Of a DNA stretch of 64,000 nucleotides, positions 1 to 64,000 are shown piece by piece (within the stretch, counting starts at the first letter, position 1; the number at the start of each line of letters is the position of its first letter). The position numbers and the translations under genes were made by a program. The notes under the pieces were generated by a model. It was given only the letters and a program-made list of their open reading frames with translations, did not search any database and had not been told where the DNA came from. The stretch covers positions 576,001 through 640,000 of the forward strand of contig JAHPZA010000006.1 of the NCBI GenBank assembly GCA_019058445.1, read 5' to 3'. This DNA is from Promethearchaeota archaeon. Its GTDB lineage: Archaea > Asgardarchaeota > Lokiarchaeia > Sigyniarchaeales > SOKP01.

Positions 1-1
1 G

Positions 2-55
2 GACATTGAGCCCTATATAAAAGGCCCTCTGAATGGTGGAAAGAGTATCTATGAA
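2..55 (+). CDS. 3' end of a gene truncated by the window edge (DIEPYIKRPSEWWKEYL*)
   Basis: Open frame from the window start to TGA, followed by a T-rich tract. Confidence 0.4.
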
Positions 56-102
56 TTAAGATATCCCCCTTAAATCATGATTTTTTTTCTTTTTTTTTAA
101 TT

Positions 103-459
103 TTAGCCGGGTTCAACTGTTTTATTAATAATATTAAAAATTTGACTTACTTCTACTTGATCTTCAGTTAATAAAATGATGATATGTTCAAGAAGTTTAA
201 TAGATACAATATAATAATTAGCAGAGTGGATAATGTTAAAATCGGGATTATGAATTCCAATCTCTGCTGTGATATCTTCGGCTAATTCGTAGAGTTGAGA
301 GATATTTAAAGAAATCGATGCCTTATTGAACTCATCATCATTAATATAGGATTTTCTCACAACTCCATTTTCCGAACTAATGATTATAAAATAGACGCTT
401 GAACCTAATTCTTGTATTAAATTATTTAAAATAGAATCAAGATCTATCGAAACAGTCAT
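103..459 (-). CDS. Roadblock/LC7-like domain protein
   Basis: 118 aa; helix, then FIIISSENGVV hairpin, then helix and three strands, matching the roadblock/longin pattern. Confidence 0.6.
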   Translation of the reverse strand: MTVSIDLDSILNNLIQELGSSVYFIIISSENGVVRKSYINDDEFNKASISLNISQLYELAEDITAEIGIHNPDFNIIHSANYYIVSIKLLEHIIILLTEDQVEVSQIFNIINKTVEPG

Positions 460-592
460 AATCTTATAAAATTAGAAAAACGTTTATTATTTATAATTAT
501 AAATTTGAATTAATAAATAATTTTAGTTTAAATCTAATTATTTAAATCTAGTTATCTTAACTAATTAAAAATTTATTCTAGGATTTTATATC

Positions 593-1435
593 ATGTATAA
601 ATATGGGATTAATTTATTATTGTGGACAAGCTGTTTTACTAAAAAAGATTTATACTTAATTAAAAAAGTAAAAGAACTAGGCTGTGATGTTGTTGAAATA
701 CCAATTTTTAATCCTGAAGATTTTCCCTCCGAGTTAGTTAAAAATGAACTGGTAAAATATGAGTTAGAAGCATGTGTATGTTATGGATGCGAAAGGGAGT
801 CTGATATTGCATCATTAGATAACAAAATAAGAAAAAAAGGCATTGAAAGATTTAAAAAAGCTATAGATCACACTAAGATCTTAGGAGCAACCAAAATTGG
901 AGGGGTGGTTTATAAAGCGGGAGGTATGTTTACAGGATCAGCACCTTCAGATGTAGAGTGGAGTAATTCAGTTAATTCAATGCGAGAAATAGCAAGATAT
1001 GCCCATCAATTTAACATTTCAATCTGTGTTGAACAGATCAATAGGTACGAGACATATTTTATTAATACCACTAAAGACGCCTTAAATTACTGCTTAGATG
1101 TTGGAAAACCAAATATGCAAGTTCTACTTGATACTCATCATTTAATTCTGGAAGAATTGAACTTGTACGATGCGATTCTTATGACCGGGAATCGATTAGG
1201 GCATTTTCATACCTCTGAAAATAATAGAGGAATTCCTGGAACAGGACAAGTAGATTGGATTAATGTGTATAAAGCCTTAAAAAAGATTAAGTACTCTGGA
1301 TGGTTGGTTATAGAATCTTTTTATATTGGCTTTGGGAATATTTGGAAACCACTCGCAGATTCTCCAGAACAATTAGTGATTCAAGGATTGAATAATCTAA
1401 AAAATATTGAAGAACAAATCAAAAATGAACGATAA
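593..1435 (+). CDS. Sugar phosphate isomerase/epimerase (D-psicose/D-tagatose 3-epimerase family)
   Basis: EQINRYE, LDTHH, HTSENNRGIPGTG and IESF metal-binding motifs. Confidence 0.9.
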   Translation: MYKYGINLLLWTSCFTKKDLYLIKKVKELGCDVVEIPIFNPEDFPSELVKNELVKYELEACVCYGCERESDIASLDNKIRKKGIERFKKAIDHTKILGATKIGGVVYKAGGMFTGSAPSDVEWSNSVNSMREIARYAHQFNISICVEQINRYETYFINTTKDALNYCLDVGKPNMQVLLDTHHLILEELNLYDAILMTGNRLGHFHTSENNRGIPGTGQVDWINVYKALKKIKYSGWLVIESFYIGFGNIWKPLADSPEQLVIQGLNNLKNIEEQIKNER

Positions 1436-1516
1436 GTAAAAGAAATATTACATAATTTAATATAATCCAAGAATAAAGAAAATTTAAAAAAAATTTTAAT
1501 CAATATTAATAATTCA

Positions 1517-2347
1517 TTAATCTTTTGTACTTAGTAAGGATCCCTTTAATTCTTCTGCAAGATTTCCTAATCTATTTGCAGTAGCAGTAATTTCTTCCAT
1601 TGACGCTGTTTGTTCCTCTGTAGAGGCACTAATCCCTTCCATTGAACCAGAGGTTATTTGAATTTTTTTAATAATTTCATCAATTTTATTACCAGTATCC
1701 ATTACCGCTTTCTTTGATTCTTCAGCCAATTTTCTGACCTCATCAGCTACGACTGCAAATCCTCGTCCATGCTCCCCTGCTCTCCCTGCTTCTATGCTTG
1801 CGTTTAGGGCCAAAAGATTCGTTTGTTCAGAAACATTTCTAATCAGATGCATAATTGTGTTTAATTCATTAGTTGAAGCAGTAACCTCTTGAGCATTGCT
1901 AGAAATAACTTGGGCTGTGCTTGCAATTTCTTCAGAAGAAGCATTGACTTCGCTGGCACTAGCAGCTAATTCTGTTGCCATATTAGCTACATTTATACTT
2001 GCATTTGACGCGGTATCAATTACATTTCTCATTTTGTCATTAGACTCTTGAAGCCCTGACTCGATAATTGGGATTATAATCCAAAAGATTCCGACAGTTG
2101 CTACAAATATCATAAAACCCGATGCAAAAGCATCTCCAAAAGCTTCACTCCAGAAACCCAATTTTTCCATAGCATTCCCTAAAGCAAATAACCCCGCTCC
2201 AGCAAAGAAAAAGCAAAAAGTTAAATTTGTCATACTTTTCTTTCGTAAATATGCATGGAATGCTATTGCTGTTGCACCAAAGAAACAAATCATTCCAATA
2301 AAATTAAATGTTCCATCAATAAGATCCACCATTGTAGTTCTCACCAC
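1517..2347 (-). CDS. Methyl-accepting chemotaxis-like protein (3 TM helices plus short MCP signalling domain)
   Basis: [35 protein letters not shown] hairpin-tip motif. Confidence 0.9.
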
Positions 2348-2652
2348 CCCTCCTTTTTAGGGGATTTTGATTGTACTGTTAGCTTTTTAGACATTTTGAT
2401 ATAATGCATAAAGATCATTGCACCAAGAAAAGAGATTCCAGCTAGCATGATAAAAAAATGCTCTAAAAAATTAAATAAGTCTGGTGCAACAAAAGCTTCT
2501 ATATTTGTAAAAAGGAATGAAAGTGCAAGAAATGAGGCACCTGGTACTACTAAAAGCATTTCCTTTCTCTTTTTGATAACGATAGGAGCAAAAGCAAAAT
2601 CAATTATACAAAGCAGTAGTGGTATGAATTCAAGTAGTTCAAATTCTGGCAT
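2341..2652 (-). CDS. Small 3-TM membrane protein co-transcribed with the MCP
   Basis: GGTGA + 6 nt + ATG; hydrophobic segments; abuts the MCP gene. Confidence 0.75.
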
Positions 2653-2975
2653 TAATTATCACCTTCCTCGTTTTATAATAATTATTGTTACATAGAACGT
2701 ACTATAATTTTTACTTAAGTTTTCCTTGATAAGTTATTGTTTGTTTTACACGTACGTATAAGTTTTTTTTAAATATTAATTCGAATTCACTACCTAAGAG
2801 TATAGTTGTATACAATCTAACTACAAAAGAGTAAAAAACCAATTCTACTGAATATATATTCAATTAACCGTATAAAGAAGTTTAACCATTAGATGATTAG
2901 CTCATATTTTTTAAAAATTAGTAGAATTAATTGATATTTAAGATTTGATTACTCGAATGTAAAAAAGATAAAAGA

Positions 2976-3080
2976 TGGGCCTAGCAGGATTCGAACCTGC
3001 GACATCCCAGTCCGAAGCCGGGTACCCTTTCTGGAAATCTTCCTTGGTGGAAGGTAAAATCCAGACTAGATTACAGGCCC
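2976..3080 (-). tRNA. tRNA-Arg(UCG) with a ~30-nt intron in the D-loop (~3029-3058)
   Basis: Acceptor GGGCCTG/TAGGCCC, anticodon arm CCCGG-CTTCGGA-CTGGG, T-arm GCAGG-TTCGAAT-CCTGC; removing 30 nt gives a 75-nt cloverleaf. Confidence 0.9.
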
Positions 3081-3233
3081 GCGTTGAAAATCTTGCGTTC
3101 TTTGATGAAAATATTAAGATGACTAATGTTATTATATTTTCATCTAGTATTTCTAAAAAAGATTTTCATAAACCATTAAGCGATTTTAAAAAGATTGCGT
3201 TCCTAAAAAACATGGGTTTGAAAGATAAATTAT

Positions 3234-3668
3234 TTATTTCTTACATTTGGAAACTAATTTCATATAATCTACTAAAAGTCGAAGAAAATTTTTCACTTTG
3301 AAAGCATGAGAAAGATTTCCATGGACTTTCATCCATCCTTTCATATATGCTTCAGTCCCGCTTATTTCACCCTTAAATATGTTTAGTATCAAATCTTTGG
3401 TAAAAAAAATTCGGATTGAAGTATTCTTATTAACTCCTTTTTTATATGTGATATTTCCTTTAGAAACACCAATCCAAAAGTTAAAGCTTAAATCGGTTAT
3501 ATGAAATTGATATACTGCATCAAAATCAATTATTTCTTCTAATAACTCATCAGTTGTTTGGATTAAATTAATGCCAAAATTGATAAATTTATCTAGTACT
3601 TGCACTACTTCTTGATCATTATCAGTTAATTTATTTATAATTGAATCAATAGAATAGGTGATTAACAC
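3234..3668 (-). CDS. SCP2 sterol-binding domain protein
   Basis: GEISGTEAYMKGWMKVHGNL SCP2 signature. Confidence 0.8.
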   Translation of the reverse strand: MLITYSIDSIINKLTDNDQEVVQVLDKFINFGINLIQTTDELLEEIIDFDAVYQFHITDLSFNFWIGVSKGNITYKKGVNKNTSIRIFFTKDLILNIFKGEISGTEAYMKGWMKVHGNLSHAFKVKNFLRLLVDYMKLVSKCKK

Positions 3669-4013
3669 TGTAAATTCTCTATTTACTGATTTGTTATTAG
3701 ATATATATGGTGCTCTATAAACAAATTGTACTTTTTAAAATATTTATATTTTTCTATTGAAACGATGCTAAAATGGAATTAAAGTGTTAAAAATTGATAA
3801 GTCATTTTAAATCTTTCAATTAGTTTATTTAGCTATTCTTTTGCAAGCTTTTAATCATTATATTTTCATTTCGGTTTGAAAATTAACATTAAATAAATTA
3901 AAAAAAAATAATACCTTACTCTTAGAATATGCTTAAATTTAAGTGTTAGAATAAAATTTTTAAGTTTTTAATTATTTGTTTTGTTATAGAAATTTTGTAT
4001 CTCTAACTTTTCT

Positions 4014-4151
4014 GCCCACATAGTGTAGAGTAAGGTTTTACTTCGAACCTACACATAACTCGGTCCAGCATTCGGGACTGTCACTCCTGCGACGCGGGTT
4101 CAAAGAGATGTGCGCTTTCCGCACATGAAGAAAATCCCGCTGTGGGCGCCA
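4014..4151 (+). tRNA. tRNA-Asp(GUC) with two ~30-nt introns (D-loop ~4029-4058; T-loop ~4105-4134) and encoded CCA
   Basis: Spliced form GCCCACA TA GTGT AG^CTCGGTCCA GCAT T CGGGA CTGTCAC TCCTG CGAC GCGGG TTCAAA^T CCCGC TGTGGGC GCCA is a canonical 78-nt cloverleaf. Confidence 0.9.
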
Positions 4152-4296
4152 TTCTTTCTATTTTATTTATTTTGCATTAGAGTAAGAGGTTTTCTGTATT
4201 TTTCACTAAGAAAATTCTTTATCCGTATTCTAAAGATCTCTATTCTTGGAAGATTGATACACTATATCTTGAAAAAAATCAAAAATATCGACAGTT

Positions 4297-5493
4297 TTAA
4301 ATCTTTTCCATTTGTAAATCTATTAGTAAAATTAAAGCAATTATTAAATATATGGCGAAACCCACTGAAATCGCAAAAAAGGCAAGAGTTAAATCAATAC
4401 TCGCTAAATAAGCGGCAAATATGGGGGTAATTAAGAAGGTTAATCCTAATGAGCTTTCAATGATATTCGAATACTTTGAAGTCTGATATTTGACATTTTG
4501 CATTAAAGATAACTTTATTCCGAAAGAAATCAAGATCCCAGCAAAAAACCCCATCAATAAATACAGAATTGCAAATATAAAAAAGTCTGTATTAATCCCG
4601 AAAAAGAAAAATATGACAAGTAAAGCAGTTAAACAAATGACTGCTGCTTTCTTTAATGAATTAAGTGATAAATAACTGGAAAAGGTAGTCGATATTAATT
4701 GTGTTATTAATGAAAAGGCTGAGAGTAAATAGACAGTATATGGCTCAAATTCAATAATTTCAGATTTGATAGGATATAAAATGTTAATACTCCCTTTCGC
4801 AAAAGCAAACGAAGTAACTAATAATATAGGTAAGATTTTAGGAATCTTATAATCTTTAGATTTATTGTAGTTTGAATTTGAATGTCCGCTAATTCGATCC
4901 AGATCCACTGTATCTACGTTATACTTTTGCGATTCTTGAAAAAAGAGTAAAGAAATGAAGGTAGCAACAAAAACTAATACTGGCGCGGCAAAAAATATGA
5001 TTTTCAAATCATCGATTATATATAAGATTAAGGCCCCTATAAGAAATCCCGATAAGATTCCGAAATTCCATCCAAAATTGAACCTTGACAATTGTCTATT
5101 ATGATTTTGAAATGCATTATCAGAAATACTTGATTGTAAATTGGTCCAAAATAATCCTGTGATTAATCCCTCCGCCAATCTTGAAACAAGAAATATTATA
5201 GGATCTAAGGTAAAATAAAATATTAATTGTGCTAAGGATGTTCCTAAAAGAGCTATTGTAACACTTGACTTCCTGCCAATCTTATCCCCAATATTCTTAA
5301 ATAAAAGTGGAGAAAAACAATAAGTCATGGCAGCTCCCGCGACAATCAACCCTATCATCCTTACATCAACTCCTTGTCTGAAAAAATATAATGGGATTGC
5401 TAAAGCAATTAAGGAATTATTTATAGGATAAAGTAATGCTAAGCATATTACGGGCCAGAACCGCCATTTTTGGTCGAAATCGGTGTGTTCCAT
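4297..5493 (-). CDS. MFS transporter
   Basis: About 12 TM helices; GDKIGRK motif A; RLAEG in TM4. Confidence 0.85.
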   Translation of the reverse strand: MEHTDFDQKWRFWPVICLALLYPINNSLIALAIPLYFFRQGVDVRMIGLIVAGAAMTYCFSPLLFKNIGDKIGRKSSVTIALLGTSLAQLIFYFTLDPIIFLVSRLAEGLITGLFWTNLQSSISDNAFQNHNRQLSRFNFGWNFGILSGFLIGALILYIIDDLKIIFFAAPVLVFVATFISLLFFQESQKYNVDTVDLDRISGHSNSNYNKSKDYKIPKILPILLVTSFAFAKGSINILYPIKSEIIEFEPYTVYLLSAFSLITQLISTTFSSYLSLNSLKKAAVICLTALLVIFFFFGINTDFFIFAILYLLMGFFAGILISFGIKLSLMQNVKYQTSKYSNIIESSLGLTFLITPIFAAYLASIDLTLAFFAISVGFAIYLIIALILLIDLQMEKI

Positions 5494-5770
5494 TATGTTT
5501 TCTTGACTCGCTCATTTGTAGGTAAGGAAATACCAATAAAAATAATTCATATAAGAAAAAATTTTCCGTTTTTTCAAAGATTATTTTAGTTTTACACTAT
5601 ATCGACTTTTTTCTCACGTGAATTTTAAGTCTACTTTGCGAATCCAAAAATATACTTTTTAAATTTTCGTATTATTGAAATAAACCTTTTTATATTGTCT
5701 TTGCATTATATTACATACCGTTTAAATACAATTTTTAAATAATTAAATTCAAAAATAAGGTTGAAGAATA

Positions 5771-6199
5771 ATGGTTGATGCAGATCTTATAAGTAAAGTA
5801 AAAGGTTTAATTGACGCTGGAGCGGATGCAGCCTCTCCAGATGATTTAACTACCATGTATGAATTATACAAGCAAATTGCTGTAGAAAACGAAGATCTTA
5901 AAGAAGAATTAGAAGACATGGACATTGTTGTCCAACAAGTCATCACTGACAAGGACGCAAAATTCTGGATGAAAGCCAAAGAAGGTGCTCTTGAGTATGG
6001 CTCTGGTGATGTTGACAATCCAAGTTTCACTTTCTCATGCACCTTAGCTGTCGGTGCTGGAATGCTTTATGGTGAAGTAGACGCCACTAGCGCATACATG
6101 GCTGGGGACATTACTGTAGAAGGTAACCTTCAAGATGCTATGGCCTTTCAAGAGATTATTGAATTAGCCATGGAAGCTTTTGAAGATTTAGCTGATTAG
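5771..6199 (+). CDS. SCP2 sterol-binding domain protein
   Basis: GEVDATSAYMAGDITVEGNL. Confidence 0.9.
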   Translation: MVDADLISKVKGLIDAGADAASPDDLTTMYELYKQIAVENEDLKEELEDMDIVVQQVITDKDAKFWMKAKEGALEYGSGDVDNPSFTFSCTLAVGAGMLYGEVDATSAYMAGDITVEGNLQDAMAFQEIIELAMEAFEDLAD

Positions 6200-6283
6200 A
6201 AATAAGCCTTTAGCATTTTGAATTAGTAAATAATTAAATTCTTTTTTCTTTTTATTTACTATTCTCGTTTTTTTTTTATGTTT

Positions 6284-7519
6284 TTATTTTATTACTTCTA
6301 ATTTGAAAATTTTATCGTTCTTCTTCACAGGTTTATCTACTAAAATTCCGACACTAATACTTTTACTCTTAACCAGAGGTGTTTCAGTTAAATTCTTTTT
6401 TTGCTTGATTTGAAGAGAATTGATTTTTTGACGTAGGTATGTGCTTGTATGAGTCCCTATTATATAAATTTCATCATTTAATTTCAGTTTCCCCGAAGTT
6501 AACAAAATTTTCGCAGCTTTTTTTTCAGGATAATAAGATAAAACTTTACCAATTTCTTTTTTTCTAAAGTCCGACACATTTCCTTCTCTTTCTCTTTCAA
6601 TCTCGCTTCCTTTTGGTAATCCAAAATAAAAACCAGTTGAAAAACCCCTGTTATAAACTTTTCTTAATCGATTTAACCAATCATCAACTTTTTTCTGAGT
6701 AATTGAATTATTATAGTAAGCATCGATTGCTTCACGATAGCATGAAGTCGCTTCTTCAATATAAATGGGATCTCTCATTCGACCCTCAATTTTAAACGCA
6801 TCAATATTTGCTTCGATTAACTTAGGGATATACTCAATCATACAAAGATCTTTGGAATTTATGAAAAATACTCCATCATAAAGGAATTTATTATTCTGAT
6901 TATCAAACACGTTCCACGTTCTGCGACAAGGTTGAATACATCTCCCTCTATTTGCCGAATAATCCTGAGATCCGCACACTTCTGCTGAGAAATAACACCT
7001 CCCTGAAATTGAAGTACATTGGGCTCCATGTACGAATACTTCAATTTGACTAGTGTTTAATTTACTTTTTACATCTTTTATTTGTTCTAACGATAATTCT
7101 CTTGCGAGTATCAACCTTTCTGCTCCTAAATCCTCGTAAAACTGCGCAGTTCGAGAGTTTGAGATGTTTGCTTGGGTTGAAATATGAAATTTTAGACCCT
7201 TTTGTTTTGCTAATTCTATTGCTCCAATATCATGAATGATTAGTGCATCAATTTCAGCTTCTACAGCTTTATTTAAAATTTTCTCTAACATCTCGAATTC
7301 ATTTTCGTAAATTATTACATTCGTGGTTAAGTAGGCCCTAATATTATTATCATGACAGAGTTTGACAATTTTATTTAAATCTTCCAGCTTAAAATTATCG
7401 CTATACATTCGCATGTTTAATGATTCGATTCCAAAATACACGGCATTTGTTTTGTCTAAAATTGCATTTAAAGATTTGAAATTCTTCAATGGAGCCATTA
7501 GCTCAACTTTTTTATTCAT
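6284..7519 (-). CDS. Peptidase U32 family protein (TrhP-like Fe-S hydroxylase)
   Basis: ELMAP, HISTQAN, EVFVHGAQCTSISGRC, NRGRCIQPCR, KIEGR. Confidence 0.9.
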   Translation of the reverse strand: MNKKVELMAPLKNFKSLNAILDKTNAVYFGIESLNMRMYSDNFKLEDLNKIVKLCHDNNIRAYLTTNVIIYENEFEMLEKILNKAVEAEIDALIIHDIGAIELAKQKGLKFHISTQANISNSRTAQFYEDLGAERLILARELSLEQIKDVKSKLNTSQIEVFVHGAQCTSISGRCYFSAEVCGSQDYSANRGRCIQPCRRTWNVFDNQNNKFLYDGVFFINSKDLCMIEYIPKLIEANIDAFKIEGRMRDPIYIEEATSCYREAIDAYYNNSITQKKVDDWLNRLRKVYNRGFSTGFYFGLPKGSEIEREREGNVSDFRKKEIGKVLSYYPEKKAAKILLTSGKLKLNDEIYIIGTHTSTYLRQKINSLQIKQKKNLTETPLVKSKSISVGILVDKPVKKNDKIFKLEVIK

Positions 7520-7679
7520 TTTTTAATCAACTTTAAGATGGATGGTCTATTTTAGGTAAAATTTTAGATTATTGAAATAAAATTTTTTTAACTAATGAAA
7601 TATAATGAATCTAATCTTAATTGTTTATGATATAATTTTGAAAAAAAATAAGTGAAATAATAATTAAAAAAAATTTTGA

Positions 7680-9368
7680 TTAAAATGTAGTATACCAGAA
7701 GTAAAATAGCACTAAGCCAATTATAAAAGCGAGAATTGCCCAGAAATATGTAAAATGCTTCGCATAATTTCGAAATCGTTTTCCGGTTTCTGTTTCAATA
7801 GTATCCACTTGAATATAAGGGCTTGGACCGCGTCGGTACCAGCCTTTAATTCTTACTCTTTGACCAACTATTTTTTTAACTCGAGCAATGGCAAAAAAGA
7901 AATCTACTATGCCCAGACCAAACCTATAATCAATATACATAAGTCCAGTATTATCCTGTAAATATAAATCTTCTCCGAAATAGTAACCAGGCATACCTCT
8001 CCCAACAACTCGTCCCTCTATAAATGTTGGAATAGTCCGTATTGGCGACACTTTAATATTCGTTACGAGTTCCAAAACATTCTTCGGTTCAAAGCCGCTT
8101 TTATAGATGAATTTTGTTTTTATGAGTGAGCCAAAACCGATTAAATAAAACCCAGCTGCCCAAAATAGCAAGAGATTAGATAATGTTAGGGTGTTTACTA
8201 AAATATCCAACATACCTGCGGCTCCAAATATCCAAAGTACTGTCATTGCACCTAAAGCAATAAAAATCAATAGAGGTAAGAATTTTACTGTTACATCTAC
8301 TAAAAACTCGTCCATCATCGTTTTTCCTGCTTGTTCTTTCTTTATTTGCTTAGCTTTTGAGAAATCTAACTCTGGTTTGAGTCCATACAGCTCACATTGA
8401 TTATTCAATCGCATGATTCTTTTAGCTGGTAGTGGATGGGTACTAAACATTTGATAATATTTTGCCCATGGATTAAAAAGATCCCAGCTTGCTGCTGCCT
8501 GAATCGCATCCTTAGAATATTTTCCTGAACCGCTCATACTTGCCGCTGCAAACGATACTGCGCTTCTTGGATCAAAAATTCCTATGCCTCTCAAAGCTCT
8601 CACAGTTGATTTCTGTTTTTCTTCATACTGAGCATCTATTAATAATCCGTATGCGATTTTTACTAGTGCTGTGGATAATGTATTTGGATTTTCTGTGAGT
8701 TCTCCAGCATGCTCATCAGCATAATATTCTCTTATTCGACTGATAATTAAAGATATTAGATAACTAATAAAGTAAGCGATATATGATAGCACGGCGATTG
8801 CGATTAAAGCTAATCCTATAGCTGCTCCCTCTTTATCACTGGCTCTGCTCCACCTACTAGAATAGAAAGCCCATCTTGCAATTGTTAACAGCAATAATGG
8901 AATTGCAAAAACCAACGTCATCAATATAAAATCGTTATGAACCACATGTCCTAATTCGTGGCTTACAACAGCTTTTTGCTCTTCTTCATTTAGATAGTTT
9001 AAAATTCCTGTAGTAATTACGATTCTTGCCGTATTTTTCGTCCATCCAAATGTAAACGCGTTAGGATTCCCATCCCGTATAATACCCATTCGAGGAGTTT
9101 TAATCCCTCTTACAGCAATCACTTTATCAACGGCTTCTGCAAGATGCGGAAACTGAGCTCTAAATTGGTCGTAAGGTATCCACTCGATGCGATATATCCA
9201 ATTAATGATGAAAGGAGATATTAAGTATTGTAGGAAAATGAAGAACAATGTTATTCCAATCATTAACCATAAAGACCAGTTGTACCAGATCCCTATTGCA
9301 AACACAATTGCATAAATGAGTCCAAATAGCGCTATTAATGCCAAAGTTGAACTTAATCTCAGACCTAT
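7680..9368 (-). CDS. htpX: M48/HtpX-like zinc metalloprotease with C-terminal extension (start TTG 9344 or SD-spaced ATA 9368)
   Basis: PNAFTFG, HELGH, SRIREYYAD, STHP. Confidence 0.85.
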   Translation of the reverse strand: MGLRLSSTLALIALFGLIYAIVFAIGIWYNWSLWLMIGITLFFIFLQYLISPFIINWIYRIEWIPYDQFRAQFPHLAEAVDKVIAVRGIKTPRMGIIRDGNPNAFTFGWTKNTARIVITTGILNYLNEEEQKAVVSHELGHVVHNDFILMTLVFAIPLLLLTIARWAFYSSRWSRASDKEGAAIGLALIAIAVLSYIAYFISYLISLIISRIREYYADEHAGELTENPNTLSTALVKIAYGLLIDAQYEEKQKSTVRALRGIGIFDPRSAVSFAAASMSGSGKYSKDAIQAAASWDLFNPWAKYYQMFSTHPLPAKRIMRLNNQCELYGLKPELDFSKAKQIKKEQAGKTMMDEFLVDVTVKFLPLLIFIALGAMTVLWIFGAAGMLDILVNTLTLSNLLLFWAAGFYLIGFGSLIKTKFIYKSGFEPKNVLELVTNIKVSPIRTIPTFIEGRVVGRGMPGYYFGEDLYLQDNTGLMYIDYRFGLGIVDFFFAIARVKKIVGQRVRIKGWYRRGPSPYIQVDTIETETGKRFRNYAKHFTYFWAILAFIIGLVLFYFWYTTF

Positions 9369-9631
9369 AGTTAATCACCTTTTAGTCTTTATTTTTTTTT
9401 TTTATTTTATCTTGGAAAATCAGAATATACATTCTTAGGTAAATAAACTCTTACCGCAATTATATTTTTTTGTATTTTAGGATATAAATTATCGATGATA
9501 TGTTGATATTACTTTGAATTAATATTAGTGATCTAAGTAGTATTTTTATTATCAATAATATTGCAAACAGTTAAAACGTTAGATTTTTATTATTATTTAA
9601 AAACTAATATTGTTTCCGACATTAAAGTGAA

Positions 9632-10276
9632 TTGACTTTGAATGGTGAGAAGAAAAAGCTAGTTGACGCCACTAGCAATTTGGTGCACCAGCAATTCTAT
9701 AAAGAAGGGCAAGATATTATTTTAGGTAGAACGCCTGATGTTAAAGTCAAAATCAGCAAGTCGGGACAAATCATCAAAAAATTCGAAGATTTATTCAATG
9801 ATAATCTCCATTATTTTATAGAAGGCAATTATAAGAAATTTCTGCAACCTTTTAAAAAAATTAAAGGGGTAAACGAAGAAACTATTCATCAAATACATGA
9901 AGATTTAGAAAATAAACTTGAACACTTTAAGGACGAAAATTCGGAAACTGGAAATATCATTACGTATACCCTTGTTTTAAGTGCCTTAATTTCGAGAATC
10001 AGAGACATTCATTTTAATGACTCTATTGAAGAAGTTAGAAATAGAATCAGTAAAAAATCCAGAAAAAAATCTTCTGTTCTAAGTGAAGTTGAGGTTCAAG
10101 AAGCATTGGATAATCTTTTTATGAGAAATAACAAAAATATCTCAATCTTATATAATATATCATACTTATGTGCTTTGGCAGAATCGTTCAATTACAAAAA
10201 GGTAGTGCATATTTGTAATATACAAAAGAGCAAATTCATTAATCGAATTGTAAGGATGATAGTATCCTCAAGTTAA
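9632..10276 (+). CDS. Hypothetical protein
   Basis: 214-aa ORF, no recognisable motif. Confidence 0.7.
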   Translation: MTLNGEKKKLVDATSNLVHQQFYKEGQDIILGRTPDVKVKISKSGQIIKKFEDLFNDNLHYFIEGNYKKFLQPFKKIKGVNEETIHQIHEDLENKLEHFKDENSETGNIITYTLVLSALISRIRDIHFNDSIEEVRNRISKKSRKKSSVLSEVEVQEALDNLFMRNNKNISILYNISYLCALAESFNYKKVVHICNIQKSKFINRIVRMIVSSS

Positions 10277-10330
10277 ATTTAAAATTTTTCATTCTGAAAA
10301 ATGAATACATTCTAAGGCAATCTTTTTTTT

Positions 10331-11290
10331 CTACTCTAAAGGTAAATAATAGTCTATATCGTCTTTCATTGCCAGAATTTTAGAAATAATCTGGGATAGA
10401 TCATCGGCAGAAAGTTCATCCTTATCAATCAATGCTTTAGCAAGAGCTTGATAGTGTTTATATGTATCTTTATCTGCCAAATTCTTAAGTTTAGTACTAA
10501 AGGAATATAAATTTAAATATGTATCTTTGTAATCTCCGGCTTTGAGTGATTTTGTCCCTAAATTATCAAGAGTGTAACTTAATGCTTTTTTTGCATTTTC
10601 TAAGTAATATTGTAATTTTAATTTTCTATCATTAATTTCATCTTTAATACGTTTTGCTTGTTTTTGAAAATGAATAAAGTCATCCTCATTTCTCAAGTTT
10701 CCTGAGATTTGAATTAATTTTTCAGTTAAAACCAGTTTATCTTTAAAATTTTCGGTTTCCATTAATTTTTTCTGTAAAATTTTTTTCTCATCAGTTAGAG
10801 ACTGTTTAAGCTCATCTGATAAATCTTTTCGATGAGCCCAAATTGATTTCAATACAACTTCTTGTTTTTCAATTAACGAGGTTCCCTCAACCAATTTCTT
10901 TTTTGAAAGAATCAGTTCTGTTAATGGTTTATCTAGTATTTTAAATGTTTTTACACTCTGATCCCAGTTAATAAATAACTCCTTATATTCTAAGATAATT
11001 TTAACTACCTTAGGGATTAATTTATTAATTGCTTTATTGTCCTCTTTATCAGCTATTATAACGAGATCTGCTTCTGTCTCATGGATGTATGTAATTAGAA
11101 CAAAGTAATCGCCTAATTCGATGTTTTTTAGTTCCTTAGAACCGCTCAGAACCATTTCAGAAATGAAGGATTTTAACGCAGAAAAAAACGCGCTGAACAT
11201 TTCGAGCTTGCCGTCGCTGACGTCCTGAAAATTCTTATCGTATAATAAAAGACCCGATTTGCTCTGATATAGGAATAATGAATAGATCAC
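10331..11290 (-). CDS. Longin-like N-terminal domain plus helical C-terminal domain
   Basis: MIYSLFLYQSKSGLLLY...MFSAFFSALKSFISEM is typical of Asgard longin-like domains. Confidence 0.65.
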   Translation of the reverse strand: MIYSLFLYQSKSGLLLYDKNFQDVSDGKLEMFSAFFSALKSFISEMVLSGSKELKNIELGDYFVLITYIHETEADLVIIADKEDNKAINKLIPKVVKIILEYKELFINWDQSVKTFKILDKPLTELILSKKKLVEGTSLIEKQEVVLKSIWAHRKDLSDELKQSLTDEKKILQKKLMETENFKDKLVLTEKLIQISGNLRNEDDFIHFQKQAKRIKDEINDRKLKLQYYLENAKKALSYTLDNLGTKSLKAGDYKDTYLNLYSFSTKLKNLADKDTYKHYQALAKALIDKDELSADDLSQIISKILAMKDDIDYYLPLE

Positions 11291-11537
11291 TTAAGGTCAC
11301 ATTAATAGTTTAATCAATTTTTTATGAAAAGTAATATTTCAGATTAAATAAAATGAAATCTAGTTAAATTATAAAATGAAATTTAATTTAAAATTAAAAT
11401 ATAACTACTCTATTTTAAATTTAAGTCCATTTTTTTTAAGCTTTACTTTATTTACCCGCTAACATTAATATAGTTTCCTTTTCAATATTTTATCGTGAAA
11501 TATTTAAAACAGTTAAAGAATTCATGTTATATGTTAG

Positions 11538-13472
11538 GTGATTAGTTCTTTAGGTGATGTAATGTCAACAGACCATAATGAAGATATTGATAGACTTATT
11601 GAAAAATATGGTAATAAGCAAGTTTCTTTAAACAAAGCGATCAAACAATTTATAAAGCCAGGGAATAGAATTTTTATAGACTCGGGGTGTGCTGAACCGA
11701 TCGATCTTACTCAAAAATTAATAGAATTGGGTCCACAACTTCCTGATGTCGAAATACTGCACTTTTTAAGCTTAAGCGACTTAGATTATTACGAGACGGC
11801 AGGTGGCATTGAAGATCTCTTTAGACACAATGCATTTTTCATTGGGAAATCAATGCGTAAATTCATTGAAATAGGACAAGCAGATTACACACCAATGTTA
11901 CTTTCTGAAATTCCACGAATTTTTAAGAGTGGTCAAATGCATTTAGACACTGCGCTCATTCAAGTCAGTCCTCCTGATAGATATGGATTTTGTAGTTTTG
12001 GCATCAATGTAGATATTGCTAAATCAATAGCAGAAGCGGCAGATAAAGTTGTTGCTGAGATTAATCCTAACATGCCACGTACCTTAGGAGATGCATTCAT
12101 ACATATGGATGATATCGATGCATTTATAATTACTAACCATGATATTATTGAATTTTCCTATGGCGAACCTGATGAGGTCTCTAAAAAAATAGCGAAATTT
12201 GTTGCTAGTTTAATTGAAGATGAATCTACAATTCAGATGGGTATTGGTGAAATACCAAATGCTGTCACAGCCGAGTTAATCGATAAAAAAGATTTAGGAG
12301 TGCATAGTGAGGTATTTTCAGATGGTATAGTAAATCTTGTAGAAGAGGGAGTAATAACTTGTAAAAAAAAAACAATTCATAAAGATAAAATCATATGTTC
12401 ATTCGTAATGGGTTCTCGAAGGCTTTATGACTTTGTATGCGATAATCCAATGGTAGAATTTCATCCATGCGAGTATTGTAATGATCCCTATATTATAAGC
12501 CAAAACCATAAGCAGATTGCGATAAATGCGGCTCTTACTGTGGATTTGACAGGACAAGTTAACTCAGATTCAATAGGTTATCAATTTTATAGCGGTATTG
12601 GAGGACAAGTAGATTTTATTCGAGGCGCTGGACGTGCAAATGATGGTAAACCTATAATGGTAATTCCTAGTACTGCTAAACTTAAAGATGGTACGATAGT
12701 TTCTCGTATAGTACCTCATCTTCAAACTGGCTCAGGGGTCGTAGTGACTCGCGGGGATGTGCATTATGTTGTCTCTGAATGGGGGATTGCTTATCTCTAT
12801 GGCAAAAGCGTAAGAGAAAGAGTTCTTGAAATGATTAATATTGCCCATCCGGATTTTAGGGAAAAATTATTAGAACACGCAAAGAAATGGAATTATGTGT
12901 ATTCAGACCAGAAACTGCCAGTATCTATTGACGGAAGAATAAGCATTTATCCTCAAAAATACGAGACTTCCCTTGAATTAAAAAATAGAAAGACTATAAT
13001 AGTTAGGCCTGTTAAGTCTACAGATGAGAGAATGTTTCAGGAGCTCCACTATTCTTTAGATGATCAAGATCGGTATTATAGGTTTTTTACACCTATTCAT
13101 GATTTTCGCCATAGATTAGTCCAACCTATGATAAATGTTGATTATGCAACAGATATGATCTTAGTTGGAGAATATTCTGAAGATAATGAGAAAAAAATTA
13201 TTGCAATTGGAGGAATCTTCAAGTCAGAGAACCCTTCAATTGCTGAATTGGCATTTGTCACTCATAAAAAATGGCGTGGTCTTGGAATTACTAAGTTTTT
13301 ATTGAATTATTTAGTACAAATTGCCCGCGAATTAAAATACAAATCATTATCTGGTTCAATTCTTCTTGAAAACAGGCCAATGCTCCATATTATTGATAAT
13401 GCTGGGTATAAAATCACATTTAGACATATGGAAGGAGGAGTTTTGGATTTTATTATGGATATTTCAAAATAA
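11538..13472 (+). CDS. Acetyl-CoA hydrolase/transferase fused to a C-terminal GNAT domain (likely start ATG 11562)
   Basis: QMGIG, HSE, SGIGGQVDF, VSEWG; GNAT WRGLGI and N..ML motifs. Confidence 0.9.
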   Translation: MISSLGDVMSTDHNEDIDRLIEKYGNKQVSLNKAIKQFIKPGNRIFIDSGCAEPIDLTQKLIELGPQLPDVEILHFLSLSDLDYYETAGGIEDLFRHNAFFIGKSMRKFIEIGQADYTPMLLSEIPRIFKSGQMHLDTALIQVSPPDRYGFCSFGINVDIAKSIAEAADKVVAEINPNMPRTLGDAFIHMDDIDAFIITNHDIIEFSYGEPDEVSKKIAKFVASLIEDESTIQMGIGEIPNAVTAELIDKKDLGVHSEVFSDGIVNLVEEGVITCKKKTIHKDKIICSFVMGSRRLYDFVCDNPMVEFHPCEYCNDPYIISQNHKQIAINAALTVDLTGQVNSDSIGYQFYSGIGGQVDFIRGAGRANDGKPIMVIPSTAKLKDGTIVSRIVPHLQTGSGVVVTRGDVHYVVSEWGIAYLYGKSVRERVLEMINIAHPDFREKLLEHAKKWNYVYSDQKLPVSIDGRISIYPQKYETSLELKNRKTIIVRPVKSTDERMFQELHYSLDDQDRYYRFFTPIHDFRHRLVQPMINVDYATDMILVGEYSEDNEKKIIAIGGIFKSENPSIAELAFVTHKKWRGLGITKFLLNYLVQIARELKYKSLSGSILLENRPMLHIIDNAGYKITFRHMEGGVLDFIMDISK

Positions 13473-13539
13473 GAGTATTTAGGAGAAATATATTTAGTTT
13501 ACGAAATAGCAATCTTGATAATAGACTAGGTGCATTGAA

Positions 13540-14394
13540 ATACTTATTTCAGAGTTTCATAAACTATATCGCAAAAATGGTTTAGATGAGAAGACTATCC
13601 AAGAGTTTCGAAAAATTATATATTCATATTATAAACAGTACGGGAGGACATTTCCATTTCGGGATGATACAACTCCGTATAATGTTTTAATTTCTGAAAT
13701 AATGCTTCAGCAGACTCAAACAAGTAGAGTTTCTGAGAAGTTTCTTAACTTTGTAAAAAAATTTCCTCATTTTGAAGCTCTTTCAAAAGCTTCACTAGAG
13801 GATGTGTTAAAAGCTTGGCAAGGATTGGGATATAATAGAAGAGCAATAGCTTTAAAAAAAATTGCAGAGATTATAATCAATGAATTTGAGGGAAACCTTC
13901 CAGATTCAATTGGTATTTTAAAAACATTTCCTCAAATAGGACATAACACAGCTTCATCGATTGTAGCTTTTGCCTTTAATAAGCCTTCCATCTTTATAGA
14001 GACTAATATACGGAGAGTTTTCATTTACTTTTTCTTTTCAAAGAAAGAAGTAATCGATGATAAAGAGATTCTTCCACTAGTAGAAAAATCTCTCGATACT
14101 TCAAATCCCCGTAAATGGTATTATGCCCTTATGGATTATGGAGTAATGTTAAAAAAAAAATTTCCAGAGCTTAATAAAAGGAGTAGGACTTATCGAAAAC
14201 AATCTCAGTTTAAGGGATCTGACAGAGAAATTAGAGGTAAGGTATTAAAATTAGTTTTAAATCATAAAACGCTACTAATATCAGAGCTAATTGAAAAATT
14301 AAAGATATCTCGAAATAAGCTTAATAAAATTTTGATTCAATTACAAAAAGAGGGTTTCATTAAGATTAATGATGATTTGATTACGGTGGAATAA
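13540..14394 (+). CDS. mutY: A/G-specific adenine glycosylase (MutY-like HhH-GPD, no Fe-S cluster, C-terminal wHTH); true start lies upstream of ATG 13702
   Basis: YGRTFPFR..TPYNVLISEIMLQQT, WQGLGYNRRA, ETNIRRV, ALMDYG. Confidence 0.85.
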   Translation: MLISEFHKLYRKNGLDEKTIQEFRKIIYSYYKQYGRTFPFRDDTTPYNVLISEIMLQQTQTSRVSEKFLNFVKKFPHFEALSKASLEDVLKAWQGLGYNRRAIALKKIAEIIINEFEGNLPDSIGILKTFPQIGHNTASSIVAFAFNKPSIFIETNIRRVFIYFFFSKKEVIDDKEILPLVEKSLDTSNPRKWYYALMDYGVMLKKKFPELNKRSRTYRKQSQFKGSDREIRGKVLKLVLNHKTLLISELIEKLKISRNKLNKILIQLQKEGFIKINDDLITVE

Positions 14395-14406
14395 AAATTA
14401 GGAAAA

Positions 14407-15702
14407 TTAGTCTAAATTTCCTGTCTTAAAGTACTTTTCAATTTTTAGAGCCAATTTTTCTTGTTTCTTCCACTCTCCAAAAGCATATCCTTTCGAGGTT
14501 AATTCATTAATTGCCCCTTTAACTTCTTCATCTATTTTACTTACTTTTTTTTTAGCAAATGGAGTGTGGGGTAATGGAATAAAAGAATGAGTGTGGATTT
14601 TTGCCCCTCTATTTGACAAATCTTTCATCATGTTGATTGTTAATCTTATATCTTCTTCAGTTTCACCCGGCAATCCAAAAATGAAATCCACATTGGCTTT
14701 AAGTTTTTTAGATAATGTTAACTCTACTGCGTTATGAATATCTTCAACGGTATGCCCTCTGTGACAGAAATTTAGGATCTTTTGACTACCGGATTGAGCC
14801 CCAATTATAATATTATCATTTGATGCATAATTTAAGATTAAATCTAATGTAGAATCATTAACGTGTTCAGGTCTAACTTCTGAGGGAAATGATCCAAAAA
14901 AAATTCGTCCCTCTGGTTGAATGATTCGTTTAATTTTTCGCAATAGATCTTCGAGTTTAGTAAGGTTCAATGTTTTACCATCTTTAGAACCATATGAAAA
15001 TGCGTTTGGTGTTATGAATCTAATATCCGTTAGATTTTTACTTTTCATCAATTTAACGTATTTGCATATGTAGTCTATACTTCTATGTCGAGGAGTTATG
15101 CCTAATATAAAAGGTGTTTGACAAAAAGAGCAGAGGTAGGGACATCCTCTCGTTATCTCAATTGCTCCAAATTTATTATATTTAACTGGAAAAGGAGGAA
15201 ATTTATCTAAATCAATCAAGTTCCTCTTACCAGTATAATGATATTTATTATTCTTACTAATATAAGCTAGACCTTTTATATTATGATAATTCTCTTTATT
15301 TTTAATTTTTTTTAAAAATTCTATTAGAGTTTCTTCACTCTCCCCAGTAAAAACAACATTAAATCCCATTTTAAGGGTTCCTTTAGGATCTCCAGATGGA
15401 TGTGGTCCCCCTGCAATGCACAAAATTTTATTTCCAAAATTTTTTCTTATCGTTTTAATTAATCTGGAAATCTCCCAAAGTTGAGTAGTGAAGAAAGATA
15501 CTCCTAATATGATTTCGTCATATGTTTCAGTAATATAAACTAGTTCCTTTAAAAGCTCTTCTTTTGTACTTATAAAATAAACAATAATATCGTCGAGCTC
15601 TTTCTCATTGTCTAAGGCACTAATTAAGGCATTAAAACTGTATTTATTAATTTTATTATAGTATACGACAAAGGCGATTTTTTTCGGCAATTTATCCCTC
15701 AT
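14407..15702 (-). CDS. B12-binding domain radical SAM protein (TIGR04013-like)
   Basis: GGPHPS; EITRGCPYLCSFCQT CxxxCxxC; FPSEVRPE. Confidence 0.9.
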   Translation of the reverse strand: MRDKLPKKIAFVVYYNKINKYSFNALISALDNEKELDDIIVYFISTKEELLKELVYITETYDEIILGVSFFTTQLWEISRLIKTIRKNFGNKILCIAGGPHPSGDPKGTLKMGFNVVFTGESEETLIEFLKKIKNKENYHNIKGLAYISKNNKYHYTGKRNLIDLDKFPPFPVKYNKFGAIEITRGCPYLCSFCQTPFILGITPRHRSIDYICKYVKLMKSKNLTDIRFITPNAFSYGSKDGKTLNLTKLEDLLRKIKRIIQPEGRIFFGSFPSEVRPEHVNDSTLDLILNYASNDNIIIGAQSGSQKILNFCHRGHTVEDIHNAVELTLSKKLKANVDFIFGLPGETEEDIRLTINMMKDLSNRGAKIHTHSFIPLPHTPFAKKKVSKIDEEVKGAINELTSKGYAFGEWKKQEKLALKIEKYFKTGNLD

Positions 15703-15828
15703 ATATAAATTACGCTGAAAAATTTGAAAACTCTAATTTATTATGTAATCTAAATAAAATTAAATAATATAAATATTGGATTATATTAGATTTATAAAAT
15801 AAAATATGATAATTAGAATTAAAAAAAA

Positions 15829-16308
15829 TTGAGTGAGAAAAAATTGCTATTAAATAAGATAATTGCTACAACTTCCGAAGAAGTAGGCGTTTCTTGGTTT
15901 GATTTCTACTCCATTGGTCATATTTGCTTTGCTATGGGCTTATTTTTATTCTTTTCTCTGTTCTACTCTATCCCTAAAGCTCGCGGTGATACACCCATCT
16001 TTTCATTATTATTAGTATTTATTTTAACATTCATTATCTTGATTGTCTGGGAAGTCGCTGAGAACACGTTATTTTTAGTGTTAGGTTGGAAATTTGAGGA
16101 CCGATTAGATAGTCCACAAAATATTTTTACAGATATTGTTTTTGGGATTATAGGAGCGCTAGGTTCGTGGCTTTTTGCCTATGTATCCTTTGAAAAAGAA
16201 AAGAAACATTGGCCGTACTATGTTTTTGGTTTAATTGCATTTGCTTTATGGTTTGGGGTATTTATAGTCCTTCGCTACTTAACCTTAATGAATTCGCCAG
16301 TAATTTAA
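15829..16308 (+). CDS. Membrane protein with H / WE..EN / D putative metal-binding residues
   Basis: 4 TM helices; DFYSIGH, WEVAEN, DSPQNIFTD. Confidence 0.65.
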   Translation: MSEKKLLLNKIIATTSEEVGVSWFDFYSIGHICFAMGLFLFFSLFYSIPKARGDTPIFSLLLVFILTFIILIVWEVAENTLFLVLGWKFEDRLDSPQNIFTDIVFGIIGALGSWLFAYVSFEKEKKHWPYYVFGLIAFALWFGVFIVLRYLTLMNSPVI

Positions 16309-16355
16309 CTTAAAACACAATTTTTTTTATTTTTAACTTTCTTTTCTATTTTAAC

Positions 16356-17120
16356 GTGGAAAATATAACTAAATTTATAAAAACCAAGAAAGGAAACATT
16401 CCCTTAATCTTATCAGTACCTCATGGGGGTACATTAGAATGTAGTGAAATTCCTGAAAGACTAGATGGAGTTCTTGGAATTGATAAAAATACAATTGAAT
16501 TAACTCAGGACTTAATATTTCATCTAGAAGAATTATCTGAAAAATACTTTTCTGGAAAGAGGTTTCCCTCTTATGTTATATCAAAAATCCGTCGTAGTAA
16601 AATAGATTTAAATAGAATGGAAGCCGAGGCATATATCCCAAGTTCCCTTCTTGCTAAAAAATTATATCAATTTTACCATAAACAAATTAGAGAATTAGTA
16701 GATTATAATTTATATAAATATAATTTCTCCCTTTTAATCGATATTCATGGATTTGAAAAAAATAAGCGTCCCCAAGGATATAGAGATGTAGAAATTGTAT
16801 TAGGCACAAAAAATTTAGCTAGTTTATACCAAGATCCTGTCCCCATAAAAAATAGAGATAAAAACATACGTGGAGAGATTATTAAAAACTTTCTTAGTTT
16901 AGACATACCAATAGCTCCAGGACATCCAAGAAGAAAAGAGTATATACTAACTGGAGGTTATATTACACAAAAATATGGGATATCTGAAATCTCAGGCAGT
17001 CAGACAATGCAAATGGAATTTTCTGACAGAATTAGGATATATGATAAAGAACTTAAGAATAAGATATTAGTTTCACTTGCAGAAGTATTGTTAATGTATT
17101 TATCAAATAAGGTAAATTAA
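16356..17120 (+). CDS. N-formylglutamate amidohydrolase-like protein
   Basis: SVPHGG, R..IDLNR, IDIHG, GGYIT, QME. Confidence 0.75.
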   Translation: MENITKFIKTKKGNIPLILSVPHGGTLECSEIPERLDGVLGIDKNTIELTQDLIFHLEELSEKYFSGKRFPSYVISKIRRSKIDLNRMEAEAYIPSSLLAKKLYQFYHKQIRELVDYNLYKYNFSLLIDIHGFEKNKRPQGYRDVEIVLGTKNLASLYQDPVPIKNRDKNIRGEIIKNFLSLDIPIAPGHPRRKEYILTGGYITQKYGISEISGSQTMQMEFSDRIRIYDKELKNKILVSLAEVLLMYLSNKVN

Positions 17121-17272
17121 TAGAATTTATGCTAGCATTTGCTAATATATATCATACTTATAACTAAATTCATTTTTATAATAACCACTAATTACTTCTA
17201 ACTCTCAGAACTTTATAATTTATAATTCTAAATAATAATATTTTATAGTGAATTTTCATTTTATTTGATAAT

Positions 17273-17998
17273 ATGGCTGAAAAAATTGGTTTTGTTTTCG
17301 ACCTGGACGGGACATTTATAAATAGCACTGATATTGGCGACATAGTTAAAAAAGAACTCTATAAAGAATTTAATATTCAAACTAATGATAAAATTGAAAA
17401 AGAAATTGAAGATCTTACATATGAAATTATTGCTGGGGAAAATCATAAGAAACTTGGAACCAAATTGATGTGGGCTATCTTTAAAAAATTAGGATTAACT
17501 TTTTGGCAGAGAATAAAGGCACTGATAAGAGCTAATAGTATTTTTAAAGAAGAAATTCCAAAAGTGAAGTTATTTAAAGGATCCGAAGAATTAATAGATT
17601 TTTTTGATGAAAACGAAAATTATTATGATTATGCGATAATAACTACATCTTCAGATAAGGAAGTTGATGCTAGATTAAAAAAATTCCCAGAGTTTTATAA
17701 AAAGTTTGAGGGTAAAATAGTTACAAGAGATTTTGTAAAAAATTTAAAACCACATCCAGAAAGTATAACTAAAGTTTCTAATATTTTAGGTATTCCATTT
17801 AACCGTATTGTATTATGTGGTGATATGCATACCGATATCCTCTTAGGCAAAAATGTGAATGCTATTACTATTGGCGTGCTAACAGGTATATTTTCTCGTC
17901 AAAAATTACTTGAACTCGAACCTGATTTTATATTTGATTCTATTGCCGATATTCTTGATAATATCGAAAAAATAAAAGAGAAAGTAATTAATAACTAA
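17273..17998 (+). CDS. HAD-family phosphatase (Gph-like)
   Basis: FDLDGT, TTS, KPHP, GDMHTD. Confidence 0.9.
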   Translation: MAEKIGFVFDLDGTFINSTDIGDIVKKELYKEFNIQTNDKIEKEIEDLTYEIIAGENHKKLGTKLMWAIFKKLGLTFWQRIKALIRANSIFKEEIPKVKLFKGSEELIDFFDENENYYDYAIITTSSDKEVDARLKKFPEFYKKFEGKIVTRDFVKNLKPHPESITKVSNILGIPFNRIVLCGDMHTDILLGKNVNAITIGVLTGIFSRQKLLELEPDFIFDSIADILDNIEKIKEKVINN

Positions 17999-18065
17999 AA
18001 AAAAACTTTTTAATAGGGTTAATTCCCTATTTAATGCTTGAATCCATTATATCTTAAATTTCTAT

Positions 18066-18455
18066 TTAAGTTGGTCTCATAGGTGCTAAATAGTCTGTAA
18101 TATATTCTGCCAGAGATCCGTATGACATAGTCATTTGCAAATCCCCCTCGATTTTGAGATCTCCACTCATATAGGCAGAAGTCCCATCAACTTCTCCATT
18201 AAAAAATTGTCGAGCGAAATCAATATCCTCCAATATCATGGTTACATCTGGATCTTCAGCTTCTGCATCCATTACGAATGAGTACTTTCCTTCTTCAAAG
18301 GTCAAATACGCCCGGATATTACCAATTTTCCATTGTATGGTCCCCTCGAGATCTTCCAAATCTTCTCGAAATTCCTCGTCAACTTTTGCAATCTCTTCTA
18401 ACGTTTTTGCCATGATATAAAACATCATTTTTACTTGAAGTTCTTTTTTTTCCAT
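18066..18455 (-). CDS. SCP2 sterol-binding domain protein
   Basis: GEVDGTSAYMSGDLKIEGDL. Confidence 0.9.
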   Translation of the reverse strand: MEKKELQVKMMFYIMAKTLEEIAKVDEEFREDLEDLEGTIQWKIGNIRAYLTFEEGKYSFVMDAEAEDPDVTMILEDIDFARQFFNGEVDGTSAYMSGDLKIEGDLQMTMSYGSLAEYITDYLAPMRPT

Positions 18456-18456
18456 C

Positions 18457-18840
18457 TTAACCCCCTCCTAGTCCTTGAGCGTATTCTCCTACAGTTTCCA
18501 TAATGAATGTTAATTTAGCTGCCTTATCTGGATCTGATACTTTAACGATATTGACAAATTCAAGTGGATCTGTTTGTCCCGTTAGCATTTTTAACGCATC
18601 TGCAACATTCTCGATTTCAAAAGTTACTGTTGGATTATCTGCTATTCCATCAAAACCTTGGATAACCTGATCTTTTATTACGGTATATGTAGCGATATCA
18701 TCTCCTATTTTCCATTGTAATACTTCATCTAATCCGGCTAATTTACCTTTGAAATCATCATCAAATTTAGCAATTTCTCCAGCAGCATAACTTATCATAC
18801 TACTTAATACTCGAACACATACTTTTTCTTCAACCGACAC
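18457..18840 (-). CDS. Divergent SCP2-like protein, paralog of the downstream gene
   Basis: EIAKFDDDF..LQWKIG..PTVTF aligns with the neighbour's EIAKVDEEF..IQWKIG..PDVTM. Confidence 0.7.
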   Translation of the reverse strand: MSVEEKVCVRVLSSMISYAAGEIAKFDDDFKGKLAGLDEVLQWKIGDDIATYTVIKDQVIQGFDGIADNPTVTFEIENVADALKMLTGQTDPLEFVNIVKVSDPDKAAKLTFIMETVGEYAQGLGGG

Positions 18841-19021
18841 TTTAATACACGCTTTAAATTTTTAATTATGCTTAAAATTCATTTTTTAGATAAATGAGTA
18901 TTATTAATTTATAATCGTCATCTTCTATAAAAATCTTTAGGTTCTTGTCCTAGATTTTACTCACGTAAGCGATTACGACCGTGGATATTTGTTCACGGAT
19001 TAAAAGAAAAAAAAGATGGTC

Positions 19022-20215
19022 TTATTTAGATTGGAGGATTTGAAAGGGAGCAGCAGAGCATCTCCAAATCGCCAAGTCTTCGAACCCTAATACTTCGGCA
19101 TACGTTTTTTCTCCATTGCAGGTCGCTTTTAATTTTTGCCATAAAACAGCGGCAATATCTTCGATCGTTTTATCTTCGGTAATTATTTTAGAGGAATCAA
19201 CATCGATATTCGAAGCCATCCAATCGCAGGTTTGAGGATTCCCGCAGAGTTTAATAACTGGAGCAACAGGATTTCCACATGGACTCCCCCTACCTGTCGT
19301 CATACAAATTATCTGAGCTCCTGCTGCTGCTAACCCTGTCATAGATTCGACATCCAATCCAGGTTCAATCATAAGCCATAATCCTTTACTTTTGGGAGGT
19401 TCAGAATATTCTAAAGTACCTTGGATGGGAGCCTTTCCTGCTTTCGCAATAGTTCCTAAAGATTTTTCTTCAATTGTTGTGAGACCCCCCTCAATATTCC
19501 CAGGGGTTGGTTGTACACCCCTAAAATCAATTCCGTATTGGAGGATGTTTTCTAAAAAGTTATTTAAAGTATTCGTAATTTTTTCAGCTACTTTTTCATT
19601 AACAGCTCGTTTAGATAATAAGTGCTCTGTCCCGATCCACTCAGTAAATTCAGGTAGGATTGAAGTACCACCCAGCTCAACAATTTTATCGGAAACTACC
19701 CCCACTGCAGGATTAGCAGTGATTCCTGATATTGAGTCTGAACCTCCACATTCTAAGCCTAAAACTAAGTGGGAGAAATCAAATGGTTCCCTTTTTAACT
19801 CACTTGCTTGATCTGCCATTTCTTTACCAATTTTAACTCCCTTTTCAATTGCAGCAGCCGTACCTCCCTGTACATCTTGAACATTAAAAAATTCGACCGG
19901 TTTTTTCGATCTTTTAATATTTTTGGCGATAAGTTTATTGCTTAAATTTTCACAACCAAGTCCTACCACAATCACTCCATAAACATTTGGATTACTACCT
20001 AAACCTACCAATGTGCGAAGAGTATAAGTATAATCGGGTCCAAATTGTCCACAACCGAGAGGATGTGTTATAGCAACGCCATTTTCAATTTTATTTGCAA
20101 TTTGTTGAGCCACACGATTTACACATATTACTGAGGGAATAACAGCGATTTTATTTCTTATTCCAACTTTACCTTTCGGTCTCTCATAACCCATAAATTC
20201 TTCACTCATTTGCAA
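19022..20215 (-). CDS. uxaA: UxaA-family dehydratase large subunit (altronate dehydratase / sulfolactate sulfo-lyase type)
   Basis: VGIRN, HPLGC, GLGCE, LECGGSD, PTPGNIEGGLTTIEEKSLG, TTGRG. Confidence 0.88.
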   Translation of the reverse strand: MQMSEEFMGYERPKGKVGIRNKIAVIPSVICVNRVAQQIANKIENGVAITHPLGCGQFGPDYTYTLRTLVGLGSNPNVYGVIVVGLGCENLSNKLIAKNIKRSKKPVEFFNVQDVQGGTAAAIEKGVKIGKEMADQASELKREPFDFSHLVLGLECGGSDSISGITANPAVGVVSDKIVELGGTSILPEFTEWIGTEHLLSKRAVNEKVAEKITNTLNNFLENILQYGIDFRGVQPTPGNIEGGLTTIEEKSLGTIAKAGKAPIQGTLEYSEPPKSKGLWLMIEPGLDVESMTGLAAAGAQIICMTTGRGSPCGNPVAPVIKLCGNPQTCDWMASNIDVDSSKIITEDKTIEDIAAVLWQKLKATCNGEKTYAEVLGFEDLAIWRCSAAPFQILQSK

Positions 20216-20492
20216 CCCTCTCTAAATAATGACTTTTTATATTATGAGTATGAATCCAATCACCCACTTCTATCATCTCAGTGGCGATTCCTATAATTTG
20301 ACCGTATTTTTTGATTAAATCACCTTGATTTATGTTTTTTAAAGCGAATTTGTGACCCATAGGAATATCATGATTGATCTTTATATTATCTTCAGGAATT
20401 TGAATAATTTCATCTTTAGGTATATCTGCTAAACTTGTCGCACAATTATCTTCAGCATTCATTATTATATACTTGTTTTTCATTAAAATCAC
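20202..20492 (-). CDS. UxaA-family SAF-domain small subunit
   Basis: IPMGHKFAL, KYGQIIG, HTHN. Confidence 0.88.
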   Translation of the reverse strand: MILMKNKYIIMNAEDNCATSLADIPKDEIIQIPEDNIKINHDIPMGHKFALKNINQGDLIKKYGQIIGIATEMIEVGDWIHTHNIKSHYLERVANE

Positions 20493-20663
20493 TCAATTGA
20501 AATTAAATTATTAAAATATCTAAATAAAATTTAAATTTGAAAAGTTTAATAGATTGTGATTTTTACTGAATTCAGATTAGTTATTTTGAATTTTAAAATA
20601 TAAATTTTAAATTTTTTTAAATATTACCCAAGTTAATTTTAGACTTTATAATTTTACTTTATA

Positions 20664-20987
20664 ATGAACGATGAACCAATAGACATCGAAGATATTGAAG
20701 CTTTTATTGATGGATTGAAGAAATCGTTTGATTCTCTTGATCAGGTCGATTCTCATCAAGGCTTTCAAATGCAATTAGCAAAAGCGATATCTTCCTTAAG
20801 ATTAAAGAAAATTGCGAAAATTGAACCTTTACCCACAAGCATCAAACCAATTGATTTGAAGGATTATTTGTTGAAAAAATTAGAAGATTTAAAATTGATT
20901 TTAGAATCAGAAAATATCAGAAGTTCTAAAAGATTTACTCTAGTAATGGAAATTGCCAAATTAAGAGAAAAATTAAACGAATTATGA
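20664..20987 (+). CDS. Hypothetical helical protein
   Basis: 107-aa ORF. Confidence 0.65.
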   Translation: MNDEPIDIEDIEAFIDGLKKSFDSLDQVDSHQGFQMQLAKAISSLRLKKIAKIEPLPTSIKPIDLKDYLLKKLEDLKLILESENIRSSKRFTLVMEIAKLREKLNEL

Positions 20988-21075
20988 AAAAAATAGTATT
21001 GTATTCATATTATCTTTTTTTTGAATAATAAGAGAAATATCATTTATTAGAAATAATTAACTTGGTTTATTCATA

Positions 21076-21831
21076 ATGTTAATAGATATACATTGTCATT
21101 GTAATCTTTATTTGGCAATTGATGAGATTATTAAGGAAGCAGAAACTCAAGGAGTTAACAAAATCATTTCTGTAGGAATGAGTGCATTTGGTCTCAAAAG
21201 AGTGTTAGAAATCGCTAAAAAATATGATCAAATATACCCCGCGCTGGGCATTCATCCCGAAGAAGTAAAATTAAATAAAGATGTTGAAAATCAATTAGAC
21301 GCTATTATTGATTTTATAAGAAATAATAGAGAGATTATTTGCGCTATTGGTGAAATTGGCATAGATCACCATTTTATAAAGGAAAAGGAGTTATATCTAA
21401 TACAAAAAATAATTTTTGATAAAATGCTGGCATTAGCTCAAGAATTAAAATTACCTGTAAATCTCCATACAAAAGGAGCAGAGAAATTAATTTTCGAGAC
21501 TTTACCTTCCTATAACCTTCCCAATATAAACATTCACTGGTATTCGGGACCAGAAACCTATTTAAAAGAGGGAATTGAAAGAGGGTATTATTTTTCAATT
21601 ACTCCAGCGATAAAATATTCTCCTGCGGTAAAAAAAGTAGTTTTAAATGTAGATAAAGAACATATACTATTAGAAAGCGATGGCCCAGTTGAATATTCTG
21701 GAAAAATTGGAACTCCCGCAATGACTCGCGAAGTTTTAAACTTAATATCAAAATTTAAAGAAATCCCTGTTGATGATTTAGAGCTGCAAATTGAGAAAAA
21801 TACTCGAGATATCTTTCCAAGAATCTTTTAA
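21076..21831 (+). CDS. tatD: TatD family nuclease/hydrolase
   Basis: DIHCH, GIHP, GEIGID, LLESDGP. Confidence 0.9.
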   Translation: MLIDIHCHCNLYLAIDEIIKEAETQGVNKIISVGMSAFGLKRVLEIAKKYDQIYPALGIHPEEVKLNKDVENQLDAIIDFIRNNREIICAIGEIGIDHHFIKEKELYLIQKIIFDKMLALAQELKLPVNLHTKGAEKLIFETLPSYNLPNINIHWYSGPETYLKEGIERGYYFSITPAIKYSPAVKKVVLNVDKEHILLESDGPVEYSGKIGTPAMTREVLNLISKFKEIPVDDLELQIEKNTRDIFPRIF

Positions 21832-21843
21832 AAATTATACATC

Positions 21844-22035
21844 CTACTGTTTTCTATCTATTAATAATGTACCTGCTACTCCTACATTTTCAGGTGAATG
21901 TTCATTAATAACGATCACATATGCAGATCTTGGAATTTTATAAGCCTTTTCAAGAGCATCCGTAATTTCTTTTATTAAGATTCGCTTTACCTCTACATCA
22001 TCAATTTTGGGACCATCTATCACAACATTTGGCAT
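21844..22035 (-). CDS. dmpI: 4-oxalocrotonate tautomerase family protein (DmpI-like)
   Basis: N-terminal catalytic Pro, 63 aa, ENVGVAG. Confidence 0.85.
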   Translation of the reverse strand: MPNVVIDGPKIDDVEVKRILIKEITDALEKAYKIPRSAYVIVINEHSPENVGVAGTLLIDRKQ

Positions 22036-22095
22036 TTAATAAAATCACTTCTGTTAATACTATTGTTGACAATAATAAACAACATACTCTAGTTA

Positions 22096-23112
22096 TTAGA
22101 TATTCTCTTTTTTCTCGATTAGCTCTATAACTTCGCTTGGAAGGGTTTCTCCTCTATTCTTCATCCGATTAAACATATCCTTGACTTCAGGAATGTTAAC
22201 TCCATAAATATGAAGAGAATTACTAAAATCTAAGTAATGTCCTATCTCTACTCCAAGTCTATCGGCTACATTCTTCTGGATTCTAACCATACCATTTACA
22301 TTAGCCTCCCACGCACGAAAGAGATCTCGGCTTCGCCATGTTGTTTGCATTATAAGTTTCCCTTCTTTTATTCTCATATAAATTCTTTGAAGACAAGGAG
22401 GATCAACATGATATGGGTCAATTAGGGGTCTCCATGTAATTGCTTGTGCTCTGCGACTAAAAGGGCTTTTTTTTAATTTCTGAATAATATATTCAATTTG
22501 ATTAATTTTTGGAAATTCTAAAATATCAAGTGGCAGTTTTTCAATACCTATTTGTTCAGAGATCTTTTTATCTAAATCGAACTCTACTCCATTTCTTAAT
22601 TTCCAGGTATTTGAGTCTGGAGTACTCTTGATCTTCTCTGCTTTTATTAATTTCTGATGCTTTTTCACGAATTCATTATCCACCAATTCTACTTCATAAT
22701 TCGCATGAATAGTATCTTCTAGGGAGAATGGAGTGTAATTAAATATTCTATCATGATAAGAATATGGAAAACTCGCGCCAGACTCCCATATATAATGATC
22801 ATTTGTACCATCCATGATTTCTTCAATATATCCGCTTTGTATGCTTCCAATTAAAAAGGTGTCTGCCATATTCCCATATACTTCATATGAATTACCATAC
22901 TTTGACTTGATTCTTAAGATTTTATCTTTACGCTTAATTGGATTGCTCATGGGATTCTTAATTTCTATTAACACTGTCGCGTCTTTAGAGGGGGGCTCTT
23001 TAGGTTTATCATACTCTGTTTTGATTTCATCACCAGTATATAACACTTGTGCTAAAGCAGAAAGCCACGCATCCCGTACATTTTCTTTAGAAATAAAAAT
23101 TACTTTAGCCAT
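22096..23112 (-). CDS. thyA: Thymidylate synthase (archaeal ThyA type) with an internal insertion
   Basis: YSYHDR, SRRAQAITW, PPCLQ, RSRD, HIY. Confidence 0.8.
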   Translation of the reverse strand: MAKVIFISKENVRDAWLSALAQVLYTGDEIKTEYDKPKEPPSKDATVLIEIKNPMSNPIKRKDKILRIKSKYGNSYEVYGNMADTFLIGSIQSGYIEEIMDGTNDHYIWESGASFPYSYHDRIFNYTPFSLEDTIHANYEVELVDNEFVKKHQKLIKAEKIKSTPDSNTWKLRNGVEFDLDKKISEQIGIEKLPLDILEFPKINQIEYIIQKLKKSPFSRRAQAITWRPLIDPYHVDPPCLQRIYMRIKEGKLIMQTTWRSRDLFRAWEANVNGMVRIQKNVADRLGVEIGHYLDFSNSLHIYGVNIPEVKDMFNRMKNRGETLPSEVIELIEKKENI

Positions 23113-23524
23113 TTTTGATATACGTAAGTTAAACTATATTGAAAATGTATTTTTCATAACTATATAAAATATCTGTTAAAATTTTAATAATATTTAACAA
23201 ATCAAAATAGATTCAATTTACCCTAAAAAATTTAAGGATTTTTTTTTTTAAAAAATGAATCAAAAAAAAAATTCATTAGAACATTTTTATTTATTATTTT
23301 GTAAAAAATTTATCGCTATACAATCAATAATTAATAAATTGATATAATTTGTATAAAGAGACTTCATTTTAGTAATTTATAATTGTTTTAAAGTTGAATA
23401 AATACATATAAATGGGGTTTATAAAAACATAAATTTATAAAAGCTAGCCCAATAATTAATTTGAGTAAATTCATAATATAAAAATTAAAATATTAAAATT
23501 GAATTATAAATTTGAGATGATTTC

Positions 23525-23692
23525 ATGCCTTTAAAAGATACCCTTAAAAACATTGGCGAAAAAACAAAAGATGGCCTTAAAAAGGTAGGAGAAGCTGGAA
23601 AAAAAGCTGGAAAAAAAGTAGGAGAAGCTGGAAAAAAAGCCGGAAAAAAGATTTCAAAAAAAGAAGCAAAGGAAGAAGAAGCAGCAGAATAA
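23525..23692 (+). CDS. Unannotated 55-aa protein with 11-mer amphipathic repeats (MPLKDTLKNIGEKTKDGLKKVGEAGKKAGKKVGEAGKKAGKKISKKEAKEEEAAE)
   Basis: ATG to TAA; purine-rich coding-like segment within AT-rich spacer; in-frame 33-bp tandem repeat. Confidence 0.75.
   Translation: MPLKDTLKNIGEKTKDGLKKVGEAGKKAGKKVGEAGKKAGKKISKKEAKEEEAAE
23579..23644 (+). repeat. 2 x 33-bp in-frame tandem repeat encoding KKVGEAGKKAG
   Basis: aaaaaggtaggagaagctggaaaaaaagctgga / aaaaaagtaggagaagctggaaaaaaagccgga; both differences are synonymous. Confidence 0.85.
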
Positions 23693-23930
23693 TTATAAAG
23701 CAGATATTTATCAAAATATTGCTTTTCTAATTAATTATTATTGTTTTTTTATTTTATTATAATCTTATTTTTTAAGATATTTTAACAAAAACCATAAATT
23801 TTTCTACTAAAATAGAGAATTTTCCTTGATAAATTTTATATACTAAAATTTTTAAGTAGTAAATTTACATATTTTTACTATAATAAAATCTTTCAAAAAA
23901 CTAATTTAAATATTTAAAAAGGTAGAAATT

Positions 23931-24068
23931 ATGGGAGACGAAGAAGAAAAAAAGAAAAAAGCCGAAAAAAAGAAGAAAAAAGCTAAAAAAGAAGCCAAGA
24001 AAGACGTCAAAAAAGGGATGAAAAAATTCGGTAAGAAGCTAATTAAAGGAGCTTTAGGTAATGACTAA
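23931..24068 (+). CDS. Unannotated 45-aa lysine-rich protein (MGDEEEKKKKAEKKKKKAKKEAKKDVKKGMKKFGKKLIKGALGND)
   Basis: AAGGTAG + 5 nt + ATG, TAA stop, coding-like composition. Confidence 0.7.
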   Translation: MGDEEEKKKKAEKKKKKAKKEAKKDVKKGMKKFGKKLIKGALGND

Positions 24069-24213
24069 AGATTAATTTTAAGCTTCTCTCTCTAGCTTAA
24101 ATTAAACTTTAACTCTTTTTTTCCTACTATTTATAAAAATATAACGTCAAAATTTTATATATTTTTTAATTTCTTTTATACAAAAAGTAATGAGATAATA
24201 TGAGGAGATTGAA

Positions 24214-24519
24214 TTGAGTAGCGGAACTGTGAAGTATCTTATCCATATGGAGCCTCCATTTAGTATTTTAGCTAAAAAATCAAATGATATAGTATATTTC
24301 GATAAGGAATTAAAATTGATTGAATTAATTGAATATTTTCAGGAAAAGTTTGGTGATGAATTTAAAAATCTAGTTTGGGATAAGGAAAAAAAGGATGAAC
24401 TACACAAAATGCTTTCTATAATAATTAACGGAAGATCGTATCGAGATGAGCATTTTTTAGAAACCCTCTTAAAAGATGGTGATGATATTTCCTTTATCTA
24501 CATCTTCTTTGGAGGATAA
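24214..24519 (+). CDS. MoaD/ThiS/SAMP ubiquitin-like protein
   Basis: IIING, LKDGDDI, C-terminal GG. Confidence 0.85.
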   Translation: MSSGTVKYLIHMEPPFSILAKKSNDIVYFDKELKLIELIEYFQEKFGDEFKNLVWDKEKKDELHKMLSIIINGRSYRDEHFLETLLKDGDDISFIYIFFGG

Positions 24520-24550
24520 TCAACTCATTCTAATTTCTACTCAATCAAAC

Positions 24551-25252
24551 CTATTTTATTTCGATAGATAATTCAAAAAATGCATCCTCTTTCTTATTAG
24601 CGACATTAATTTTCTCAACTTTGCATTCCACAGGCCTTCCAACTTCCCTTTCCCATAAAGCTTCAATAATCCCGGATACAATATAAAAATGATAAATGAA
24701 ATCTTTAGTTTTGTCTAAAAATTCCGAATTTGTAAATCTGTAAACTGCTCTATTACCCGATTCATCCATTATTGGCTCGGAGATCTCAATTGAAGGTTGT
24801 AGGATATCATAGGAAGGGTAAAATTTACCGAAAACTTCAAAATATATCTTAGGAATTGAAATATTCCTCAGATTTTTTAGTCCTTTCTTCACAGTGGGAC
24901 CGAATGAAAAATCGATATACTCTAAACTACTACGCCCTATATCTTTAAAGACTTCCTCGTTATTGGGAAAATTTTTCTTTAAACCTGATAAAAGTGCTTT
25001 ATAATATGATGAGATAATTTCTTTTGGAAAAAAACTTTTCTTAGAACTGAAATATAAGTTATATGCCCCAACTTTTCGTTTAAATATTTTTTGTTTGATT
25101 TCAAGCATAGACACATATTTAGAGATTGTATTTCTTGAATACCCTTTTTCTTTTGCTATGTCTGTTATAGTAATGCCACTAGGATTTTCTCTGATACAGT
25201 CCATAATTTTTGTTTCATAATCTATTTGTTCTCTTGGAATGGCAATTTTCAC
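24551..25252 (-). CDS. wHTH transcription regulator with V4R-like ligand-binding domain
   Basis: ITITDIAKEKGYSRNTISKY HTH; C-terminal SGIIEAL..VECKV. Confidence 0.75.
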   Translation of the reverse strand: MKIAIPREQIDYETKIMDCIRENPSGITITDIAKEKGYSRNTISKYVSMLEIKQKIFKRKVGAYNLYFSSKKSFFPKEIISSYYKALLSGLKKNFPNNEEVFKDIGRSSLEYIDFSFGPTVKKGLKNLRNISIPKIYFEVFGKFYPSYDILQPSIEISEPIMDESGNRAVYRFTNSEFLDKTKDFIYHFYIVSGIIEALWEREVGRPVECKVEKINVANKKEDAFFELSIEIK

Positions 25253-25389
25253 CTGTATTATGTAGTAAAGAATATGCTTTATGACTATTTCTATAGGAAC
25301 ATTAGATAATAATTTCTATCATTAGGATATAATTTTTATTCAAATAATAATCTTATCAGCCTAAGCTGGTATATTGTTAAATGGAATAT

Positions 25390-26469
25390 TTAAAATACAG
25401 AGATCTTAATAGTAATAAGAAATAATATGAGAACAAATCCAGTAATAAACGGATTTAAATAATTATCTTGTAATTTAATTTTGCTTGTTAAAAGGTCAAT
25501 CAAAACAAATACCGTTGAAAGAATTAAGGCGACGTATAATGTTAATTCTAATCCCCAGTTTGATAATTGAAAATGATTAGAAAAAGCTACTGCGAAAATT
25601 GTACAAATAAAAGTAAAAACAAAACCTCCGATATAGCCTTCAATAGATTTATTAGTACTTTTTGGAAAATGATGTTTTTTATCTCCAGTAAATATGCCAA
25701 TCATCGAGGCCATAGCATCTGCCACAGAGGTTATTAAAAGTACGATAAAAAATATAGGAAAAGTGAAGAAAATAAAAGGTCCAAAAGAAAAAACCATAAC
25801 AGATGTGCTAGAAAAGGAGTCTAATTCATCAGGAGTAAGTCCTGCTTTACACATTTTAATTGCAGCAGGAGGCATATAACCAAAATCAAATAACCTTATT
25901 AAATCTTGGGCAATAAAAGTTAAAGCAAAATCAATCCCGATTATAATTACAATAAACATCGCATAATTAATCCATGCGCTTCCCAATAATTCGAAAAAAA
26001 TATAATAACTAACTACAATACATAATCCAACTACAGCTCCAGGAAGAATATGAGTGATTCTCCGCTTTATTTGGCTTCTTTCGGAATAATTTTCCAAGAA
26101 CTCTTTACAAAAAACTTCATAATTATGTTGTTCGAGTAAAAGTTCGGGATTTCTAATGGTTCTTATTTTTGCGGAAATCCCCCAAAAAGAAACACCAATC
26201 ATGACTCCTACAATAAAAATGTTACCTAAAAGAGATAGCTCGTCTATCGCATTAGGAATTATTATCCCCTTCTCATTCCTACCGAATTTCAATATTAAAT
26301 GCGGATAAACAAATGCAAATGCTATTGTTAAAAGGGTATATATAACCTCATCGATTTTCTTATATGCGCTTTTATCCTCAACATTCCATGTTCTTACTAT
26401 ATGCACTAGCATTATTGATGCAAAAATGAGGCATAAAATCGTAACCGGTAAATATGAGAATAAAAGCAT
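25390..26469 (-). CDS. Dolichol/phytol kinase-like polyprenol kinase
   Basis: RRITH, ADAMASMIG, KSIEG, QDNYLNP. Confidence 0.75.
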   Translation of the reverse strand: MLLFSYLPVTILCLIFASIMLVHIVRTWNVEDKSAYKKIDEVIYTLLTIAFAFVYPHLILKFGRNEKGIIIPNAIDELSLLGNIFIVGVMIGVSFWGISAKIRTIRNPELLLEQHNYEVFCKEFLENYSERSQIKRRITHILPGAVVGLCIVVSYYIFFELLGSAWINYAMFIVIIIGIDFALTFIAQDLIRLFDFGYMPPAAIKMCKAGLTPDELDSFSSTSVMVFSFGPFIFFTFPIFFIVLLITSVADAMASMIGIFTGDKKHHFPKSTNKSIEGYIGGFVFTFICTIFAVAFSNHFQLSNWGLELTLYVALILSTVFVLIDLLTSKIKLQDNYLNPFITGFVLILFLITIKISVF

Positions 26470-26570
26470 TTTTTTCCGGAGTTCTTTATTATTTTTTAAT
26501 CAATTATTGATTGTTTTTCAATATTTTAACACTTATAAAAGATATTTTAAGAATAAGAGTATCTTTTAGG

Positions 26571-26720
26571 TTATTTCTTTGTTCTCAACCACCCTTTTTC
26601 AAAAATCCAGTCAAAATCAAAAATTTCTGACTCATCATTTTCAGCTTTAACTGTGTCTTCATCATTATTTGACGTTTCAGTGAGTACTGATTTTAATTTC
26701 TTGTTATCTTCTTCCATCAT
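26571..26720 (-). CDS. Unannotated 49-aa acidic protein (MMEEDNKK...ESEIFDFDWIFEKGWLRTKK)
   Basis: AAGGTGG SD upstream of ATG; TAA stop; same strand as neighbours. Confidence 0.65.
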   Translation of the reverse strand: MMEEDNKKLKSVLTETSNNDEDTVKAENDESEIFDFDWIFEKGWLRTKK

Positions 26721-26830
26721 TTTACAGTCCACCTTAAAATAAGTAGTACGCTCCTAAGGAATAATAATTGTTATATGAGGGTAAGTTTAAAAAAATTTAA
26801 ATTTTTCTTTCTTATTCTCCTAAAACTCAT

Positions 26831-27958
26831 TTAAATATATTGGAGTATAACTGAATAATACTCTAAATCTAAAATATAACGAATAATTACGTACATAATA
26901 GAACATCCTATTGGGATTAAAAGATTATCTGATAATTTTATTGGTTTACTCGTACTTATATCAAAAATCATAAATGCTCCAGCCAAAAGAATTCCATAAA
27001 AAGGTCCTATAAAAATTACGCATATTATAAAGCTTGTGATGGTACCTGCTAAAGTCCCTTCATATGTTTTATTGGGATTCCATGCGATATGTTTTTTCCC
27101 ATATCGTATTCCAACTTGGCTTGTCATTAAATCTCCTATCGAACTCATTCCTAAAATGGCAAAAAAAACCATTGGGGGGCATAAAAACGCTGCGAACATT
27201 TGCCCTATACAAAAATAAAGATATGTACAATATGATTGCTTCTCCTCCTCAGACATAATTAATATTGGAAGGATATTAAACGGAAACGCTAGATATTTAG
27301 TTTTTCGCGTTAGTTCATTTACAAGCATTATAATGCAAAAGATATAGAAAAAGAAAAATAGTACATAGTAGAACCATTGTAATGAAAACATAATATTTTC
27401 TATAGAATTTGGCTTTGTCAATATTCTAAAGTATAAATAAAGCATATTGGTTGAATCTGGATCAATTTTTATTTTTTCATTGTTATCATCATTATTAGTA
27501 GATTCCCTTACCATATTATAACTAATGTACCAAAGACCAATGAGACCAATAAAGATTAATACGTGATTTATCTTTCTGATAATATCTTTTTTAATTTTGC
27601 TTGTTTCATTTAATCTATTTTCCAATCTATTTATAAATTTACTAACGTCTTTTTCTTTCGATAATAATTTAAATAAACCTACGAATGCTGTCGATACGAG
27701 TAATATGGCACCAATTAAGACAATAGGCAAAAGGAGTGTGAATGTGAAGAGAGGTAATGTTTCATGATGAAGGTCCTCATCTTGTACCATTAAAATAAGG
27801 AATAAGAGTATGTTTATAAACACAAAAAATAAAGCTCCAAAACTTACCATATTACTAAGGACATCTGATCTATATGAAAAATACAGAAATCCAAAAAGCA
27901 TAAGAAAATAAGAAACCAACAATAATAAATACCAAATATAGAAAATGCTAATAAACAT
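26831..27958 (-). CDS. Dolichol/phytol kinase-like polyprenol kinase
   Basis: RKINH, GDLMTSQVG, NKTYEG, SDNLLIP. Confidence 0.78.
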   Translation of the reverse strand: MFISIFYIWYLLLLVSYFLMLFGFLYFSYRSDVLSNMVSFGALFFVFINILLFLILMVQDEDLHHETLPLFTFTLLLPIVLIGAILLVSTAFVGLFKLLSKEKDVSKFINRLENRLNETSKIKKDIIRKINHVLIFIGLIGLWYISYNMVRESTNNDDNNEKIKIDPDSTNMLYLYFRILTKPNSIENIMFSLQWFYYVLFFFFYIFCIIMLVNELTRKTKYLAFPFNILPILIMSEEEKQSYCTYLYFCIGQMFAAFLCPPMVFFAILGMSSIGDLMTSQVGIRYGKKHIAWNPNKTYEGTLAGTITSFIICVIFIGPFYGILLAGAFMIFDISTSKPIKLSDNLLIPIGCSIMYVIIRYILDLEYYSVILQYI

Positions 27959-28055
27959 TTGACAACTAATAAATTAGTTAATTTATTAAATGAATCAATC
28001 TGAGTTTAAAAGGAAAGAAACCATAAATATAATTTACTAAAAATAAAGCTTAATT

Positions 28056-28652
28056 ATGAAAAATATCGTTTTAGCTTCCAAATCCTTGGACCGCGGGGAA
28101 ATTTTTAAACGCGCGAATATTCCATTTGAGGTTATGGTAACCAACATAGATGAGGATGAATATAAAAAAGAAATTTCTAATCCTATTGAATTAGTAAAGC
28201 AATTGGCGAATGCAAAAGCGCTTAACGCAAAAAAAAAATTAGCTCAAGAGAACAAAGAAGCAATCATAGTAGCGGCTGATACTATCGTTGAATTAGATGG
28301 TGTAATTATTGGGAAGGCTAACGATGAGGAGCATGCATTTAGAATTTTAAAGAAATTAGTGGGAAAACCTCATAATTTAATTACGGGTATTGCTGTTACT
28401 GAGACTTATAATCCTAAAATCATCTTAGATCATGACTCTACTTCAGTCACATTTTTAGATTTAACTGATAAAGAAATTTGGGATTATATTGCATCTGGAG
28501 AATGGCAAGGAAGAGCTGGGGCATATTCTATTAGAGAAAAGGCAAGTCTTTTTATCGAAGCCATTCAAGGTTCCTCTTCAAACGTTATAGGATTACCCAT
28601 GTCTAAATTTTACCAGATCTTAAAAAAAGAATTTAATCAAATTCTACTCTAA
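28056..28652 (+). CDS. maf: Maf family nucleoside triphosphate pyrophosphatase
   Basis: IVLASKS..R, ADTIV, GRAGAY, NVIGLP. Confidence 0.92.
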   Translation: MKNIVLASKSLDRGEIFKRANIPFEVMVTNIDEDEYKKEISNPIELVKQLANAKALNAKKKLAQENKEAIIVAADTIVELDGVIIGKANDEEHAFRILKKLVGKPHNLITGIAVTETYNPKIILDHDSTSVTFLDLTDKEIWDYIASGEWQGRAGAYSIREKASLFIEAIQGSSSNVIGLPMSKFYQILKKEFNQILL

Positions 28653-29624
28653 TGATTGTTCTTTTAAATTAATGATTTCTTTTTCAATTATTTCATAATC
28701 TTGGGGATAAAATATTTTAAAAATCCTATACCAATCAATTCCAATTAATCCTCCTGCTATAAAGCAAAGGAGATAACCCAGTTGAATAACTAATTCGTCA
28801 TCGATATTAAAAATTTGATATGGTAAGAAATCAATTCCATATATGATCATATTTACAGAAATGATGGTCAATAACATTCCAAGTGGATATATTATTAATT
28901 TAGGAACTTTAAAAAAATGGAGGTCTTCTTTTGTTAAATGTTTAAAAACACGGTTTTGAACTTTTTCAAGATTATTTTGCGCTTTTAATTTAATTTCAAT
29001 GAAGTTTAAATGAATTATATCACGCCAATCTCGAAAGAAAAAAAAACTCCCTAATAATAAGAATATGAATGAAAGAATTTGAACAAATAATAGAATTAAG
29101 CTTGATCTTCGGTAATAAGGATGGCTTAAAAAAAGTAAAGATGGTCTTAGTAGGAGTAAAAAAAATCCTATTATGAGAAAAATAAGACCCACGAATCCCT
29201 CATGTAAATGATATCTCCCTAAAATTGTAGCAGCTTCAAATTTGGCTGTGATTTTCTTTATATCATAAGCAATATAGACAATCAATCCAGGTGCTATCAT
29301 TGAAAAGGAAATTAGAGTAATTAATTCCCAAAAATCCCAAAAGAAGCGGGATAATGGAATTAATCCTAGAACATATGCAATAATCCAAGTAAATATCATA
29401 AAAAGCATAATATATTTGAAAAACCGGAGATAGTGGTTAAAATTAAGAAAAAAGATAAATGAAAAGAAAAGAATATTAAGTAGAATGAGCAGTAAAAAGC
29501 GGCTAAACGCAATTTCAAAGGAATTATATACATAAGTTCTTTTGGAATAATCATAAAGTAAAAATGAACTAATACTAAAAATCAAGCATATAAATATTAC
29601 TGTTAATCTATAGGCCTTTCTCAT
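28644..29624 (-). CDS. Multi-pass membrane protein of unknown function
   Basis: About 8 TM helices; YHLHEG motif. Confidence 0.7.
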   Translation of the reverse strand: MRKAYRLTVIFICLIFSISSFLLYDYSKRTYVYNSFEIAFSRFLLLILLNILFFSFIFFLNFNHYLRFFKYIMLFMIFTWIIAYVLGLIPLSRFFWDFWELITLISFSMIAPGLIVYIAYDIKKITAKFEAATILGRYHLHEGFVGLIFLIIGFFLLLLRPSLLFLSHPYYRRSSLILLFVQILSFIFLLLGSFFFFRDWRDIIHLNFIEIKLKAQNNLEKVQNRVFKHLTKEDLHFFKVPKLIIYPLGMLLTIISVNMIIYGIDFLPYQIFNIDDELVIQLGYLLCFIAGGLIGIDWYRIFKIFYPQDYEIIEKEIINLKEQSLE

Positions 29625-29738
29625 TAAAACGTTAAATGAATTTTGTATTTAAAGTTTAGCTAATATGATATTACTTTTTTGATTTTTAATGCTTATATTA
29701 TAGATTTAAAATGAAGTAAAAAAAAATAATAAAAAATG

Positions 29739-30479
29739 TTAATCCTGTTTTATCAAACGATTTGCTATAGGATCAGGTAAAAAGAATCCTAAATAATATT
29801 CAATAGCGCTTGAAATTAGTAATAGTCTAACTATCACTAATTCTAATGGTGTAAATGTTAATATAGCGTCTAAAAAAGCACCAACGGCAAATGATATAAT
29901 GGCTATCAAGAAAAACCTCCCTTTCCATTGAATCGAAGGATCTTCTGAACGCATTGAATTCCTTGCAAAGATAATTCCTGTAATAAGTACAGTAAATATT
30001 CCAAAAACTTTAAAGATATCAGGAATCATATTATGAGAAGCGTCAAACCTTCCCTCCTCACTCCATGTTCCAATAATCTCAGGATTTATTATCAATGCAA
30101 TTATAAGATATATTTCATATATTACACAAATAATTCCAAAGATTACTGTCATCTTTCTTACCGATCTCGGATAGACAAGAGTAGAAAAAGCATAAATCCA
30201 ACATACTATAGCCAATGGAATAAAAACATTTTCCATAAAAAGATAAGGAAATAATTCTAGTTCATAGTCAACTAATACGTACAATAGAAACGCGAGTGAA
30301 TTTCCCATCCAAGGAGTAGCGATACCCATCCACGCAATTCCAACTCCAACCAATTCCATACGTTTGTGCTCAAAATATTTCAGTAATATCCTTATCCCTA
30401 CTAATAGCGATATTACAACGAATATTGTGGTAAAAATTCCATGAAGTATATCTAATTCCGATAATTCTTCTATTCCCAT
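29739..30479 (-). CDS. 7-TM membrane protein of unknown function
   Basis: Seven hydrophobic segments; C-terminal YLGFFLP. Confidence 0.7.
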   Translation of the reverse strand: MGIEELSELDILHGIFTTIFVVISLLVGIRILLKYFEHKRMELVGVGIAWMGIATPWMGNSLAFLLYVLVDYELELFPYLFMENVFIPLAIVCWIYAFSTLVYPRSVRKMTVIFGIICVIYEIYLIIALIINPEIIGTWSEEGRFDASHNMIPDIFKVFGIFTVLITGIIFARNSMRSEDPSIQWKGRFFLIAIISFAVGAFLDAILTFTPLELVIVRLLLISSAIEYYLGFFLPDPIANRLIKQD

Positions 30480-30594
30480 AAAATCACTTAATTTATTGTA
30501 AATGGTAATATAACTATTGTATAATACTTATTGTATTTAAACATATATTCAATACTGAACTCATTTAAATTATCTTTCATAATTAGAAATCAAA

Positions 30595-31164
30595 ATGACA
30601 AGTTTTATAGCGTGTGTAGGCTCTCTTAATCCTACAAAAGTAAATGCGGTCAAAGCTGCATTTGAAAAATATTTTACTGAATTTGAAATCTTCAACATTG
30701 AAGTGAATTCAGAGGTTCCTAATCAGCCTATTGGAATGGAATCAATTTTAAAAGAAGCAAAAATTAGAGCTGAATATGCATTAAAATACCTCATTAATGA
30801 AAAACATATAAATACAAATATTTTCGGAATTGGCATAGAAGCGGGATTAGTTAAAGTACCATTTACGAAAACAAACTATATGGATTTTCAGTTTTGTGTT
30901 ATAATAGACGAAAATGGAATCACAACCCTAGGTTCTGGAATAGCTTTTGAATATCCACAGTCAGTTATTAATGAAATTCTTTCAAACCAAGAAAATGAAA
31001 TAGGTACTATCGTAGGAAAGCTCGCAAATAACTTAAACTTGAAAAATGAAGCTGGTGCAATCAGTTTTTTAAGTAAAAATGTTATTACACGAACAGAAAT
31101 TCTAACGCAAGCTGTTATTTGTGCCTTACTACCTCGGATAAATAGGGAATTATATGAGTTATAA
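30595..31164 (+). CDS. yjjX: Non-canonical inosine/xanthosine triphosphatase
   Basis: GSLNPTK, S.VPNQP, GIEAG, GAISFLS...R. Confidence 0.88.
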   Translation: MTSFIACVGSLNPTKVNAVKAAFEKYFTEFEIFNIEVNSEVPNQPIGMESILKEAKIRAEYALKYLINEKHINTNIFGIGIEAGLVKVPFTKTNYMDFQFCVIIDENGITTLGSGIAFEYPQSVINEILSNQENEIGTIVGKLANNLNLKNEAGAISFLSKNVITRTEILTQAVICALLPRINRELYEL

Positions 31165-32043
31165 ACTCTTTAATATAGGTCTATTTTGGTTAAACGCCTC
31201 CATAATACCATCAAATCGAGCTTTTATAAATCTTTTCCATATTAATCCGATTTCCGTTAATATATAAAATATATCATTTTTCATTGCCTCAAATACAACA
31301 TCGCCTGCTTGATCGGGAGAAGTACCTTGTTCCAGTGATGTTATAAATGCTTTGATAAATTGTTCTGTTTCAGGATATTTTTTTATCATTCTTTCCAAGC
31401 ATGGTTCATAATCCGGACCACAAAATTCTGCTGGGCGATTTCTTTCGCTATTTATGATATTAGTGTTCACAAATCCAGGACAAAGAACTGAAACACTAAT
31501 CTTGCTTCCCATTCCTCCAAAACTTGCTCGTAGATTCTCAGAAAGTGCAACTACTCCATGTTTTGTGATACTATATATTCCATTTCCTGGATCTCCAGAG
31601 ACTAATCCCGCGCTGGATGCGGTATTAACAATATGACAATCATTATCTTGCTGAAGCATTATCGGTATAAAAGTTCGAATCCCATGGATTACACCCCATA
31701 AATTTACTCCCATAACCCAATTCCAATCCTTTAATGTGCACTCCCAAATAGGTCCTGGAGCAGCAACCCCGGCATTATTACATAATAAATGGACTTCTCC
31801 AAATGCGTCGATTGTTTTTTGGGCTAAATTTTCAATAGCTTCGGCTTTTGAAACATCAGTCAAAACTGAGATTACTTCTGTTCCCGATGCCTTAAATTCT
31901 TCTTCAGCTTGAATCAAAGCATCTTTTTCAATATCAGCCAATACCACTTTCATACCCTCTTTGGCAGCCCTTCTCGCTATGCCAAGTCCTATTCCGCTGG
32001 CAGCGCCGGTAATAACTGCCACCTTATTTTTAAACTCTTTCAT
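31159..32043 (-). CDS. SDR family oxidoreductase
   Basis: TGAASGIG, NNAG, YSITK, CPGFV. Confidence 0.92.
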   Translation of the reverse strand: MKEFKNKVAVITGAASGIGLGIARRAAKEGMKVVLADIEKDALIQAEEEFKASGTEVISVLTDVSKAEAIENLAQKTIDAFGEVHLLCNNAGVAAPGPIWECTLKDWNWVMGVNLWGVIHGIRTFIPIMLQQDNDCHIVNTASSAGLVSGDPGNGIYSITKHGVVALSENLRASFGGMGSKISVSVLCPGFVNTNIINSERNRPAEFCGPDYEPCLERMIKKYPETEQFIKAFITSLEQGTSPDQAGDVVFEAMKNDIFYILTEIGLIWKRFIKARFDGIMEAFNQNRPILKSL

Positions 32044-32108
32044 ATTTTTTACACTTCCTTTTTGTTATAATGTTAAATATTGTTAATAAAATATATAAAT
32101 TAAGGTCT

Positions 32109-32978
32109 TTATTCTAAAGATTTATGAATTTGCTTATTTTGCTTAAATGCTTCCATGATTTCTTCATTGCGAGTTTGTATCATTCTCCTGTAAGCCAGCC
32201 TTGTGTCGGTTAAAATATAAAAAACATCTTGTTTTATTGCCTCAAATACCATATCACCCACTCTATCAGGAACTTCTCCCTCCGCACCTAAACCACGCAT
32301 CGCGTCCCAAATTTGCTCCAATTCAGGATGATCTATAGGTACAGTAATATCATTACAAAATTCCTCTGGACGATTTCGCTCGCAATCCATAATTCTAGTT
32401 TTTACCATGCCAGGACAAAGCGCATGCATCTTAATTTTTGATTTTAAAAGGGAAAATTCCTTAGCTATGGCCTCTGTAAGACCCACAACCCCATATTTCG
32501 TGACTATATACATTCCTTGGCCAATCTCATTTGCCATTAGACCAGAAAGAGAAGCAGTATTTACAATATGGCATTCAACATCTTGTTTGAGCATGATGGG
32601 AATAAAGGTTCGAACCCCATAAATCACCCCCCATAAATTTACATCCATTATCCACTTCCAATCGGAAAGGGAACATTCCCAACTTATGCCAATTGGAGCA
32701 GTGCCCGCATTATTACATAATAGGTGGACTTCCCCGAATGTATCAATTGTTTTTTGGGCTAAATTCTCGACATCTTCGGCTTTCGAAACATCTGTCAATA
32801 CCGAAAGCACGGTTGCTCCAAGAGATTTCAATTCATTTTCAGTTTGAGCTAATGCCTCAGCCTCTATATCGGCTAAAACAACTTTCATACCTTCTCTGAC
32901 TGCTCTATTGACAATCCCACGACCTATTCCGCTAGCTGCGCCAGTTATGACAGCTACTTTATCTTTAAAATCTTTCAA
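32109..32978 (-). CDS. SDR family oxidoreductase, tandem paralog
   Basis: TGAASGIG, NNAG, YIVTK. Confidence 0.92.
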   Translation of the reverse strand: MKDFKDKVAVITGAASGIGRGIVNRAVREGMKVVLADIEAEALAQTENELKSLGATVLSVLTDVSKAEDVENLAQKTIDTFGEVHLLCNNAGTAPIGISWECSLSDWKWIMDVNLWGVIYGVRTFIPIMLKQDVECHIVNTASLSGLMANEIGQGMYIVTKYGVVGLTEAIAKEFSLLKSKIKMHALCPGMVKTRIMDCERNRPEEFCNDITVPIDHPELEQIWDAMRGLGAEGEVPDRVGDMVFEAIKQDVFYILTDTRLAYRRMIQTRNEEIMEAFKQNKQIHKSLE

Positions 32979-33089
32979 TTTTATCTAACCTTCTCATTTT
33001 CATTTAATATTGACTTATAATTAAAAATACGTTATAGATTAATTTAATGAATTTCTTTTATTCAATACCTTATATTTATTTAAATAAAG

Positions 33090-34865
33090 CTATTTATCAA
33101 GTTCTTCAAGACCAAGCTTTTCAAAATAATCAACCATATCTAAAACTGGGAATAACATTGTTGCCAGCATGTACGTTTTTTCTAAATGTCCGTTAGAGGA
33201 AGTTTTTTCCTTCAAAATTTCGTCTAATTTTGATTGAAACTCTTGTATTAGAGATTTAATTTCCTGATATTGCTTTTCAGTTAATAAACGAAAGAAAAAT
33301 GGTAATTCTTCAATATTTTCAACCCATTGAATACCTCTTGGTTTGGTTTCATAAAATTGGCCATAAAGATTTAATCTCGATGTCTCTACCATTTTAATCA
33401 ATTGTCTTGATAATAAATTGATTGTTTTGAATGTGAAAGATTTTTTTTTGTAAAATTCATATATCTCTTCAAAGGATTTCATTGATTCTAAAGTAAATTT
33501 TGAAAAATCAATTTTTTTTGTACTATAGTCTAGATCCTCACTCAATTTATAGTAATTTTTTTTGATGGTACCTGCTTGCGGCTCATCCTCCTTAACATAG
33601 GATTCGATAAGACCTAAATCAATTAAATGTCTGGTATAACGAGATAAAGTAGCTTTACTTTTATTTATTCTTTTAGCTAAATCACTCAGGCTTAATTCTT
33701 TATAAATCCTTAAAAATAATAAGATTTTCATATAGAATTCATTATCGAGAACTTCTGAAAAAGAATTAAACATCATACTACGTAATATCCTGCGGCTCAA
33801 TGAAGCAAAAATTTCATCTACGTTATGACCAGTATTAGCAGAACTATATATATGACTAAATAATTGATGTTTTTTAGCTAGATTCATAGCCTCCTTATTT
33901 GAAATAGCTCTTTTTTCTAGGTCTGTTTTATTACCGACCATTAAAATAGGGACTTCTATATTTCCTCTAACATTTCTAAATTCTTGAATCCATTTATTCA
34001 TATTCTTAATGCTTAAATCATTAGTTAAATCATACATAAAAATACCTCCAGAAGCTCCCCTCATATAATAATATCTAATAGATTTAAATCGATCATCAGC
34101 AGAAATATCCCAAATTTGTAAAGTGATCTTTTTTCCATCTACATCTAAATCTTTTTTAAAAAAATCTACACCGCTTTCCGTTTTTTTAATTTCGGATTTA
34201 GGGTCTTTAGATACAAAATTAGTAACTATTGAAGATTTCCCTACACCCTTATCTCCAAATAAGCAAATCTTAAGTAGTAATTTCTTAGTAATTGTTGAAC
34301 ATATGCCAACTAATAATTGAAAAATTTTATCGAGTTCTTTTTTAAATTCTTCTGTATCTTTTATTGAGGTCTCAATATATTGAGTAATCCCCTCCTTTTT
34401 AGCAAATTTAATAAATTTATTTCTATCTATGTCTTTATTTTCTTTAACTAAATCGATTTTGTTACCAATTAATATAAAAGGGCCATCAATCTCAGCATTC
34501 GTTCGAATTAAATTGAGATATTTTTTAATATATTTCAAAGTTTTTGGTTTTGTAAGGTCAAAAATGAAAATTGCGGCATTAGCACCCTTACAATATTTTT
34601 TATGAACAAACTCGAATTTTTCATCATCAAAAAAAACCCAAAAATGAAATATGTATTCTTCTTTGTTAATCATTAATTTATGTCGAAGGAAATCAACTCC
34701 GATTATATCTCTTATGTCTTCTCCACCTTTCATAAATGGATTGGTGAATGTTGTTTTGCCAACCCCTGACGCTCCAACTACTAAAATTTTAAAACTACCT
34801 TCAGCCATTATTTTATCTTTGATTTTTTTCAATTTAATTTTATTTAAGATCACTTTAATTTTCAC
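33090..34865 (-). CDS. Tandem Rab-like GTPase domains fused to a C-terminal winged-helix (ArsR/MarR-like) domain
   Basis: GASGVGKT...NKID; GDKGVGKS...NKTD...SAN; LSLSDLAKRINKSKATLSRYTRHLIDLGLI HTH. Confidence 0.85.
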   Translation of the reverse strand: MKIKVILNKIKLKKIKDKIMAEGSFKILVVGASGVGKTTFTNPFMKGGEDIRDIIGVDFLRHKLMINKEEYIFHFWVFFDDEKFEFVHKKYCKGANAAIFIFDLTKPKTLKYIKKYLNLIRTNAEIDGPFILIGNKIDLVKENKDIDRNKFIKFAKKEGITQYIETSIKDTEEFKKELDKIFQLLVGICSTITKKLLLKICLFGDKGVGKSSIVTNFVSKDPKSEIKKTESGVDFFKKDLDVDGKKITLQIWDISADDRFKSIRYYYMRGASGGIFMYDLTNDLSIKNMNKWIQEFRNVRGNIEVPILMVGNKTDLEKRAISNKEAMNLAKKHQLFSHIYSSANTGHNVDEIFASLSRRILRSMMFNSFSEVLDNEFYMKILLFLRIYKELSLSDLAKRINKSKATLSRYTRHLIDLGLIESYVKEDEPQAGTIKKNYYKLSEDLDYSTKKIDFSKFTLESMKSFEEIYEFYKKKSFTFKTINLLSRQLIKMVETSRLNLYGQFYETKPRGIQWVENIEELPFFFRLLTEKQYQEIKSLIQEFQSKLDEILKEKTSSNGHLEKTYMLATMLFPVLDMVDYFEKLGLEELDK

Positions 34866-34930
34866 ATATTAAGAATTTATACAACAGAACTTTTTGAAAA
34901 TTTTAATATTTTTTTTTATTATATTATATT

Positions 34931-35341
34931 CTATACGAGCAATGCGATTTTTTCGCATATTTTTCTACAGTTAAGAAAAATTAGACCAATATTCGCATTT
35001 TTATTGGTAGAAATCATTAAAACTGCATTTTGACCAACTGTTAAAACAAGGAGATTGCGATCGGAACCTTGTATATAAACCTGTTCCAAATCACCCGCAC
35101 GCATTTGTAAAGAAGCTTTCTCAGCCGTACATAAAATTGATGCTGTTAAAGCTGCTAATTGTGTTTCATCAACGTCATGTGGAAGTGCTGAAGCTATTGG
35201 TAATCCTTCTTGGGATAAAATTGTTGCCGCTCTCACTTCAGGTATGATATGTAATAGTTCTTTTAAAATTTTCCGGAGTGATTTCAGATATGATTCTTTT
35301 TCGTCTTCTTTCTCTTCTTTTATTAATTTAAATGTCGAAAT
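34931..35341 (-). CDS. Roadblock/LC7 (MglB-like) protein; N-terminal helix lies upstream of GTG 35236, probable ATT start
   Basis: ILSQEGLPIASALP..LAALTA..LEQVYIQG..NIGLIF. Confidence 0.88.
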   Translation of the reverse strand: MSTFKLIKEEKEDEKESYLKSLRKILKELLHIIPEVRAATILSQEGLPIASALPHDVDETQLAALTASILCTAEKASLQMRAGDLEQVYIQGSDRNLLVLTVGQNAVLMISTNKNANIGLIFLNCRKICEKIALLV

Positions 35342-35411
35342 AATAAATCACCATTGATTTTTTTTAAAATTTATTTCAATCAAATTTTCAAAAAAAAATT
35401 TTTTATATTGA

Positions 35412-35606
35412 TTAAATTACTCCGCTTACCAAAATTGGTTTCTTTTTGTCTGAATTGGAATTATCAAAGCATTCAATGTGATAATATAAGGTATTATCTT
35501 TTCCCTCAACATATTTCCCATCTTTTAATTCACCATAGCTTATCTGGTAAACCTTGTCTAAATCTTCTTGCTTAATTTTTAATCCACACACATTACATCT
35601 AACCAT
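35412..35606 (-). CDS. Small zinc-finger protein (CxxC...HxxC)
   Basis: CNVC and YYHIEC; GGTGA SD. Confidence 0.75.
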   Translation of the reverse strand: MVRCNVCGLKIKQEDLDKVYQISYGELKDGKYVEGKDNTLYYHIECFDNSNSDKKKPILVSGVI

Positions 35607-35635
35607 TTTATTTTTTCACCTCTATTAGATTTTTA

Positions 35636-35857
35636 TTACAATCCTCTCCCTTTTAAGAATAAAAGAGTAGAAGAAAATTTGGCACTAGGAGGATTTAGGA
35701 TGAATGATTTTCCTTTCGTATAAGAAAAAAGGACCAATTTTACTAATTCATCAAAGTATCCTTTTTTTCTTTCTTTTTTTACCCCCTTAAGTTTTTCACT
35801 CATTACTCTTTCATTTTTCTCTTCTTGTTGTGTTTGTTTCTTAAATTCAATTGTCAT
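35636..35857 (-). CDS. Small hypothetical protein
   Basis: GAGGTGA SD; tight spacing within the operon. Confidence 0.6.
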   Translation of the reverse strand: MTIEFKKQTQQEEKNERVMSEKLKGVKKERKKGYFDELVKLVLFSYTKGKSFILNPPSAKFSSTLLFLKGRGL

Positions 35858-35904
35858 ACTTTCAGATCACCTCTTAATGAATTTTTTTTACAGTTTATCA
35901 CTTT

Positions 35905-36105
35905 TTAATAAATATCGTTAAATTGGGAGGTATTGCTTAGATCTAAAACTTCCGAATTCTCTTTCAATCGCTCATAAAATCTCAATAGTTTTTCGAATTT
36001 GGCTATTAGCTCATTGTAATAGTCCTGATCGGCATATTTCCTTTTTTTAAGTTCTTTTGCCTGTGTTATATCTCTTTTATATCTCTGTATTTTTTGATCA
36101 AGCAA
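35905..36105 (-). CDS. 66-aa helical protein, copy A
   Basis: GAGGTGA SD; near-identical to 38039-38239. Confidence 0.8.
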   Translation of the reverse strand: MLDQKIQRYKRDITQAKELKKRKYADQDYYNELIAKFEKLLRFYERLKENSEVLDLSNTSQFNDIY

Positions 36106-36314
36106 TTTTAATCACCTCACATTTTTTTTACTTTTTTTTCAAATTATTTCAACTTATGATTATTATGCAATGTTTCATATTTAAATATTTCGCAACGTTG
36201 CATAAATCATATTTTATGAAACAATAAACTTTTATTTTGGATTAATATTGGTTTTACCCTCTTTCTCTCCAAGATTTCCAAATCCTATTTTTAAAACTCA
36301 AATTTGAGTTTGTC

Positions 36315-36875
36315 TTAATCGGGGGATAAATCCGCTATTGTGTATCGAATTAAATCTATCGTTTTAAAATGTTCAGTAAATAACTGTTCTTTGCTTATAG
36401 TAGCATCTAATGATAATGTTAAAAAGAAATCAGAGCCGCAATCAACTACAAGCAATTTTCCCTTATCACCTTGAATAAATACTATATTTAAACTTCCCTT
36501 TTTATATTCTCTACAAGCCCGTTCACTTAAAGATAATACCGCTGCCGTCATGGCTGCAACTTTAGTATCATCAGATCCTTCTGGGAGAATACTACTTATT
36601 GGTATACCTTGACTATTAATTAAAGCAACTGCGAGCACACCCTCAATCTTCATTATCATTTTTAGCAATAATGTGACATTTAAAATCTTATTGGTAATTC
36701 TATAAATTTTATATCTATCAATAAACAATCCAGTTTCCTCAATTAAGCCCTTTTCTTTTAATCTATTAATAGTAGTCCTTATTTTAGGTTCCTCTATACC
36801 TGTTTTTTCGCTTAATTGGGAAGTTGTAAGTGGTTGGTTTTTCAATTCTCGCATAATTTGTTGTCCTATTGTCAT
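36315..36875 (-). CDS. wHTH-roadblock/LC7 fusion protein
   Basis: PLTTSQLSEKTGI...INRLKEKGLI; INSQGIPISSILP..VAAMTA. Confidence 0.85.
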   Translation of the reverse strand: MTIGQQIMRELKNQPLTTSQLSEKTGIEEPKIRTTINRLKEKGLIEETGLFIDRYKIYRITNKILNVTLLLKMIMKIEGVLAVALINSQGIPISSILPEGSDDTKVAAMTAAVLSLSERACREYKKGSLNIVFIQGDKGKLLVVDCGSDFFLTLSLDATISKEQLFTEHFKTIDLIRYTIADLSPD

Positions 36876-37051
36876 TCGAATAATAGATCACCTTTTTTCA
36901 TAAATAACAAATCTATTATTTATAAACCAAATTAATTATTTAAATGTTATGTTAATGTTATACTAAGCAAAAATGAATATTTAAAGATGTTATATAAAAC
37001 CTAATTATGTTAAAAAAATTATTATGATTGATAGAGCTTTTTTGATTATCA

Positions 37052-37951
37052 TTATTTCTCTGCCTCATCATCTCTTAATTTGAATTTTTCCATAATTTTT
37101 TCCATTTTTTCTGAGATGATTTTCTCAATTTTCGTTTCTAAAGTATCTTGAACTTTCTCAGATTTTCCATAATTTTTGCGATATTCTCTGACAGCATCCC
37201 GAATCATTTGAGACATGGATTTATTCAATACATCCCTAGCAAAAATTTCCCATTCATTTTTTAATTCTTCCGTTAGCGTTAAATTAATTCTTGCTGTTTT
37301 TGTTGGTTTTGTATCTTCGAGATAGAGCTTGGTTCGTTGGACACATTCCATAAAGGCTTCGTAAACATTTTTTTGCTTGTCATACAGGCCAATTGTTTCA
37401 AAAATAATAGGATTCCATGTGTATGATGGATCCTCTGAATCAAAGATTAAGCCTTCATCTTTTAAAATTTGCTCAACTTCAGATTTATTAACCGTTTCTG
37501 ATAAATCCTGTTTATTTAACATAATGGTAAGCGGAATTTTTTTGACCAATTTACCCTTAGAAATTTCTTGAAGTTCTTTTAAACTTTCTATATTTTCAGT
37601 TACTCGAGATTTTTGTGAATCAAAAACAAAAATGACGCCATCAGTTCCGCGAAATACTTTTTTTCTTATAGTAACAAAACTTTTTACACCTGTAACCGTA
37701 TATATCTGGTAAAAAACTTTATCTATTTTTGGAAGTTCCTCTAAAAAATCAGTAAAAACAACTCTGTCGAAATATAAAGTTGTTCCGCTCGCTCTCTTTA
37801 TACTGGTCATATCACCAACTGGAATGATATCTTTATTTTTATCTTTAGTTAGTTTATGAAGTGTATCGAGAATTGTAGTCATACCGGCTTGATGTGGACC
37901 CCAATAAACAATCTTTATATATACTTTATTATCTGATGTCCATCGAACCAT
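37052..37951 (-). CDS. MglA-like GTPase with degenerate P-loop, fused to a ribbon-helix-helix domain
   Basis: KIVYWGPHQAGMTT, TTLYFD, GTDGVIFVFDSQ, NKQDL; RINLTLTEELKNEW..SMSQMIRDAVREY. Confidence 0.82.
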   Translation of the reverse strand: MVRWTSDNKVYIKIVYWGPHQAGMTTILDTLHKLTKDKNKDIIPVGDMTSIKRASGTTLYFDRVVFTDFLEELPKIDKVFYQIYTVTGVKSFVTIRKKVFRGTDGVIFVFDSQKSRVTENIESLKELQEISKGKLVKKIPLTIMLNKQDLSETVNKSEVEQILKDEGLIFDSEDPSYTWNPIIFETIGLYDKQKNVYEAFMECVQRTKLYLEDTKPTKTARINLTLTEELKNEWEIFARDVLNKSMSQMIRDAVREYRKNYGKSEKVQDTLETKIEKIISEKMEKIMEKFKLRDDEAEK

Positions 37952-38029
37952 TGAATTTACTCTTGGAAATTTGATTAATTAACCTTTATTAAATAAAAAT
38001 TAAAATTAATTCTATTTTTTTTAATATTC

Positions 38030-38305
38030 TATCACTTTTTAATAAATGTCGTTAAATTGGGAGGTATTGCTTTGATCCAAAGCTTCCGAACTCTCTTTTA
38101 ATCGTTCGTAGAATCTCAATAGTTTTTCGAATTTAGCTATTAGCCCATTGTAATAATCTTGATATGCATATTTCTTTTTTTTAAGTTCCTTTGCATATGC
38201 TATATCTCTTTTATATCTCTCTATTTTTTGATCGAGCAATTCTATTCACCTCCCAATTTTTTTTTTTCCTTTTTTTTCAAATTATTTCGATTTAAGATTA
38301 TTATT
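38030..38305. repeat. ~270-bp direct duplication of 35896-36165 (66-aa gene plus SD and upstream sequence)
   Basis: Shared tatcactttttaataaat..cgttaaattgggaggtattgctt...tttttttcaaattatttc. Confidence 0.85.
38039..38239 (-). CDS. 66-aa helical protein, copy B
   Basis: GGAGGTGA SD; near-identical to 35905-36105. Confidence 0.8.
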   Translation of the reverse strand: MLDQKIERYKRDIAYAKELKKKKYAYQDYYNGLIAKFEKLLRFYERLKESSEALDQSNTSQFNDIY

Positions 38306-38369
38306 ACATAAGTTATATATAAATTTTACGTAAAAATTACATAAAAGTAACATAAAAATTGCATATTTA
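38304..38369. promoter_or_regulatory. Phased 11-bp direct repeats (TTACATA-like), putative RHH operator
   Basis: ttacgtaaaaa ttacataaaag taacataaaaa ttgcatattta at 38326-38369, plus ttacata 22 bp upstream. Confidence 0.45.
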
Positions 38370-38518
38370 TAGAAAAAAATATCTTAATATCATTCTCACT
38401 TCAAAATTGCATATTTCTTAACCTGAAGTGATTTAAAATATCTCTAAAAGTGAAAAGAATACTATTTTATATTCTAATAATTTTATATCTAGTATTAAAA
38501 AAATGAAGATGGTATATT

Positions 38519-38881
38519 ATGCCAGAAATAGAACAATATAAATACGAAACTCTTATTAAAGTGTTTGTTATATTGGGAGGGTTTATTGGGCTAGTAACTC
38601 AGATAATATACTTAGCTGGACTTTCATACTTCCCCAGGATCATTCCAAACTGGTGGGGAACTTCTATTATAATTATTCTATTAGTTGGAATAGTTATTTC
38701 AGTATTAACAATTATCTGCGGATTAAGAAAACAGTCAAAAACCGGAAATGAAATTGTTCCGTTTCATTGGATTACATTTCTCATTTTAGGAATATTATTA
38801 GTCCTGTTTGGAGGCGGTATAGTTGCTTGTGTTTTGCTTATTATTGCTTTTATCTTAGGTCTTATTGATGAATTTGTGTAA
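38519..38881 (+). CDS. Small membrane protein
   Basis: 4 hydrophobic segments. Confidence 0.7.
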   Translation: MPEIEQYKYETLIKVFVILGGFIGLVTQIIYLAGLSYFPRIIPNWWGTSIIIILLVGIVISVLTIICGLRKQSKTGNEIVPFHWITFLILGILLVLFGGGIVACVLLIIAFILGLIDEFV

Positions 38882-38925
38882 AATAAGGCAATAATGAATT
38901 TCTTTTTTTTTTACGATTTAACCAT

Positions 38926-39795
38926 CTAATCCATCCCAGTTTCTAGAAAATAAGATATTATTTTTTCAGGTATATTAATTTCCGTAACTTTTTGTAAAGC
39001 AGTGAAACCGGGAATTGAATTTACTTCAATTACATAGTAACCCTCTTCGCTTTCTAATATATCGACCCCAGCAATTTCAGTTTTAGTAACTTGCGCCGAT
39101 TTAACTGCCAATTTTGTTAGCTCCTCAGTAAGTTCTAATGGTTTTACTTCAGCACCAGCGTATACATTTGTCTTCCAGTTATCACTTACTCTATACATAC
39201 CAGCAATCGCTTTATCTCCGATTACAAAGATTCTAATATCTCGGTTATAATGCTCTATAAACTCTTGAAGATAGAAAACCTCGTTTAACTGTCCTAAGGT
39301 AATTATTACATTTTCTGCAAATCCTTTATCATTCAATCGAGAAATTCCAATGCCCTTAGAACCAAATAAAGGTTTAATAATTACATCGCCGCCAAGTTCT
39401 TCATACATATGAATTGCATCATGGGGATCTTCACAAATTATTGTTTTGGGGGTTGGAATATTATGTTTTTCTAAAAATACTGATGTTAAAAATTTATCAC
39501 TCGCAATCTCTAAGGATTCCCTTGAATTAATCAATCTTATTCCATACTCTTCAATAGCCCTTAATATATCGAGCCTAAAAAATATCTTTTGAGTTACATT
39601 TGCCCCAAAACCTCTAACCAGAATTCTTTTCGGTTCAAGATTGAGAAATTGATCTTCAAATTTATGGATATTAACTTTCACTTTAATGGTTGAGGGAATA
39701 AAATATTGCACTTCATATCCTTTACTATTAAATTCACTTGTTAATAATTGAATTTCCGGGTCCTTAGGATTAGGAGTTATAATCATGGTATACAT
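38926..39795 (-). CDS. RimK-family ATP-grasp ligase (MptN/CofF-like)
   Basis: DKFLT, KPLFGSKG, LQEFI, DIR, GVDI, EVNSIPG. Confidence 0.9.
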   Translation of the reverse strand: MYTMIITPNPKDPEIQLLTSEFNSKGYEVQYFIPSTIKVKVNIHKFEDQFLNLEPKRILVRGFGANVTQKIFFRLDILRAIEEYGIRLINSRESLEIASDKFLTSVFLEKHNIPTPKTIICEDPHDAIHMYEELGGDVIIKPLFGSKGIGISRLNDKGFAENVIITLGQLNEVFYLQEFIEHYNRDIRIFVIGDKAIAGMYRVSDNWKTNVYAGAEVKPLELTEELTKLAVKSAQVTKTEIAGVDILESEEGYYVIEVNSIPGFTALQKVTEINIPEKIISYFLETGMD

Positions 39796-39888
39796 TTTTT
39801 ATTCCTTGTAAGAAATTACTTAATTGGGTAGGATCAATATTTATAAATTGAGGCACTATAAATATATTTAATTTATATGAAAATATAG

Positions 39889-40509
39889 ATGAACTCAATG
39901 GACAGTCAAGAAAAAGAAAAAGAAATCGAAAAATTAAGCAAAGTGCTAAGTAGCATTCAAAATCTATATTATAAAAAAAAAGAGCAGCTTGATGAATTAC
40001 AATTAGAAATATCTGAATTAAAAGTTATGCTGAATCATCTTAATTCGATTGTCTCAAACAAATCTTTTCATAGTGCGGATGAATTATATCATAGTGCTTT
40101 GAATACGTTAGAGAAAGAGGAAAATTCGGTAGAGGAGTATTTTCAAGAAGAAGTTCCGGCTGAGAAAGCGAAAGGAACCAAAATAAAACGAAAAATATTT
40201 TCTAAAGATGACCAAGACCTGTTATGTGTTCTAAATTTTATTGATTTTAATCAAATTCAAATTAAGTTTATTGATCCAGACGTAAGAAATATAAAAGAAT
40301 CTTGTGAAGAATTTGTTAATATTTTCTTAAGAGGAGCGTTAATTCCAATAAAAGAGAAATATCCCGAAATGAAACTAGATTATGTTCATTTTAAAAACTC
40401 TAATATTATTGAAAAGATAGAGATCTCGAATATAACCTCTATTAACGATTATGATTTAATTACGTCCAAAATACGGGAATTGCTTTTTATAATCAAATCT
40501 GAGAAATAA
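39889..40509 (+). CDS. Hypothetical protein with N-terminal coiled coil
   Basis: 206-aa ORF. Confidence 0.7.
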   Translation: MNSMDSQEKEKEIEKLSKVLSSIQNLYYKKKEQLDELQLEISELKVMLNHLNSIVSNKSFHSADELYHSALNTLEKEENSVEEYFQEEVPAEKAKGTKIKRKIFSKDDQDLLCVLNFIDFNQIQIKFIDPDVRNIKESCEEFVNIFLRGALIPIKEKYPEMKLDYVHFKNSNIIEKIEISNITSINDYDLITSKIRELLFIIKSEK

Positions 40510-40640
40510 TCTCATAGATTAGCAACTTTTATCATTAGCAAAGAAATATATTGAGATATTATTTTGTTTTATTAAAACACAAAAAATTAATACATACGTC
40601 CATTTTTAATTATATAAATATTGTAGGAGTGTAGGTAATA

Positions 40641-41453
40641 TTGGCGAAAAAGAAAAAATCATGGCTACAAATGCCACAAGTACATTCAAAATTTAAAGAT
40701 GAAGCTTTAGAAGACGTTTTAATTAATAAGGCAGTTCAACTTTTATCCCCTGGAGGAAAGGGTGACCCGCCATCATTTATCTTTCTCTGCGGGAATTTCT
40801 TCGATGTAAAAGGCTATGTTTATAGCGCTTTACGGGCATGGAAAGGAGCAGTAAAGCCCACAGATAAAGGTGGAAGACAACCTCTATTAGAAGCTACATT
40901 CGCATCTTTATCAGTATATTTAAGTTCTTTATTATCACTTCAGGCCGATTTTTATTTCGCGTATGATGAGATCAAAGAACTTTTACTTACGAATAAAAGA
41001 GAAGATTTATGGACAATAGTAGAAGAAAAATTACCATTTATTTCATTGCCTCCTAAAGAAATGTATGGTAGCCAAGTCTCACCGATTTCTCCCTATTTTG
41101 TTATTCAGCAAGATGAGGATCTCACTCTCGGGGAGATCTATCCAAGTGTCTACTTGTCAGAGATAATCACCAATATTAAATCAAGATTTTTTGTATTTTT
41201 CCAACATGAAGGGTATTCTGCGTTTGGATTTTTCAATTCTTTACCACCTCGTAAAAATTTTGGATTTGAGAAAAAAGCAAAGGCATTTACCGGTGAGAGC
41301 AGTTCTGAAAATATCGTAAAATTTGTCAAGGGAGCCAAAAATCTCAAGGAAGTGATGATTGGCTTTATTAATAGCCACAACAATGCATTCCTTGAACAAT
41401 ATCTCATTGAAGATTATGAATTATTACTAAATAAGCTACTGGAGGGGACCTAA
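40641..41453 (+). CDS. Hypothetical protein co-transcribed with a small GTPase
   Basis: 270 aa; 1-nt gap to the next gene. Confidence 0.75.
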   Translation: MAKKKKSWLQMPQVHSKFKDEALEDVLINKAVQLLSPGGKGDPPSFIFLCGNFFDVKGYVYSALRAWKGAVKPTDKGGRQPLLEATFASLSVYLSSLLSLQADFYFAYDEIKELLLTNKREDLWTIVEEKLPFISLPPKEMYGSQVSPISPYFVIQQDEDLTLGEIYPSVYLSEIITNIKSRFFVFFQHEGYSAFGFFNSLPPRKNFGFEKKAKAFTGESSSENIVKFVKGAKNLKEVMIGFINSHNNAFLEQYLIEDYELLLNKLLEGT

Positions 41454-41454
41454 A

Positions 41455-42096
41455 GTGGTGAATATTGGCTTACTTGGAGATATTAGTGTTGGAAAAACGA
41501 GTCTTTTAAGATTGTTTGTACGATACTTAAATAAAGGAGATATTGAAAACGTCGAAGGTGGAAAGAAGTGTACCGTAGTCAAAACAGACTTCAGCGGGGA
41601 AGCTACTCTTCCAGGCGGCGAAAAGGAAGATAAACTCAATCAAAAAGAAACAAAAACAATCCATCCAAACAGAGTCGTTTTTAGAGAGGACGACACCAAT
41701 AAAGCACACACCATCTTCGGACCTGGGGGGGATGTTAACCGGGCAGTTGTGAAGATGGGCGTTATAACAATATCCCGCATAGCTACGCAGATTATTGCCG
41801 TGTTTTCATGTGATAGAGAGATAAAAACTCAATTTGAATTTTTTAACGACATTCGATTCTTTCCAGATCAAATCTATGCCTGTATAAACAAAATAGACTT
41901 AATTGAGGGTAATAAAACCCAAGTAAAAAAGACAGTCGAAGATATGAAAAAGGAAATTGAAGCCTTTTTCAAGTCAAAGAAAATCGCAGTCAAAGATTTT
42001 TTTGTTACCTGTGGCGAGACCGTGGAAGGCTTTGAAGATATTGAATCCTATAACGACCAAGTTGCGCAAATGATATTGCAAATAACTTCTGAATAA
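41455..42096 (+). CDS. Divergent small Ras-superfamily GTPase
   Basis: GDISVGKT, NKID, TCG; atypical G3 (FGPGG). Confidence 0.75.
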   Translation: MVNIGLLGDISVGKTSLLRLFVRYLNKGDIENVEGGKKCTVVKTDFSGEATLPGGEKEDKLNQKETKTIHPNRVVFREDDTNKAHTIFGPGGDVNRAVVKMGVITISRIATQIIAVFSCDREIKTQFEFFNDIRFFPDQIYACINKIDLIEGNKTQVKKTVEDMKKEIEAFFKSKKIAVKDFFVTCGETVEGFEDIESYNDQVAQMILQITSE

Positions 42097-42344
42097 TAAG
42101 TTTTTTTCTTCTTTCTTAAACTAAATAAAAATTATCTTTTTCATAAAGGAATAAACTTCAGTTAAGTTATAGATTTATTATAGCTTTCTCTAGCTCTGTT
42201 ATATAATTCTATTGCATTGTTTTCATGCATGCAATAAGGTAATTGCTAAATTTTACCTCTTTCAGAGTTCCAAATTTTTCTTTAAATACAACGAAAGGAA
42301 TTTAGTTTCATAAACAAACAAATAAATATTTAGCAAGATAAAGA

Positions 42345-42710
42345 ATGACAGAATCAGAAGGGATTAATCTGGAAATTAAAGAAATTGAAGAGGGATTCCC
42401 TGTATATTATACTAATGATAAAGGGAACAGTATATTTGGGGATGATCATAGAATAATGATGGTAGATGATATTTACAAGATGAAAGGCATTAATTCAGAC
42501 CTAATTTTCGGACGTTGGCAGGCAAAATTTTATCATTTTTTCGAAAAAAATAATGGAATAGCTTTTACAGTGAATGCGTTTATTGACAACTTTTTTGAAG
42601 AGGAATTACAAGCTGATGAAAAATTCGTCGAAGATGAGTTAAATAAAATGGTAAAGGACAAAAAAATTAAGGGTGTATATTTAAACGGACATTATTATTA
42701 TCATTTCTAA
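42345..42710 (+). CDS. Hypothetical protein
   Basis: 121-aa ORF. Confidence 0.65.
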   Translation: MTESEGINLEIKEIEEGFPVYYTNDKGNSIFGDDHRIMMVDDIYKMKGINSDLIFGRWQAKFYHFFEKNNGIAFTVNAFIDNFFEEELQADEKFVEDELNKMVKDKKIKGVYLNGHYYYHF

Positions 42711-42784
42711 CATGTAAATTAGAACTATTAGCTAAAAATTCAAAGTATTAATTATTTGGACCTTAAAAATTAATACTGTAATTC

Positions 42785-44509
42785 TCACATTTCAAGATTG
42801 TAAAATGCTGACTGGAGTAATCTAGTAATTTCGTGAGTTTCATACTTCACGACTACGTCTATAACTGCAGGTTTGTTCGAGTTTCTAGCTCGCTCCAAAG
42901 CTGGTTTAATATCATTCGGATCGGTAACTTGCTCTCCATAACACCCAAACCCTTCTGCACATGCTCCGTAATTAAATCCGGAGAATTCAACGTCAATATA
43001 GCGTTGTTTCTTAGCAAATTTCTGGAAGGTTTTCATGGATCCCCACGCATTGTTATTCGCAACTACGTATATTAAATTTTTTAAACCTAACCTTACTGCA
43101 GTTTCTAAATCCTGAACGTTAAACATAAAAGCCCCATCGCCCGCGATGGCAAGTACCTGTTTATCTGGTTTAGCTAATTTAGCCCCTAATCCGTATGGTA
43201 TAGTAACTCCTAGATGCCCCATACAAGCTGAGATAAGAGTTGACAAAGGGGGTCTCGGCTTGTGAAGGTTAATTTGTTCTAATGTAAATGCTTCAATCTC
43301 TCCACCATCGGCGATAAGGATGGCGTCTTCGTCCATAAATTCAAAAACTTGACTTACTAGAAACCTTGAACTAATCGGTTCACTCGCTTTCGATGCCTTA
43401 TTTTTGATATTTGCAATACTGTTCTTTTTAGCTTTAATGAGTTTATCGAGCCACGACCTTTTTTCAACTCTTTCAAAATTTTTGGCGTTCTTAACTATTT
43501 TTTCCAAGAATTTTTTGCAATCGCCTACAATTCCCAAAGTTATAGGTTTATTACGGCCGATCATGGAAGGATCAATATCTACTTGAATTAGTTTCTGGGA
43601 GTTTTTCCAAAAAGGCTCCATACCATGGCCCATAACGAAAGTAAACCGACAACCAAGAGCTAACACCACATCTGCTCTTCTTGCTGCTTGTAAGACGACA
43701 TCATTACCCATTGAAGATCCAATTAAGCATTCAGATGCATTTGAAATCGTTCCTATGCCCATAAAAGTTGTTATCACAGGGATTTGTAAATATTCAGCTA
43801 ACTCTCTTAATTCATCCCATGCCTCTGCTCGTGCAACTCCACCACCCGAAATTATTAATGGTTTTTTCGAGTTTAACAATAAATCTAATGATTTTGATAT
43901 TATAGTATCATCGATACTAGGATTAGAAACTGCTCGGTACTCCTTAGGTGGAACAATTGGGAGATCTTTTTCTTCAACTTTAGATAAAAACGCATCTTCA
44001 TAGATCTCTAATAAAGCCGGTCCAGGTCGATTTCCTGTGGCTTCTCTAAAAGTTTTTTGAACGGCGTATGGAATTTCTTCAAGTTTTAGCACACTCTTTT
44101 GGTATTTAGTAATTGGCTTAAACATGGTTATTTGGTCGAGGTTTCCCTGCAAAGTAAACGAATCCGCATATGTACTATTTACTTGTGGAACAATAACTAT
44201 GAGTGGAATGTTATCACTCCATGCAGTCCCAACTCCTGGAGCTAAATGCAACGCTCCTGGTCCAACTGTACCCATACAAATTCCTGGTTTGTTGGTTACT
44301 CTAGCATACGCATCTGCTGCGTGAGCAGCAGCTTGTTCATGCCGAAATAATACAGTTTTAATGCCTTGTTCCTGACCCCATCGACAAACAGCATCGTATA
44401 CATTTAATAATTGTCCACCAGGAATACCAAACATATATTCTATTCCTTCTTGAAGGAGACACTTTATTAATACATCTCCACCATTCATCATCTCTTTATT
44501 TTGCTCCAA
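42785..44509 (-). CDS. Thiamine-pyrophosphate-dependent enzyme (acetolactate synthase / 2-hydroxyacyl-CoA lyase-like)
   Basis: FGIPGG, RHEQAA, GPG, GDGAF...NN. Confidence 0.9.
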   Translation of the reverse strand: MEQNKEMMNGGDVLIKCLLQEGIEYMFGIPGGQLLNVYDAVCRWGQEQGIKTVLFRHEQAAAHAADAYARVTNKPGICMGTVGPGALHLAPGVGTAWSDNIPLIVIVPQVNSTYADSFTLQGNLDQITMFKPITKYQKSVLKLEEIPYAVQKTFREATGNRPGPALLEIYEDAFLSKVEEKDLPIVPPKEYRAVSNPSIDDTIISKSLDLLLNSKKPLIISGGGVARAEAWDELRELAEYLQIPVITTFMGIGTISNASECLIGSSMGNDVVLQAARRADVVLALGCRFTFVMGHGMEPFWKNSQKLIQVDIDPSMIGRNKPITLGIVGDCKKFLEKIVKNAKNFERVEKRSWLDKLIKAKKNSIANIKNKASKASEPISSRFLVSQVFEFMDEDAILIADGGEIEAFTLEQINLHKPRPPLSTLISACMGHLGVTIPYGLGAKLAKPDKQVLAIAGDGAFMFNVQDLETAVRLGLKNLIYVVANNNAWGSMKTFQKFAKKQRYIDVEFSGFNYGACAEGFGCYGEQVTDPNDIKPALERARNSNKPAVIDVVVKYETHEITRLLQSAFYNLEM

Positions 44510-44581
44510 AACTTACACCTTTATTATAAAAACTTGGATGTTAAGGTTAGTTTTAGGGGTATTTAATACTTTTGGAAATAT

Positions 44582-45100
44582 TTATTGCTTTATCTTTAAA
44601 GCTAATTTTACAAAGAGTCTTTCTAGATCAAGTTGATACCCAATTAAAGGAGTAAGATTAATGTGATTTAAATTCCTATCAAACTTCAAATAGCCTTTCT
44701 GCTCTAGTTCTCTTAAATCCTCTATAACACCTTTCTTTTTTCGAATAGTTTGAATTTCAGTAATTTTTGAGATTCCATCAGGATTTTTCAGACAGCAAAC
44801 TATAGTGCAAAATAAAGTGGCTGCTAATCTTGGTTTGTTTTCGAATGGGTTTGCTGAAATAAGATCAGAAACTTCCGAATCATAAGAGATAAACCAATGA
44901 GAGTTAATAGGATTGTATCTGATTTGAAGTCCTAACGGTTCAATATATTTGGATAAATTAATTATTAAATAGTGGAAATGTCCGCTTTTATTTTTGGTTT
45001 TAACATTAAGAGTATGAAAAATTTCGCTCTTAGTAGCACCTATTACATACAAATTATTTTTATTGCTCAACATATGCATTAATATTGATATTTCATTCAT
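44582..45100 (-). CDS. KITE-like tandem winged-helix SMC subunit (Nse1/ScpB-like)
   Basis: LIINLSKYIEPLGLQIR and LRELEQKGYL..LTP recall KITE WH-A/WH-B; last gene of the SMC operon. Confidence 0.6.
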   Translation of the reverse strand: MNEISILMHMLSNKNNLYVIGATKSEIFHTLNVKTKNKSGHFHYLIINLSKYIEPLGLQIRYNPINSHWFISYDSEVSDLISANPFENKPRLAATLFCTIVCCLKNPDGISKITEIQTIRKKKGVIEDLRELEQKGYLKFDRNLNHINLTPLIGYQLDLERLFVKLALKIKQ

Positions 45101-45118
45101 TTTTTTATTTCCTCCCTA

Positions 45119-45766
45119 TTATAAATAGATTACATTAGTTTCTTTTAGATATTTTAGTGTACCTAATTGGAGTAAATGCAAAAGATACACAAAATTTTCA
45201 TAAATAACTTCTTGTTCTGTATAATCTTCAAAAATATCTTCAAGTGAGCAAGGCAATTTTGTTCGAATGGAGTTAAAAAATTTCATCATTTTTTCGGTAA
45301 ATTTATGTTTCGGTATTTCTAATAGAAAATTATTTTTAATTTTACCTTTGCGTAGATGCTCAATTGCTATTGGATCCCCTCTGTCAATACTTAATCTATT
45401 TTGACTTAATTCTAAGAAGTCCAGTGAGAGTGCGTCAATTGTGAATAATTCTATCCAACATTCATTTAAAAGGGCATATATTTCTAAATCAGAAGGATTT
45501 GAATTTAGATAATTTAGAAACTGTTTTTCAGATTCTAAAGAGCTGAGCATCGATCTTAATTCATCAAATTTTTGATTGAGTAGAATGCAGGCATTTTTAT
45601 AAGTTTCTGAACTTTTTTCAAGATTTTGGACGGTTAAAGAGTCTTTTAATTCATCAAATAATGGAACTAATTCAAAATCAAGTAATTTAATATCTCCCGA
45701 AAGAATTTTTTTTTGGATATCATCTATTCTTTCATTTAGCTCATGAGTAATATCCTTAACTGTCAT
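45119..45766 (-). CDS. Kleisin (ScpA/Nse4-like)
   Basis: N-terminal GDIKLLDFELVPLFD; C-terminal ENFVYLLHLLQLG winged helix; directly downstream of SMC. Confidence 0.7.
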   Translation of the reverse strand: MTVKDITHELNERIDDIQKKILSGDIKLLDFELVPLFDELKDSLTVQNLEKSSETYKNACILLNQKFDELRSMLSSLESEKQFLNYLNSNPSDLEIYALLNECWIELFTIDALSLDFLELSQNRLSIDRGDPIAIEHLRKGKIKNNFLLEIPKHKFTEKMMKFFNSIRTKLPCSLEDIFEDYTEQEVIYENFVYLLHLLQLGTLKYLKETNVIYL

Positions 45767-45769
45767 ATT

Positions 45770-48700
45770 TCACTCTTTTCGAATTACTTTCGGTTTAAAT
45801 ATAGTAGAAACTTCATCTTTACCTGTCCTTGCAACACCTATTAATTTTTCTGCAAGGAGATATAAGGCATTTGATGATTTCGGTAAGAAGATTATCATCT
45901 GGATATTTGGATTTTCGTTAAGAGTGGACTCTATCATTTGATATGCAACTTCTGAATTTTTATCATCGAGAAACATCGCTGCCTCATCTAACATGCAAAG
46001 TGGGGAGGGTTTTAATTCTTGGAGAGAAAGTATCAAACAAATTGAGATCATAGAAACTTGACCCCCACTTAATGCTGTACAGGATCGTAATTGATTTTTT
46101 GAAAGTGCCGCTTTTATTTCTACTCCTAAATTCTCAAAATCACCTATTAATTCTAGAGAACAATAGGCTTTAATTTCAGAGGATTTGAATTTATGATTTA
46201 TTTTCGTTTTTAAATCGTTCAGAACGTTTTCAAATTTAGTATAATAGGTATCTTCCATTTTATTTTCGGTCTTTATCGCAGCATCAATGTCTTTTTCGAT
46301 ATCTTTTTGATTGCTTGCAATATCCTTTAACCCAGTTACGATTTGGTCACGTTCAACAAGGAGCGAATCATCAATATCTAAAAATTTGATTAAATCTTTG
46401 TCGATTTTTAATATATCCATCTGTACTTCTTCTATAGACCTTAATTTAATCTTTTTTTCTGTAATTAAAGGGCCAATTTGTGAATTGATTCGATCTAAAT
46501 CTTCCTTTTTCGCATCTAACTTTTGTCCTATATAATTTAAACGAATGTTTTCCTGCTCAAGCTGGACATTGATTTGAATGTTGTTAATATCAAACGTTTT
46601 TTTCTTCTCTTGAATATCCAGCTTTTTTTCATTTAAATCTACTATTTTTTTCTCTACTTCAGATATTTTATCTTCTAACTTCCCTAATTTATTGTAGATA
46701 GCGTATGCTTCTTTATGCCGTTTTTTTAGATCCTCATCTTTAGTCTTAAATTCATGATTTAACAGGGAAATAGTATGATTTTGTGCATTTATCTTATTTT
46801 CAACTTCGCTTAAAATTTGTTGATTTTCTGTATGTTTTATATTCCATTTCTTTTTTTCACTATTGTATACTTTAAGCTCCGTAGGGATTTCTTTAATGCG
46901 ATCATTCCACTTAAAAAATTGAGGGCTAGTTTTGGATTGAATATCTTCTATTTTAAGCTCCAATTCTTTTATGTCATTCTGGAATTCAGCATTTTTATTT
47001 TCTAAAACAGTGCGATCTTTAAAAAGTCTATTCTTCTTGGCTGTGAGGCGTTGCTTTTGGCTAAAGATATATGCTAGATCGTGATATGCCTCTTTTTTTC
47101 TTAGAGTTTCTCGTTCCTCTTTATCAAATTTAGATAAATTTACATCACATTCTAAAATCTGTTCCTTTAAAGATTCAATTTCTAATTCTAATTTGTTGGC
47201 TTGTTCTCTCTGTGTACCTGCACTCAATAATCCTTTTAAGGGTCTTATATAGGGAGTTTCATATACATACTTATATGAGGTTATTTGTTTTCCTTTTAAT
47301 GTTACGCATTTACCTTTAAAATTATAATTCTTGTATAGTTCCACTCCACTACGATAATCTTGAACTACCATACAATTCCTAACTTTAGAATAAAGTACTT
47401 TTTTAATGTCCTGATCATTATCAATAACATCAATTAAATCTATTAAATATCCAATTGCGCCCTTGGTTGTAATTGGAGGATATTTGCTAATATTAATCTT
47501 TTTAGGAGTATAAATATTACAAATAGCCCTATTGTTGTCTCTTAATCTCTGCATTAGGGTCATTGTTTCCCAGTCTTCAGCAATAAAACTAAATAATAAT
47601 CGTTCCCCTAACACAGACTCAATAGCATAGCTTAAAGAATCTTCATACTTTAAATATTCGACTATCGGCCCTTTAACTCTTAAATCACGTCGTCTTATTT
47701 CTTCTTTAAGCAGTTCTATATTTGATTTAAAAGGATAAATAATTTTTCTTTTCCTAAGAGATTCTTGGAGATGATTAAATTTTTTTAATTTTTTATATCT
47801 CTCTTGTTCTAATTGTTCCTTTTTAAGCTGAATTGAAAATTGTCTAGAATTGATTTCTCTATGTCGGTTGTCAAGCTTTTTTAAAAGATTTTCTGTTTGG
47901 TCTTCTAAAAACCATTTATTTTGATCAAGTTTATGGTCAATATCATCGAGACCTTGGAATATTTGCTGAGTTTCATTATTAATTTTTTTAATTTCATCCT
48001 TATTTGCTAAAATTTCTTTTAGTTTACTTTCTTTTTCTGAGACTATTTGATTAAATTGTTCCACAAATTCTATATTACGGTTAATTTTTTTCTGTAAATC
48101 ATCTTGTTCCTTAATCAAATCGTCAAGATGTAGTTCAATACTATTGATTTTTTCTTTAATTAATTTAATCTCTTGAGTTAAGCTCTTTTTTTGATTCTTA
48201 TAGTTTTTAAGTTGTTTCTTCTCTTTGCTAATTTTCCCAGTTAAGTTTTTTAAATCTTGGGTAATCATAATTTCGTCTGATTGCCATTTTTTAACTTCCG
48301 CGATTAAATCTTTTCTTTTTTGCTGATGTTGCCCCAACTTGCTGTTAAGATAATTTATAATTTGATCTGTATTAAAAACCTTAGCCTCTAATTTTTGAAC
48401 TTCCCTATCCACCTTTTCCTTTTTGACTTTTATCTCATCAATTTCTACTTTAGCTTTAGAGAAGTCTCTTTGAAGATATTTAATTTCTTCTTTTAATTTA
48501 TGTCTATTAGCCCACAATAGTTCATCTTCATATTTTCTTTTAACCTCTAAGAGTTTATGTTTTTGTTCTAATCGCTCAAGTTTGGGTTGTAAGAGATCTA
48601 AGCTAATATTCAACACATTTTTTTTACTCTTTAAGGCATTTAATTCGTTATTTAAATTCATAACGCTATGCTTCTGTTGTAAGATCTCATCTCTGAGGCT

Positions 48701-49210
48701 TTTTAGTCCAATTCCCTCCTCAAGAAAATTGCATAATTCTGTAGGTTTGAGGTTTTTGATGGCATCAATTTTACCCTGGCTAACAAACGCAAAATGGTTA
48801 TCGGGATTATACTTAAAATCACTAATAAGTTTTTGAACTTCTAATACTTGGGCTTTTCTAAAATCTTTATCATTTTTACTTTTAATTAAGAAATGTGGCG
48901 ACTGACCTCTAATGACAGTTCTTCTAATTTTTATCAATTCATGGTCCTTTTGGATATGAAGCTCAACCATGGCATGGTTTTGTCCAAGCCTTATAAAATC
49001 CGACCACTTTTTATAGCGCTCATCTCTTTCATTACTTCCCAAAGCAAATTTAATTGCCTGAAAAATAGAAGTTTTACCAGACCAATTAGGTCCAATCACA
49101 AGTATGAATTTTTTATCGTCAAAAGTTACCTCATCCCTTTTAAAACTTAGAAAATTCTCTAAGATCACTTTTCTAATAAAAACTTCATTTTTTTGGGATT
49201 GGGCAGCCAT
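45770..49210 (-). CDS. smc: SMC ATPase, Smc5/6-like
   Basis: Walker A GPNWSGKT, Q-loop FVSQGKI, coiled coils with central hinge (VKGPIVEYL..AIESVLG), LSGGQ signature, SPLCMLDE Walker B. Confidence 0.88.
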   Translation of the reverse strand: MAAQSQKNEVFIRKVILENFLSFKRDEVTFDDKKFILVIGPNWSGKTSIFQAIKFALGSNERDERYKKWSDFIRLGQNHAMVELHIQKDHELIKIRRTVIRGQSPHFLIKSKNDKDFRKAQVLEVQKLISDFKYNPDNHFAFVSQGKIDAIKNLKPTELCNFLEEGIGLKSLRDEILQQKHSVMNLNNELNALKSKKNVLNISLDLLQPKLERLEQKHKLLEVKRKYEDELLWANRHKLKEEIKYLQRDFSKAKVEIDEIKVKKEKVDREVQKLEAKVFNTDQIINYLNSKLGQHQQKRKDLIAEVKKWQSDEIMITQDLKNLTGKISKEKKQLKNYKNQKKSLTQEIKLIKEKINSIELHLDDLIKEQDDLQKKINRNIEFVEQFNQIVSEKESKLKEILANKDEIKKINNETQQIFQGLDDIDHKLDQNKWFLEDQTENLLKKLDNRHREINSRQFSIQLKKEQLEQERYKKLKKFNHLQESLRKRKIIYPFKSNIELLKEEIRRRDLRVKGPIVEYLKYEDSLSYAIESVLGERLLFSFIAEDWETMTLMQRLRDNNRAICNIYTPKKINISKYPPITTKGAIGYLIDLIDVIDNDQDIKKVLYSKVRNCMVVQDYRSGVELYKNYNFKGKCVTLKGKQITSYKYVYETPYIRPLKGLLSAGTQREQANKLELEIESLKEQILECDVNLSKFDKEERETLRKKEAYHDLAYIFSQKQRLTAKKNRLFKDRTVLENKNAEFQNDIKELELKIEDIQSKTSPQFFKWNDRIKEIPTELKVYNSEKKKWNIKHTENQQILSEVENKINAQNHTISLLNHEFKTKDEDLKKRHKEAYAIYNKLGKLEDKISEVEKKIVDLNEKKLDIQEKKKTFDINNIQINVQLEQENIRLNYIGQKLDAKKEDLDRINSQIGPLITEKKIKLRSIEEVQMDILKIDKDLIKFLDIDDSLLVERDQIVTGLKDIASNQKDIEKDIDAAIKTENKMEDTYYTKFENVLNDLKTKINHKFKSSEIKAYCSLELIGDFENLGVEIKAALSKNQLRSCTALSGGQVSMISICLILSLQELKPSPLCMLDEAAMFLDDKNSEVAYQMIESTLNENPNIQMIIFLPKSSNALYLLAEKLIGVARTGKDEVSTIFKPKVIRKE

Positions 49211-49230
49211 ATTTATAACCTCACACTATT

Positions 49231-50496
49231 TTATTTGCCAAAAGCTCTCTTTATTAGATCAACACGTTTTTTTGCTTTCTCTAAATTAATCTGTGCCATG
49301 CTAGGGGAATCATTTAATATAAAAGGATATTTTGCTACTAATTTTCTCTCATTATCTTCAAGAACTTCCTTTTTATTCAATTTATCAATAATTATCAATA
49401 ATTCATTATAATTCTTTGATGCCGCATTTTCATAGAGTTGATTTATCATGAATTCTGAAACGGACTCTTCTCTAATTTCGGTTAAATATTCATTTTTTTT
49501 TTCCACTAAATCTTTTCGATTATCTAAAATTTTGATATCTTCTTTCATACTAACCTTTGTATTATGCGTCATCCCTATTGAATTATTACTTTCTGGAGTC
49601 GCAAACGCTGTTGATAATATATATTCACCTGATTCAATTATATTAAGCAAAGTATCAGTAATTTCATTACTGATATCATTAAGATCCGCATTTAAAAAAT
49701 GTTTGAAAATACCCATTTTTAATAGTTGTTTAATATCATTAACTTCCCAATTTTCAGTGTATTTTACAAGTGTGTGAATATCAAACACAATTTTTGAATT
49801 CTTTTCTGCAAAATCTTTTAGGTAGGTTTCTCGCTCCACACTATTTAGAAATGGAATTTTAATAAAGAGATCAAATACATTAAATATTCTTTCTGAAATG
49901 TGCACTAGTTCTTCATAATCGTAATTTAGCCAAACAAGTATAGAATTATTATTGATAAAATTAAATTTTCTATTTTTATTATAAAATAAATCTAAAAAAT
50001 TATCTAAAATACTTATATTTTGCAAACTGTCATTCAATTTAGGTTTCTGATTGATTAAAATTAACTTTTTATTGATAGTTTCATCATTTTTAGAATCCTT
50101 GTGTTTTGCATTTTTAGGTTGCTGTGTAGATCTATCCTCTATCGGTTTATTAAAATAATCTACGATTTCAGCAAAGCAATTTAAAAACTCTTTAGGACTA
50201 TTTAATACCTCAGCATTATCTAATTCAAAATACTCTAAATAATAATTACTTGAAATTAATTTAAAAAAGTCAATAATATCCGTACCGGGATTTAAATTTA
50301 TTAGAAGCCCTCCTTTTGGATCTAGATAATTAAAAAGTTCTAATTCCTGGGAATTGGAAACTACAAGCTTTATAAAATTAATTATTTCATTATACTTATC
50401 CCGATAAAAGAGACTATTCTTATCAATATGAATCTCTGAAGGTGAATACCTTTGAAAAAATCTTAAGAATTCCGTATTGCTTTTTAATTCTGTCAT
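49231..50496 (-). CDS. Degenerate, probably inactive AAA+ (CDC48/Vps4-like) domain protein
   Basis: PKGGLLINLNPGTD (eroded Walker A), FDLFIKIPFLNSVER, lid-like LVKYTENWEVNDIKQL. Confidence 0.55.
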   Translation of the reverse strand: MTELKSNTEFLRFFQRYSPSEIHIDKNSLFYRDKYNEIINFIKLVVSNSQELELFNYLDPKGGLLINLNPGTDIIDFFKLISSNYYLEYFELDNAEVLNSPKEFLNCFAEIVDYFNKPIEDRSTQQPKNAKHKDSKNDETINKKLILINQKPKLNDSLQNISILDNFLDLFYNKNRKFNFINNNSILVWLNYDYEELVHISERIFNVFDLFIKIPFLNSVERETYLKDFAEKNSKIVFDIHTLVKYTENWEVNDIKQLLKMGIFKHFLNADLNDISNEITDTLLNIIESGEYILSTAFATPESNNSIGMTHNTKVSMKEDIKILDNRKDLVEKKNEYLTEIREESVSEFMINQLYENAASKNYNELLIIIDKLNKKEVLEDNERKLVAKYPFILNDSPSMAQINLEKAKKRVDLIKRAFGK

Positions 50497-50766
50497 TTAT
50501 ATATTAACTTCACTTTTTTCTTTCTTTTTTGGATATTAATTTAATGCAAAACCGCATATATAAAATGATTGCTTGCTCAATTATCACTTATATATTTTAC
50601 GGTAAACATTCTTCCGACAATAAATAGCATACTTATATCCTCTATAACAATAGTTTACTTAATGTTATAGTATATCTATAATGTGTAGAGGGTAATGATT
50701 TTATAATACTGAATAAATGAATCATTTCTAGTCCTTAAATAGAATTAAATATTTTATTCAATATTT

Positions 50767-50946
50767 TTAAAAATACTGTAATTGTTCCTTTGTTAATCCG
50801 TAATAAGAATAACTCCCTTTTTTCCAACTCTTTATTAAATTTACTTTCTCTAATTTTCTAAGATGATGAGATATCGTAGATTTTGATTTATAAAGGTATT
50901 CTGAACAAAAACATTTTGTAGGAAAATTTAAATTTTCATGACTCAC
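50767..50946 (-). pseudogene. Truncated, frameshifted ArsR paralog remnant
   Basis: KSKSTISHHLRKLEKVNLIKSWKKGSYSYYGL nearly matches the ArsR at 51780-52184; N-terminal half missing and a 1-bp deletion near the 3' end. Confidence 0.75.
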
Positions 50947-51005
50947 TCCCTTATATCCAATTGGTTTCCCTCAACAATTACATGTTTTAATTTCTTTATT
51001 ATAAT

Positions 51006-51539
51006 TTAAATTAGATGTGCTTTTTCAGCTAATATATAGGCCATTTTAGAGAAAATGTTTTGAACATTTTCACCCGTTTTAGCAGAACTTTCGATATAAT
51101 CGCAAATTTTATGCTCAATTGCTAAGTCAATTGCCTCGTTCATAAGGATGGATCGTTTTTGGTTTAAATCTACTTTACTTCCAATCATAATAATAGGAAC
51201 ATCATCCTTTGCATCATTTAATCCTTTTTTAAATAGTGTGAGCCATTCATTTATATTTTTAAAACTTGTGCGTCTCGTAAGATCAAACATGATAATCCCT
51301 CCAGATGCTCCTTTTACATAATCAGGAAGAAGATGTCTAAATCTTTTCTCCCCTGCAAAATCCCAGATTTGTAAAGTAATCTTGTGATCTAGAATTTCTA
51401 TAATATCAATGAAAAATTCAACTCCAAGTGTCATATTTAAATTATCCTTAAAATTCCCAGTAATGTACCGAGTCAATAAGGAAGTTTTTCCAACTCCTCC
51501 GTCTCCAAATATGCATACTTTGAAATAATTATTAATCAT
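51006..51539 (-). CDS. Rab-like small GTPase
   Basis: GDGGVGKT, TLGVEF, WDFAG, SKVD, SAK. Confidence 0.92.
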   Translation of the reverse strand: MINNYFKVCIFGDGGVGKTSLLTRYITGNFKDNLNMTLGVEFFIDIIEILDHKITLQIWDFAGEKRFRHLLPDYVKGASGGIIMFDLTRRTSFKNINEWLTLFKKGLNDAKDDVPIIMIGSKVDLNQKRSILMNEAIDLAIEHKICDYIESSAKTGENVQNIFSKMAYILAEKAHLI

Positions 51540-51779
51540 TATGAATTCGCTAGAAAATTTCTAAAAAAATTAACCTTTAACCCAAATTTTACAAAAATGT
51601 TATCAATTTTTTATAAGAATAGCACTCTTTTAAACCTTCTTATCATTAATTTTGGGTGATTATAAAATTCATTGATGGTGAGAGTTTTAATAGATGATTG
51701 AAATCACTAAAAATATGAATCAAATAGAGAGAATTGAAATAATAAATTTTATTTTATTGAATGAATTAATCGTTTTTAA

Positions 51780-52184
51780 TCATTCAGCAGAATTAAATAC
51801 TTTATTCAATATCTTTAAAAATAACTGTAATTTTTCCCTTTTTAATCCATAATAAGTATAACTCCCTTTTTTCCAACTCTTTATTAAATCCGCTCTCTCT
51901 AACTTCCTAAGATGATGAGAGATTGTAGATTGTGATTTATTAAGGATTGCTTCGAGTTCACAAACACATCTATCTTTCTCTTTCAGCGAGTTGAGAATAA
52001 TTAGGCGTTCCACAGATGCAATAGAGGTGCCAAAATCAGCAATATTTATAAAATCTTCATCATATTTTAAATATTGACCTAAATTCTGTAAATCCTCGAA
52101 ATACTTACTTGAACTACATACACTATCACATGCACATAACATATCCATCAGTTCAGCCTTGCGTTTTGTATTCATGATTAACAC
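51780..52184 (-). CDS. arsR: ArsR/SmtB family metalloregulator
   Basis: DRCVCEL metal box, SQSTISHHLRKL; divergent from the ars genes. Confidence 0.9.
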   Translation of the reverse strand: MLIMNTKRKAELMDMLCACDSVCSSSKYFEDLQNLGQYLKYDEDFINIADFGTSIASVERLIILNSLKEKDRCVCELEAILNKSQSTISHHLRKLERADLIKSWKKGSYTYYGLKREKLQLFLKILNKVFNSAE

Positions 52185-52231
52185 TTTAATGATAAAATTA
52201 GAAGATTCTTTAATTCTCTATATTATATATA

Positions 52232-52288
52232 TAAATCGATAAATATAAATCTAATTGATTTAAATAATCTAAATCGATAACTATAAAT
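52232..52288. promoter_or_regulatory. Putative ArsR operator: two 19-bp direct repeats with an ATCGAT core
   Basis: taaatcgataaatataaat (52232-52250) and taaatcgataactataaat (52270-52288) in the divergent promoter. Confidence 0.5.
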
Positions 52289-52351
52289 TTGACAAATTCT
52301 ATTAATATTTCAAGCCTTAAAAATATATTTTAAAATATAAAAAAATTAAAA

Positions 52352-53098
52352 ATGAAAACTAATTCACTTAAAAAATTGAAAGTTGGAATAGTATCTGATG
52401 GAAAATATGGTGAAAGAGCTTTTGAGAATATAAAGAGGAACTTTAAAGTATACTGGATTCTCGTTCCAGACATACCTTCTAACATCATGTTAGATGATGA
52501 TTTAGAACTTGATATCCCTGATTGCGATTTATACGTTTCTTACGTTAGACATCCAGATATTATCTTGGAATTAGTAGACCTTCAAAAGCCATTGATACTT
52601 GGCGTATTACCGGGTGTTGGTCTATTAAATCAAGCAAGAACCATAAATCCATATGTAATTCATGCTCCCACCATGTGTTCTCTTGAGAATGATACAGGAA
52701 TTCCAGAAATTGACATATTTACAACCTATTACGGAAGGCCAATTTATGAGCCTAAAATTGATGAAAGTGGAAAATTTAAAGAAATAAAAGTAAAACGCTC
52801 ATCATTATGCGGATCTTCTGAAGCAGGAGCAGATTTTCTTTTAAATAAGGAATTCAACACTGAAAACCTTCAAAATTTTGCATTAAGTGTTTGTCATGAA
52901 TGTCGCGCGCCCCGGTTCGGCCATACATGTGATAAGGAAGTTGCTGGAGTCAATCATTTAGTTTCACTTTTAAATGCGATATCTCCTGAAGATTTGTCTC
53001 AGATTGATCAAAATTTAAGGCTTTTCATCGAAAGTATGAGAGATGAATACTCTAAAAGAATAAATAATTCTAGAATATTATTAAATAAAGTTAGTTAA
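52352..53098 (+). CDS. DUF166-like cysteine-containing protein
   Basis: DGKYGERA, PTMCSL, YGRP, RSSLCGS, CRA pattern. Confidence 0.65.
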   Translation: MKTNSLKKLKVGIVSDGKYGERAFENIKRNFKVYWILVPDIPSNIMLDDDLELDIPDCDLYVSYVRHPDIILELVDLQKPLILGVLPGVGLLNQARTINPYVIHAPTMCSLENDTGIPEIDIFTTYYGRPIYEPKIDESGKFKEIKVKRSSLCGSSEAGADFLLNKEFNTENLQNFALSVCHECRAPRFGHTCDKEVAGVNHLVSLLNAISPEDLSQIDQNLRLFIESMRDEYSKRINNSRILLNKVS

Positions 53099-53100
53099 AA

Positions 53101-54183
53101 ATGAGTGAAATAAATTTTAAAAACGACAGAATAAATAAAGCAGGAACACCTCATGAGCTAGGACTTTTCGGAAAGTTTTTACCCTTATGGGTAGCTTTAT
53201 GTATTTTTGCCGGAATCGTCCTTTCTCAGGTTGTTCCCGGAATCAGTGAGACGATAAATTCTTGGACAATAGGGCAAATATCCATTCCAATTGGAATCTG
53301 TTTATTCTTAATGATGTATCCAGGAATGCTGAATCTCCAAGCATCTGAATTGAAGAAGCTTGGTAAAAATCCTAAACCTATCATTTTAACTTTAATATCC
53401 AATTGGATTATAGCTCCTTTTGTTGGTTTAATGATGGCAAGAATCTTTTTACAGGGTCATGAGCAGCTAGTCGTAGCAATTATTTTACTTTCTGCCTCCC
53501 CTTGTACCGCTATGGTCCTTGTATGGGGTTGGATGGCCAGAGGGAACCAAGAGCAAAACGTTACCAATACAAGTTTGAATACCATAACAATTATATTTCT
53601 TTATGTTCCTATTGTTATTCTATTAACTGGCATCCAAAATATTCCAATTGATACAACTCTATTAATAATCTCGTTGATATTTTTTATAGGACTTCCATTA
53701 GCATTAGGAATAACATCAAAAAGACTATTAACGCAAACTAAAGGGGAAGAATGGTTTGAAAGCACTTATCGTCCTATGGTAGGAAAAATGTCGATTGTGG
53801 CATTACTGATAACGTTGATTATCCTTTTTTCTTTAAACGGAGATGTTTTACTTAAAAATCCTGAACTTTTACTCCTAGTTAGCATACCTCTCCTGGTTGG
53901 ATTTGCAATCGTCGTTAGCTATAATGTGATTATTACCAAGCTTTTTAAGCTAAAATATAGAGAAGCAGTCGTTACGGTAATCATTGGCTCATCAAGTCAT
54001 TTCGAAATTGCAATTGCTACTGCGATTGCCATATATGGGATTGGATCTATTGCCGCCTTAGGAACCACAATGGGATTGTTCTGGGAAGTTCCTGTGATGC
54101 TTTCAATAGTTTATTTAGGACGATTTCTTCAAAAACGAGGCTTCTGGGAAGTGAAATTTCCAGAAGATTCAAATAATAATTAA
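53101..54183 (+). CDS. acr3: Acr3 arsenite efflux transporter
   Basis: MMYP, NWIIAP, SPCTAMVLVW, SSHFEIAIA, EVPVM. Confidence 0.93.
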   Translation: MSEINFKNDRINKAGTPHELGLFGKFLPLWVALCIFAGIVLSQVVPGISETINSWTIGQISIPIGICLFLMMYPGMLNLQASELKKLGKNPKPIILTLISNWIIAPFVGLMMARIFLQGHEQLVVAIILLSASPCTAMVLVWGWMARGNQEQNVTNTSLNTITIIFLYVPIVILLTGIQNIPIDTTLLIISLIFFIGLPLALGITSKRLLTQTKGEEWFESTYRPMVGKMSIVALLITLIILFSLNGDVLLKNPELLLLVSIPLLVGFAIVVSYNVIITKLFKLKYREAVVTVIIGSSSHFEIAIATAIAIYGIGSIAALGTTMGLFWEVPVMLSIVYLGRFLQKRGFWEVKFPEDSNNN

Positions 54184-54203
54184 ATTTGAGGTGAATAGTA
54201 AAT

Positions 54204-55085
54204 ATGAAAGATGAAAAAGTAAAAATAAGTATTGTCAAGGATGAAAATGTAAAAAAGGTTGTTAGAGAAAAATATGGAATGATAGCAAAATCAAGCAGCT
54301 CCTGTTGTGCGCCTGTAAACTCATGTTGCACACCTATAAGTTCTTGCTGTGGAAGTTCCGAAACAGATATTATGAGTATGATTAGTAAAAACATAGGATA
54401 TAGTGATGAAGAACTTAAATCTGTACCAGATGGGGCTAATCTTGGGCTAGGATGTGGAAACCCTGTAGCCTTGGCTTCATTAAAAGAGGGGGAGACTGTT
54501 CTTGATCTAGGTTCTGGAGCGGGAATTGATTGTTTTTTAGCTGCTAATAAAGTGGGAAAATCTGGGAAGGTTATAGGTATTGATATGACACCTGATATGA
54601 TATTGTCAGCTAGAATGTATGCTGAAAAAAGTAATTACGATAACATTGAATTTAGACTCGGAGAGATCGAACATTTACCAGTAGAAACAACTACTGTAGA
54701 TATTATCATTTCCAATTGTGTAATCAATTTAGTGCCAAATAAAGATAGAGCATTTCAAGAAGCTTATAGAGTGTTAAAACCCGGAGGACGCTTGATGATT
54801 TCAGATATTGTTTTATTAAAAGAACTTCCTGATTTCGTTTTAGAATCAATAGATGCTTATATAGGATGTGTTGCTGGTGCGATATTAAAAGAAGACTATA
54901 TTAAATCAATGGAAAATGCAGGATTTACGAAGATTGAAGTGTTGGATGAAACTATGTTTCCAATCGATGTTTTAACTATTAATCCAAAAGTTATGGAAAT
55001 AGTCAAAGAGATGAATATTGAGCCTCAAATGTTAAAAGACATAGCGAATTCAGTAGTAAGCATAAAAGTAAAAGCATATAAATAA
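54204..55085 (+). CDS. arsM: Arsenite S-adenosylmethionine methyltransferase
   Basis: LGLGCGNP, DLGSGAGID, SNCVINL, GCVAGA; N-terminal CC repeats. Confidence 0.93.
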   Translation: MKDEKVKISIVKDENVKKVVREKYGMIAKSSSSCCAPVNSCCTPISSCCGSSETDIMSMISKNIGYSDEELKSVPDGANLGLGCGNPVALASLKEGETVLDLGSGAGIDCFLAANKVGKSGKVIGIDMTPDMILSARMYAEKSNYDNIEFRLGEIEHLPVETTTVDIIISNCVINLVPNKDRAFQEAYRVLKPGGRLMISDIVLLKELPDFVLESIDAYIGCVAGAILKEDYIKSMENAGFTKIEVLDETMFPIDVLTINPKVMEIVKEMNIEPQMLKDIANSVVSIKVKAYK

Positions 55086-55125
55086 TAAAGAAATGAGCGA
55101 ATGTAAGAAAGAATAAGGTGGAAAA

Positions 55126-56775
55126 ATGGCCGTAACCTATATGCGTAGATTGGAGGAAGAACCAGAAACTTACGATTTAAAATTTACAGCTCTCACTAAG
55201 GGACTAAATATCAAAGTTCAAGAGTGGGTATTGCGTCGAATTCCTGATTCCCAATCAATTTTAGAAGTAGGTTGCGGTACTGGCGCTCTAGCATCGAAAA
55301 TGGCACTTAAAGGTAATAATGTTGTTGCAATTGATAAAAACTTTCAAATGATTAATTATGCAATGCAAAATTATCCTTCTGAAGAGAATGTCAATCTTTT
55401 ATATCAAATTGGAACATTTACAGAATTCCCAGTTGAGAAGAATTCAAAGGATATAATTGTGAGTACTTTTATGTTATCTGAGCTTAGACCATTTGAACAT
55501 CAAATATTTTTGCGAAAAGCATGGAGTGCTCTAAAACCAAATGGTCGAATCATATTAGCTGCTGAATTTATTCCTTCAGGAATTTGGAGGATTCCTTTTA
55601 AAATAAAGCGTTGGTGGTTTAAAAAGAAATTACGTAGACTCAGATTAAGAACTACTTTCTTAGTAAAATGGTTTTATAATTATATTGAGCCAATCGGCTT
55701 TAAAATTCAAACCCTAAAAACTTGGAAACACGGTTCCATACAAGCTATGGAATTAGTAAAGCTAGGCAAAGAACCAGGATTTTATCGCCCCAAACCAAAA
55801 AAGTTTAAAGGAATCCGCGCTCAACTAAGGATATATCGATGTTTATTTACTGGTCAGATTGATCATGTTCCCATAGAACCCGGTATTTATCAATCCGGGC
55901 ACCCTAATGAAAATTCCCCCATTATAGTTACAGCGAATTACGAGTATACATACATTAAAGTTATGCGTAACCTAAAAGGACTTGATGCGTGGGTTTTATG
56001 TGTAGATTCCAATGGAATAAATGTATGGTGCGCTGCTCGTGGTAATGATTTTGGAAATGCCCAATTACTTGAAGCAGTGGAGGCAACAGAAATTCGCAAT
56101 CTTACACAGAAAAAAAAACTTTTACTTCCCCAACTCTCTGCTGGTGGAGTTGCTATACCACAATTACCTAGAAATTCAGAAAATTTTCCATTTAAAATTG
56201 TCTATGGCCCAATTTGGTCAAAAGATATTCGGAAGTATAATGATGAACAACCCGTAAGAAAACCAGACTCAATGAAAATTGCTAAATTTACGGTTTCCCA
56301 TCGAATACGAGCAGGGATTACACATACGACTTTTCTTTTAAGAAAAATCTTTCTTTTACCTCTTATAATCATAGCAGGTTTGTTGTTAGCATTAAATTGG
56401 GAAAATAAGTTATGGTGGATTGGAGAATTATTCATGTGGATTATAATAACAAACGCAATTATCGCTTTTTTATTCCCTCTTTCAAATTTTACCAGAAAAT
56501 TCATTAATAAGGGAATTTTCTTTGGAACTATTAATATATTAGTTTTAGGAGGGATTTCTTGGATATTGCATGGATCATTACTCTTTATTCTCTGGAACTT
56601 GAGTTTTTATTTTTGGATTGCATTTTTTTCCACTATGTCTTTTAGCGGATATACAATGTCAACAAGTCCAAGGGAAATTCAAACCGAATATAGGTTGTTT
56701 TTGATGGTAAATAAAATTTTACTTATTATAAGCTTATTTTTTTTAGCTTTTGGAATAATATTTTATATAATTTAA
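55126..56775 (+). CDS. hgcA: Class I SAM methyltransferase fused to an HgcA-like corrinoid protein (cap helix NVWCAARG plus TM domain)
   Basis: LEVGCGTG; EPGIY, SPIIVTANY, GINVWCAA, LLLPQLSAGGV, YGPI; C-terminal TM helices ending in ST..SP.EI. Confidence 0.8.
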   Translation: MAVTYMRRLEEEPETYDLKFTALTKGLNIKVQEWVLRRIPDSQSILEVGCGTGALASKMALKGNNVVAIDKNFQMINYAMQNYPSEENVNLLYQIGTFTEFPVEKNSKDIIVSTFMLSELRPFEHQIFLRKAWSALKPNGRIILAAEFIPSGIWRIPFKIKRWWFKKKLRRLRLRTTFLVKWFYNYIEPIGFKIQTLKTWKHGSIQAMELVKLGKEPGFYRPKPKKFKGIRAQLRIYRCLFTGQIDHVPIEPGIYQSGHPNENSPIIVTANYEYTYIKVMRNLKGLDAWVLCVDSNGINVWCAARGNDFGNAQLLEAVEATEIRNLTQKKKLLLPQLSAGGVAIPQLPRNSENFPFKIVYGPIWSKDIRKYNDEQPVRKPDSMKIAKFTVSHRIRAGITHTTFLLRKIFLLPLIIIAGLLLALNWENKLWWIGELFMWIIITNAIIAFLFPLSNFTRKFINKGIFFGTINILVLGGISWILHGSLLFILWNLSFYFWIAFFSTMSFSGYTMSTSPREIQTEYRLFLMVNKILLIISLFFLAFGIIFYII

Positions 56776-56812
56776 AATGAAGAATTAAAAAAAAATCATA
56801 AAAAAAATAAAA

Positions 56813-57124
56813 ATGACAGAATTAAAATCAAATCAAAGTTCATGCTGCACTCCGCAAGCGATTGTGCTTCCTCGTATTTTTATAAATACTTCTACATGTA
56901 CGGGGTGTGGCTTATGCGGAGAAGTATGCCCTTTCGGTCTCCCTAAACAGAATAATTCAGGAAAGTACGAAATACCCCATCCCGAACTATGCACTGAATG
57001 TAGTGCTTGTTTTAGAAACTGCCCTACACAAGCCATTATGATGCAAGAACAAAAAGGATGTGGTTGTTTATGGGATACACGTCAAAGAGCAAAAAATTCA
57101 CAGCAAAATTTATGCTGTGGTTAA
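56813..57124 (+). CDS. hgcB: HgcB-like 2x[4Fe-4S] ferredoxin
   Basis: CTGCGLCGEVCP, CTECSACFRNCP, GCGC, C-terminal CCG; directly after hgcA. Confidence 0.82.
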   Translation: MTELKSNQSSCCTPQAIVLPRIFINTSTCTGCGLCGEVCPFGLPKQNNSGKYEIPHPELCTECSACFRNCPTQAIMMQEQKGCGCLWDTRQRAKNSQQNLCCG

Positions 57125-57147
57125 ACTAAAATTTAAAGTGTATTAAT

Positions 57148-57537
57148 ATGGAAAAAGAAGAATTAAAAAAAATTGAAAATTCTTGTTGTACACAAAGCAC
57201 ATCGTGCTGTGGAAGTGCTGAGTCAGATCTTATCGATACATCAACTAATAAGGGGATTAAAAATGAATTAGATCCAAGTAAGCTAAATGTTGATATATAT
57301 GTTCCTCTAGACGCCTGTGCATGCGAGTGGTCTCAATTTATGAATCTTATTTTTAGTGCCCTTACACCACATATTAAATATATTAAATATGAAACAAAAA
57401 ACTTAAATTCTAAAGAAGCTCGAAGCCTTAATATTCGGAGCAAATGCGTTATAGTTGACGGAGAAAAAAAATATACAACCTCATATGCCTTAAAGAAAGA
57501 TCTACCTAATTTATTGAAAGAAAAGGGAATCCTATAA
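57148..57537 (+). CDS. Cys-rich thioredoxin-fold/ArsD-like putative metallochaperone
   Basis: SCCTQSTSCCG, DIYVPLDACAC, CVIVDG. Confidence 0.55.
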   Translation: MEKEELKKIENSCCTQSTSCCGSAESDLIDTSTNKGIKNELDPSKLNVDIYVPLDACACEWSQFMNLIFSALTPHIKYIKYETKNLNSKEARSLNIRSKCVIVDGEKKYTTSYALKKDLPNLLKEKGIL

Positions 57538-57574
57538 ATTTAAATTCAAATTAAAAGCACAAGGGGTAATTATA

Positions 57575-58045
57575 ATGAAAAAGATTTTTTTTGATATCAA
57601 TTTACCAATAAAGAATTTTCAAAAGGGTAAGAAGTACACAGTTGAAGTAAAAGACAACGCTACATTTTTAGAATGTCTCGCGATGGTTGATAAGCAAGAA
57701 CTCGAAGATCCAAAATCCATTTTTCCTATAAACGAGGGATTTATCCACAATTATTTACAGTTATTGGTTAACATCGAAGAAAATTATATTTACGATGATG
57801 TAGGGGTATATGCTTATGGTCCGGATGAAAATGGACTTATGAGAAAATTCATTCCAATTAGAGATAATGTAGAATTTAACGTATATCCTGACAGTGAAAT
57901 TCAATTACAACCTGATGTTGGATGTTGATGAGAAGCGGTGCAAGATCGGCTGGATATTGGAAAATTTAAAACAGTCCTACGTAAACGATATGGGAAAGAT
58001 AACGATTATTTTGCACATTACTTTAAAAAAGAAAAAGAAAAATAA
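57575..58045 (+). CDS. MoaD/ubiquitin-like protein, candidate selenoprotein (…PDVGC-U-U-EAVQDRL…KEKEK, 156 aa; 117 aa if the first TGA is a stop)
   Basis: TGT TGA TGA at 57923-57931; frame open for 37 codons to TAA 58043-58045; SECIS-like hairpin immediately 3'. Confidence 0.7.
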
Positions 58046-58094
58046 TATGTTGAATGAAATCTTTCAAAAAATTGTAGTGAAAGATTGACAATAG
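58046..58094 (+). ncRNA. Eukaryote/Lokiarchaeota-type SECIS element (cis-acting 3' UTR hairpin)
   Basis: TGTTG A ATGA AATCTTTCA AAAAATTGTAG TGAAAGATT GA CAATA: AUGA/GA core, perfect 9-bp upper helix, A-rich apical loop, lower helix. Confidence 0.75.
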
Positions 58095-58161
58095 GACCGC
58101 CTCCTATATTTCTTAATGAATAATTTAAAAAATCTCGTTATATTTTCTATCGTGAATATAT

Positions 58162-59121
58162 ATGGATATTTTCTCACATTTTTTATTTGCAATGCTGCTA
58201 TGTGTTTACTTTATGAGGTCATCCAGCGAGGAACTTGTAATTTTTGCAGGTTTAATGGCAGTATTGGCTGATTTTGATGTTTTTTTGCATTCTTTTAAAG
58301 TTGTGAGAAAATCTAAATTGTTGACCCATAAAGGAATTTCTCACTCTTATTTTGCTGCTCTAATTGTGTCTGCGCCTGCTGCGGGTATTTTTTCTTTAAT
58401 AACAGGAGAATCATTTCTACTATCTTGGATGATTGGCTTTATTTTTTATAGTCTTCATGTTACCCTCGATGCTTCAGCCGCATCTAAAATCCCTCTTTTT
58501 TATCCCATCTCAAAGAAACGGTTTCGATTTTTTATCGATCGGGCAATAAACCCTATATTAGCAATGATTTCAGGTATAGTTCTTCTTTTTTATTTGATTA
58601 TTTATTTTGTTAGTCCCGAGATTTTTTATTCTGATTTAATATATTACGTCTCATTGTTTTATTTCGGATATTTAGCTTACAAAATACTTACTAAAATTTG
58701 GGTTCAATTAAGACTGCCCAAAAATCAAAAATATATCCCCGGAATTCTTCCATTTGTTTACTATATTTACGAAAACCACAATTCAGATGCTAGGCTAATA
58801 TTTACACTCTCCAAAAAATATCAATTTCTTCCGAAAACTATGAAATTAATAGAAACTGAAATTATAACTGGATCTAAAGAAATGGAATATTTTAATAAAG
58901 CGAAAACGCTTAGCAAAAACTATATGTTCTTTTCTAAATGGGAGGCAGTAATTCCGATAATCTTAGACAATAATCGGTTTGTTGTTGTATTGCTTTTTTT
59001 AGCCGAAAGTTATGCTAATGGAAGAGCCTATACACTTGAAGTTGTTTTTGATAAAAATTCAAAAGAGCTGGTCCATATCTCTGATGGATTTGGTCGTGGT
59101 TTAACTGATTACCACAGCTAA
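58162..59121 (+). CDS. Membrane-bound metal-dependent hydrolase (YdjM/DUF457-like)
   Basis: D.FSH, ADFD, HKGISHS, HVTLD, LFYP. Confidence 0.8.
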   Translation: MDIFSHFLFAMLLCVYFMRSSSEELVIFAGLMAVLADFDVFLHSFKVVRKSKLLTHKGISHSYFAALIVSAPAAGIFSLITGESFLLSWMIGFIFYSLHVTLDASAASKIPLFYPISKKRFRFFIDRAINPILAMISGIVLLFYLIIYFVSPEIFYSDLIYYVSLFYFGYLAYKILTKIWVQLRLPKNQKYIPGILPFVYYIYENHNSDARLIFTLSKKYQFLPKTMKLIETEIITGSKEMEYFNKAKTLSKNYMFFSKWEAVIPIILDNNRFVVVLLFLAESYANGRAYTLEVVFDKNSKELVHISDGFGRGLTDYHS

Positions 59122-59454
59122 AAAATAAAAAAATAAAAAAATACCTCTAATTTTTTAAATCTGAATATTCTAGTTAGCAAAAGGCAGTGCCAAAGTAAGG
59201 AAATACGAGAAATCTTCAGTACACGAGTATATTTTGGAACATCTCCTTCGTTTTTCATACCTTTCTTCTAACGTTCTAGTTTTATCATTATTTAATTCAT
59301 ACATAGTTTATTACCTCTTCTTGTGAATCATAAAGGATATCAGAAATATTGTGTGAAATTACTTTTATTAACCTTCATATGACGATTTATTGAAAAATAG
59401 ATGATTTTGATTATGCAGATTAATTCTATAGTTAATTTCTTTTTTAAAATATAA

Positions 59455-59616
59455 TCAATTCTCTCTCGTTTGAGTTTCCAAACTTTTTCTTCTAATATAG
59501 AGCAAAATTTTAAGAATGATATAAACACCTATAGCAATTACACCTATTGCTCCAACTATCATGAAAAAATACGCTGCGCCAAGATTTCCTTCAAAATTTA
59601 CTGTGTCTAAAATCAT
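59455..59616 (-). CDS. Small single-TM protein
   Basis: MILDTVNF... with one hydrophobic helix. Confidence 0.45.
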   Translation of the reverse strand: MILDTVNFEGNLGAAYFFMIVGAIGVIAIGVYIILKILLYIRRKSLETQTREN

Positions 59617-59702
59617 CTTTTTTATTAAGGAGTAAATTTTCAAGTTTAATAATTGTTTTATAATTAATATAAATAGAAACAAGATAAAAGAATTTAACTT
59701 TC

Positions 59703-60299
59703 ATGTTAGAAAATGAGATTATTTTAAAAATAAGGAATTTTGCTATTGAGAACTCTGAGAAAAATGATATCCATGGATTTTCTCATGTTGAGCGGGTGTA
59801 TGATACATGTATTAAGATTGGCCGCAAATTAAACGCTAATATGAAAGTACTAAAAATTGCTGCTCTTCTTCATGACATTGGTAGAATTGAAGAAAAAGAA
59901 TCTCTTCTAAAACGAAATCACGCAGAAATTTCAGCATTAAAAGCCAAACAATTTCTAACTACAAATAATTTCAATCTTTCCGAAAAGGATATTGAGAATA
60001 TAGTTCATACTATAAGGGCTCATTCTTTTTCAAATAAGATTGCTCCTTATACGCTTGAAGCAAAAATCCTTTCAGATGCGGATAAATTAGACGCAATTGG
60101 TGCTATAGGAATTTTTCGGACCATTGGATTTACTTTACAGAAATACGGTGGAATTGAACAAGTGATTGAGCATCTTGAAAACAAGATTTTAACCTTAAAA
60201 GATAAAATGTATTTAGATTATACACAAAAAATTGCCGAAGAGCGCCATAATATTGTATTGGAATTCTATAGAAAATTAAAAAAAGAAAAAATTAGTTAA
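59703..60299 (+). CDS. HD-domain phosphohydrolase
   Basis: HGFSHVERV, LLHDIG, H, HSFS, DADKLDAIG. Confidence 0.9.
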   Translation: MLENEIILKIRNFAIENSEKNDIHGFSHVERVYDTCIKIGRKLNANMKVLKIAALLHDIGRIEEKESLLKRNHAEISALKAKQFLTTNNFNLSEKDIENIVHTIRAHSFSNKIAPYTLEAKILSDADKLDAIGAIGIFRTIGFTLQKYGGIEQVIEHLENKILTLKDKMYLDYTQKIAEERHNIVLEFYRKLKKEKIS

Positions 60300-60346
60300 T
60301 AGGAAAAAAATAGAGTTTGAAAAAAAAATAAGATTCTGAGTTTTTA

Positions 60347-62362
60347 TTATTTTAGGGGCACCGTTAAGGTTTCCATATGATACAAATCTTCAACCACAAA
60401 ATCCAAATCAAGCCTATTAAGGGTTTCTATTAACGGATAGCTATTCTCAGGATTCCATCCATATTCTTTGCATACTTTTTTGTAAAAATCTTGATAATAT
60501 ATTATAATTCCTTTTGTAGGACCACGAGTAAAGGGAGGATTCCCAAAAATTCGCCCGTTTAGCCTATTCTCTGCAATATTAACTCCTTCTCTTAGGGTGA
60601 ATGTTTGCCTTAAAGTTTGAATTCTTAATCCAGTTTCTTCAATTTCCTCTAGAGTGATCTTCCACCCTGTAAGAGCGTTAATAAGTTCTCTAATAGGATA
60701 TTGCCCAAAATAGTTCGACATCATGCATAATCCTGCGCAATTAACATATTGACATATTCCATTTACGATTTTTTGTGCTTGGACTTTTTTTTTATCATCT
60801 TTTTGCCAATTCTTAGGGAATTTCAAGCCTTTTAAGAACACATCAGGGCTTCTCATACCTGCTGCCATGTCAACACTTGCTGCTGTATGTCTTCCCGGTG
60901 TTGGATCAAAAGCATATGAATACCCTAATGAAGCAAAGTGAAGCGGACTATGCATTCCTATTTCCTGCCCTAAAGAATGAATCGAATATTTTTCACTCCC
61001 TTTACCAATTTTCTCGGCGGCTATTTTACTTCCATCAGCAAGAATATCGCCAATCCCCTCTCGCTTAATAATTTTCTTAACTAATTTCACTATTGCTTTA
61101 GAATTTCCCCAAGTCAACTCTAAACCATCTGTATCATTTAAAGTTAAAATACCATTTTCATAACATTCGATTGCGAAGGCAACTGTTCCACCCACGGAAA
61201 TTGTATCAATTGCTGCGCGATTACATAACTCATTAATTTGGAATATGGAAAGTAAATCATCATTTAAAAGCATCCCTCCGAAAGACGCGCACGTTTCATA
61301 TTCAGGGATGTGAGTTTCTTCTAAATCTACCTCTGGCACCTTCAATTTAGCTCCGCACTGAACAGGACATGTAAAACATCCGTAGTCTTTAATCTTATAT
61401 TTTTCAATTTCACTTGCGGAAATATTTTTACTTACACTATAAGGAAAATCATACATGCCAATTCCAGCCCAATTTTTAATTGGTGAATCACCAACTTCTG
61501 CCAATATCGTATTACCTGTAGAAGTACCATATCTCCTCCAGATTTCTCTCATTATTTCAGGAGACATTGAGGTATTCATCCGAAATCGCCTTATCATTTT
61601 TGCCATTTTAGGAGAGTTATTGATAAGCCATCTTCCAAAGAATCCCGGTTTTTTTCCTTCAGTTTCGCTATGATACGCCCTTACATTTTCCATAAAGTTA
61701 TCTCGATCATGATATTCTACTTTTCGATGTCCTTTTAAAACTAACATTTTGAGTTTTTTCGAACCCATCACTGCACCTAATCCAGACCTGGCAGCAATGC
61801 GCCCTTTATCATTTGCTATCCCTGAAATTAATGAAATCTGCTCACCTGCTTGCCCTATTCCAGCAGTTTTTATATATTTTCCGTGCTTTTTTTTCAGTCT
61901 GTTTTCCGCTTCAATAATATCTAAACCCCATATCTCTGATGCGTCTAAAATCTCCAAAGTTTCATCGATAATCAGAATATATTTCGGTGTATTAGCCTTT
62001 CCTTTAATGAAAATAGCATCATATCCGCATTTTTTTATCTCTGGTCCAAAAGTCCCTCCTGAGTTTGAATCTCCCCAAGTTCCCGTTAAGGGGGATTTAC
62101 CCGCAACCATATATCTTCCTGAAAAAGGTGCAGGTGTGCCCGTTAATAAACCGGGAAAGAATCCAAATATTGATTCAGGCCCAAGTGGATCATATTCTGA
62201 TTTAGTATTATCATAAATAATTTTACATGCTAAACCGTATCCACCTAAAAATTGTCGATAGATTTGATCTGGAATTTTCTCTTCTTTAAAAGATTCATTA
62301 AATAAATCAACCCATAAAATTTTACCATAAAAACCTTTATTCATCTTTATAATCACATCCAA
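60347..62362 (-). CDS. aor: Aldehyde:ferredoxin oxidoreductase (tungsten/molybdopterin)
   Basis: KSPLTG, AARSGLGAVMGSK, CFTCPVQC, PEYET, DTIS. Confidence 0.92.
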   Translation of the reverse strand: MDVIIKMNKGFYGKILWVDLFNESFKEEKIPDQIYRQFLGGYGLACKIIYDNTKSEYDPLGPESIFGFFPGLLTGTPAPFSGRYMVAGKSPLTGTWGDSNSGGTFGPEIKKCGYDAIFIKGKANTPKYILIIDETLEILDASEIWGLDIIEAENRLKKKHGKYIKTAGIGQAGEQISLISGIANDKGRIAARSGLGAVMGSKKLKMLVLKGHRKVEYHDRDNFMENVRAYHSETEGKKPGFFGRWLINNSPKMAKMIRRFRMNTSMSPEIMREIWRRYGTSTGNTILAEVGDSPIKNWAGIGMYDFPYSVSKNISASEIEKYKIKDYGCFTCPVQCGAKLKVPEVDLEETHIPEYETCASFGGMLLNDDLLSIFQINELCNRAAIDTISVGGTVAFAIECYENGILTLNDTDGLELTWGNSKAIVKLVKKIIKREGIGDILADGSKIAAEKIGKGSEKYSIHSLGQEIGMHSPLHFASLGYSYAFDPTPGRHTAASVDMAAGMRSPDVFLKGLKFPKNWQKDDKKKVQAQKIVNGICQYVNCAGLCMMSNYFGQYPIRELINALTGWKITLEEIEETGLRIQTLRQTFTLREGVNIAENRLNGRIFGNPPFTRGPTKGIIIYYQDFYKKVCKEYGWNPENSYPLIETLNRLDLDFVVEDLYHMETLTVPLK

Positions 62363-62585
62363 TGTTAATTAATTTTTAAAATATTTTTACCCAACTCAAT
62401 TCTTAAGATGGGGAAAAAAAATTTGTTAGGTACGAAAATGTAACCTATCTTTAAATAAGAAAATTAATTTATACTATTTAAAACAAGAAGAGAAATAATA
62501 CTCATTAATAGAGTCATACTACATTAACAGAGTTTGACTACACTTACTTTTAAATTAAAAAAAATAGGCATAAAGCTGATATCTT

Positions 62586-63125
62586 ATGATAAAGATGGAT
62601 AATGGAAAAAATGGGAAATATGGAGCTCATGACAATTATCGGGAATTAATAGAATTAATTCCCACCATCCAAAATGCTGTCTTGAAAGGATTAACTCGTG
62701 ATTTAAAAACCCACGTATATGATGCAAAAAGGATTAGAATAAAGGCAACAATGTACAAACAGGTATTTCGATTAATTCAAAATAAATGGTCTCTTGAAAT
62801 TTATTACACGATTGTAATGTATAAAAATTGTGGATATAACGATCTCAAAAGAGCATTACCTGGTCTGAATTCAAGAACCTTGACGGATAAACTGCAATAT
62901 TTAGAAAAAGAACATATTATTTCGCGAACTATTAAGAATGAACGTCCTATTAGAGTAAATTATGCTGTAACTCAACGTGGTAAAAGAATGTTCCTTCTCT
63001 TGGTTCCATTTATGGTTTATAGCATACTACCTCCAAGTATTATAAAACAATTACCAGATATTAATTCAATAGAACAGGATGTTGATTCATTAATATCTCA
63101 AGAAATTGAGGAAATTCAATATTAA
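62586..63125 (+). CDS. HxlR-family winged-helix regulator
   Basis: NKWSLEI, LPGLNSRTLTDKL, PIRVNY. Confidence 0.85.
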   Translation: MIKMDNGKNGKYGAHDNYRELIELIPTIQNAVLKGLTRDLKTHVYDAKRIRIKATMYKQVFRLIQNKWSLEIYYTIVMYKNCGYNDLKRALPGLNSRTLTDKLQYLEKEHIISRTIKNERPIRVNYAVTQRGKRMFLLLVPFMVYSILPPSIIKQLPDINSIEQDVDSLISQEIEEIQY

Positions 63126-63150
63126 AAAATAAAAAAGGGCATTTAAATCC

Positions 63151-63729
63151 TCACAGTCGATTCCGTGGTTTTGGAGGACAATAAAATACAGATGGATTTG
63201 TTCCAGCTTCGGGTATAAGCTGGAATCCCTCCCGAGATGCGATTTTTTGTGAAACTACACTATCAGGGTCATTCAGATCCCCAAAATAGATTGCTTGACC
63301 CTCGCAGCAGATCACACAGAAAGGTTGAATCCCTTTATCTATTCTGTGAACACAAAGATTACACTTTTCTATTGTATTCTTGTCTTGATTATATAGGATA
63401 ACATTATAAGGACAAGCTGCTATACATGCTTGACATCCATCACAGTTCTCTTCTATATAAATAACGGGGCCATCTTCTCGTTTAACCAATGCTTCATTGG
63501 GACAAGCTGCTACACAAGGGGGGTTAGAACAATGATTACAAAGACGTGGCAACCATTCAAATCTTACATCGGGATATTGTCCTGATGGCGTGTCTTTTTG
63601 GGAAACATTTCGAGTCTCAACTTGAATCCAGTGTCCTATTGAGTTATTCTCAATTTTACAAGCGACAGTACAAGCGTCACATCCTATACATCGTTCCTGG
63701 TCAATAACTAAACCTAATCTTTTGCTCAT
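63151..63729 (-). CDS. 4Fe-4S dicluster subunit (DmsB/NrfC-like)
   Basis: CIGCDACTVAC, CNHCSNPPCVAACP, CDGCQACIAACP, CNLC..PFCVICC. Confidence 0.92.
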   Translation of the reverse strand: MSKRLGLVIDQERCIGCDACTVACKIENNSIGHWIQVETRNVSQKDTPSGQYPDVRFEWLPRLCNHCSNPPCVAACPNEALVKREDGPVIYIEENCDGCQACIAACPYNVILYNQDKNTIEKCNLCVHRIDKGIQPFCVICCEGQAIYFGDLNDPDSVVSQKIASREGFQLIPEAGTNPSVFYCPPKPRNRL

Positions 63730-64000
63730 TACTCTCCCTCCTTATATTTAATAACTTCCACTGCTACATCATTCATATGCATGTTTGGCTCATATATTTT
63801 ATTTTGAACTGGATTGATTATATCATGTGTAAGATGGTTAACACTGCCCTCTTTAAATTGATCAATCCACCAACCTTCGGTAATATTAACAACTCCTGGT
63901 CCTACGGATTCACTTATTCTTGCTTTGAGCGTGGTTCGGGCTCTATCATTAAAAACAGTCACTATATCATCATCGGAAATATCTCTTGCCTCCGCATCTA
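63729..64000 (-). CDS. C-terminus of a molybdopterin oxidoreductase catalytic subunit (runs off the window edge)
   Basis: DAEARDI..VFNDR..VGPGVV...GWW..VNHLT molybdopterin-binding domain; coupled to the Fe-S subunit gene. Confidence 0.85.
   Translation of the reverse strand, partial: DAEARDISDDDIVTVFNDRARTTLKARISESVGPGVVNITEGWWIDQFKEGSVNHLTHDIINPVQNKIYEPNMHMNDVAVEVIKYKEGE

What the first reader, a model, noticed from the sequence alone, without database searches (positions are those of the whole stretch)
33090..38369. GTPase/roadblock signalling cluster wired directly to DNA-binding domains
Seen: eight minus-strand genes, namely 66-aa B, MglA-like-RHH, wHTH-roadblock, 66-aa A, 73-aa, Zn finger, roadblock and Rab-Rab-wHTH. 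Both GTPase genes and one roadblock gene carry a transcription-factor domain. Established: MglA/MglB and Rag/Ragulator are GTPase-roadblock switches that normally act at membranes or cell poles, not on DNA. Inference: an Asgard circuit in which GTPase-roadblock pairing assembles or releases transcription factors, a possibly undescribed regulatory system.
Basis: partly seen in the sequence, partly recalled or inferred. Interest (0 to 1): 0.8.

Follow-up and report, generated by a model that had tools for sequence, protein, structure and literature searches.

The report
GTPase and roadblock domains fused to repressors
A Lokiarchaeia (Asgard) genome places side by side three regulators in which a small-GTPase-like or roadblock domain is fused to a DNA-binding domain, each with its own conserved operator-like boxes at its promoter, which suggests that some of the 'eukaryote-like' GTPase machinery of these archaea controls genes, not membranes.

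Summary
The eight minus-strand genes and their domains are real. The 299-aa protein is an MglA-fold G domain plus a conserved ribbon-helix-helix (RHH) tail. The 186-aa protein is a winged helix (wHTH) plus roadblock. The large protein is Ras-Ras plus a Phr/ArsR-like wHTH and long helices.

All three architectures recur in Lokiarchaeia and I found no paper describing them. The cluster itself is not conserved: in 121 genomes sampled from the order the parts mostly stand alone, and only a same-genus genome keeps 66aa-roadblock-Ras-wHTH. The locus looks like shuffled modules around a duplicated 66-aa gene and promoter cassette.

New here: each DNA-binding protein has its own box-TATA-box promoter, conserved across distant orthologues. 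These are ATAACA boxes (wHTH-roadblock), AACRTTRC boxes (Ras-wHTH) and 11-nt periodic TAYGTAA boxes (GTPase-RHH). That argues for sequence-specific, autoregulated repressors.

All three G domains lack the catalytic Gln. The MglA-like one also has P-loop Lys replaced by Met, and the plain roadblock gene has its ancestral ATG changed to ATT. So these are sensor or pseudo-GTPase modules, not timed switches. GTPase-roadblock pairing remains untested.

Verdict: observation confirmed, interpretation partly supported, a new variant of known kinds. Other first-stage notes of this scan cover this same stretch; I found none on other DNA.

The parts
38304..38414 (-). Promoter B region upstream of 66aaB/GTPase-RHH. 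Four TAYGTAA/TTACGTAA boxes with about 11-nt period lie around a TATA-like TTTATATATAA (38304-38343). Two exact ATATGCAATTTT repeats lie at 38355-38366 and 38403-38414.
   Evidence: This is the only dense TAYGTAA cluster in the 64-kb window. The same boxes flank the TATA box upstream of GTPase-RHH orthologues in L004, L001, L038 and L002.
38039..38239 (-). 66-aa gene B (TTG start, GGAGGTGA Shine-Dalgarno). Helical small protein of unknown function.
   Evidence: The family occurs in 66 of 121 genomes. dN/dS against copy A is 0.15.
37052..37951 (-). MglA-like G domain (aa 1-215, 37307-37951), RHH (aa 218-262, 37166-37300) and a C-terminal helix (aa 271-297, 37061-37141). The P-loop reads GPHQAGMTT (Lys to Met) and G3 reads TVTGV (no Gln).
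36904..36993 (-). Promoter C upstream of wHTH-roadblock. ATAACAT-N4-ATAACAT abuts TTTAAATA (36944-36961). A further TATAACAT lies at 36988-36993 and an inverted TGTTAT at 36904-36909.
   Evidence: The element is nearly identical in L039 and L007 (50% protein identity). ATAACA occurs 62 times in 18 upstream regions, against 8.5 in shuffles.
36315..36875 (-). wHTH (aa 1-62) fused to roadblock/LC7 (aa 69-186). The recognition helix IRTTINRLKEK is invariant in the family.
36295..36312 (-). Perfect 9-bp hairpin AAACTCAAA/TTTGAGTTT followed by a T-run, directly after the wHTH-roadblock stop. Likely end of transcription unit 1.
   Evidence: Read directly from the sequence. The role is inferred.
36166..36202 (-). 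Promoter A upstream of 66aaA. AACGTTGCG (within the palindrome GCAACGTTGC) and AACATTGCA flank the TATA-like TTTAAATAT.
   Evidence: All three AACRTTGCR matches in the window lie here. The same box-TATA-box layout is found in G083 and at promoters of stand-alone Ras-wHTH genes in other genera.
35905..36105 (-). 66-aa gene A, the duplicate of B. It heads transcription unit 2.
35636..35857 (-). 73-aa ORF with a GAGGTGA SD. Orphan, so its status as a gene is unsupported.
   Evidence: It lies within a roughly 530-nt stretch that is absent from G083.
35412..35606 (-). 64-aa CxxC-x35-HxxC small protein (putative zinc ribbon) with a GAGGTGA SD.
   Evidence: Family present in 52 of 121 genomes, on other contigs elsewhere. 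The zf-PARP match is only 17 bits.
34931..35341 (-). Roadblock/LC7 protein of 136 codons. The ancestral ATG start is ATT here (35341-35339), with the GGTGAT SD kept 5 nt upstream.
   Evidence: The 34 codons upstream of the called GTG give dN/dS 0.18 against G083.
33090..34865 (-). Ras-like domain 1 (34296-34796), Ras-like domain 2 (33783-34271), Phr/ArsR-like wHTH (33531-33752) and a long helical C-terminal region (33093-33530). Likely start at ATG 34808.

Best explanation
The locus is a genus-level juxtaposition of three separately promoted, probably autoregulated DNA-binding repressors of the one-component type. In each, the sensor or dimerisation module is a small-GTPase-like or roadblock domain:
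1. MglA-like G domain plus RHH.
2. wHTH plus roadblock.
3. Ras-Ras plus a Phr/ArsR-like wHTH with a helical dimerisation region.

Each is proposed to bind repeated boxes that flank or overlap the TATA box of its own promoter and so compete with TBP/TFB. The boxes are TAYGTAA, ATAACA and AACRTTRC respectively.

The G domains keep the guanine-nucleotide binding motifs G1 and G4, except for the P-loop Met in this genome's MglA-like copy. They have lost the catalytic and switch residues. They would therefore act as nucleotide-occupancy sensors or as fixed docking modules, not as timed switches.

The genes were brought together by shuffling of modules around a duplicated 66-aa gene and promoter cassette. 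Contact between the G domains and the two roadblock proteins is plausible and would couple the regulators, but it is inference.

Shown: domain architectures, their recurrence, conservation of the recognition elements, promoter box conservation, purifying selection, and variable synteny.
Inferred: DNA binding to those boxes, autoregulation, nucleotide sensing, and coupling.
For: Architectures. The wHTH model superposes on the repressors CadC, SmtB and CzrA at 1.3-2.0 A and on Phr over 190 columns.

DNA-binding parts are the most conserved segments: KSKATxSRxTR plus the wing, IRTTINRLKEK plus RYKIY, and SxSQMIRDAVRE.

The RHH and wHTH-helical modules also exist on their own or on other signalling domains (RHH-HisKA-REC, RHH-PCI, TBP-Ras-wHTH), as expected of output domains.

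Promoter boxes:
- ATAACA occurs 62 times in 18 wHTH-roadblock upstream regions, against 8.5 +/- 2.8 in shuffles and 0.28 per 170 nt in window intergenic DNA. The 26-nt element is kept at 50% protein identity.
- AACRTTRC boxes flank the TATA box both at stand-alone Ras-wHTH genes and at the 66aaA cassette. An unbiased 6-mer scan gives CGTTGC 11 observed against 0.3 expected. The boxes are absent from 10 stand-alone 66-aa homologues.
- TAYGTAA boxes lie upstream of GTPase-RHH in five loci, down to 45% protein identity.

Purifying selection acts on all domains, dN/dS 0.09-0.41.

Module shuffling.
Against: No experiment and no RNA data exist for this organism.

The box enrichments come from related sequences in very AT-rich DNA, so the counts overstate independence.

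The boxes sit next to TATA/BRE, which is itself conserved, and they could be bound by some other factor.

The RHH call rests on borderline profile scores. The monomer model leaves the strand disordered, and the tail pLDDT is 46-69.

A type-A box also precedes a 66-aa gene that is followed by no Ras-wHTH gene in L038.

Recurrent adjacency or fusion of the GTPase, roadblock and Ras parts (L001, L002, G083, L010/L055) hints at more coupling than 'independent regulators' implies.
Confidence: 0.6

Rival explanations
1. The GTPase-like and roadblock proteins form obligate complexes of the MglA-MglB or Rag-Ragulator kind. These complexes assemble or release the attached DNA-binding domains, so the eight genes work as one system.
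For: MglA-like fold of the 299-aa protein.

A roadblock gene sits directly after GTPase-RHH here. In the distant L002 the neighbouring roadblock carries a different HTH, so that is an independent fusion.

Roadblock directly precedes Ras-wHTH here and in G083.

GTPase-RHH is followed by Ras-wHTH in L001 and is fused to a Ras domain in L010/L055 and P0199.
Against: Components mostly occur alone. No roadblock lies within 1.5 kb of Ras-wHTH in 19 of 21 loci.

wHTH-roadblock is monocistronic on 3 of 3 long contigs, and in other genomes it is never on the same contig as GTPase-RHH.

The closest relatives carry subsets only.

The catalytic Gln is absent from every RHH-bearing orthologue, and in this genome the P-loop Lys is Met.

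The plain roadblock has lost its ATG.
Confidence: 0.25
2. The wHTH and RHH segments are protein-protein scaffolds, as are the winged helices of NPRL2/3, ESCRT-II, DEP or PCI domains. The proteins are ordinary GTPase-regulator complexes with no role on DNA.
For: Winged helices joined to longin or roadblock domains occur in eukaryotic GTPase regulators (established knowledge; an earlier scan note, e1-4846205, reads one Asgard longin-wH protein this way).

Some relatives of the RHH module are joined to PCI-like domains.
Against: Sequence and fold matches are to DNA-binding repressor families: ArsR/SmtB, MarR, TrmB, Csa3, Phr, CopG and Arc.

The recognition helices are basic and invariant.

Family-specific repeated boxes are conserved at the promoters.

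Fusions to a TBP repeat and to REC domains point to transcription.
Confidence: 0.08
3. In this genome the cluster is a decaying remnant. P-loop Lys to Met, ATG to ATT, degenerate G2/G3 motifs and an orphan ORF insertion mark genes that are losing function.
For: Lys to Met is seen only here and in the nearest relative. The start is ATT where G083 has ATG. The switch-I Thr is lost in both Ras domains here but kept in G083 and in distant homologues. A roughly 530-nt insertion carries an orphan ORF.
Against: All frames are intact and under purifying selection, dN/dS 0.12-0.33, including the 34 codons after the ATT (0.18).

Loss of the G3 Gln is a family-wide trait of the RHH-bearing clade, not a local lesion.

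A diverged relative from another study covers all parts of the cluster.
Confidence: 0.07

Closest known systems
MglA/MglB (Myxococcus xanthus, Thermus thermophilus)
   Same: The 299-aa protein's G domain has the MglA fold (TM 0.79-0.85, 23-26% identity). A roadblock/MglB-type gene follows it. Short paralogues keep the MglA-type TVAGQ motif.
   Different: An RHH DNA-binding tail is fused on. The catalytic Gln is lost in all RHH-bearing orthologues, and the P-loop Lys is Met here. The neighbouring roadblock carries a wHTH. There is no link to polarity or motility genes, and the pairing is not conserved.
Actinobacterial conservons / G protein systems (CvnA-D, Mfp) (PMC13343842, PMC13621833, PMC8510531)
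   Same: A prokaryotic Ras-like GTPase plus a roadblock protein, used to regulate gene expression.
   Different: There is no histidine-kinase-like CvnA and no DUF742/CvnC-type partner among the eight proteins. Here the DNA-binding domains are fused directly to the GTPase and roadblock domains. In conservons the route to transcription is indirect and unknown.
Sensor-plus-DNA-binding one-component repressors: NikR (RHH + sensor domain), Phr and ArsR/SmtB (wHTH), Csa3 (CARF + wHTH), CodY (GTP-sensing wHTH repressor)
   Same: A DNA-binding domain joined to a ligand or nucleotide-sensing or dimerising domain, with operators overlapping its own promoter. The wHTH fold and its helical extension match Phr and ArsR/SmtB. 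The wHTH sequence matches Csa3/CasR. The tail weakly matches NikR and CopG.
   Different: The sensor module is a Ras-superfamily G domain or a roadblock domain. I did not find this combination described.
Asgard small GTPases and roadblock proteins as catalogued for Prometheoarchaeum MK-D1 (Tran et al. 2024, PMC10933270) and the Asgard ESP surveys (bioRxiv 10.1101/2020.10.19.343400)
   Same: The same protein superfamilies in the same phylum. Multi-domain GTPases with extra domains are noted there ('?' domains of unknown function). A patchy, shuffled distribution is also noted.
   Different: Those works interpret the families as membrane-signalling parts and describe fusions to roadblock and longin domains. 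DNA-binding fusions are not described, and Tran et al. state that GTPase genes are generally not in operons with roadblock genes.
Group 3 MglA neighbourhoods in bacteria (Wuichet and Sogaard-Andersen 2014, PMC4316618)
   Same: An MglA-family GTPase is linked to a predicted wHTH protein, and a role in transcription was proposed.
   Different: There the wHTH sits on a separate receiver-like protein encoded nearby. Here RHH or wHTH is fused to the GTPase or roadblock domain itself.

Membership tests
Ras-superfamily small GTPase (functional switch) | G1 P-loop GxxxxGK[ST] | tested here: inconclusive
   Met in both Ras domains (GASGVGKT, GDKGVGKS). Not met in the MglA-like domain of this genome (GPHQAGMTT). 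Most of its orthologues have GK[TS], though P0087 and P0102 read GKAK.
Ras-superfamily small GTPase (functional switch) | G2 switch-I Thr, and G3 DxxGQ (switch-II Gly plus catalytic Gln) | tested here: not met
   Ras domain 1 reads IIGVDF / WVFFDDEKF. Ras domain 2 reads ESGVDF / WDISADDRF. Rabs read TIGVEF / WDTAGQERF. The MglA-like domain reads TVTGV where short paralogues read TVAGQ.
Ras-superfamily small GTPase (functional switch) | G4 NKxD guanine specificity | tested here: met
   GNKIDL, GNKTDL and LNKQDL.
MglA family | MglA-type fold and sequence relatives | tested here: met
   The top 14 Foldseek PDB matches are MglA structures. One homologue is named MglA by its source.
MglA family | Catalytic Gln in G3, and a cognate MglB partner that binds it | tested here: not met
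   The Gln is absent in all 13 RHH-bearing orthologues. Binding to a partner could not be assessed.
Roadblock/LC7 (MglB-like) | Robl_LC7 domain above Pfam's gathering score | tested here: met
   54.0 and 55.6 bits against a cut-off of 23.
Ribbon-helix-helix (CopG/Arc/MetJ) DNA-binding domain | Profile match over strand, helix A, loop and helix B | tested here: inconclusive
   RHH_1 scores 20.2 bits on the tail against a cut-off of 20.5. The relatives L013 and L023 give full-length matches of 20.3 and 21.5 bits. CopG is the best PDB match, E 0.012. An Arc-like PHROG matches at E 0.005. Helices are predicted at 228-242 and 246-261.
Ribbon-helix-helix (CopG/Arc/MetJ) DNA-binding domain | Dimer with an intermolecular antiparallel beta-ribbon that reads DNA | not tested
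   Only a monomer was folded, and the strand segment 216-225 has pLDDT below 50.
ArsR/SmtB-MarR-Phr type winged helix repressors | wHTH profile and fold | tested here: met
   HTH_5, MarR and IclR score above their cut-offs. The model has pLDDT 76-89 over the wHTH. It superposes on CadC, SmtB, CzrA and HlyU at 1.3-2.0 A over about 78 residues, and Phr is the top match.
ArsR/SmtB-MarR-Phr type winged helix repressors | Sequence-specific operator binding | not testable with these tools
   Only indirect evidence: family-specific boxes are conserved at the promoters.
Actinobacterial conservon (CvnA-D) | Four-gene set with a histidine-kinase-like CvnA and a DUF742 CvnC | tested here: not met
   No such domains among the eight proteins.

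The most novel reading that the evidence does not exclude
A subset of the expanded Asgard small-GTPase and roadblock repertoire works as guanine-nucleotide-sensing transcription factors. The G domain's nucleotide occupancy, read out or set by roadblock dimers that themselves carry DNA-binding domains, would decide whether RHH and wHTH repressors occupy boxes over the TATA element. That would be a prokaryotic, direct-to-DNA counterpart of Rag/Ragulator signalling to transcription factors. It would also mean that part of the 'membrane-trafficking' ESP set has been mis-assigned.
Probability: 0.2. Interest if true: 0.85.

Novelty: new variant of a known kind. Interest (0 to 1): 0.62.

Why it matters
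Asgard small GTPases and roadblock proteins are usually read as forerunners of eukaryotic membrane trafficking and Rag/Ragulator signalling. This locus contains three recurrent architectures in which these domains are joined directly to classical prokaryotic repressor domains, each with a conserved candidate operator.

If these proteins bind DNA, at least part of the Asgard GTPase expansion serves gene regulation. That changes how counts of eukaryotic signature proteins should be interpreted.

It would also give a simple way to test in vitro what an Asgard G domain senses. The proteins are small and the predicted DNA sites are defined to within a few bases.

Tried and rejected
Complex prediction: G domain (1-215) against a dimer of the roadblock domain of the 186-aa protein. 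Score 0.01, no verdict, so it is neither for nor against binding.

RNA evidence: no RNA holder is listed among the public runs, so expression, transcription starts and operon structure could not be checked.

Contig laying: X1 is probably the source sample. X2 and X3 hold identical fragments from the same study. X4, from another study, holds diverged fragments over all bins. A low-depth X4 joint skipping 34830-35597 was not interpretable.

Defence island or mobile element reading: PADLOC and PHROGs gave only wHTH/Arc-type similarities. The flanks are housekeeping genes (RimK-type ATP-grasp, SDRs, NTPase). Rejected.

66-aa gene as an ATP-grasp substrate or RiPP precursor: considered because an ATP-grasp gene precedes it here and in G083/L039. 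Dropped because in other genera the homologue follows a DUF1028-TPR gene instead.

168-aa gene upstream of GTPase-RHH in L002/L055 as a hidden roadblock or longin: profile comparison gave probability 0.3%, so no support.

Atlas look-ups for the 66-aa and 64-aa proteins gave no usable lead.

The C-terminal 160 residues of the large protein fold only as low-confidence long helices. The faint DUF4423 hits were not pursued.

Full report
**What is there**

The window lies in a 4.6-Mb, roughly 30% G+C genome with 17 roadblock-domain genes. Its relatives are Lokiarchaeia/Promethearchaeota (names given by sources). Eight co-oriented minus-strand ORFs occupy 33090-38239.

- two Ras-family domains plus a wHTH in the 591-aa ORF
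- Robl_LC7 in the 101-aa ORF
- wHTH plus Robl_LC7 in the 186-aa ORF
- an Arf/Ras-type G domain in the 299-aa ORF

The G domain of the 299-aa protein folds confidently, and its best structural matches are MglA structures. The two 66-aa genes are part of a roughly 330-nt duplication that includes the Shine-Dalgarno sequence and about 90 nt of upstream sequence. The copies differ mainly at synonymous sites, with dN/dS 0.15.

**The DNA-binding parts**

*RHH tail of the 299-aa protein.* Pfam's RHH_1 score is borderline. Four further results support the call:
- Thirteen orthologues of 286-322 aa share an almost invariant RINLTLPExLKxEWExFA...SLSQMIRDAVREY, the usual strand, helix, S-x-S loop and helix pattern.
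- A profile of the tail finds CopG regulators first in the PDB.
- Relatives of the tail reach Pfam's RHH_1 cut-off over the full model.
- The monomer model shows the two helices plus a long C-terminal helix.

The same module occurs alone in proteins of about 100 aa, joined to PCI/wHTH domains, joined to HisKA-REC response-regulator parts, and in an MglA-like-RHH-Ras triple fusion. That is how a portable output domain behaves.

*wHTH of the large protein.* It is modelled with pLDDT 76-89. It superposes on ArsR/SmtB repressors at 1.3-2.0 A. The archaeal heat-shock regulator Phr, a wHTH plus long helices, is the best overall match.

*Conservation.* In both wHTH families the recognition helix and wing are the most conserved columns: KSKATxSRxTR and IKRKYYKLS in one, IRTTINRLKEK and RYKIY in the other. 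Two homologues of the large protein add an N-terminal TBP repeat at 70 bits.

**The G domains are not classical switches**

Every RHH-bearing orthologue lacks the G3 Gln that the short 229-aa paralogues keep. This genome and its nearest relative also have Met in place of the P-loop Lys.

Both Ras domains of the large protein keep G1 and G4. They lack the switch-I Thr, the switch-II Gly and the Gln. G083 and distant homologues keep the Thr.

All these domains are nevertheless under purifying selection, dN/dS 0.26-0.41.

**The cluster is not conserved, the modules are**

In 121 genomes sampled from the order:

| Component | Genomes with it |
|---|---|
| RHH module (any partner) | 45 |
| True MglA-like + RHH | 3 |
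| Full-length wHTH-roadblock | 15, none of the six sampled same-genus genomes |
| wHTH-helical module of the large protein | 20 |
| 66-aa family | 66 |
| 64-aa CxxC...HxxC family | 52 |
| 73-aa ORF | this genome only |

An exhaustive profile search of 1.84 billion representatives finds only about five clusters with the full MglA-like + RHH layout.

wHTH-roadblock genes are monocistronic on three long contigs. Nineteen of 21 loci carrying the wHTH-helical module have no roadblock gene nearby, and four of them have no Ras domain.

Relatives show the following arrangements:

| Locus | Gene order |
|---|---|
| G083 (same genus) | ATP-grasp, 66aa, roadblock, single-Ras-wHTH |
| L039 | ATP-grasp, wHTH-roadblock, 66aa |
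| L004 | 66aa, GTPase-RHH, SDR |
| L038 | GTPase-RHH, 66aa |
| L001 | GTPase-RHH, a 66aa remnant, Ras-wHTH |
| L002 | a 168-aa gene, GTPase-RHH, and a roadblock with a different, transposase-type HTH |

The 66-aa cassette therefore marks the joints of a shuffled set of modules. Some pairs recur, and one is fused (L010/L055). That keeps a functional link possible without showing it.

**Promoters**

This is the main new result. Three box types were found, each tied to one DNA-binding family.

*Type C (ATAACA boxes, wHTH-roadblock).*
- Upstream of wHTH-roadblock genes a 26-nt element, ATATAACAT-N3-CATAACATTTAAATA, is nearly identical in the window, L039 and L007. L007 has only 50% protein identity, and the rest of the spacer does not align.
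- All 18 upstream regions examined, from three subfamilies, carry 2-6 ATAACA boxes. The total is 62, against 8.5 +/- 2.8 in shuffles and 0.28 per 170 nt in window intergenic DNA.
- The exact double box occurs once in the 64-kb window.

*Type A (AACRTTRC boxes, Ras-wHTH).*
- An unbiased 6-mer scan of Ras-wHTH upstream regions gives CGTTGC, CGTTAC and AACGTT as top words.
- These words form box-TATA-box promoters at stand-alone Ras-wHTH genes of other genera. The same layout is found at the 66aaA-type cassette, which drives roadblock-Ras-wHTH in the window and in G083.
- All three AACRTTGCR matches in the window lie at 36166-36202.
- Ten stand-alone 66-aa homologues lack the boxes.

*Type B (TAYGTAA boxes, GTPase-RHH).*
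- The promoter that heads GTPase-RHH carries 11-nt periodic TAYGTAA/TTACGTAA boxes around its TATA box.
- They are present in the window, L004, L001 (no 66-aa gene), L038 (promoter joined directly to the GTPase gene) and L002 (45% identity, GC-rich genome), with a TACATAA variant in G089.

Caveat: the sequences are related and very AT-rich, so the statistics overstate independence. The binder of each box is inferred.

**Other details**

- The roadblock gene's ancestral ATG is ATT here, behind an unchanged GGTGAT Shine-Dalgarno sequence. The 34 codons that follow stay open with dN/dS 0.18.
- The 73-aa and 64-aa ORFs lie in a roughly 530-nt stretch that is absent from G083.
- A perfect hairpin plus a T-run follows the wHTH-roadblock stop. 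This suggests two or three transcription units.

**Literature**

- Tran et al. 2024 catalogue MK-D1 GTPases with roadblock, longin and '?' domains, and note that GTPase genes are generally not in operons with roadblock genes (PMC10933270).
- The Asgard ESP survey stresses shuffled, lineage-specific architectures.
- Wuichet and Sogaard-Andersen linked bacterial Group 3 MglA to a neighbouring REC-wHTH protein (PMC4316618).
- Conservons link GTPase and roadblock proteins to gene regulation indirectly.
- I found no description of GTPase-RHH, Ras-wHTH or wHTH-roadblock regulators.
- The ESM Atlas holds an unnamed archaeal cluster of 53 wHTH + roadblock proteins.

**Verdict**

The circuit reading is only partly supported. 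The best reading is three autoregulated repressors with GTPase-like or roadblock sensor modules, juxtaposed in this genus.

Noticed in passing
window 35339-35352: The roadblock gene has ATT where the same-genus orthologue has its ATG start, behind the same GGTGAT Shine-Dalgarno sequence. The frame upstream of the called GTG stays open and constrained.
   Followed up: yes
P0145, P0146 (metagenomic homologues of the large protein): 507-aa proteins with an N-terminal single TBP repeat (PF00352, 70 bits), then a Ras domain, wHTH and the helical region. This joins a basal-transcription-factor fold to a GTPase.
   Followed up: partly
L026, L027, L033 (genomes G063, G037, G080): Proteins of about 280-300 aa that combine the same RHH module with a HisKA-like segment and a receiver domain. 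These are response regulators with an RHH output.
   Followed up: partly
L010/L055 (G007) and P0199: A protein of about 620 aa that fuses the MglA-like domain, the RHH module and a Ras domain in one chain.
   Followed up: partly
L002:7481-7987 and L055, upstream of GTPase-RHH: A conserved 168-aa gene of no known family directly precedes, and overlaps the start of, GTPase-RHH in two GC-rich lineages. No roadblock similarity was detected.
   Followed up: partly
window 35412-35606, and G000:C6:1045946-1046113: The 64-aa CxxC-x35-HxxC protein belongs to a small-protein family present in 52 of 121 genomes sampled from the order. A second copy exists in this genome. Function unknown.
   Followed up: partly
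L043-L052 (stand-alone homologues of the 66-aa gene): These genes follow a DUF1028-TPR gene. They share their own conserved promoter, ATAATACCGTGATATTTTTGTGTTTTAAATA, which is unlike the cassette promoters of this window.
   Followed up: no
window 31159-32978: Two tandem short-chain dehydrogenase paralogues lie directly downstream of the cluster. SDR and NTPase_I-T genes also flank the orthologous loci L001 and L004, so the GTPase genes sit in a conserved housekeeping neighbourhood.
   Followed up: partly

What the first reader, a model, noticed from the sequence alone, without database searches (positions are those of the whole stretch)
55126..57124. SAM methyltransferase fused to HgcA, followed by HgcB
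Seen: one 549-aa ORF joins a class I methyltransferase (LEVGCGTG) to a corrinoid domain with cap helix NVWCAARG and a TM anchor. The canonical cap helix is N[V/I]WCA[A/G]GK, so this is an R-G variant that keeps the Co-ligating Cys. The next gene is a 2x[4Fe-4S] ferredoxin with GCGC and terminal CC. Established: HgcAB methylates Hg, and canonical HgcA lacks a separate methyltransferase domain. Inference: the fusion hints that a dedicated SAM-dependent domain (resembling corrinoid-associated CpaM-type methyltransferases) loads methyl onto cobalamin. The substrate could be Hg, As or another metalloid.
Basis: partly seen in the sequence, partly recalled or inferred. Interest (0 to 1): 0.8.

Follow-up and report, generated by a model that had tools for sequence, protein, structure and literature searches.

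The report
Methyltransferase-fused HgcA cousin in arsenic operon
This Asgard archaeon has a real, widely conserved gene joining a SAM methyltransferase to a membrane vitamin-B12 protein that is a cousin of, not the same as, the mercury-methylating enzyme HgcA; with its ferredoxin partner it sits in the arsenite-export operon and probably methylates arsenic or a similar metalloid, which is untested.

Summary
ORF 55126-56775 (549 aa) joins a class I SAM methyltransferase (LEVGCGTG, aa 46-53) to an HgcA-like corrinoid domain (cap NVWCAARG, aa 299-306) and five TM helices. A 2x[4Fe-4S] ferredoxin with GCGC and a terminal CC follows (56813-57124).

The fusion is not an artefact. More than 100 protein clusters and dozens of Asgard genomes share the architecture, and contigs from a second sample bridge the junctions.

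It is not canonical HgcA. It scores 166 bits against the 275-bit cut-off and lies outside the canonical NVWCAAGKG clade. It falls in the sister wing with the 'HgcAB-like' fusions, where a CpaM-type methyltransferase is always fused or directly upstream. NVWCAARG is the signature of this subclade.

In the window's family the pair sits in an ArsR/ACR3 operon (24 of 29 loci). Here ArsM is inserted directly upstream.

Best reading (confidence about 0.45): the methyltransferase domain loads methyl from SAM onto the Cys-ligated corrinoid. The ferredoxin keeps cobalt reduced and presents a thiophilic metalloid, most likely As(III) or Sb(III). Nothing has been tested biochemically.

Earlier follow-ups in this scan reached the same reading on other genomes. 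New variant of a known kind; interest 0.65.

The parts
51780..52184 (-). ArsR/SmtB-type metalloregulator, divergently transcribed. It has a CVC motif in the DNA-binding region and an N-terminal CxCxxxC.
   Evidence: PF01022 HTH_5 7.1e-17. NF033788 69.7 bits against a cut-off of 55. CVC read from the translation. Homologue present in 10 of 13 deeply sampled family loci.
52352..53098 (+). DUF166 protein, first gene of the operon; function unknown.
   Evidence: PF02593 2.4e-26. Syntenic in relatives.
53101..54183 (+). ACR3-type arsenite efflux permease.
   Evidence: TIGR00832 acr3 281.9 bits (cut-off 282.8, so at threshold), E 7.4e-84. PF01758 1e-38. Immediately upstream of the fused gene in 19 of 29 family loci.
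54204..55085 (+). ArsM, SAM-dependent arsenite methyltransferase with an N-terminal Cys-pair tail. Inserted between acr3 and the fused gene in this genome.
   Evidence: NF008823 347.3 bits against a cut-off of 263. No ArsM was found at this position in the other sampled loci. It lies near the fused gene in G129 as well. The junctions are bridged by contigs of a second sample.
55126..56775 (+). The finding: a CpaM-like SAM methyltransferase fused to an HgcA-like corrinoid-binding domain and a five-helix membrane domain (549 aa).
55126..55791 (+). Methyltransferase domain (aa 1-222). Motif I LEVGCGTG is at 55261-55284. G49, G51, G53 and D70 are invariant.
   Evidence: NF043040 CpaM 135.1 bits (cut-off 180) over aa 4-209. 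Invariant columns in 66 sequences. Foldseek finds class I methyltransferases.
55819..56280 (+). Corrinoid-binding domain (aa 232-385). The cap motif NVWCAARG is at 56020-56043, with Cys302 as the presumed lower cobalt ligand.
   Evidence: PF03599. N299, V300, W301, C302 and A304 are invariant; R305 and G306 are conserved in 90% or more. Best structural match is the HgcAB model 9a0b_A, E 1.1e-13.
56293..56769 (+). Membrane domain, five TM helices (aa 390-548).
   Evidence: AlphaFold2 secondary structure. Aligns to the HgcA profile up to position 319 of 325.
56813..57124 (+). HgcB-like 2x[4Fe-4S] ferredoxin. Extra Cys: N-terminal SSCC, GCGC (C83, C85) and the C-terminal pair C101-C102.
   Evidence: NF040864 HgcB 50.8 bits (cut-off 99). 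Directly downstream in 29 of 29 family loci. In 48 homologues the 8 cluster Cys and GCGC are 100% conserved and the C-terminal Cys 96%.
57148..57537 (+). Small conserved CxC protein (129 aa) of no catalogued family. Here it has an N-terminal SCC...SCC tail. Possibly thioredoxin-like (a lead only).
   Evidence: No Pfam or NCBIfam hit. Found in 17 of 29 family loci. C57 and C59 are invariant. Atlas lead: Thioredoxin_3 at 0.87.
57575..57928 (+). Small conserved protein (117 aa) ending in ...QPDVGC; no catalogued family.
   Evidence: No family hit. Found in 17 of 29 family loci. Alignment A3. The AlphaFold2 model is poor, pLDDT 63.9.

Best explanation
A self-contained, SAM-fuelled, corrinoid-dependent methyl-transfer module that belongs to the arsenic-resistance operon. 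All steps below are inferred.
1. The HgcB-like ferredoxin reduces the cobalt of the corrinoid, which is held under Cys302 of the cap, to Co(I).
2. The fused CpaM-like class I methyltransferase domain binds SAM and methylates Co(I) to CH3-Co(III).
3. The methyl group passes to a thiophilic metal(loid) held by the Cys pairs of the ferredoxin (GCGC, C-terminal CC). By context this is As(III) or Sb(III).
4. The membrane domain places the reaction at the membrane beside the ACR3 exporter.

Shown here: the architecture, its conservation, its place outside canonical HgcA, the conserved SAM and cap residues, the predicted docking of the two domains, and the operon context.
For: Architecture and catalytic residues:
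- The methyltransferase motifs G49/G51/G53 and D70, and the cap N299-C302, are invariant in 66 homologues down to 29% identity.
- A methyltransferase is fused or directly upstream in every non-canonical HgcA-like locus examined. The HgcAB-like members there pass the NF043039 and CpaM cut-offs.

Coupling of the two domains:
- The full-length AlphaFold2 model has pTM 0.86.
- Folding the methyltransferase domain against the corrinoid domain as separate chains gave a score of 0.65, with the best of 3 controls at 0.00. That mark was reached by 58 of 80 solved complexes and 2 of 110 mismatched pairs. The runs agree in at least 95% of contacts, and the partner pLDDT is at least 83.
- The contacts are at MT residues 121-127, next to the invariant E119 loop, and at corrinoid-domain residues 250-255 and 292-296, next to the cap.
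- The methyltransferase domain has no ArsM-like Cys triad. Only C50 is conserved, and it scores 33 bits on ArsM. Direct As(III) binding by that domain is therefore unlikely.

Ferredoxin:
- It is always adjacent (29 of 29 loci).
- It keeps GCGC and a C-terminal Cys pair. These are analogous to C73 and C94/C95, which canonical HgcB needs (PMC11588087).

Arsenic context:
- ArsR and/or ACR3 are adjacent in 24 of 29 family loci, and ACR3 is immediately upstream in 19.
- An LMWP-type ArsC lies in two loci and an FMN reductase of the ArsH family type in others.
- ArsM is inserted here.
- 27 of 38 family genomes that have the fused gene have no ArsM above the cut-off.

Precedent: purified canonical HgcAB is methylated at Co(I) by SAM (PMC11588087).
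Against: - There is no biochemical or expression data.
- The arsenic context is confined to the window's family, with sporadic cases elsewhere (ArsR in L047, ACR3 near L061). More distant fused homologues and the HgcAB-like wing show no arsenic theme.
- Five of 29 family loci have MarR, an FMN reductase and an MFS transporter instead of ArsR/ACR3.
- This genome has ArsM in the same operon, so a second arsenite methylase looks redundant. Presence of the fused gene does not anticorrelate with ArsM: of 51 genomes, 11 have both, 27 the fused gene only, 5 ArsM only and 8 neither.
- Canonical HgcAB needs no separate domain to use SAM, so the fused domain may do something else.
- The docking result concerns two domains of one polypeptide. 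It is a model confidence, not a measurement, and no coordinates were available to check the SAM-to-cobalt distance.
Confidence: 0.45

Rival explanations
1. It is a mercury methylase like canonical HgcAB. The fused domain only speeds up SAM loading, and the arsenic operon supplies regulation alone, as with the ArsR-regulated hgcAB of Pseudodesulfovibrio mercurii.
For: The cap Cys, the TM domain and a ferredoxin with GCGC and C-terminal CC are all retained. Canonical hgcAB is also found beside arsR, acr3, arsC and arsM in some bacteria and is induced by arsenic (10.1101/2022.10.17.512643; PMC7438021).
Against: It scores 166 bits against the 275-bit HgcA cut-off and lies outside the canonical clade, which has 100% SH-aLRT support. 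It sits in the wing with the HgcAB-like fusions. The one tested member of that wing, from Pyrococcus furiosus, did not methylate Hg (Podar 2015, as cited in PMC10083202). The G-K of the cap is replaced by R-G across the clade.
Confidence: 0.1
2. The corrinoid domain takes its methyl directly from SAM, as canonical HgcAB does. The fused class I domain performs a different methylation, for example a second methyl transfer to the metalloid product or methylation of a thiol or carrier.
For: Canonical HgcAB uses SAM with no extra domain (PMC11588087). The fused domain resembles generic small-molecule methyltransferases structurally.
Against: The methyltransferase always travels with the corrinoid protein, fused or adjacent, across a deep wing of the family. 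It is predicted to dock beside the cap region. It has no conserved Cys set for binding a metalloid.
Confidence: 0.17
3. The module does not act on arsenic. It may methylate another soft metal or metalloid (Sb, Bi, Se, Te) or an organic acceptor. Alternatively it runs as a corrinoid demethylase of methylated arsenicals, with the operon context reflecting a general stress regulon.
For: Distant fused homologues and the HgcAB-like wing lack arsenic neighbours. Some family loci sit with MarR, an FMN reductase, an MFS transporter and a cupin. ArsM in the same operon here already covers arsenite methylation.
Against: Gene spacing with acr3 is tight: gaps of 20-40 bp in this window, and ACR3 is immediately upstream in 19 of 29 loci. 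ArsC and ArsM occur in some loci. A SAM-dependent domain does not fit a demethylase.
Confidence: 0.23
4. The fusion is an assembly or gene-calling artefact, or a decaying relic.
For: None found.
Against: The architecture is the same in 120 of the 120 best clusters and in dozens of genomes with no internal stops. Catalytic residues are invariant. Contigs of a second sample bridge the junctions.
Confidence: 0.01

Closest known systems
Canonical HgcA/HgcB (NCBIfam NF040863/NF040864), the mercury methylase
   Same: A CFeSP-type corrinoid domain with a Cys in the NVWC cap and five TM helices. A separate 2x[4Fe-4S] partner with a Cys shortly after the second cluster and a C-terminal Cys pair. SAM as the likely methyl source (PMC11588087).
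   Different: About 30% identity. Below both cut-offs. Outside the canonical clade. The cap is R-G instead of G-K. A class I SAM methyltransferase domain is fused at the N-terminus. The gene is embedded in an ArsR/ACR3 operon.
HgcAB-like fusion protein (NF043039) with CpaM (NF043040, a 'hypothetical equivalog'); the 'fused HgcAB' paralogues used as outgroups in hgcA phylogenies
   Same: Same wing of the tree. Same obligatory partnership of a CpaM-type methyltransferase with an HgcA-like corrinoid protein. NCBI already names some Hodarchaeales fused homologues 'CpaM'.
   Different: Here the methyltransferase, not the ferredoxin, is fused to the corrinoid protein, and the ferredoxin is a separate gene. 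The window protein is below all three cut-offs (135, 166 and 166 bits). It has the distinct cap NVWCAARG and an arsenic operon context that was not seen for the HgcAB-like loci examined.
Corrinoid iron-sulfur protein large subunit (CdhE/AcsC) with its methyltransferase MeTr
   Same: Homologous B12 domain (PF03599; NF003195 59.7 bits). The logic is the same: a dedicated methyltransferase loads a protein-bound corrinoid.
   Different: CFeSP is loaded from methyl-tetrahydrofolate or methyl-tetrahydromethanopterin by a TIM-barrel enzyme, is soluble and has no Cys cobalt ligand. The genome has its own true CdhE elsewhere (480 bits).
SAM-to-cobalamin methylation in MetH reactivation, class B radical SAM methylases and the Emt estrogen methylation system
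   Same: SAM methylates cob(I)alamin, which then passes the methyl on (established knowledge; the Emt system in PMC7448270, listed).
   Different: None of these uses a Rossmann-fold class I methyltransferase domain to load a membrane-anchored, Cys-ligated corrinoid.
ArsM (NF008823), SAM-dependent arsenite methyltransferase
   Same: Class I SAM fold, and the same operon position in arsenic operons. In this window it is the gene directly upstream.
   Different: The fused domain scores only 33 bits on ArsM, lacks the As(III)-binding Cys set and is coupled to a corrinoid.

Membership tests
HgcA (NF040863, equivalog) | Score at or above the curated cut-off of 275 bits | tested here: not met
   165.9 bits. 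Members of the canonical clade score 376-435 bits.
HgcA (NF040863, equivalog) | Cap helix N(V/I)WCA(A/G)GK with the Co-ligating Cys | tested here: not met
   The cap is NVWCAARG. The Cys is kept, but G-K is replaced by R-G, and this holds clade-wide.
HgcA (NF040863, equivalog) | Placement inside the canonical HgcA clade | tested here: not met
   The canonical clade (41 rows, 100% SH-aLRT) excludes it. The tree is rooted on CdhE.
HgcA (NF040863, equivalog) | CFeSP-like corrinoid domain plus five TM helices, with an adjacent dicluster ferredoxin | tested here: met
   PF03599. TM helices at 390-548. Ferredoxin directly downstream.
HgcA (NF040863, equivalog) | Methylates Hg(II) | not testable with these tools
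   Needs an assay.
HgcAB-like fusion protein (NF043039) | Score at or above 285 bits, and a ferredoxin fused at the C-terminus | tested here: not met
   166.4 bits. The ferredoxin is a separate gene.
HgcAB-like fusion protein (NF043039) | Same phylogenetic wing and a CpaM partner | tested here: met
   Sister wing of 64 rows, SH-aLRT 89. The methyltransferase is fused.
CpaM (NF043040, hypothetical equivalog) | Score at or above 180 bits | tested here: not met
   135.1 bits over profile positions 3-213 of 216; it is the best match. The relative L043 scores 222 bits, and NCBI names Hodarchaeales fused homologues CpaM.
CpaM (NF043040, hypothetical equivalog) | Class I SAM methyltransferase with an intact SAM site, next to an HgcA-like corrinoid protein | tested here: met
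   G49, G51, G53 and D70 are invariant. It is fused to the corrinoid protein.
ars operon (ArsR-ACR3) | ArsR-type regulator with a CVC site, an ACR3 permease, and co-orientation with short gaps | tested here: met
   ArsR NF033788 69.7 bits against a cut-off of 55. ACR3 TIGR00832 281.9 bits against a cut-off of 282.8, so at threshold. ArsM 347 bits against 263. Gaps of 2-40 bp. Synteny in relatives.
ArsM (NF008823), for the fused domain | Score at or above 263 bits and conserved As(III)-binding cysteines | tested here: not met
   33.2 bits. Only C50 is conserved in the domain.

The most novel reading that the evidence does not exclude
This is a second, ArsM-independent route of biological arsenic (or antimony) methylation in anaerobic archaea. 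A class I SAM methyltransferase domain methylates a protein-bound, Cys-ligated cob(I)alamin, a reaction not known for that fold. The methyl is then delivered to thiol-bound As(III) at the membrane beside ACR3. If so, the HgcAB family's native business would be metalloid handling, and mercury methylation would be a side branch.
Probability: 0.35. Interest if true: 0.85.

Novelty: new variant of a known kind. Interest (0 to 1): 0.65.

Why it matters
- Why microbes have HgcAB at all is an open question. So is how arsenic is methylated in anoxic sediments by organisms that lack ArsM.
- This module is a conserved cousin of HgcAB, carries its own SAM domain and is wired into an arsenite-efflux operon. 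That gives a concrete, expressible candidate linking the two questions.
- It also offers a natural test of the 2024 finding that SAM feeds the HgcA corrinoid.
- For environmental surveys it is a caution: hgcA-like hits from Asgard archaea should not be counted as mercury methylators.

Tried and rejected
Context was taken from the genome search and the fetch from genomes instead.
- RNA evidence: no RNA holder was listed for the stretch. Only sediment and soil DNA contigs were available.
- Literature: a search for 'CpaM' with 'corrinoid' found no paper. The search for 'hgcA-like' or 'methyltransferase domain' returned nothing relevant. Two Haft selenoprotein papers that may describe CpaM (PMC9879109, PMC12013261) are not held.
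- ArsM replacement: I looked for an anticorrelation between ArsM and the fused gene in 51 family genomes and found none (11 both, 27 fused only, 5 ArsM only, 8 neither).
- Arsenic theme outside the window's family: neighbours of HgcAB-like loci and of distant fused loci are unrelated genes, such as GNAT, MFS, EamA, a Na/H exchanger, a peptidase, radical SAM and 3-methyladenine glycosylase.
- P129: a profile search against PDB sequences gave no hit at E up to 10. The Thioredoxin_3 hint from the Atlas scored 0.87 and is a lead only.
- P117: the AlphaFold2 model is too poor (pLDDT 63.9) for a fold search. The Atlas hint of DUF4430 at 0.82 is weak.
- ATCGAT-type dyads in the arsR/DUF166 intergenic region sit in a very AT-rich stretch and were not pursued.
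- The tools gave no coordinates, so the SAM-to-cobalt distance could not be measured.
Full report
**What is in the window**

One search lists a 549-aa ORF at 55126-56775 (+), followed after 37 bp by a 103-aa ORF at 56813-57124 (+).
- LEVGCGTG at aa 46-53.
- NVWCAARG at aa 299-306.
- In the small protein, two CxxCxxCxxxCP motifs, GCGC (C83, C85) and a terminal CCG.

Pfam finds generic class I methyltransferase domains at aa 45-140 and PF03599 (CdhD) at aa 234-339.

NCBIfam scores for the large protein are:

| Region | Family | Bits | Cut-off |
|---|---|---|---|
| aa 4-209 | CpaM, 'corrinoid protein-associated methyltransferase' (NF043040) | 135 | 180 |
| aa 249-540 | HgcA (NF040863) | 166 | 275 |
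| aa 248-491 | HgcAB-like fusion protein (NF043039) | 166 | 285 |

The small protein is nearest to HgcB (NF040864, 51 bits, cut-off 99).

An AlphaFold2 model built on 66 homologues is confident (pLDDT 88.7, pTM 0.86). It shows a Rossmann methyltransferase, a B12-type alpha/beta domain and five TM helices at aa 390-548. Its best structural match is the deposited HgcAB model 9a0b_A (E 1.1e-13), followed by many small-molecule SAM methyltransferases.

**The fusion is real**

- The 120 best database clusters all have the same length and domain set at 65-84% identity. They come from Promethearchaeota, Loki-, Hermod-, Hod-, Heimdall-, Odin- and Thorarchaeota MAGs.
- A six-frame scan of 301 genomes of the phylum found full-length matches without internal stops. 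They lie at 52-81% identity in the window's family and order, and at 30-35% identity in two other families.
- Methyltransferase-fused forms also occur in bacteria (Abyssubacteria, Anaerolineae).
- Short contigs of a second sample from the same study bridge the ACR3/ArsM, ArsM/MT and MT/corrinoid junctions with no differences.

**It is not canonical HgcA**

The corrinoid and TM part alone is about 30% identical to proteins that NCBI names HgcA.

I built a tree of 114 corrinoid and TM domains (IQ-TREE, LG+C20, short search, rooted on five Asgard CdhE sequences):
- All NVWCAAGKG proteins form one clade with 100% SH-aLRT. Three sampled members score 376-435 bits on the HgcA model.
- The window protein lies outside that clade, in a sister wing (SH-aLRT 89).
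- That wing also holds the ferredoxin-fused proteins, which score 355-441 bits on the HgcAB-like model.
- Inside the wing the NVWCAARG proteins form a clade of 24 rows (97%).

The R-G cap is the clade's signature. About 145 of 156 fused homologues carry it, whereas about 100 of 149 unfused relatives carry G-K.

Lin et al. (PMC10083202) had already seen Asgard sequences fall in the 'fused HgcAB' subtree. They trimmed the first 327 alignment columns, which is where this N-terminal domain would lie. The only tested member of that subtree, from Pyrococcus furiosus, did not methylate mercury (as cited there).

The genome has no protein above the HgcA cut-off. It does have a genuine CdhE elsewhere (480 bits).

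**The methyltransferase is an obligate partner in this wing**

In the Asgard loci I fetched, every non-canonical HgcA-like gene had a CpaM-type methyltransferase in one of three arrangements:
- fused to the corrinoid protein (this type);
- fused together with the ferredoxin in a 596-655-aa triple fusion;
- encoded as a separate gene of about 220 aa directly upstream.

In 66 fused homologues G49, G51, G53 and D70 of the SAM site are invariant. So are N299, V300, W301, C302 and A304 of the cap.

The domain has no conserved cysteine set like ArsM's and scores only 33 bits on the ArsM model.

I folded the methyltransferase domain (aa 1-222) against the corrinoid domain (aa 232-395) as separate chains:
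- Score 0.65, against a best of 0.00 in 3 controls.
- That mark was reached by 58 of 80 solved complexes and 2 of 110 mismatched pairs.
- The runs agree in at least 95% of contacts, and the partner pLDDT is at least 83.
- The contact patch joins MT residues 121-127, just after the invariant E119 loop that follows strand 4, to corrinoid-domain residues 250-255 and 292-296, which flank the cap.

This supports, but does not show, that the methyl acceptor of the fused domain is the corrinoid. The two chains are domains of one polypeptide, and I had no coordinates to measure distances.

**The ferredoxin**

It is directly downstream in 29 of 29 family loci. In 48 homologues, including the distant ones, the eight cluster cysteines and GCGC are 100% conserved. 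A C-terminal Cys, usually in a CC or CxC pair, is present in 96%. By position these resemble C73 and C94/C95, which canonical HgcB needs (PMC11588087). That correspondence is an inference.

**Context**

The genes run as follows, with gaps of 2-40 bp:
- arsR, divergent, with a CVC site
- DUF166
- acr3
- arsM
- the fused gene
- the ferredoxin
- a 129-aa CxC protein (P129)
- a 117-aa protein ending in VGC (P117)

Among the 29 best family loci:
- ACR3 is immediately upstream in 19.
- ArsR or ACR3 is adjacent in 24.
- The two small proteins follow in 17.

Deeper sampling adds an LMWP-type ArsC in two loci. It also shows a variant neighbourhood in three genomes, with MarR, an FMN reductase of the ArsH family type, an MFS transporter and a cupin.

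ArsM sits between acr3 and the fused gene only in this genome, although it also lies close to the fused gene in G129. Of 38 family genomes with the fused gene, 27 have no ArsM above the cut-off, but the two genes are not anticorrelated.

Outside this family the arsenic link is sporadic (ArsR in L047, ACR3 near L061) or absent.

**Relation to the literature**

- Canonical hgcAB beside arsR, acr3, arsC and arsM, and induced by arsenic, has been reported in bacteria (PMC7438021; 10.1101/2022.10.17.512643).
- In 2024 purified HgcAB was shown to be methylated at Co(I) by SAM, not by methyl-tetrahydrofolate (PMC11588087).
- I found no paper on the methyltransferase-fused form or on CpaM. NCBI's models and names show that curators know the family.

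**Reading**

The best-supported mechanism has three steps:
1. The ferredoxin reduces cobalt.
2. The fused domain loads methyl from SAM.
3. The Cys-ligated methyl-corrinoid passes the methyl to a thiophilic metalloid held on the ferredoxin's cysteine pairs. In this family the metalloid is most likely As(III) or Sb(III), and it is then exported or lost as a methylated species.

I put this at about 0.45. The rivals are:
- true mercury methylation (0.10);
- a different role for the fused domain (0.17);
- a non-arsenic substrate or another direction of transfer (0.23).

Earlier follow-ups in this scan reached the same reading on other genomes. I re-derived it here independently and added four things: the rooted tree with HMM anchors, the cap-motif census, the domain-docking test and the ArsM cross-tabulation.

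Noticed in passing
window 54204-57537: Three proteins of the operon carry N-terminal Ser/Cys-pair tails. ArsM has SSSSCC..SCC..SCC, the ferredoxin has SSCC, and the 129-aa protein has SCC..SCC. In relatives these tails come and go: some ferredoxins have SCC tails and some P129 homologues lack the tail altogether. Vicinal Cys pairs are typical As(III) ligands.
   Followed up: partly
window 57575-57928 and L004-L040 homologues: The 117-aa protein starts with a strand-strand-helix pattern like a beta-grasp fold and ends in ...QLQPDVGC in most homologues. A paralogous form ends in ...HAD and is duplicated in tandem in L033. It has no catalogued family, and the AlphaFold2 model is poor (pLDDT 63.9).
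   Followed up: partly
window 57148-57537: The 129-aa protein has a core of about 85 aa with an invariant CxC-x-W motif (C57, C59, W61) and no Pfam, NCBIfam or PDB-sequence match. The Atlas gives a weak lead to Thioredoxin_3, the family of the organoarsenical resistance protein ArsE.
   Followed up: partly
L057-L063, L071, L072 (other Asgard families): These are triple fusions of 596-655 aa joining a CpaM methyltransferase, an HgcA-like corrinoid and TM part and a dicluster ferredoxin in one polypeptide. Their caps are NVWCA(A/S)CGG. They pass both the CpaM and the HgcAB-like cut-offs.
   Followed up: partly
window 52352-53098: A DUF166 protein (weakly related to the DfsP (seleno)protein family) is the first gene of the operon. 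It ends 2 bp before acr3 and is syntenic in many relatives. Its role in arsenic handling is unknown.
   Followed up: no
window 52185-52351: The arsR/DUF166 intergenic region contains two ATCGAT palindromes (52236-52241 and 52274-52279) within imperfect dyads. They may be an ArsR operator, but the region is extremely AT-rich.
   Followed up: no
window 51006-51539 and 49231-50496: A Ras/Rab-type small GTPase (PF00071, 1.1e-45) lies upstream of the operon, which is typical of Asgard archaea. So does a 421-aa conserved protein of unknown function. The 421-aa gene is syntenic with the operon in six of the related loci examined.
   Followed up: no
L044:8067-8648: In one distant fused locus a 3-methyladenine DNA glycosylase lies directly upstream and co-oriented with the fused gene.
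   Followed up: no

Follow-up and report, generated by a model that had tools for sequence, protein, structure and literature searches.

A candidate selenoprotein with two adjacent selenocysteines in an arsenic- and mercury-related operon of Lokiarchaeia

Does a small gene with a predicted beta-grasp domain in an ArsR-linked operon of a Lokiarchaeia genome end at its first in-frame UGA, or does translation continue through two adjacent UGA codons read as selenocysteine (Sec)? The window that we analyzed, a 64,000-nucleotide stretch of contig JAHPZA010000006.1, carries on its forward strand a reading frame of 117 codons (57575..57925, ATG at 57575) that ends in LQPDVGC and makes up the N-terminal part of the gene, a predicted beta-grasp domain. 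An adjacent in-frame TGA pair follows (57926..57931), here read as Sec118-Sec119, and then a C-terminal tail of 37 codons (57932..58042; EAVQDRLDIGKFKTVLRKRYGKDNDYFAHYFKKEKEK), predicted to be helical and to pack onto the domain. The TAA at 58043..58045 is identified as the true stop by the sequence and by comparison of orthologs. The first-pass annotation had described a 117-codon frame ending in PDVGC, then TGA TGA, with the frame open for 37 further codons to TAA, and the sequence bears out each of these points. Judged by comparative sequence evidence, 57575-58045 very probably encodes one 156-residue selenoprotein with two adjacent Sec residues, the UGA pair being decoded as Sec, rather than a 117-residue protein.

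The UGA pair is invariant across the orthologs. All 54 related Asgard loci contain TGATGA, with an entropy of zero at each of its six bases, while synonymous sites in these same orthologs are near saturation. Our survey of 400 genomes returned two or three in-frame TGA codons in every one of the 150 matches listed. TAA is the preferred stop (75%), yet it substitutes for neither TGA among the orthologs, and no lineage has TGG or TGY fixed at these positions. The genome is 31% GC, TGA accounts for 12.6% of the stops of its long open frames, and TGA-TGA tandems number 2/1984. A search for TAA or TAG directly after Gly-Cys, a result that the annotation had named as counting against Sec, found neither in any homolog.

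Downstream of the UGA pair the sequence behaves as coding DNA. The tail has a pN/pS of 0.23, compared with 0.29 upstream of the TGAs, and its codon-position entropy of 0.55/0.38/1.04 amounts to a three-base periodicity; 31 codons after the TGAs are conserved at the amino-acid level and vary at third positions, the other two frames are closed in 52-54 of the 54 loci, and no start codon follows the TGAs. The extension, which the annotation had proposed to check for conservation, is therefore kept with a coding signature. Two products had been considered there: Gly-Cys-Sec-Sec plus a translated tail agrees with both the invariant TGATGA and this signature, whereas a protein ending in Gly-Cys-Sec is disfavored by the purifying selection on the tail and by its predicted packing onto the domain. 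Taken on sequence comparison, the joint conservation of TGATGA, tail and downstream hairpin is far beyond chance. Standard gene callers were expected to truncate such a gene and they do so: every table-11 call of the family stops at Gly-Cys, while calls made with TGA as Trp reveal the same conserved tail. Database homologs (n=58) stop at Gly-Cys, are fragments, or have the TGAs rendered as Trp-Trp.

The only Sec-free homologs that we found, the distant proteins P0077 and P0094, have sense codons (Val-Ser, Ile-Thr) instead of TGA TGA and run through in a single open reading frame in which the tail is contiguous with the domain. Both retain only one Cys, and one of the two adjoins a NifU_N gene. 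None of the homologs found has Cys at the Sec positions; at the level of sequence the sense-codon homologs show continuity of the reading frame and not interchange of Sec and Cys. Distant members from five mostly single-contig genomes (L093-L097) also contain Cys-Sec-Sec and the tail, and paralog variants read Asp-Sec-Sec or Sec-Gly-Sec-Sec, some with three Sec in four residues. Two 151-nt contigs from one sediment metatranscriptome, 95-97% alike, span 57701-57975, which is too little for a claim about expression; no difference in TGATGA was reported in them.

Immediately downstream of the TAA lies a type I lokiSECIS (58050..58091, forward strand), composed of a 3-bp UUG/CAA lower stem, an unpaired A, AUGA (58054-58057), a 9-bp helix (58058-58066 with 58078-58086), the 11-nt loop AAAAAUUGUAG (58067-58077), GA (58087-88) and C. 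The published hallmarks of lokiSECIS are an AUGA 5′ of the stem, a 9-bp stem, an 11-nt loop, GA or AA, and a location just after the coding sequence (Mariotti 2016, PMC4989117); the first five loop nucleotides prefer A, and the last is G, mostly after A (PMC4989117). All six published features are present here, in agreement with the eukaryote- or Loki-type SECIS that the annotation had recognized. The AUGA begins 8 nt past the TAA in the window, and across loci it starts between 1 nt before and 31 nt after the first stop base. The 5-bp lower helix (TGTTG/CAATA) proposed at first stands in its inner three pairs, UUG/CAA, which are conserved, while the outer two compete with a second small hairpin, UAGGA-5 nt-UCCUA (58092..58106, forward strand; 58092-58096 paired with 58102-58106). 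This second hairpin lies directly 3′ of the SECIS and is itself conserved, with 89% of cells paired and double changes in 3/5 pairs over 60 sequences. Hairpins like it also trail the SECIS of distant members and of a peroxiredoxin-like gene, PrxL, in the same genome.

Checked for conservation and covariation, the SECIS was found after 60 of the 64 family genes, with double changes in 13/17 pairs and 91.9% of cells paired, compared with 42-57% when the partners were slid. For the helix taken separately, 94.9% of cells are paired and 7/9 pairs show double (compensatory) changes, and RNAalifold recovered it unaided. The window has 9/9 pairs and the 11-nt loop, and nearly all 60 copies share these lengths. 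Among the copies UGA, AAA, G-U and A are invariant. The first A of AUGA is kept in 59/60 sequences and its UGA in all, loop positions 3-5 (AAA) and the last G never vary, and GA or AA follows the stem in every copy. Folded as a single sequence, the hairpin is unremarkable (-8.6 kcal/mol, z -1.7).

No curated SECIS covariance model in Rfam matched the window or 57900-58200, whether at the gathering score or with E relaxed to 10, which is expected because lokiSECIS are known to escape standard SECIS tools (PMC4989117). A covariance model built from the family's own SECIS (R1), in which the family's stem sequence carries most of the weight, gave a single strong match in the genome, its own site (68.7 bits), and its weaker matches do not lie behind selenoprotein genes. 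The PrxL gene, which encodes a UxxU protein, is followed by a SECIS of the same architecture, and distant family members have SECIS-like elements with unrelated stem sequences. With filters off, R1 scored 12.6 bits in the distant member L090, 26.6 bits downstream in L037 and just 7 bits at the PrxL SECIS, so the kinship of these elements rests on architecture and not on model score. L037 also has a zinc-ribbon reading frame with multiple TGA codons, a candidate for a further gene linked to a lokiSECIS.

The annotation had also proposed to confirm the Sec machinery, and it is present: the genome encodes SepSecS (380 bits), PSTK, SelB and a SelD that itself contains Sec. A tRNA with a UCA anticodon located between SepSecS and SelB is a candidate tRNA-Sec (28 bits against an Rfam gathering score of 47); ARAGORN reported no tRNA-Sec. 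We saw no in-frame TGA in the matched parts of the genome's FlpD/MvhD and NiFe hydrogenase genes. Of 400 genomes surveyed, 138 were positive for the family, SepSecS was found in 133 of these 138, and families lacking SepSecS had no positive genomes. Within the window's own family of Lokiarchaeia the gene occurs in 117 of 134 sampled genomes, and its reach extends across the class.

These data bear on how the UGA pair is read. We propose that the ribosome decodes both UGAs as Sec, that the one lokiSECIS after the TAA would direct insertion at both, and that the genome's own SepSecS, PSTK, SelB, SelD and tRNA-Sec would supply the machinery; our literature search found no precedent for decoding of an adjacent UGA-UGA. 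The sequence could instead hold an ordinary tandem stop that releases a 117-residue product, followed by an RNA element or separate peptide and a terminator hairpin. The table-11 calls, all of which end there, the missing Rfam match and a hairpin that alone is only marginally better than shuffles would agree with this, but we consider it very improbable: the codons after the TGAs are conserved as amino acids with the other frames closed and no start codon, the sense-codon homologs run through, the prevalent TAA replaces neither TGA, the gene co-occurs with SepSecS, and a terminator has no need of a conserved unpaired AUGA, AAA, G and GA. It is just as implausible that the UGAs are read through by a near-cognate tRNA as a standard amino acid (Trp, Cys or Arg), given the lokiSECIS, the complete Sec machinery, the confinement of the family to SepSecS-bearing lineages and orthologs in which TGG or TGY was never fixed.

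The AlphaFold model of the read-through protein has a pLDDT of 88.8 and a pTM of 0.86. The strands and helix of the domain reach a pLDDT around 90, residues 121-150 of the tail reach 87-96, and the three-helix tail is predicted to fold back on the beta-grasp domain (residues 1-117). In the model the Cys-Sec-Sec triad sits on a lower-confidence loop that is probably flexible, and this Gly-Cys-Sec-Sec loop is predicted to lie where sulfur carriers end in Gly-Gly. The best fold matches were SAMP1 (Z 7.3, rmsd 3.1 over 84 residues), the transcobalamin beta-domain (7.0), CysO (6.8) and MoaD (5.8); these are middling scores, since by the fold-search tool's own note a model with no true relatives will usually top out at Z around 7. 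For transcobalamin, intrinsic factor and haptocorrin the beta-domains scored 6.7-7.0 and the DUF4430 protein 3u7z scored 6.0, while a DUF4430 cluster was the second match by language-model features (0.82). Foldseek against the PDB returned nothing at E 0.001 or below. The ubiquitin-like fold suggested by the annotation is supported by the SAMP1 match at the level of fold only.

The surrounding operon contains ArsR, ACR3, ArsM, an HgcAB-like pair and p129 (57148..57537, forward strand), a protein with a thioredoxin fold (Z 8-9.8; Thioredoxin_3-like by language-model features). The active-site position of p129 is occupied by Cys-x-Cys, and its N-terminus forms a disordered CC..CC arm. Neither the selenoprotein nor p129 has a sequence match in the PDB. 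The p129 gene stands immediately upstream of the selenoprotein gene in 31 of 51 loci, and in L030 and L037 ArsM carries the p129 domain as a C-terminal fusion; p129 is likely a functional partner. An HgcA-like gene lies upstream in 17/38 loci and is absent from about half of loci, and over half lack a corrinoid protein of any kind. Loci without ACR3 still have ArsR-type regulators and TPMT-like or MtaA-like methyltransferases. This context points more to arsenic or metalloid methylation than to mercury alone.

An ArsR-linked operon with ACR3, ArsM, an HgcAB-like pair and p129 suggests that the protein probably serves either to carry a metal(loid) or to relay redox equivalents. We tentatively favor a carrier, at a little under even odds, in which the vicinal selenolates and the adjacent thiol would bind a soft metal(loid), As(III) or methyl-As(III) and possibly Hg(II). 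The ligand would be handed between CC-armed proteins of the ArsR-controlled operon, namely ArsM, the CpaM::HgcA-like corrinoid methylase with its HgcB-like ferredoxin, p129 and ACR3, much as at ArsD or at the vicinal Cys pairs of MerA/HgcB and with a much higher affinity. The Hg(II)/As(III) carrier put forward by the annotation is a reasonable proposal from context, and CC and CU motifs have been argued to be marks of heavy-metal handling (Haft and Gwadz 2022, bioRxiv 10.1101/2022.07.06.499078). Three consecutive residues offer strained geometry for chelating one atom, and both the two homologs without any Sec and the lack of an HgcA-like gene at about half of the loci speak against a metal(loid) function; we found no specific literature on a vicinal diselenide and arsenite. 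Taking decoding, structure and metal(loid) hand-off together, we put the whole explanation at a probability of roughly 0.55.

The same selenoprotein might instead use its Cys-Sec-Sec loop as a redox center, a selenenylsulfide or diselenide of the thioredoxin reductase kind that exchanges electrons with p129, which would in turn re-reduce a disulfide of the ArsM cycle or As(V)/methyl-As(V) intermediates. The catalytic cycle of ArsM needs a thioredoxin-type reductant, and Gly-Cys-Sec on a predicted flexible loop, the Cys-x-Cys of the neighboring thioredoxin fold and the two ArsM fusions all suit this role. However, the protein has no electron source such as a flavin, an Fe-S cluster or a nucleotide-binding domain, its motif is not C-terminal, the non-Sec homologs keep a single Cys, and the CC arms across the operon suit ligand hand-off equally well, so we hold a redox center to be rather unlikely, at about one chance in four. 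The matches to transcobalamin-type and DUF4430 folds and the HgcA-like protein encoded upstream could indicate a corrinoid-binding module whose selenols ligate or protect the cobalt or the methyl-metal product. This seems improbable to us given that best Z scores around 7 are usual for models lacking true relatives, that Pfam gave no match including PF14478 (E 0.01 or below), and that corrinoid proteins are missing from most loci. A sulfur or selenium carrier of the MoaD/ThiS/SAMP type, or a protein modifier, activated by an E1-like enzyme would account for the best match, SAMP1, and for Gly-Cys at the Gly-Gly position. Yet the cluster contains no E1-like gene and 39 residues follow, predicted to be packed on the domain; the selenium-carrier analog of MoaD once suggested is disfavored by the lack of a free C-terminal Gly-Gly, and we rate this whole class of explanation as hardly credible.

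The annotation's statement that the protein matches no known selenoprotein family is upheld, with no match in Pfam, NCBIfam or PDB sequences and no mention among the families given in PMC11227280, PMC4989117 or PMC13188914. Compared with the lokiSECIS selenoproteins PrxL, VhuU and HdrA-VhuD (Mariotti 2016, PMC4989117; Huang 2024, PMC11227280), it shares the AUGA, the 9-bp stem, the 11-nt A-rich loop ending in AG and the GA, but is an unrelated protein of predicted beta-grasp fold with adjacent Sec, outside the seven families given for Asgard archaea. PrxL.1 (UxxU) and HdrA-VhuD have several UGAs per single SECIS (PMC4989117; PMC11227280), and this family would likewise use one SECIS for multiple UGAs. 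Bacterial CU/CC-motif selenoproteins (SaoL, SaoB, SaoC, Sec-HgcA and MbdU; Haft and Gwadz 2022; PMC13188914) also have an adjacent Cys-Sec, gene calls cut at UGA with a conserved tail beyond, and a context of Hg/As methylation. In contrast, the present family is archaeal, has no sequence relation to them (NCBIfam), relies on a 3′-UTR SECIS and pairs Sec with Sec rather than Cys with Sec, and unlike bacterial Sec-HgcA, the HgcA-like protein here has no Sec.

Gly-Cys-Sec on a flexible segment beside a thioredoxin-fold partner is reminiscent of the Gly-Cys-Sec-Gly of thioredoxin reductase, although here the motif is internal, a second Sec follows, the scaffold is a predicted beta-grasp and no flavoenzyme is involved. 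The 156-residue protein has neither the penultimate Cys-Sec nor the pyridine-nucleotide disulfide oxidoreductase that define the GCUG type. With MoaD, ThiS, CysO and SAMP it shares the predicted fold (Z 5.8-7.3) and a reactive chalcogen site where the last strand ends, but it lacks the terminal Gly-Gly, admits no thiocarboxylate chemistry and bears a 37-residue helical tail. Like ArsD and the vicinal Cys pairs of MerA/HgcB, it presents vicinal chalcogen ligands on a mobile segment within an ars/hgc-type operon, while it has no homology to them, puts selenium in place of sulfur, and has a putative binding role.

It is possible, though we would not wager on it, that here, for the first time, a natural protein family has a genetically encoded vicinal Sec-Sec pair at its core, and that it acts as a selenium-based carrier linking the use of selenium to As/Hg methylation and efflux. 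If the reading is correct, the gene would be one of very few Sec users beside SelD and PrxL in the window's family of Lokiarchaeia, and so widespread a family would enlarge the small set of selenoproteins listed for archaea. It escaped two dedicated Asgard surveys because these relied on homology to known families, and public annotations of the gene appear cut at Gly-Cys wherever it has been called (58 database homologs). It would also offer a naturally occurring example in which one SECIS recodes two consecutive UGAs, so that the processivity of Sec insertion could be tested in a near-eukaryotic system. Finally, it would place selenium chemistry within archaeal As/Hg methylation operons, paralleling the CU-motif proteins of bacteria.

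The first-pass annotation had proposed a hidden selenoprotein gene here, and its layout corresponds exactly to the window sequence. An ATG-started ORF ending in LQPDVGC (57575-57925, + strand) is followed by two in-frame TGA codons (57926-57931), a tail of 37 further open codons in the same frame and a true TAA stop (58043-58045). Eight bases past the TAA lies a hairpin composed of AUGA (58054-58057), a perfect 9-bp stem, the 11-nt loop AAAAAUUGUAG and GA. Folded alone, this hairpin reaches -8.6 kcal/mol (z -1.7), barely better than shuffled sequence, and an Rfam scan of the window reported no family, so the case was built on cross-genome comparison.

A protein search returned 58 homologues, all from Asgard archaea. 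The table-11 gene calls among them all terminate at Gly-Cys, and in three calls that read TGA as Trp, Gly-Cys-Trp-Trp-Glu leads into a tail resembling that of the window. In 54 orthologous loci from species-representative genomes, Gly-Cys is always followed by TGA TGA (54/54), with zero variation in the six bases, and then by a stretch of 31 residues whose length is constant and whose sequence is similar, ending in His-Tyr-Phe/Leu/Tyr. Conservation past the TGAs across Asgard archaea, named as a check in the first-pass annotation, is borne out by a pN/pS of 0.23 over the 33 codons from the first TGA (0.29 over the 20 codons preceding it) and by third-position variability in the tail, where entropies at the three codon positions are 0.55, 0.38 and 1.04. 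The tail frame contains a stop in 1 of the 54 loci, and the two other frames in 52 and 54. One orthologue has a third TGA within its tail (L013:4355-4468; L-numbers denote the homologous loci compared), at the conserved Gly of Asp-Ile-Gly, which may reflect a sequencing error or an additional Sec.

An ordinary tandem stop would account for the gene calls ending at Gly-Cys. However, long open frames in this 31% GC genome end in TAA in 75% of cases and in TGA in 12.6%, with TGA-TGA tandems at only 2 of 1984, and such a stop would therefore have drifted to TAA, a drift that none of the 54 orthologues shows. In an exhaustive profile search covering 1.84 billion representative proteins, no more than 42 family members turned up, and many of the more distant ones are likewise truncated at Pro-Asp-Ala-Gly-Cys. 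In two full-length homologues sense codons replace the TGAs (Thr-Cys-Val-Ser and Gly-Cys-Ile-Thr) and a single ORF extends into a homologous tail, so domain and tail belong to one polypeptide. Cys-Sec-Sec with a tail behind it is also present in distant members from five mostly single-contig genomes. At the other end of the gene, a usual start codon is missing in 27 of 57 family genes (L021:1625-1630 is one such site): neither ATG nor GTG nor TTG occurs in the stretch from the in-frame stop upstream to the conserved motif at the N-terminus. In 17 of the 27 that place is taken by ATT, which suggests ATT initiation. Gene callers begin the 27 genes late, leaving fragments of 94-104 residues in databases.

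Mariotti et al. (PMC4989117) describe the Lokiarchaeal SECIS (lokiSECIS) as an AUGA ahead of a 9-bp stem with GA (or AA) behind it, located near where the coding sequence ends; in its 11-nt loop A is preferred at the first five positions, and the last is an ultraconserved G that mostly follows an A. They add that standard SECIS tools fail to detect this element. The window element agrees with this description on every point, and a similar element lies downstream of 60 of 64 family genes. The four exceptions are two contig ends, a tandem gene pair with a single element behind the second gene, and L037, where the element was found beyond an intervening small ORF. Alignment of the 60 copies shows no change in the UGA, in the AAA of the loop, in the final G-U or in the A of GA. 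Both sides change in 13 of 17 pairs, and 91.9% of cells are paired in the proposed structure versus 42-57% when partners are slid by 1-3 columns; none of 500 shuffles reached the observed values. RNAalifold found the main helix unaided, and the elements of distant family members, though unrelated in stem sequence, have this same shape. As an in-genome control, a peroxiredoxin-like gene whose redox box reads UxxU (contig 3, 331473-331874) has an element built in the same way behind it (AUGA, 9-bp stem, AAAAACUUUAG, then GA-C). The one weak point is that this control scores only 7 bits with R1, the covariance model built from the family's SECIS copies and dominated by family stem sequence. The eukaryote-type SECIS of the first-pass annotation thus stands, and judged by these comparisons the window hairpin is a lokiSECIS. 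Directly 3' of it is a 5-bp hairpin (AGG..CCU or CCU..AGG; window 58092-58106), which recurs in the gene family, in distant members and behind the UxxU gene (contig 3, near 331300); it does not figure in the lokiSECIS description consulted (PMC4989117).

The genome itself (4.6 Mb, 10 contigs, 92.6% complete) holds the Sec machinery that was to be looked for: SepSecS (contig 6, 1056455-1057600; 380 bits), PSTK (149 bits), SelB (contig 6, 1064111-1065010; 242 bits) and a SelD with Sec in its Gly-Sec-Ser-Cys-Lys motif (contig 10, 463853-464689, - strand). Between SepSecS and SelB lies a candidate tRNA-Sec with a UCA anticodon in a CUUCAAA loop (contig 6, 1059799-1059877, - strand), which scores 28 bits against an Rfam tRNA-Sec threshold of 47 and was missed by ARAGORN. 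The SelD 3' region has AUGA followed by a 9-bp apical helix and resembles the type II form of SECIS that has been reported with Asgard selD. A second peroxiredoxin-like gene (contig 6, 495907-496281, - strand) has one in-frame TGA (Ser-Sec-Pro-Tyr-Cys), and a simple pattern search of the 160 nt past its stop found no lokiSECIS. In a survey of 400 genomes of the phylum, the gene family occurs in 138, including 117 of 134 in the window's own taxonomic family, and each of the matches listed has two or three in-frame TGAs. SepSecS was found in 133 of the 138, the remaining five being 66-95% complete, and the gene is absent from all genomes of families without SepSecS. Outside the class it is also missing from several families that do have SepSecS, and the gene family is therefore class-specific. 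From the comparative evidence we put the probability of Sec recoding of these UGA codons at about 90%.

The genome has a single copy of the family, and other loci contain paralogues of two types, one with His-Ala-Asp-Sec-Sec-Ala-Asp and one with three Sec in Ser-Ala-Sec-Gly-Sec-Sec-Ala-Lys. They adjoin the orthologue at L034:2215-2664, L039:450-908, L053:3387-3839, L060:2085-2546 and others, and most have their own SECIS, while the L059 paralogue shares the element behind the next gene. At L037:2174-2442 a family gene without a SECIS at its stop is followed by a 72-codon zinc-ribbon-like ORF (CPHC..CQNC) with four in-frame TGAs and no TAA or TAG, past which lies a lokiSECIS (2397-2442; 26.6 bits with R1). 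This ORF may encode another small selenoprotein with several Sec, a single SECIS being shared.

AlphaFold2, supplied with 42 aligned read-through products in which Cys stood in for Sec, returned a model with pLDDT 88.8 and pTM 0.86. As anticipated, residues 1-117 are predicted to form a beta-grasp domain; three helices (120-150) pack against it with pLDDT 87-96, and the Gly-Cys-Sec-Sec loop is less confident (the 111-120 block averages 72). The top structural matches, SAMP1 (Z 7.3), the beta-domains of transcobalamin and intrinsic factor (about 7), CysO (6.8) and MoaD (5.8), all span residues 1 to about 117 and are middling by the tool's own calibration. Foldseek and searches of PDB sequences, Pfam and NCBIfam gave no match for the protein. 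Whereas MoaD/SAMP-type sulfur carriers end in Gly-Gly, this protein has Gly-Cys at the equivalent place with 39 residues after it, which excludes E1-type chemistry and disfavours the suggested Se-carrier analogue of MoaD.

The gene is the last of a co-oriented cluster, divergent from arsR, that runs DUF166, ACR3, ArsM, CpaM::HgcA-like, HgcB-like ferredoxin, p129 (129 residues) and the gene itself, with a YdjM-family membrane protein downstream. The CpaM-type methyltransferase fused to an HgcA-like corrinoid protein (55126-56775) scores 166 bits against an HgcA cut-off of 275; the 'HgcAB-like' model fits it equally well, and it may be something other than a mercury methylase. The DUF166 protein (52352-53098) has a weak match (34.5 bits) to the NCBIfam model of the DUF166 (seleno)protein DfsP, with no in-frame TGA in its gene. 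Among other loci with sufficient flanking DNA, p129 is immediately upstream in 31 of 51, and ACR3 upstream, HgcA-like upstream and ArsR within the locus occur in 25, 17 and 17 of 38. Apart from a disordered N-terminal arm bearing CC..CC, p129 (57148-57537) has a thioredoxin fold (Z 8-9.8), Cys-x-Cys taking the place of the CxxC of thioredoxins. This domain, a separate gene in the window, is fused to the ArsM C-terminus at L030:2819-3928 and L037:421-1539. Loci without ACR3 and HgcA retain ArsR-type regulators with a TPMT-like or MtaA/URO-D-like methyltransferase. The common theme appears to be that soft metal(loid)s are methylated and exported under ArsR control by proteins whose arms bear vicinal Cys.

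From this context our preferred, still tentative, reading is that the Cys-Sec-Sec loop would bind As(III), methyl-As(III) or Hg(II) with high affinity and hand it on. A putative selenenylsulfide or diselenide relay acting with p129 is the chief rival, which we consider rather unlikely. The nearest functional parallel to the gene is the bacterial Cys-Sec proteins of organometal systems (Haft and Gwadz, 10.1101/2022.07.06.499078), which are likewise truncated at UGA in databases but unrelated in sequence. A NifU_N gene adjoins one non-Sec homologue, and the ancestral role of the fold may therefore have been broader.

The selenoprotein families listed in two Asgard surveys and a 2026 review are SelD, FrhA/VhuU, HdrA, FrhD/VhuD, Prx-like, AhpF-N-like and DsbA-like (PMC4989117, PMC11227280, PMC13188914); the Huang 2024 survey relied on homology searches with known families (PMC11227280). 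The present gene is absent from the families of the Asgard surveys and the 2026 review, as the first-pass annotation had held, and none of the sources consulted describes a protein in which two Sec are adjacent, an absence that is not proof. With TGATGA in 54/54 loci, a coding tail, a lokiSECIS and the Sec machinery, the hidden selenoprotein holds up as a real, apparently undescribed family using the known lokiSECIS mechanism, its Cys-Sec-Sec loop being the most extreme member of the putative vicinal-Cys theme.
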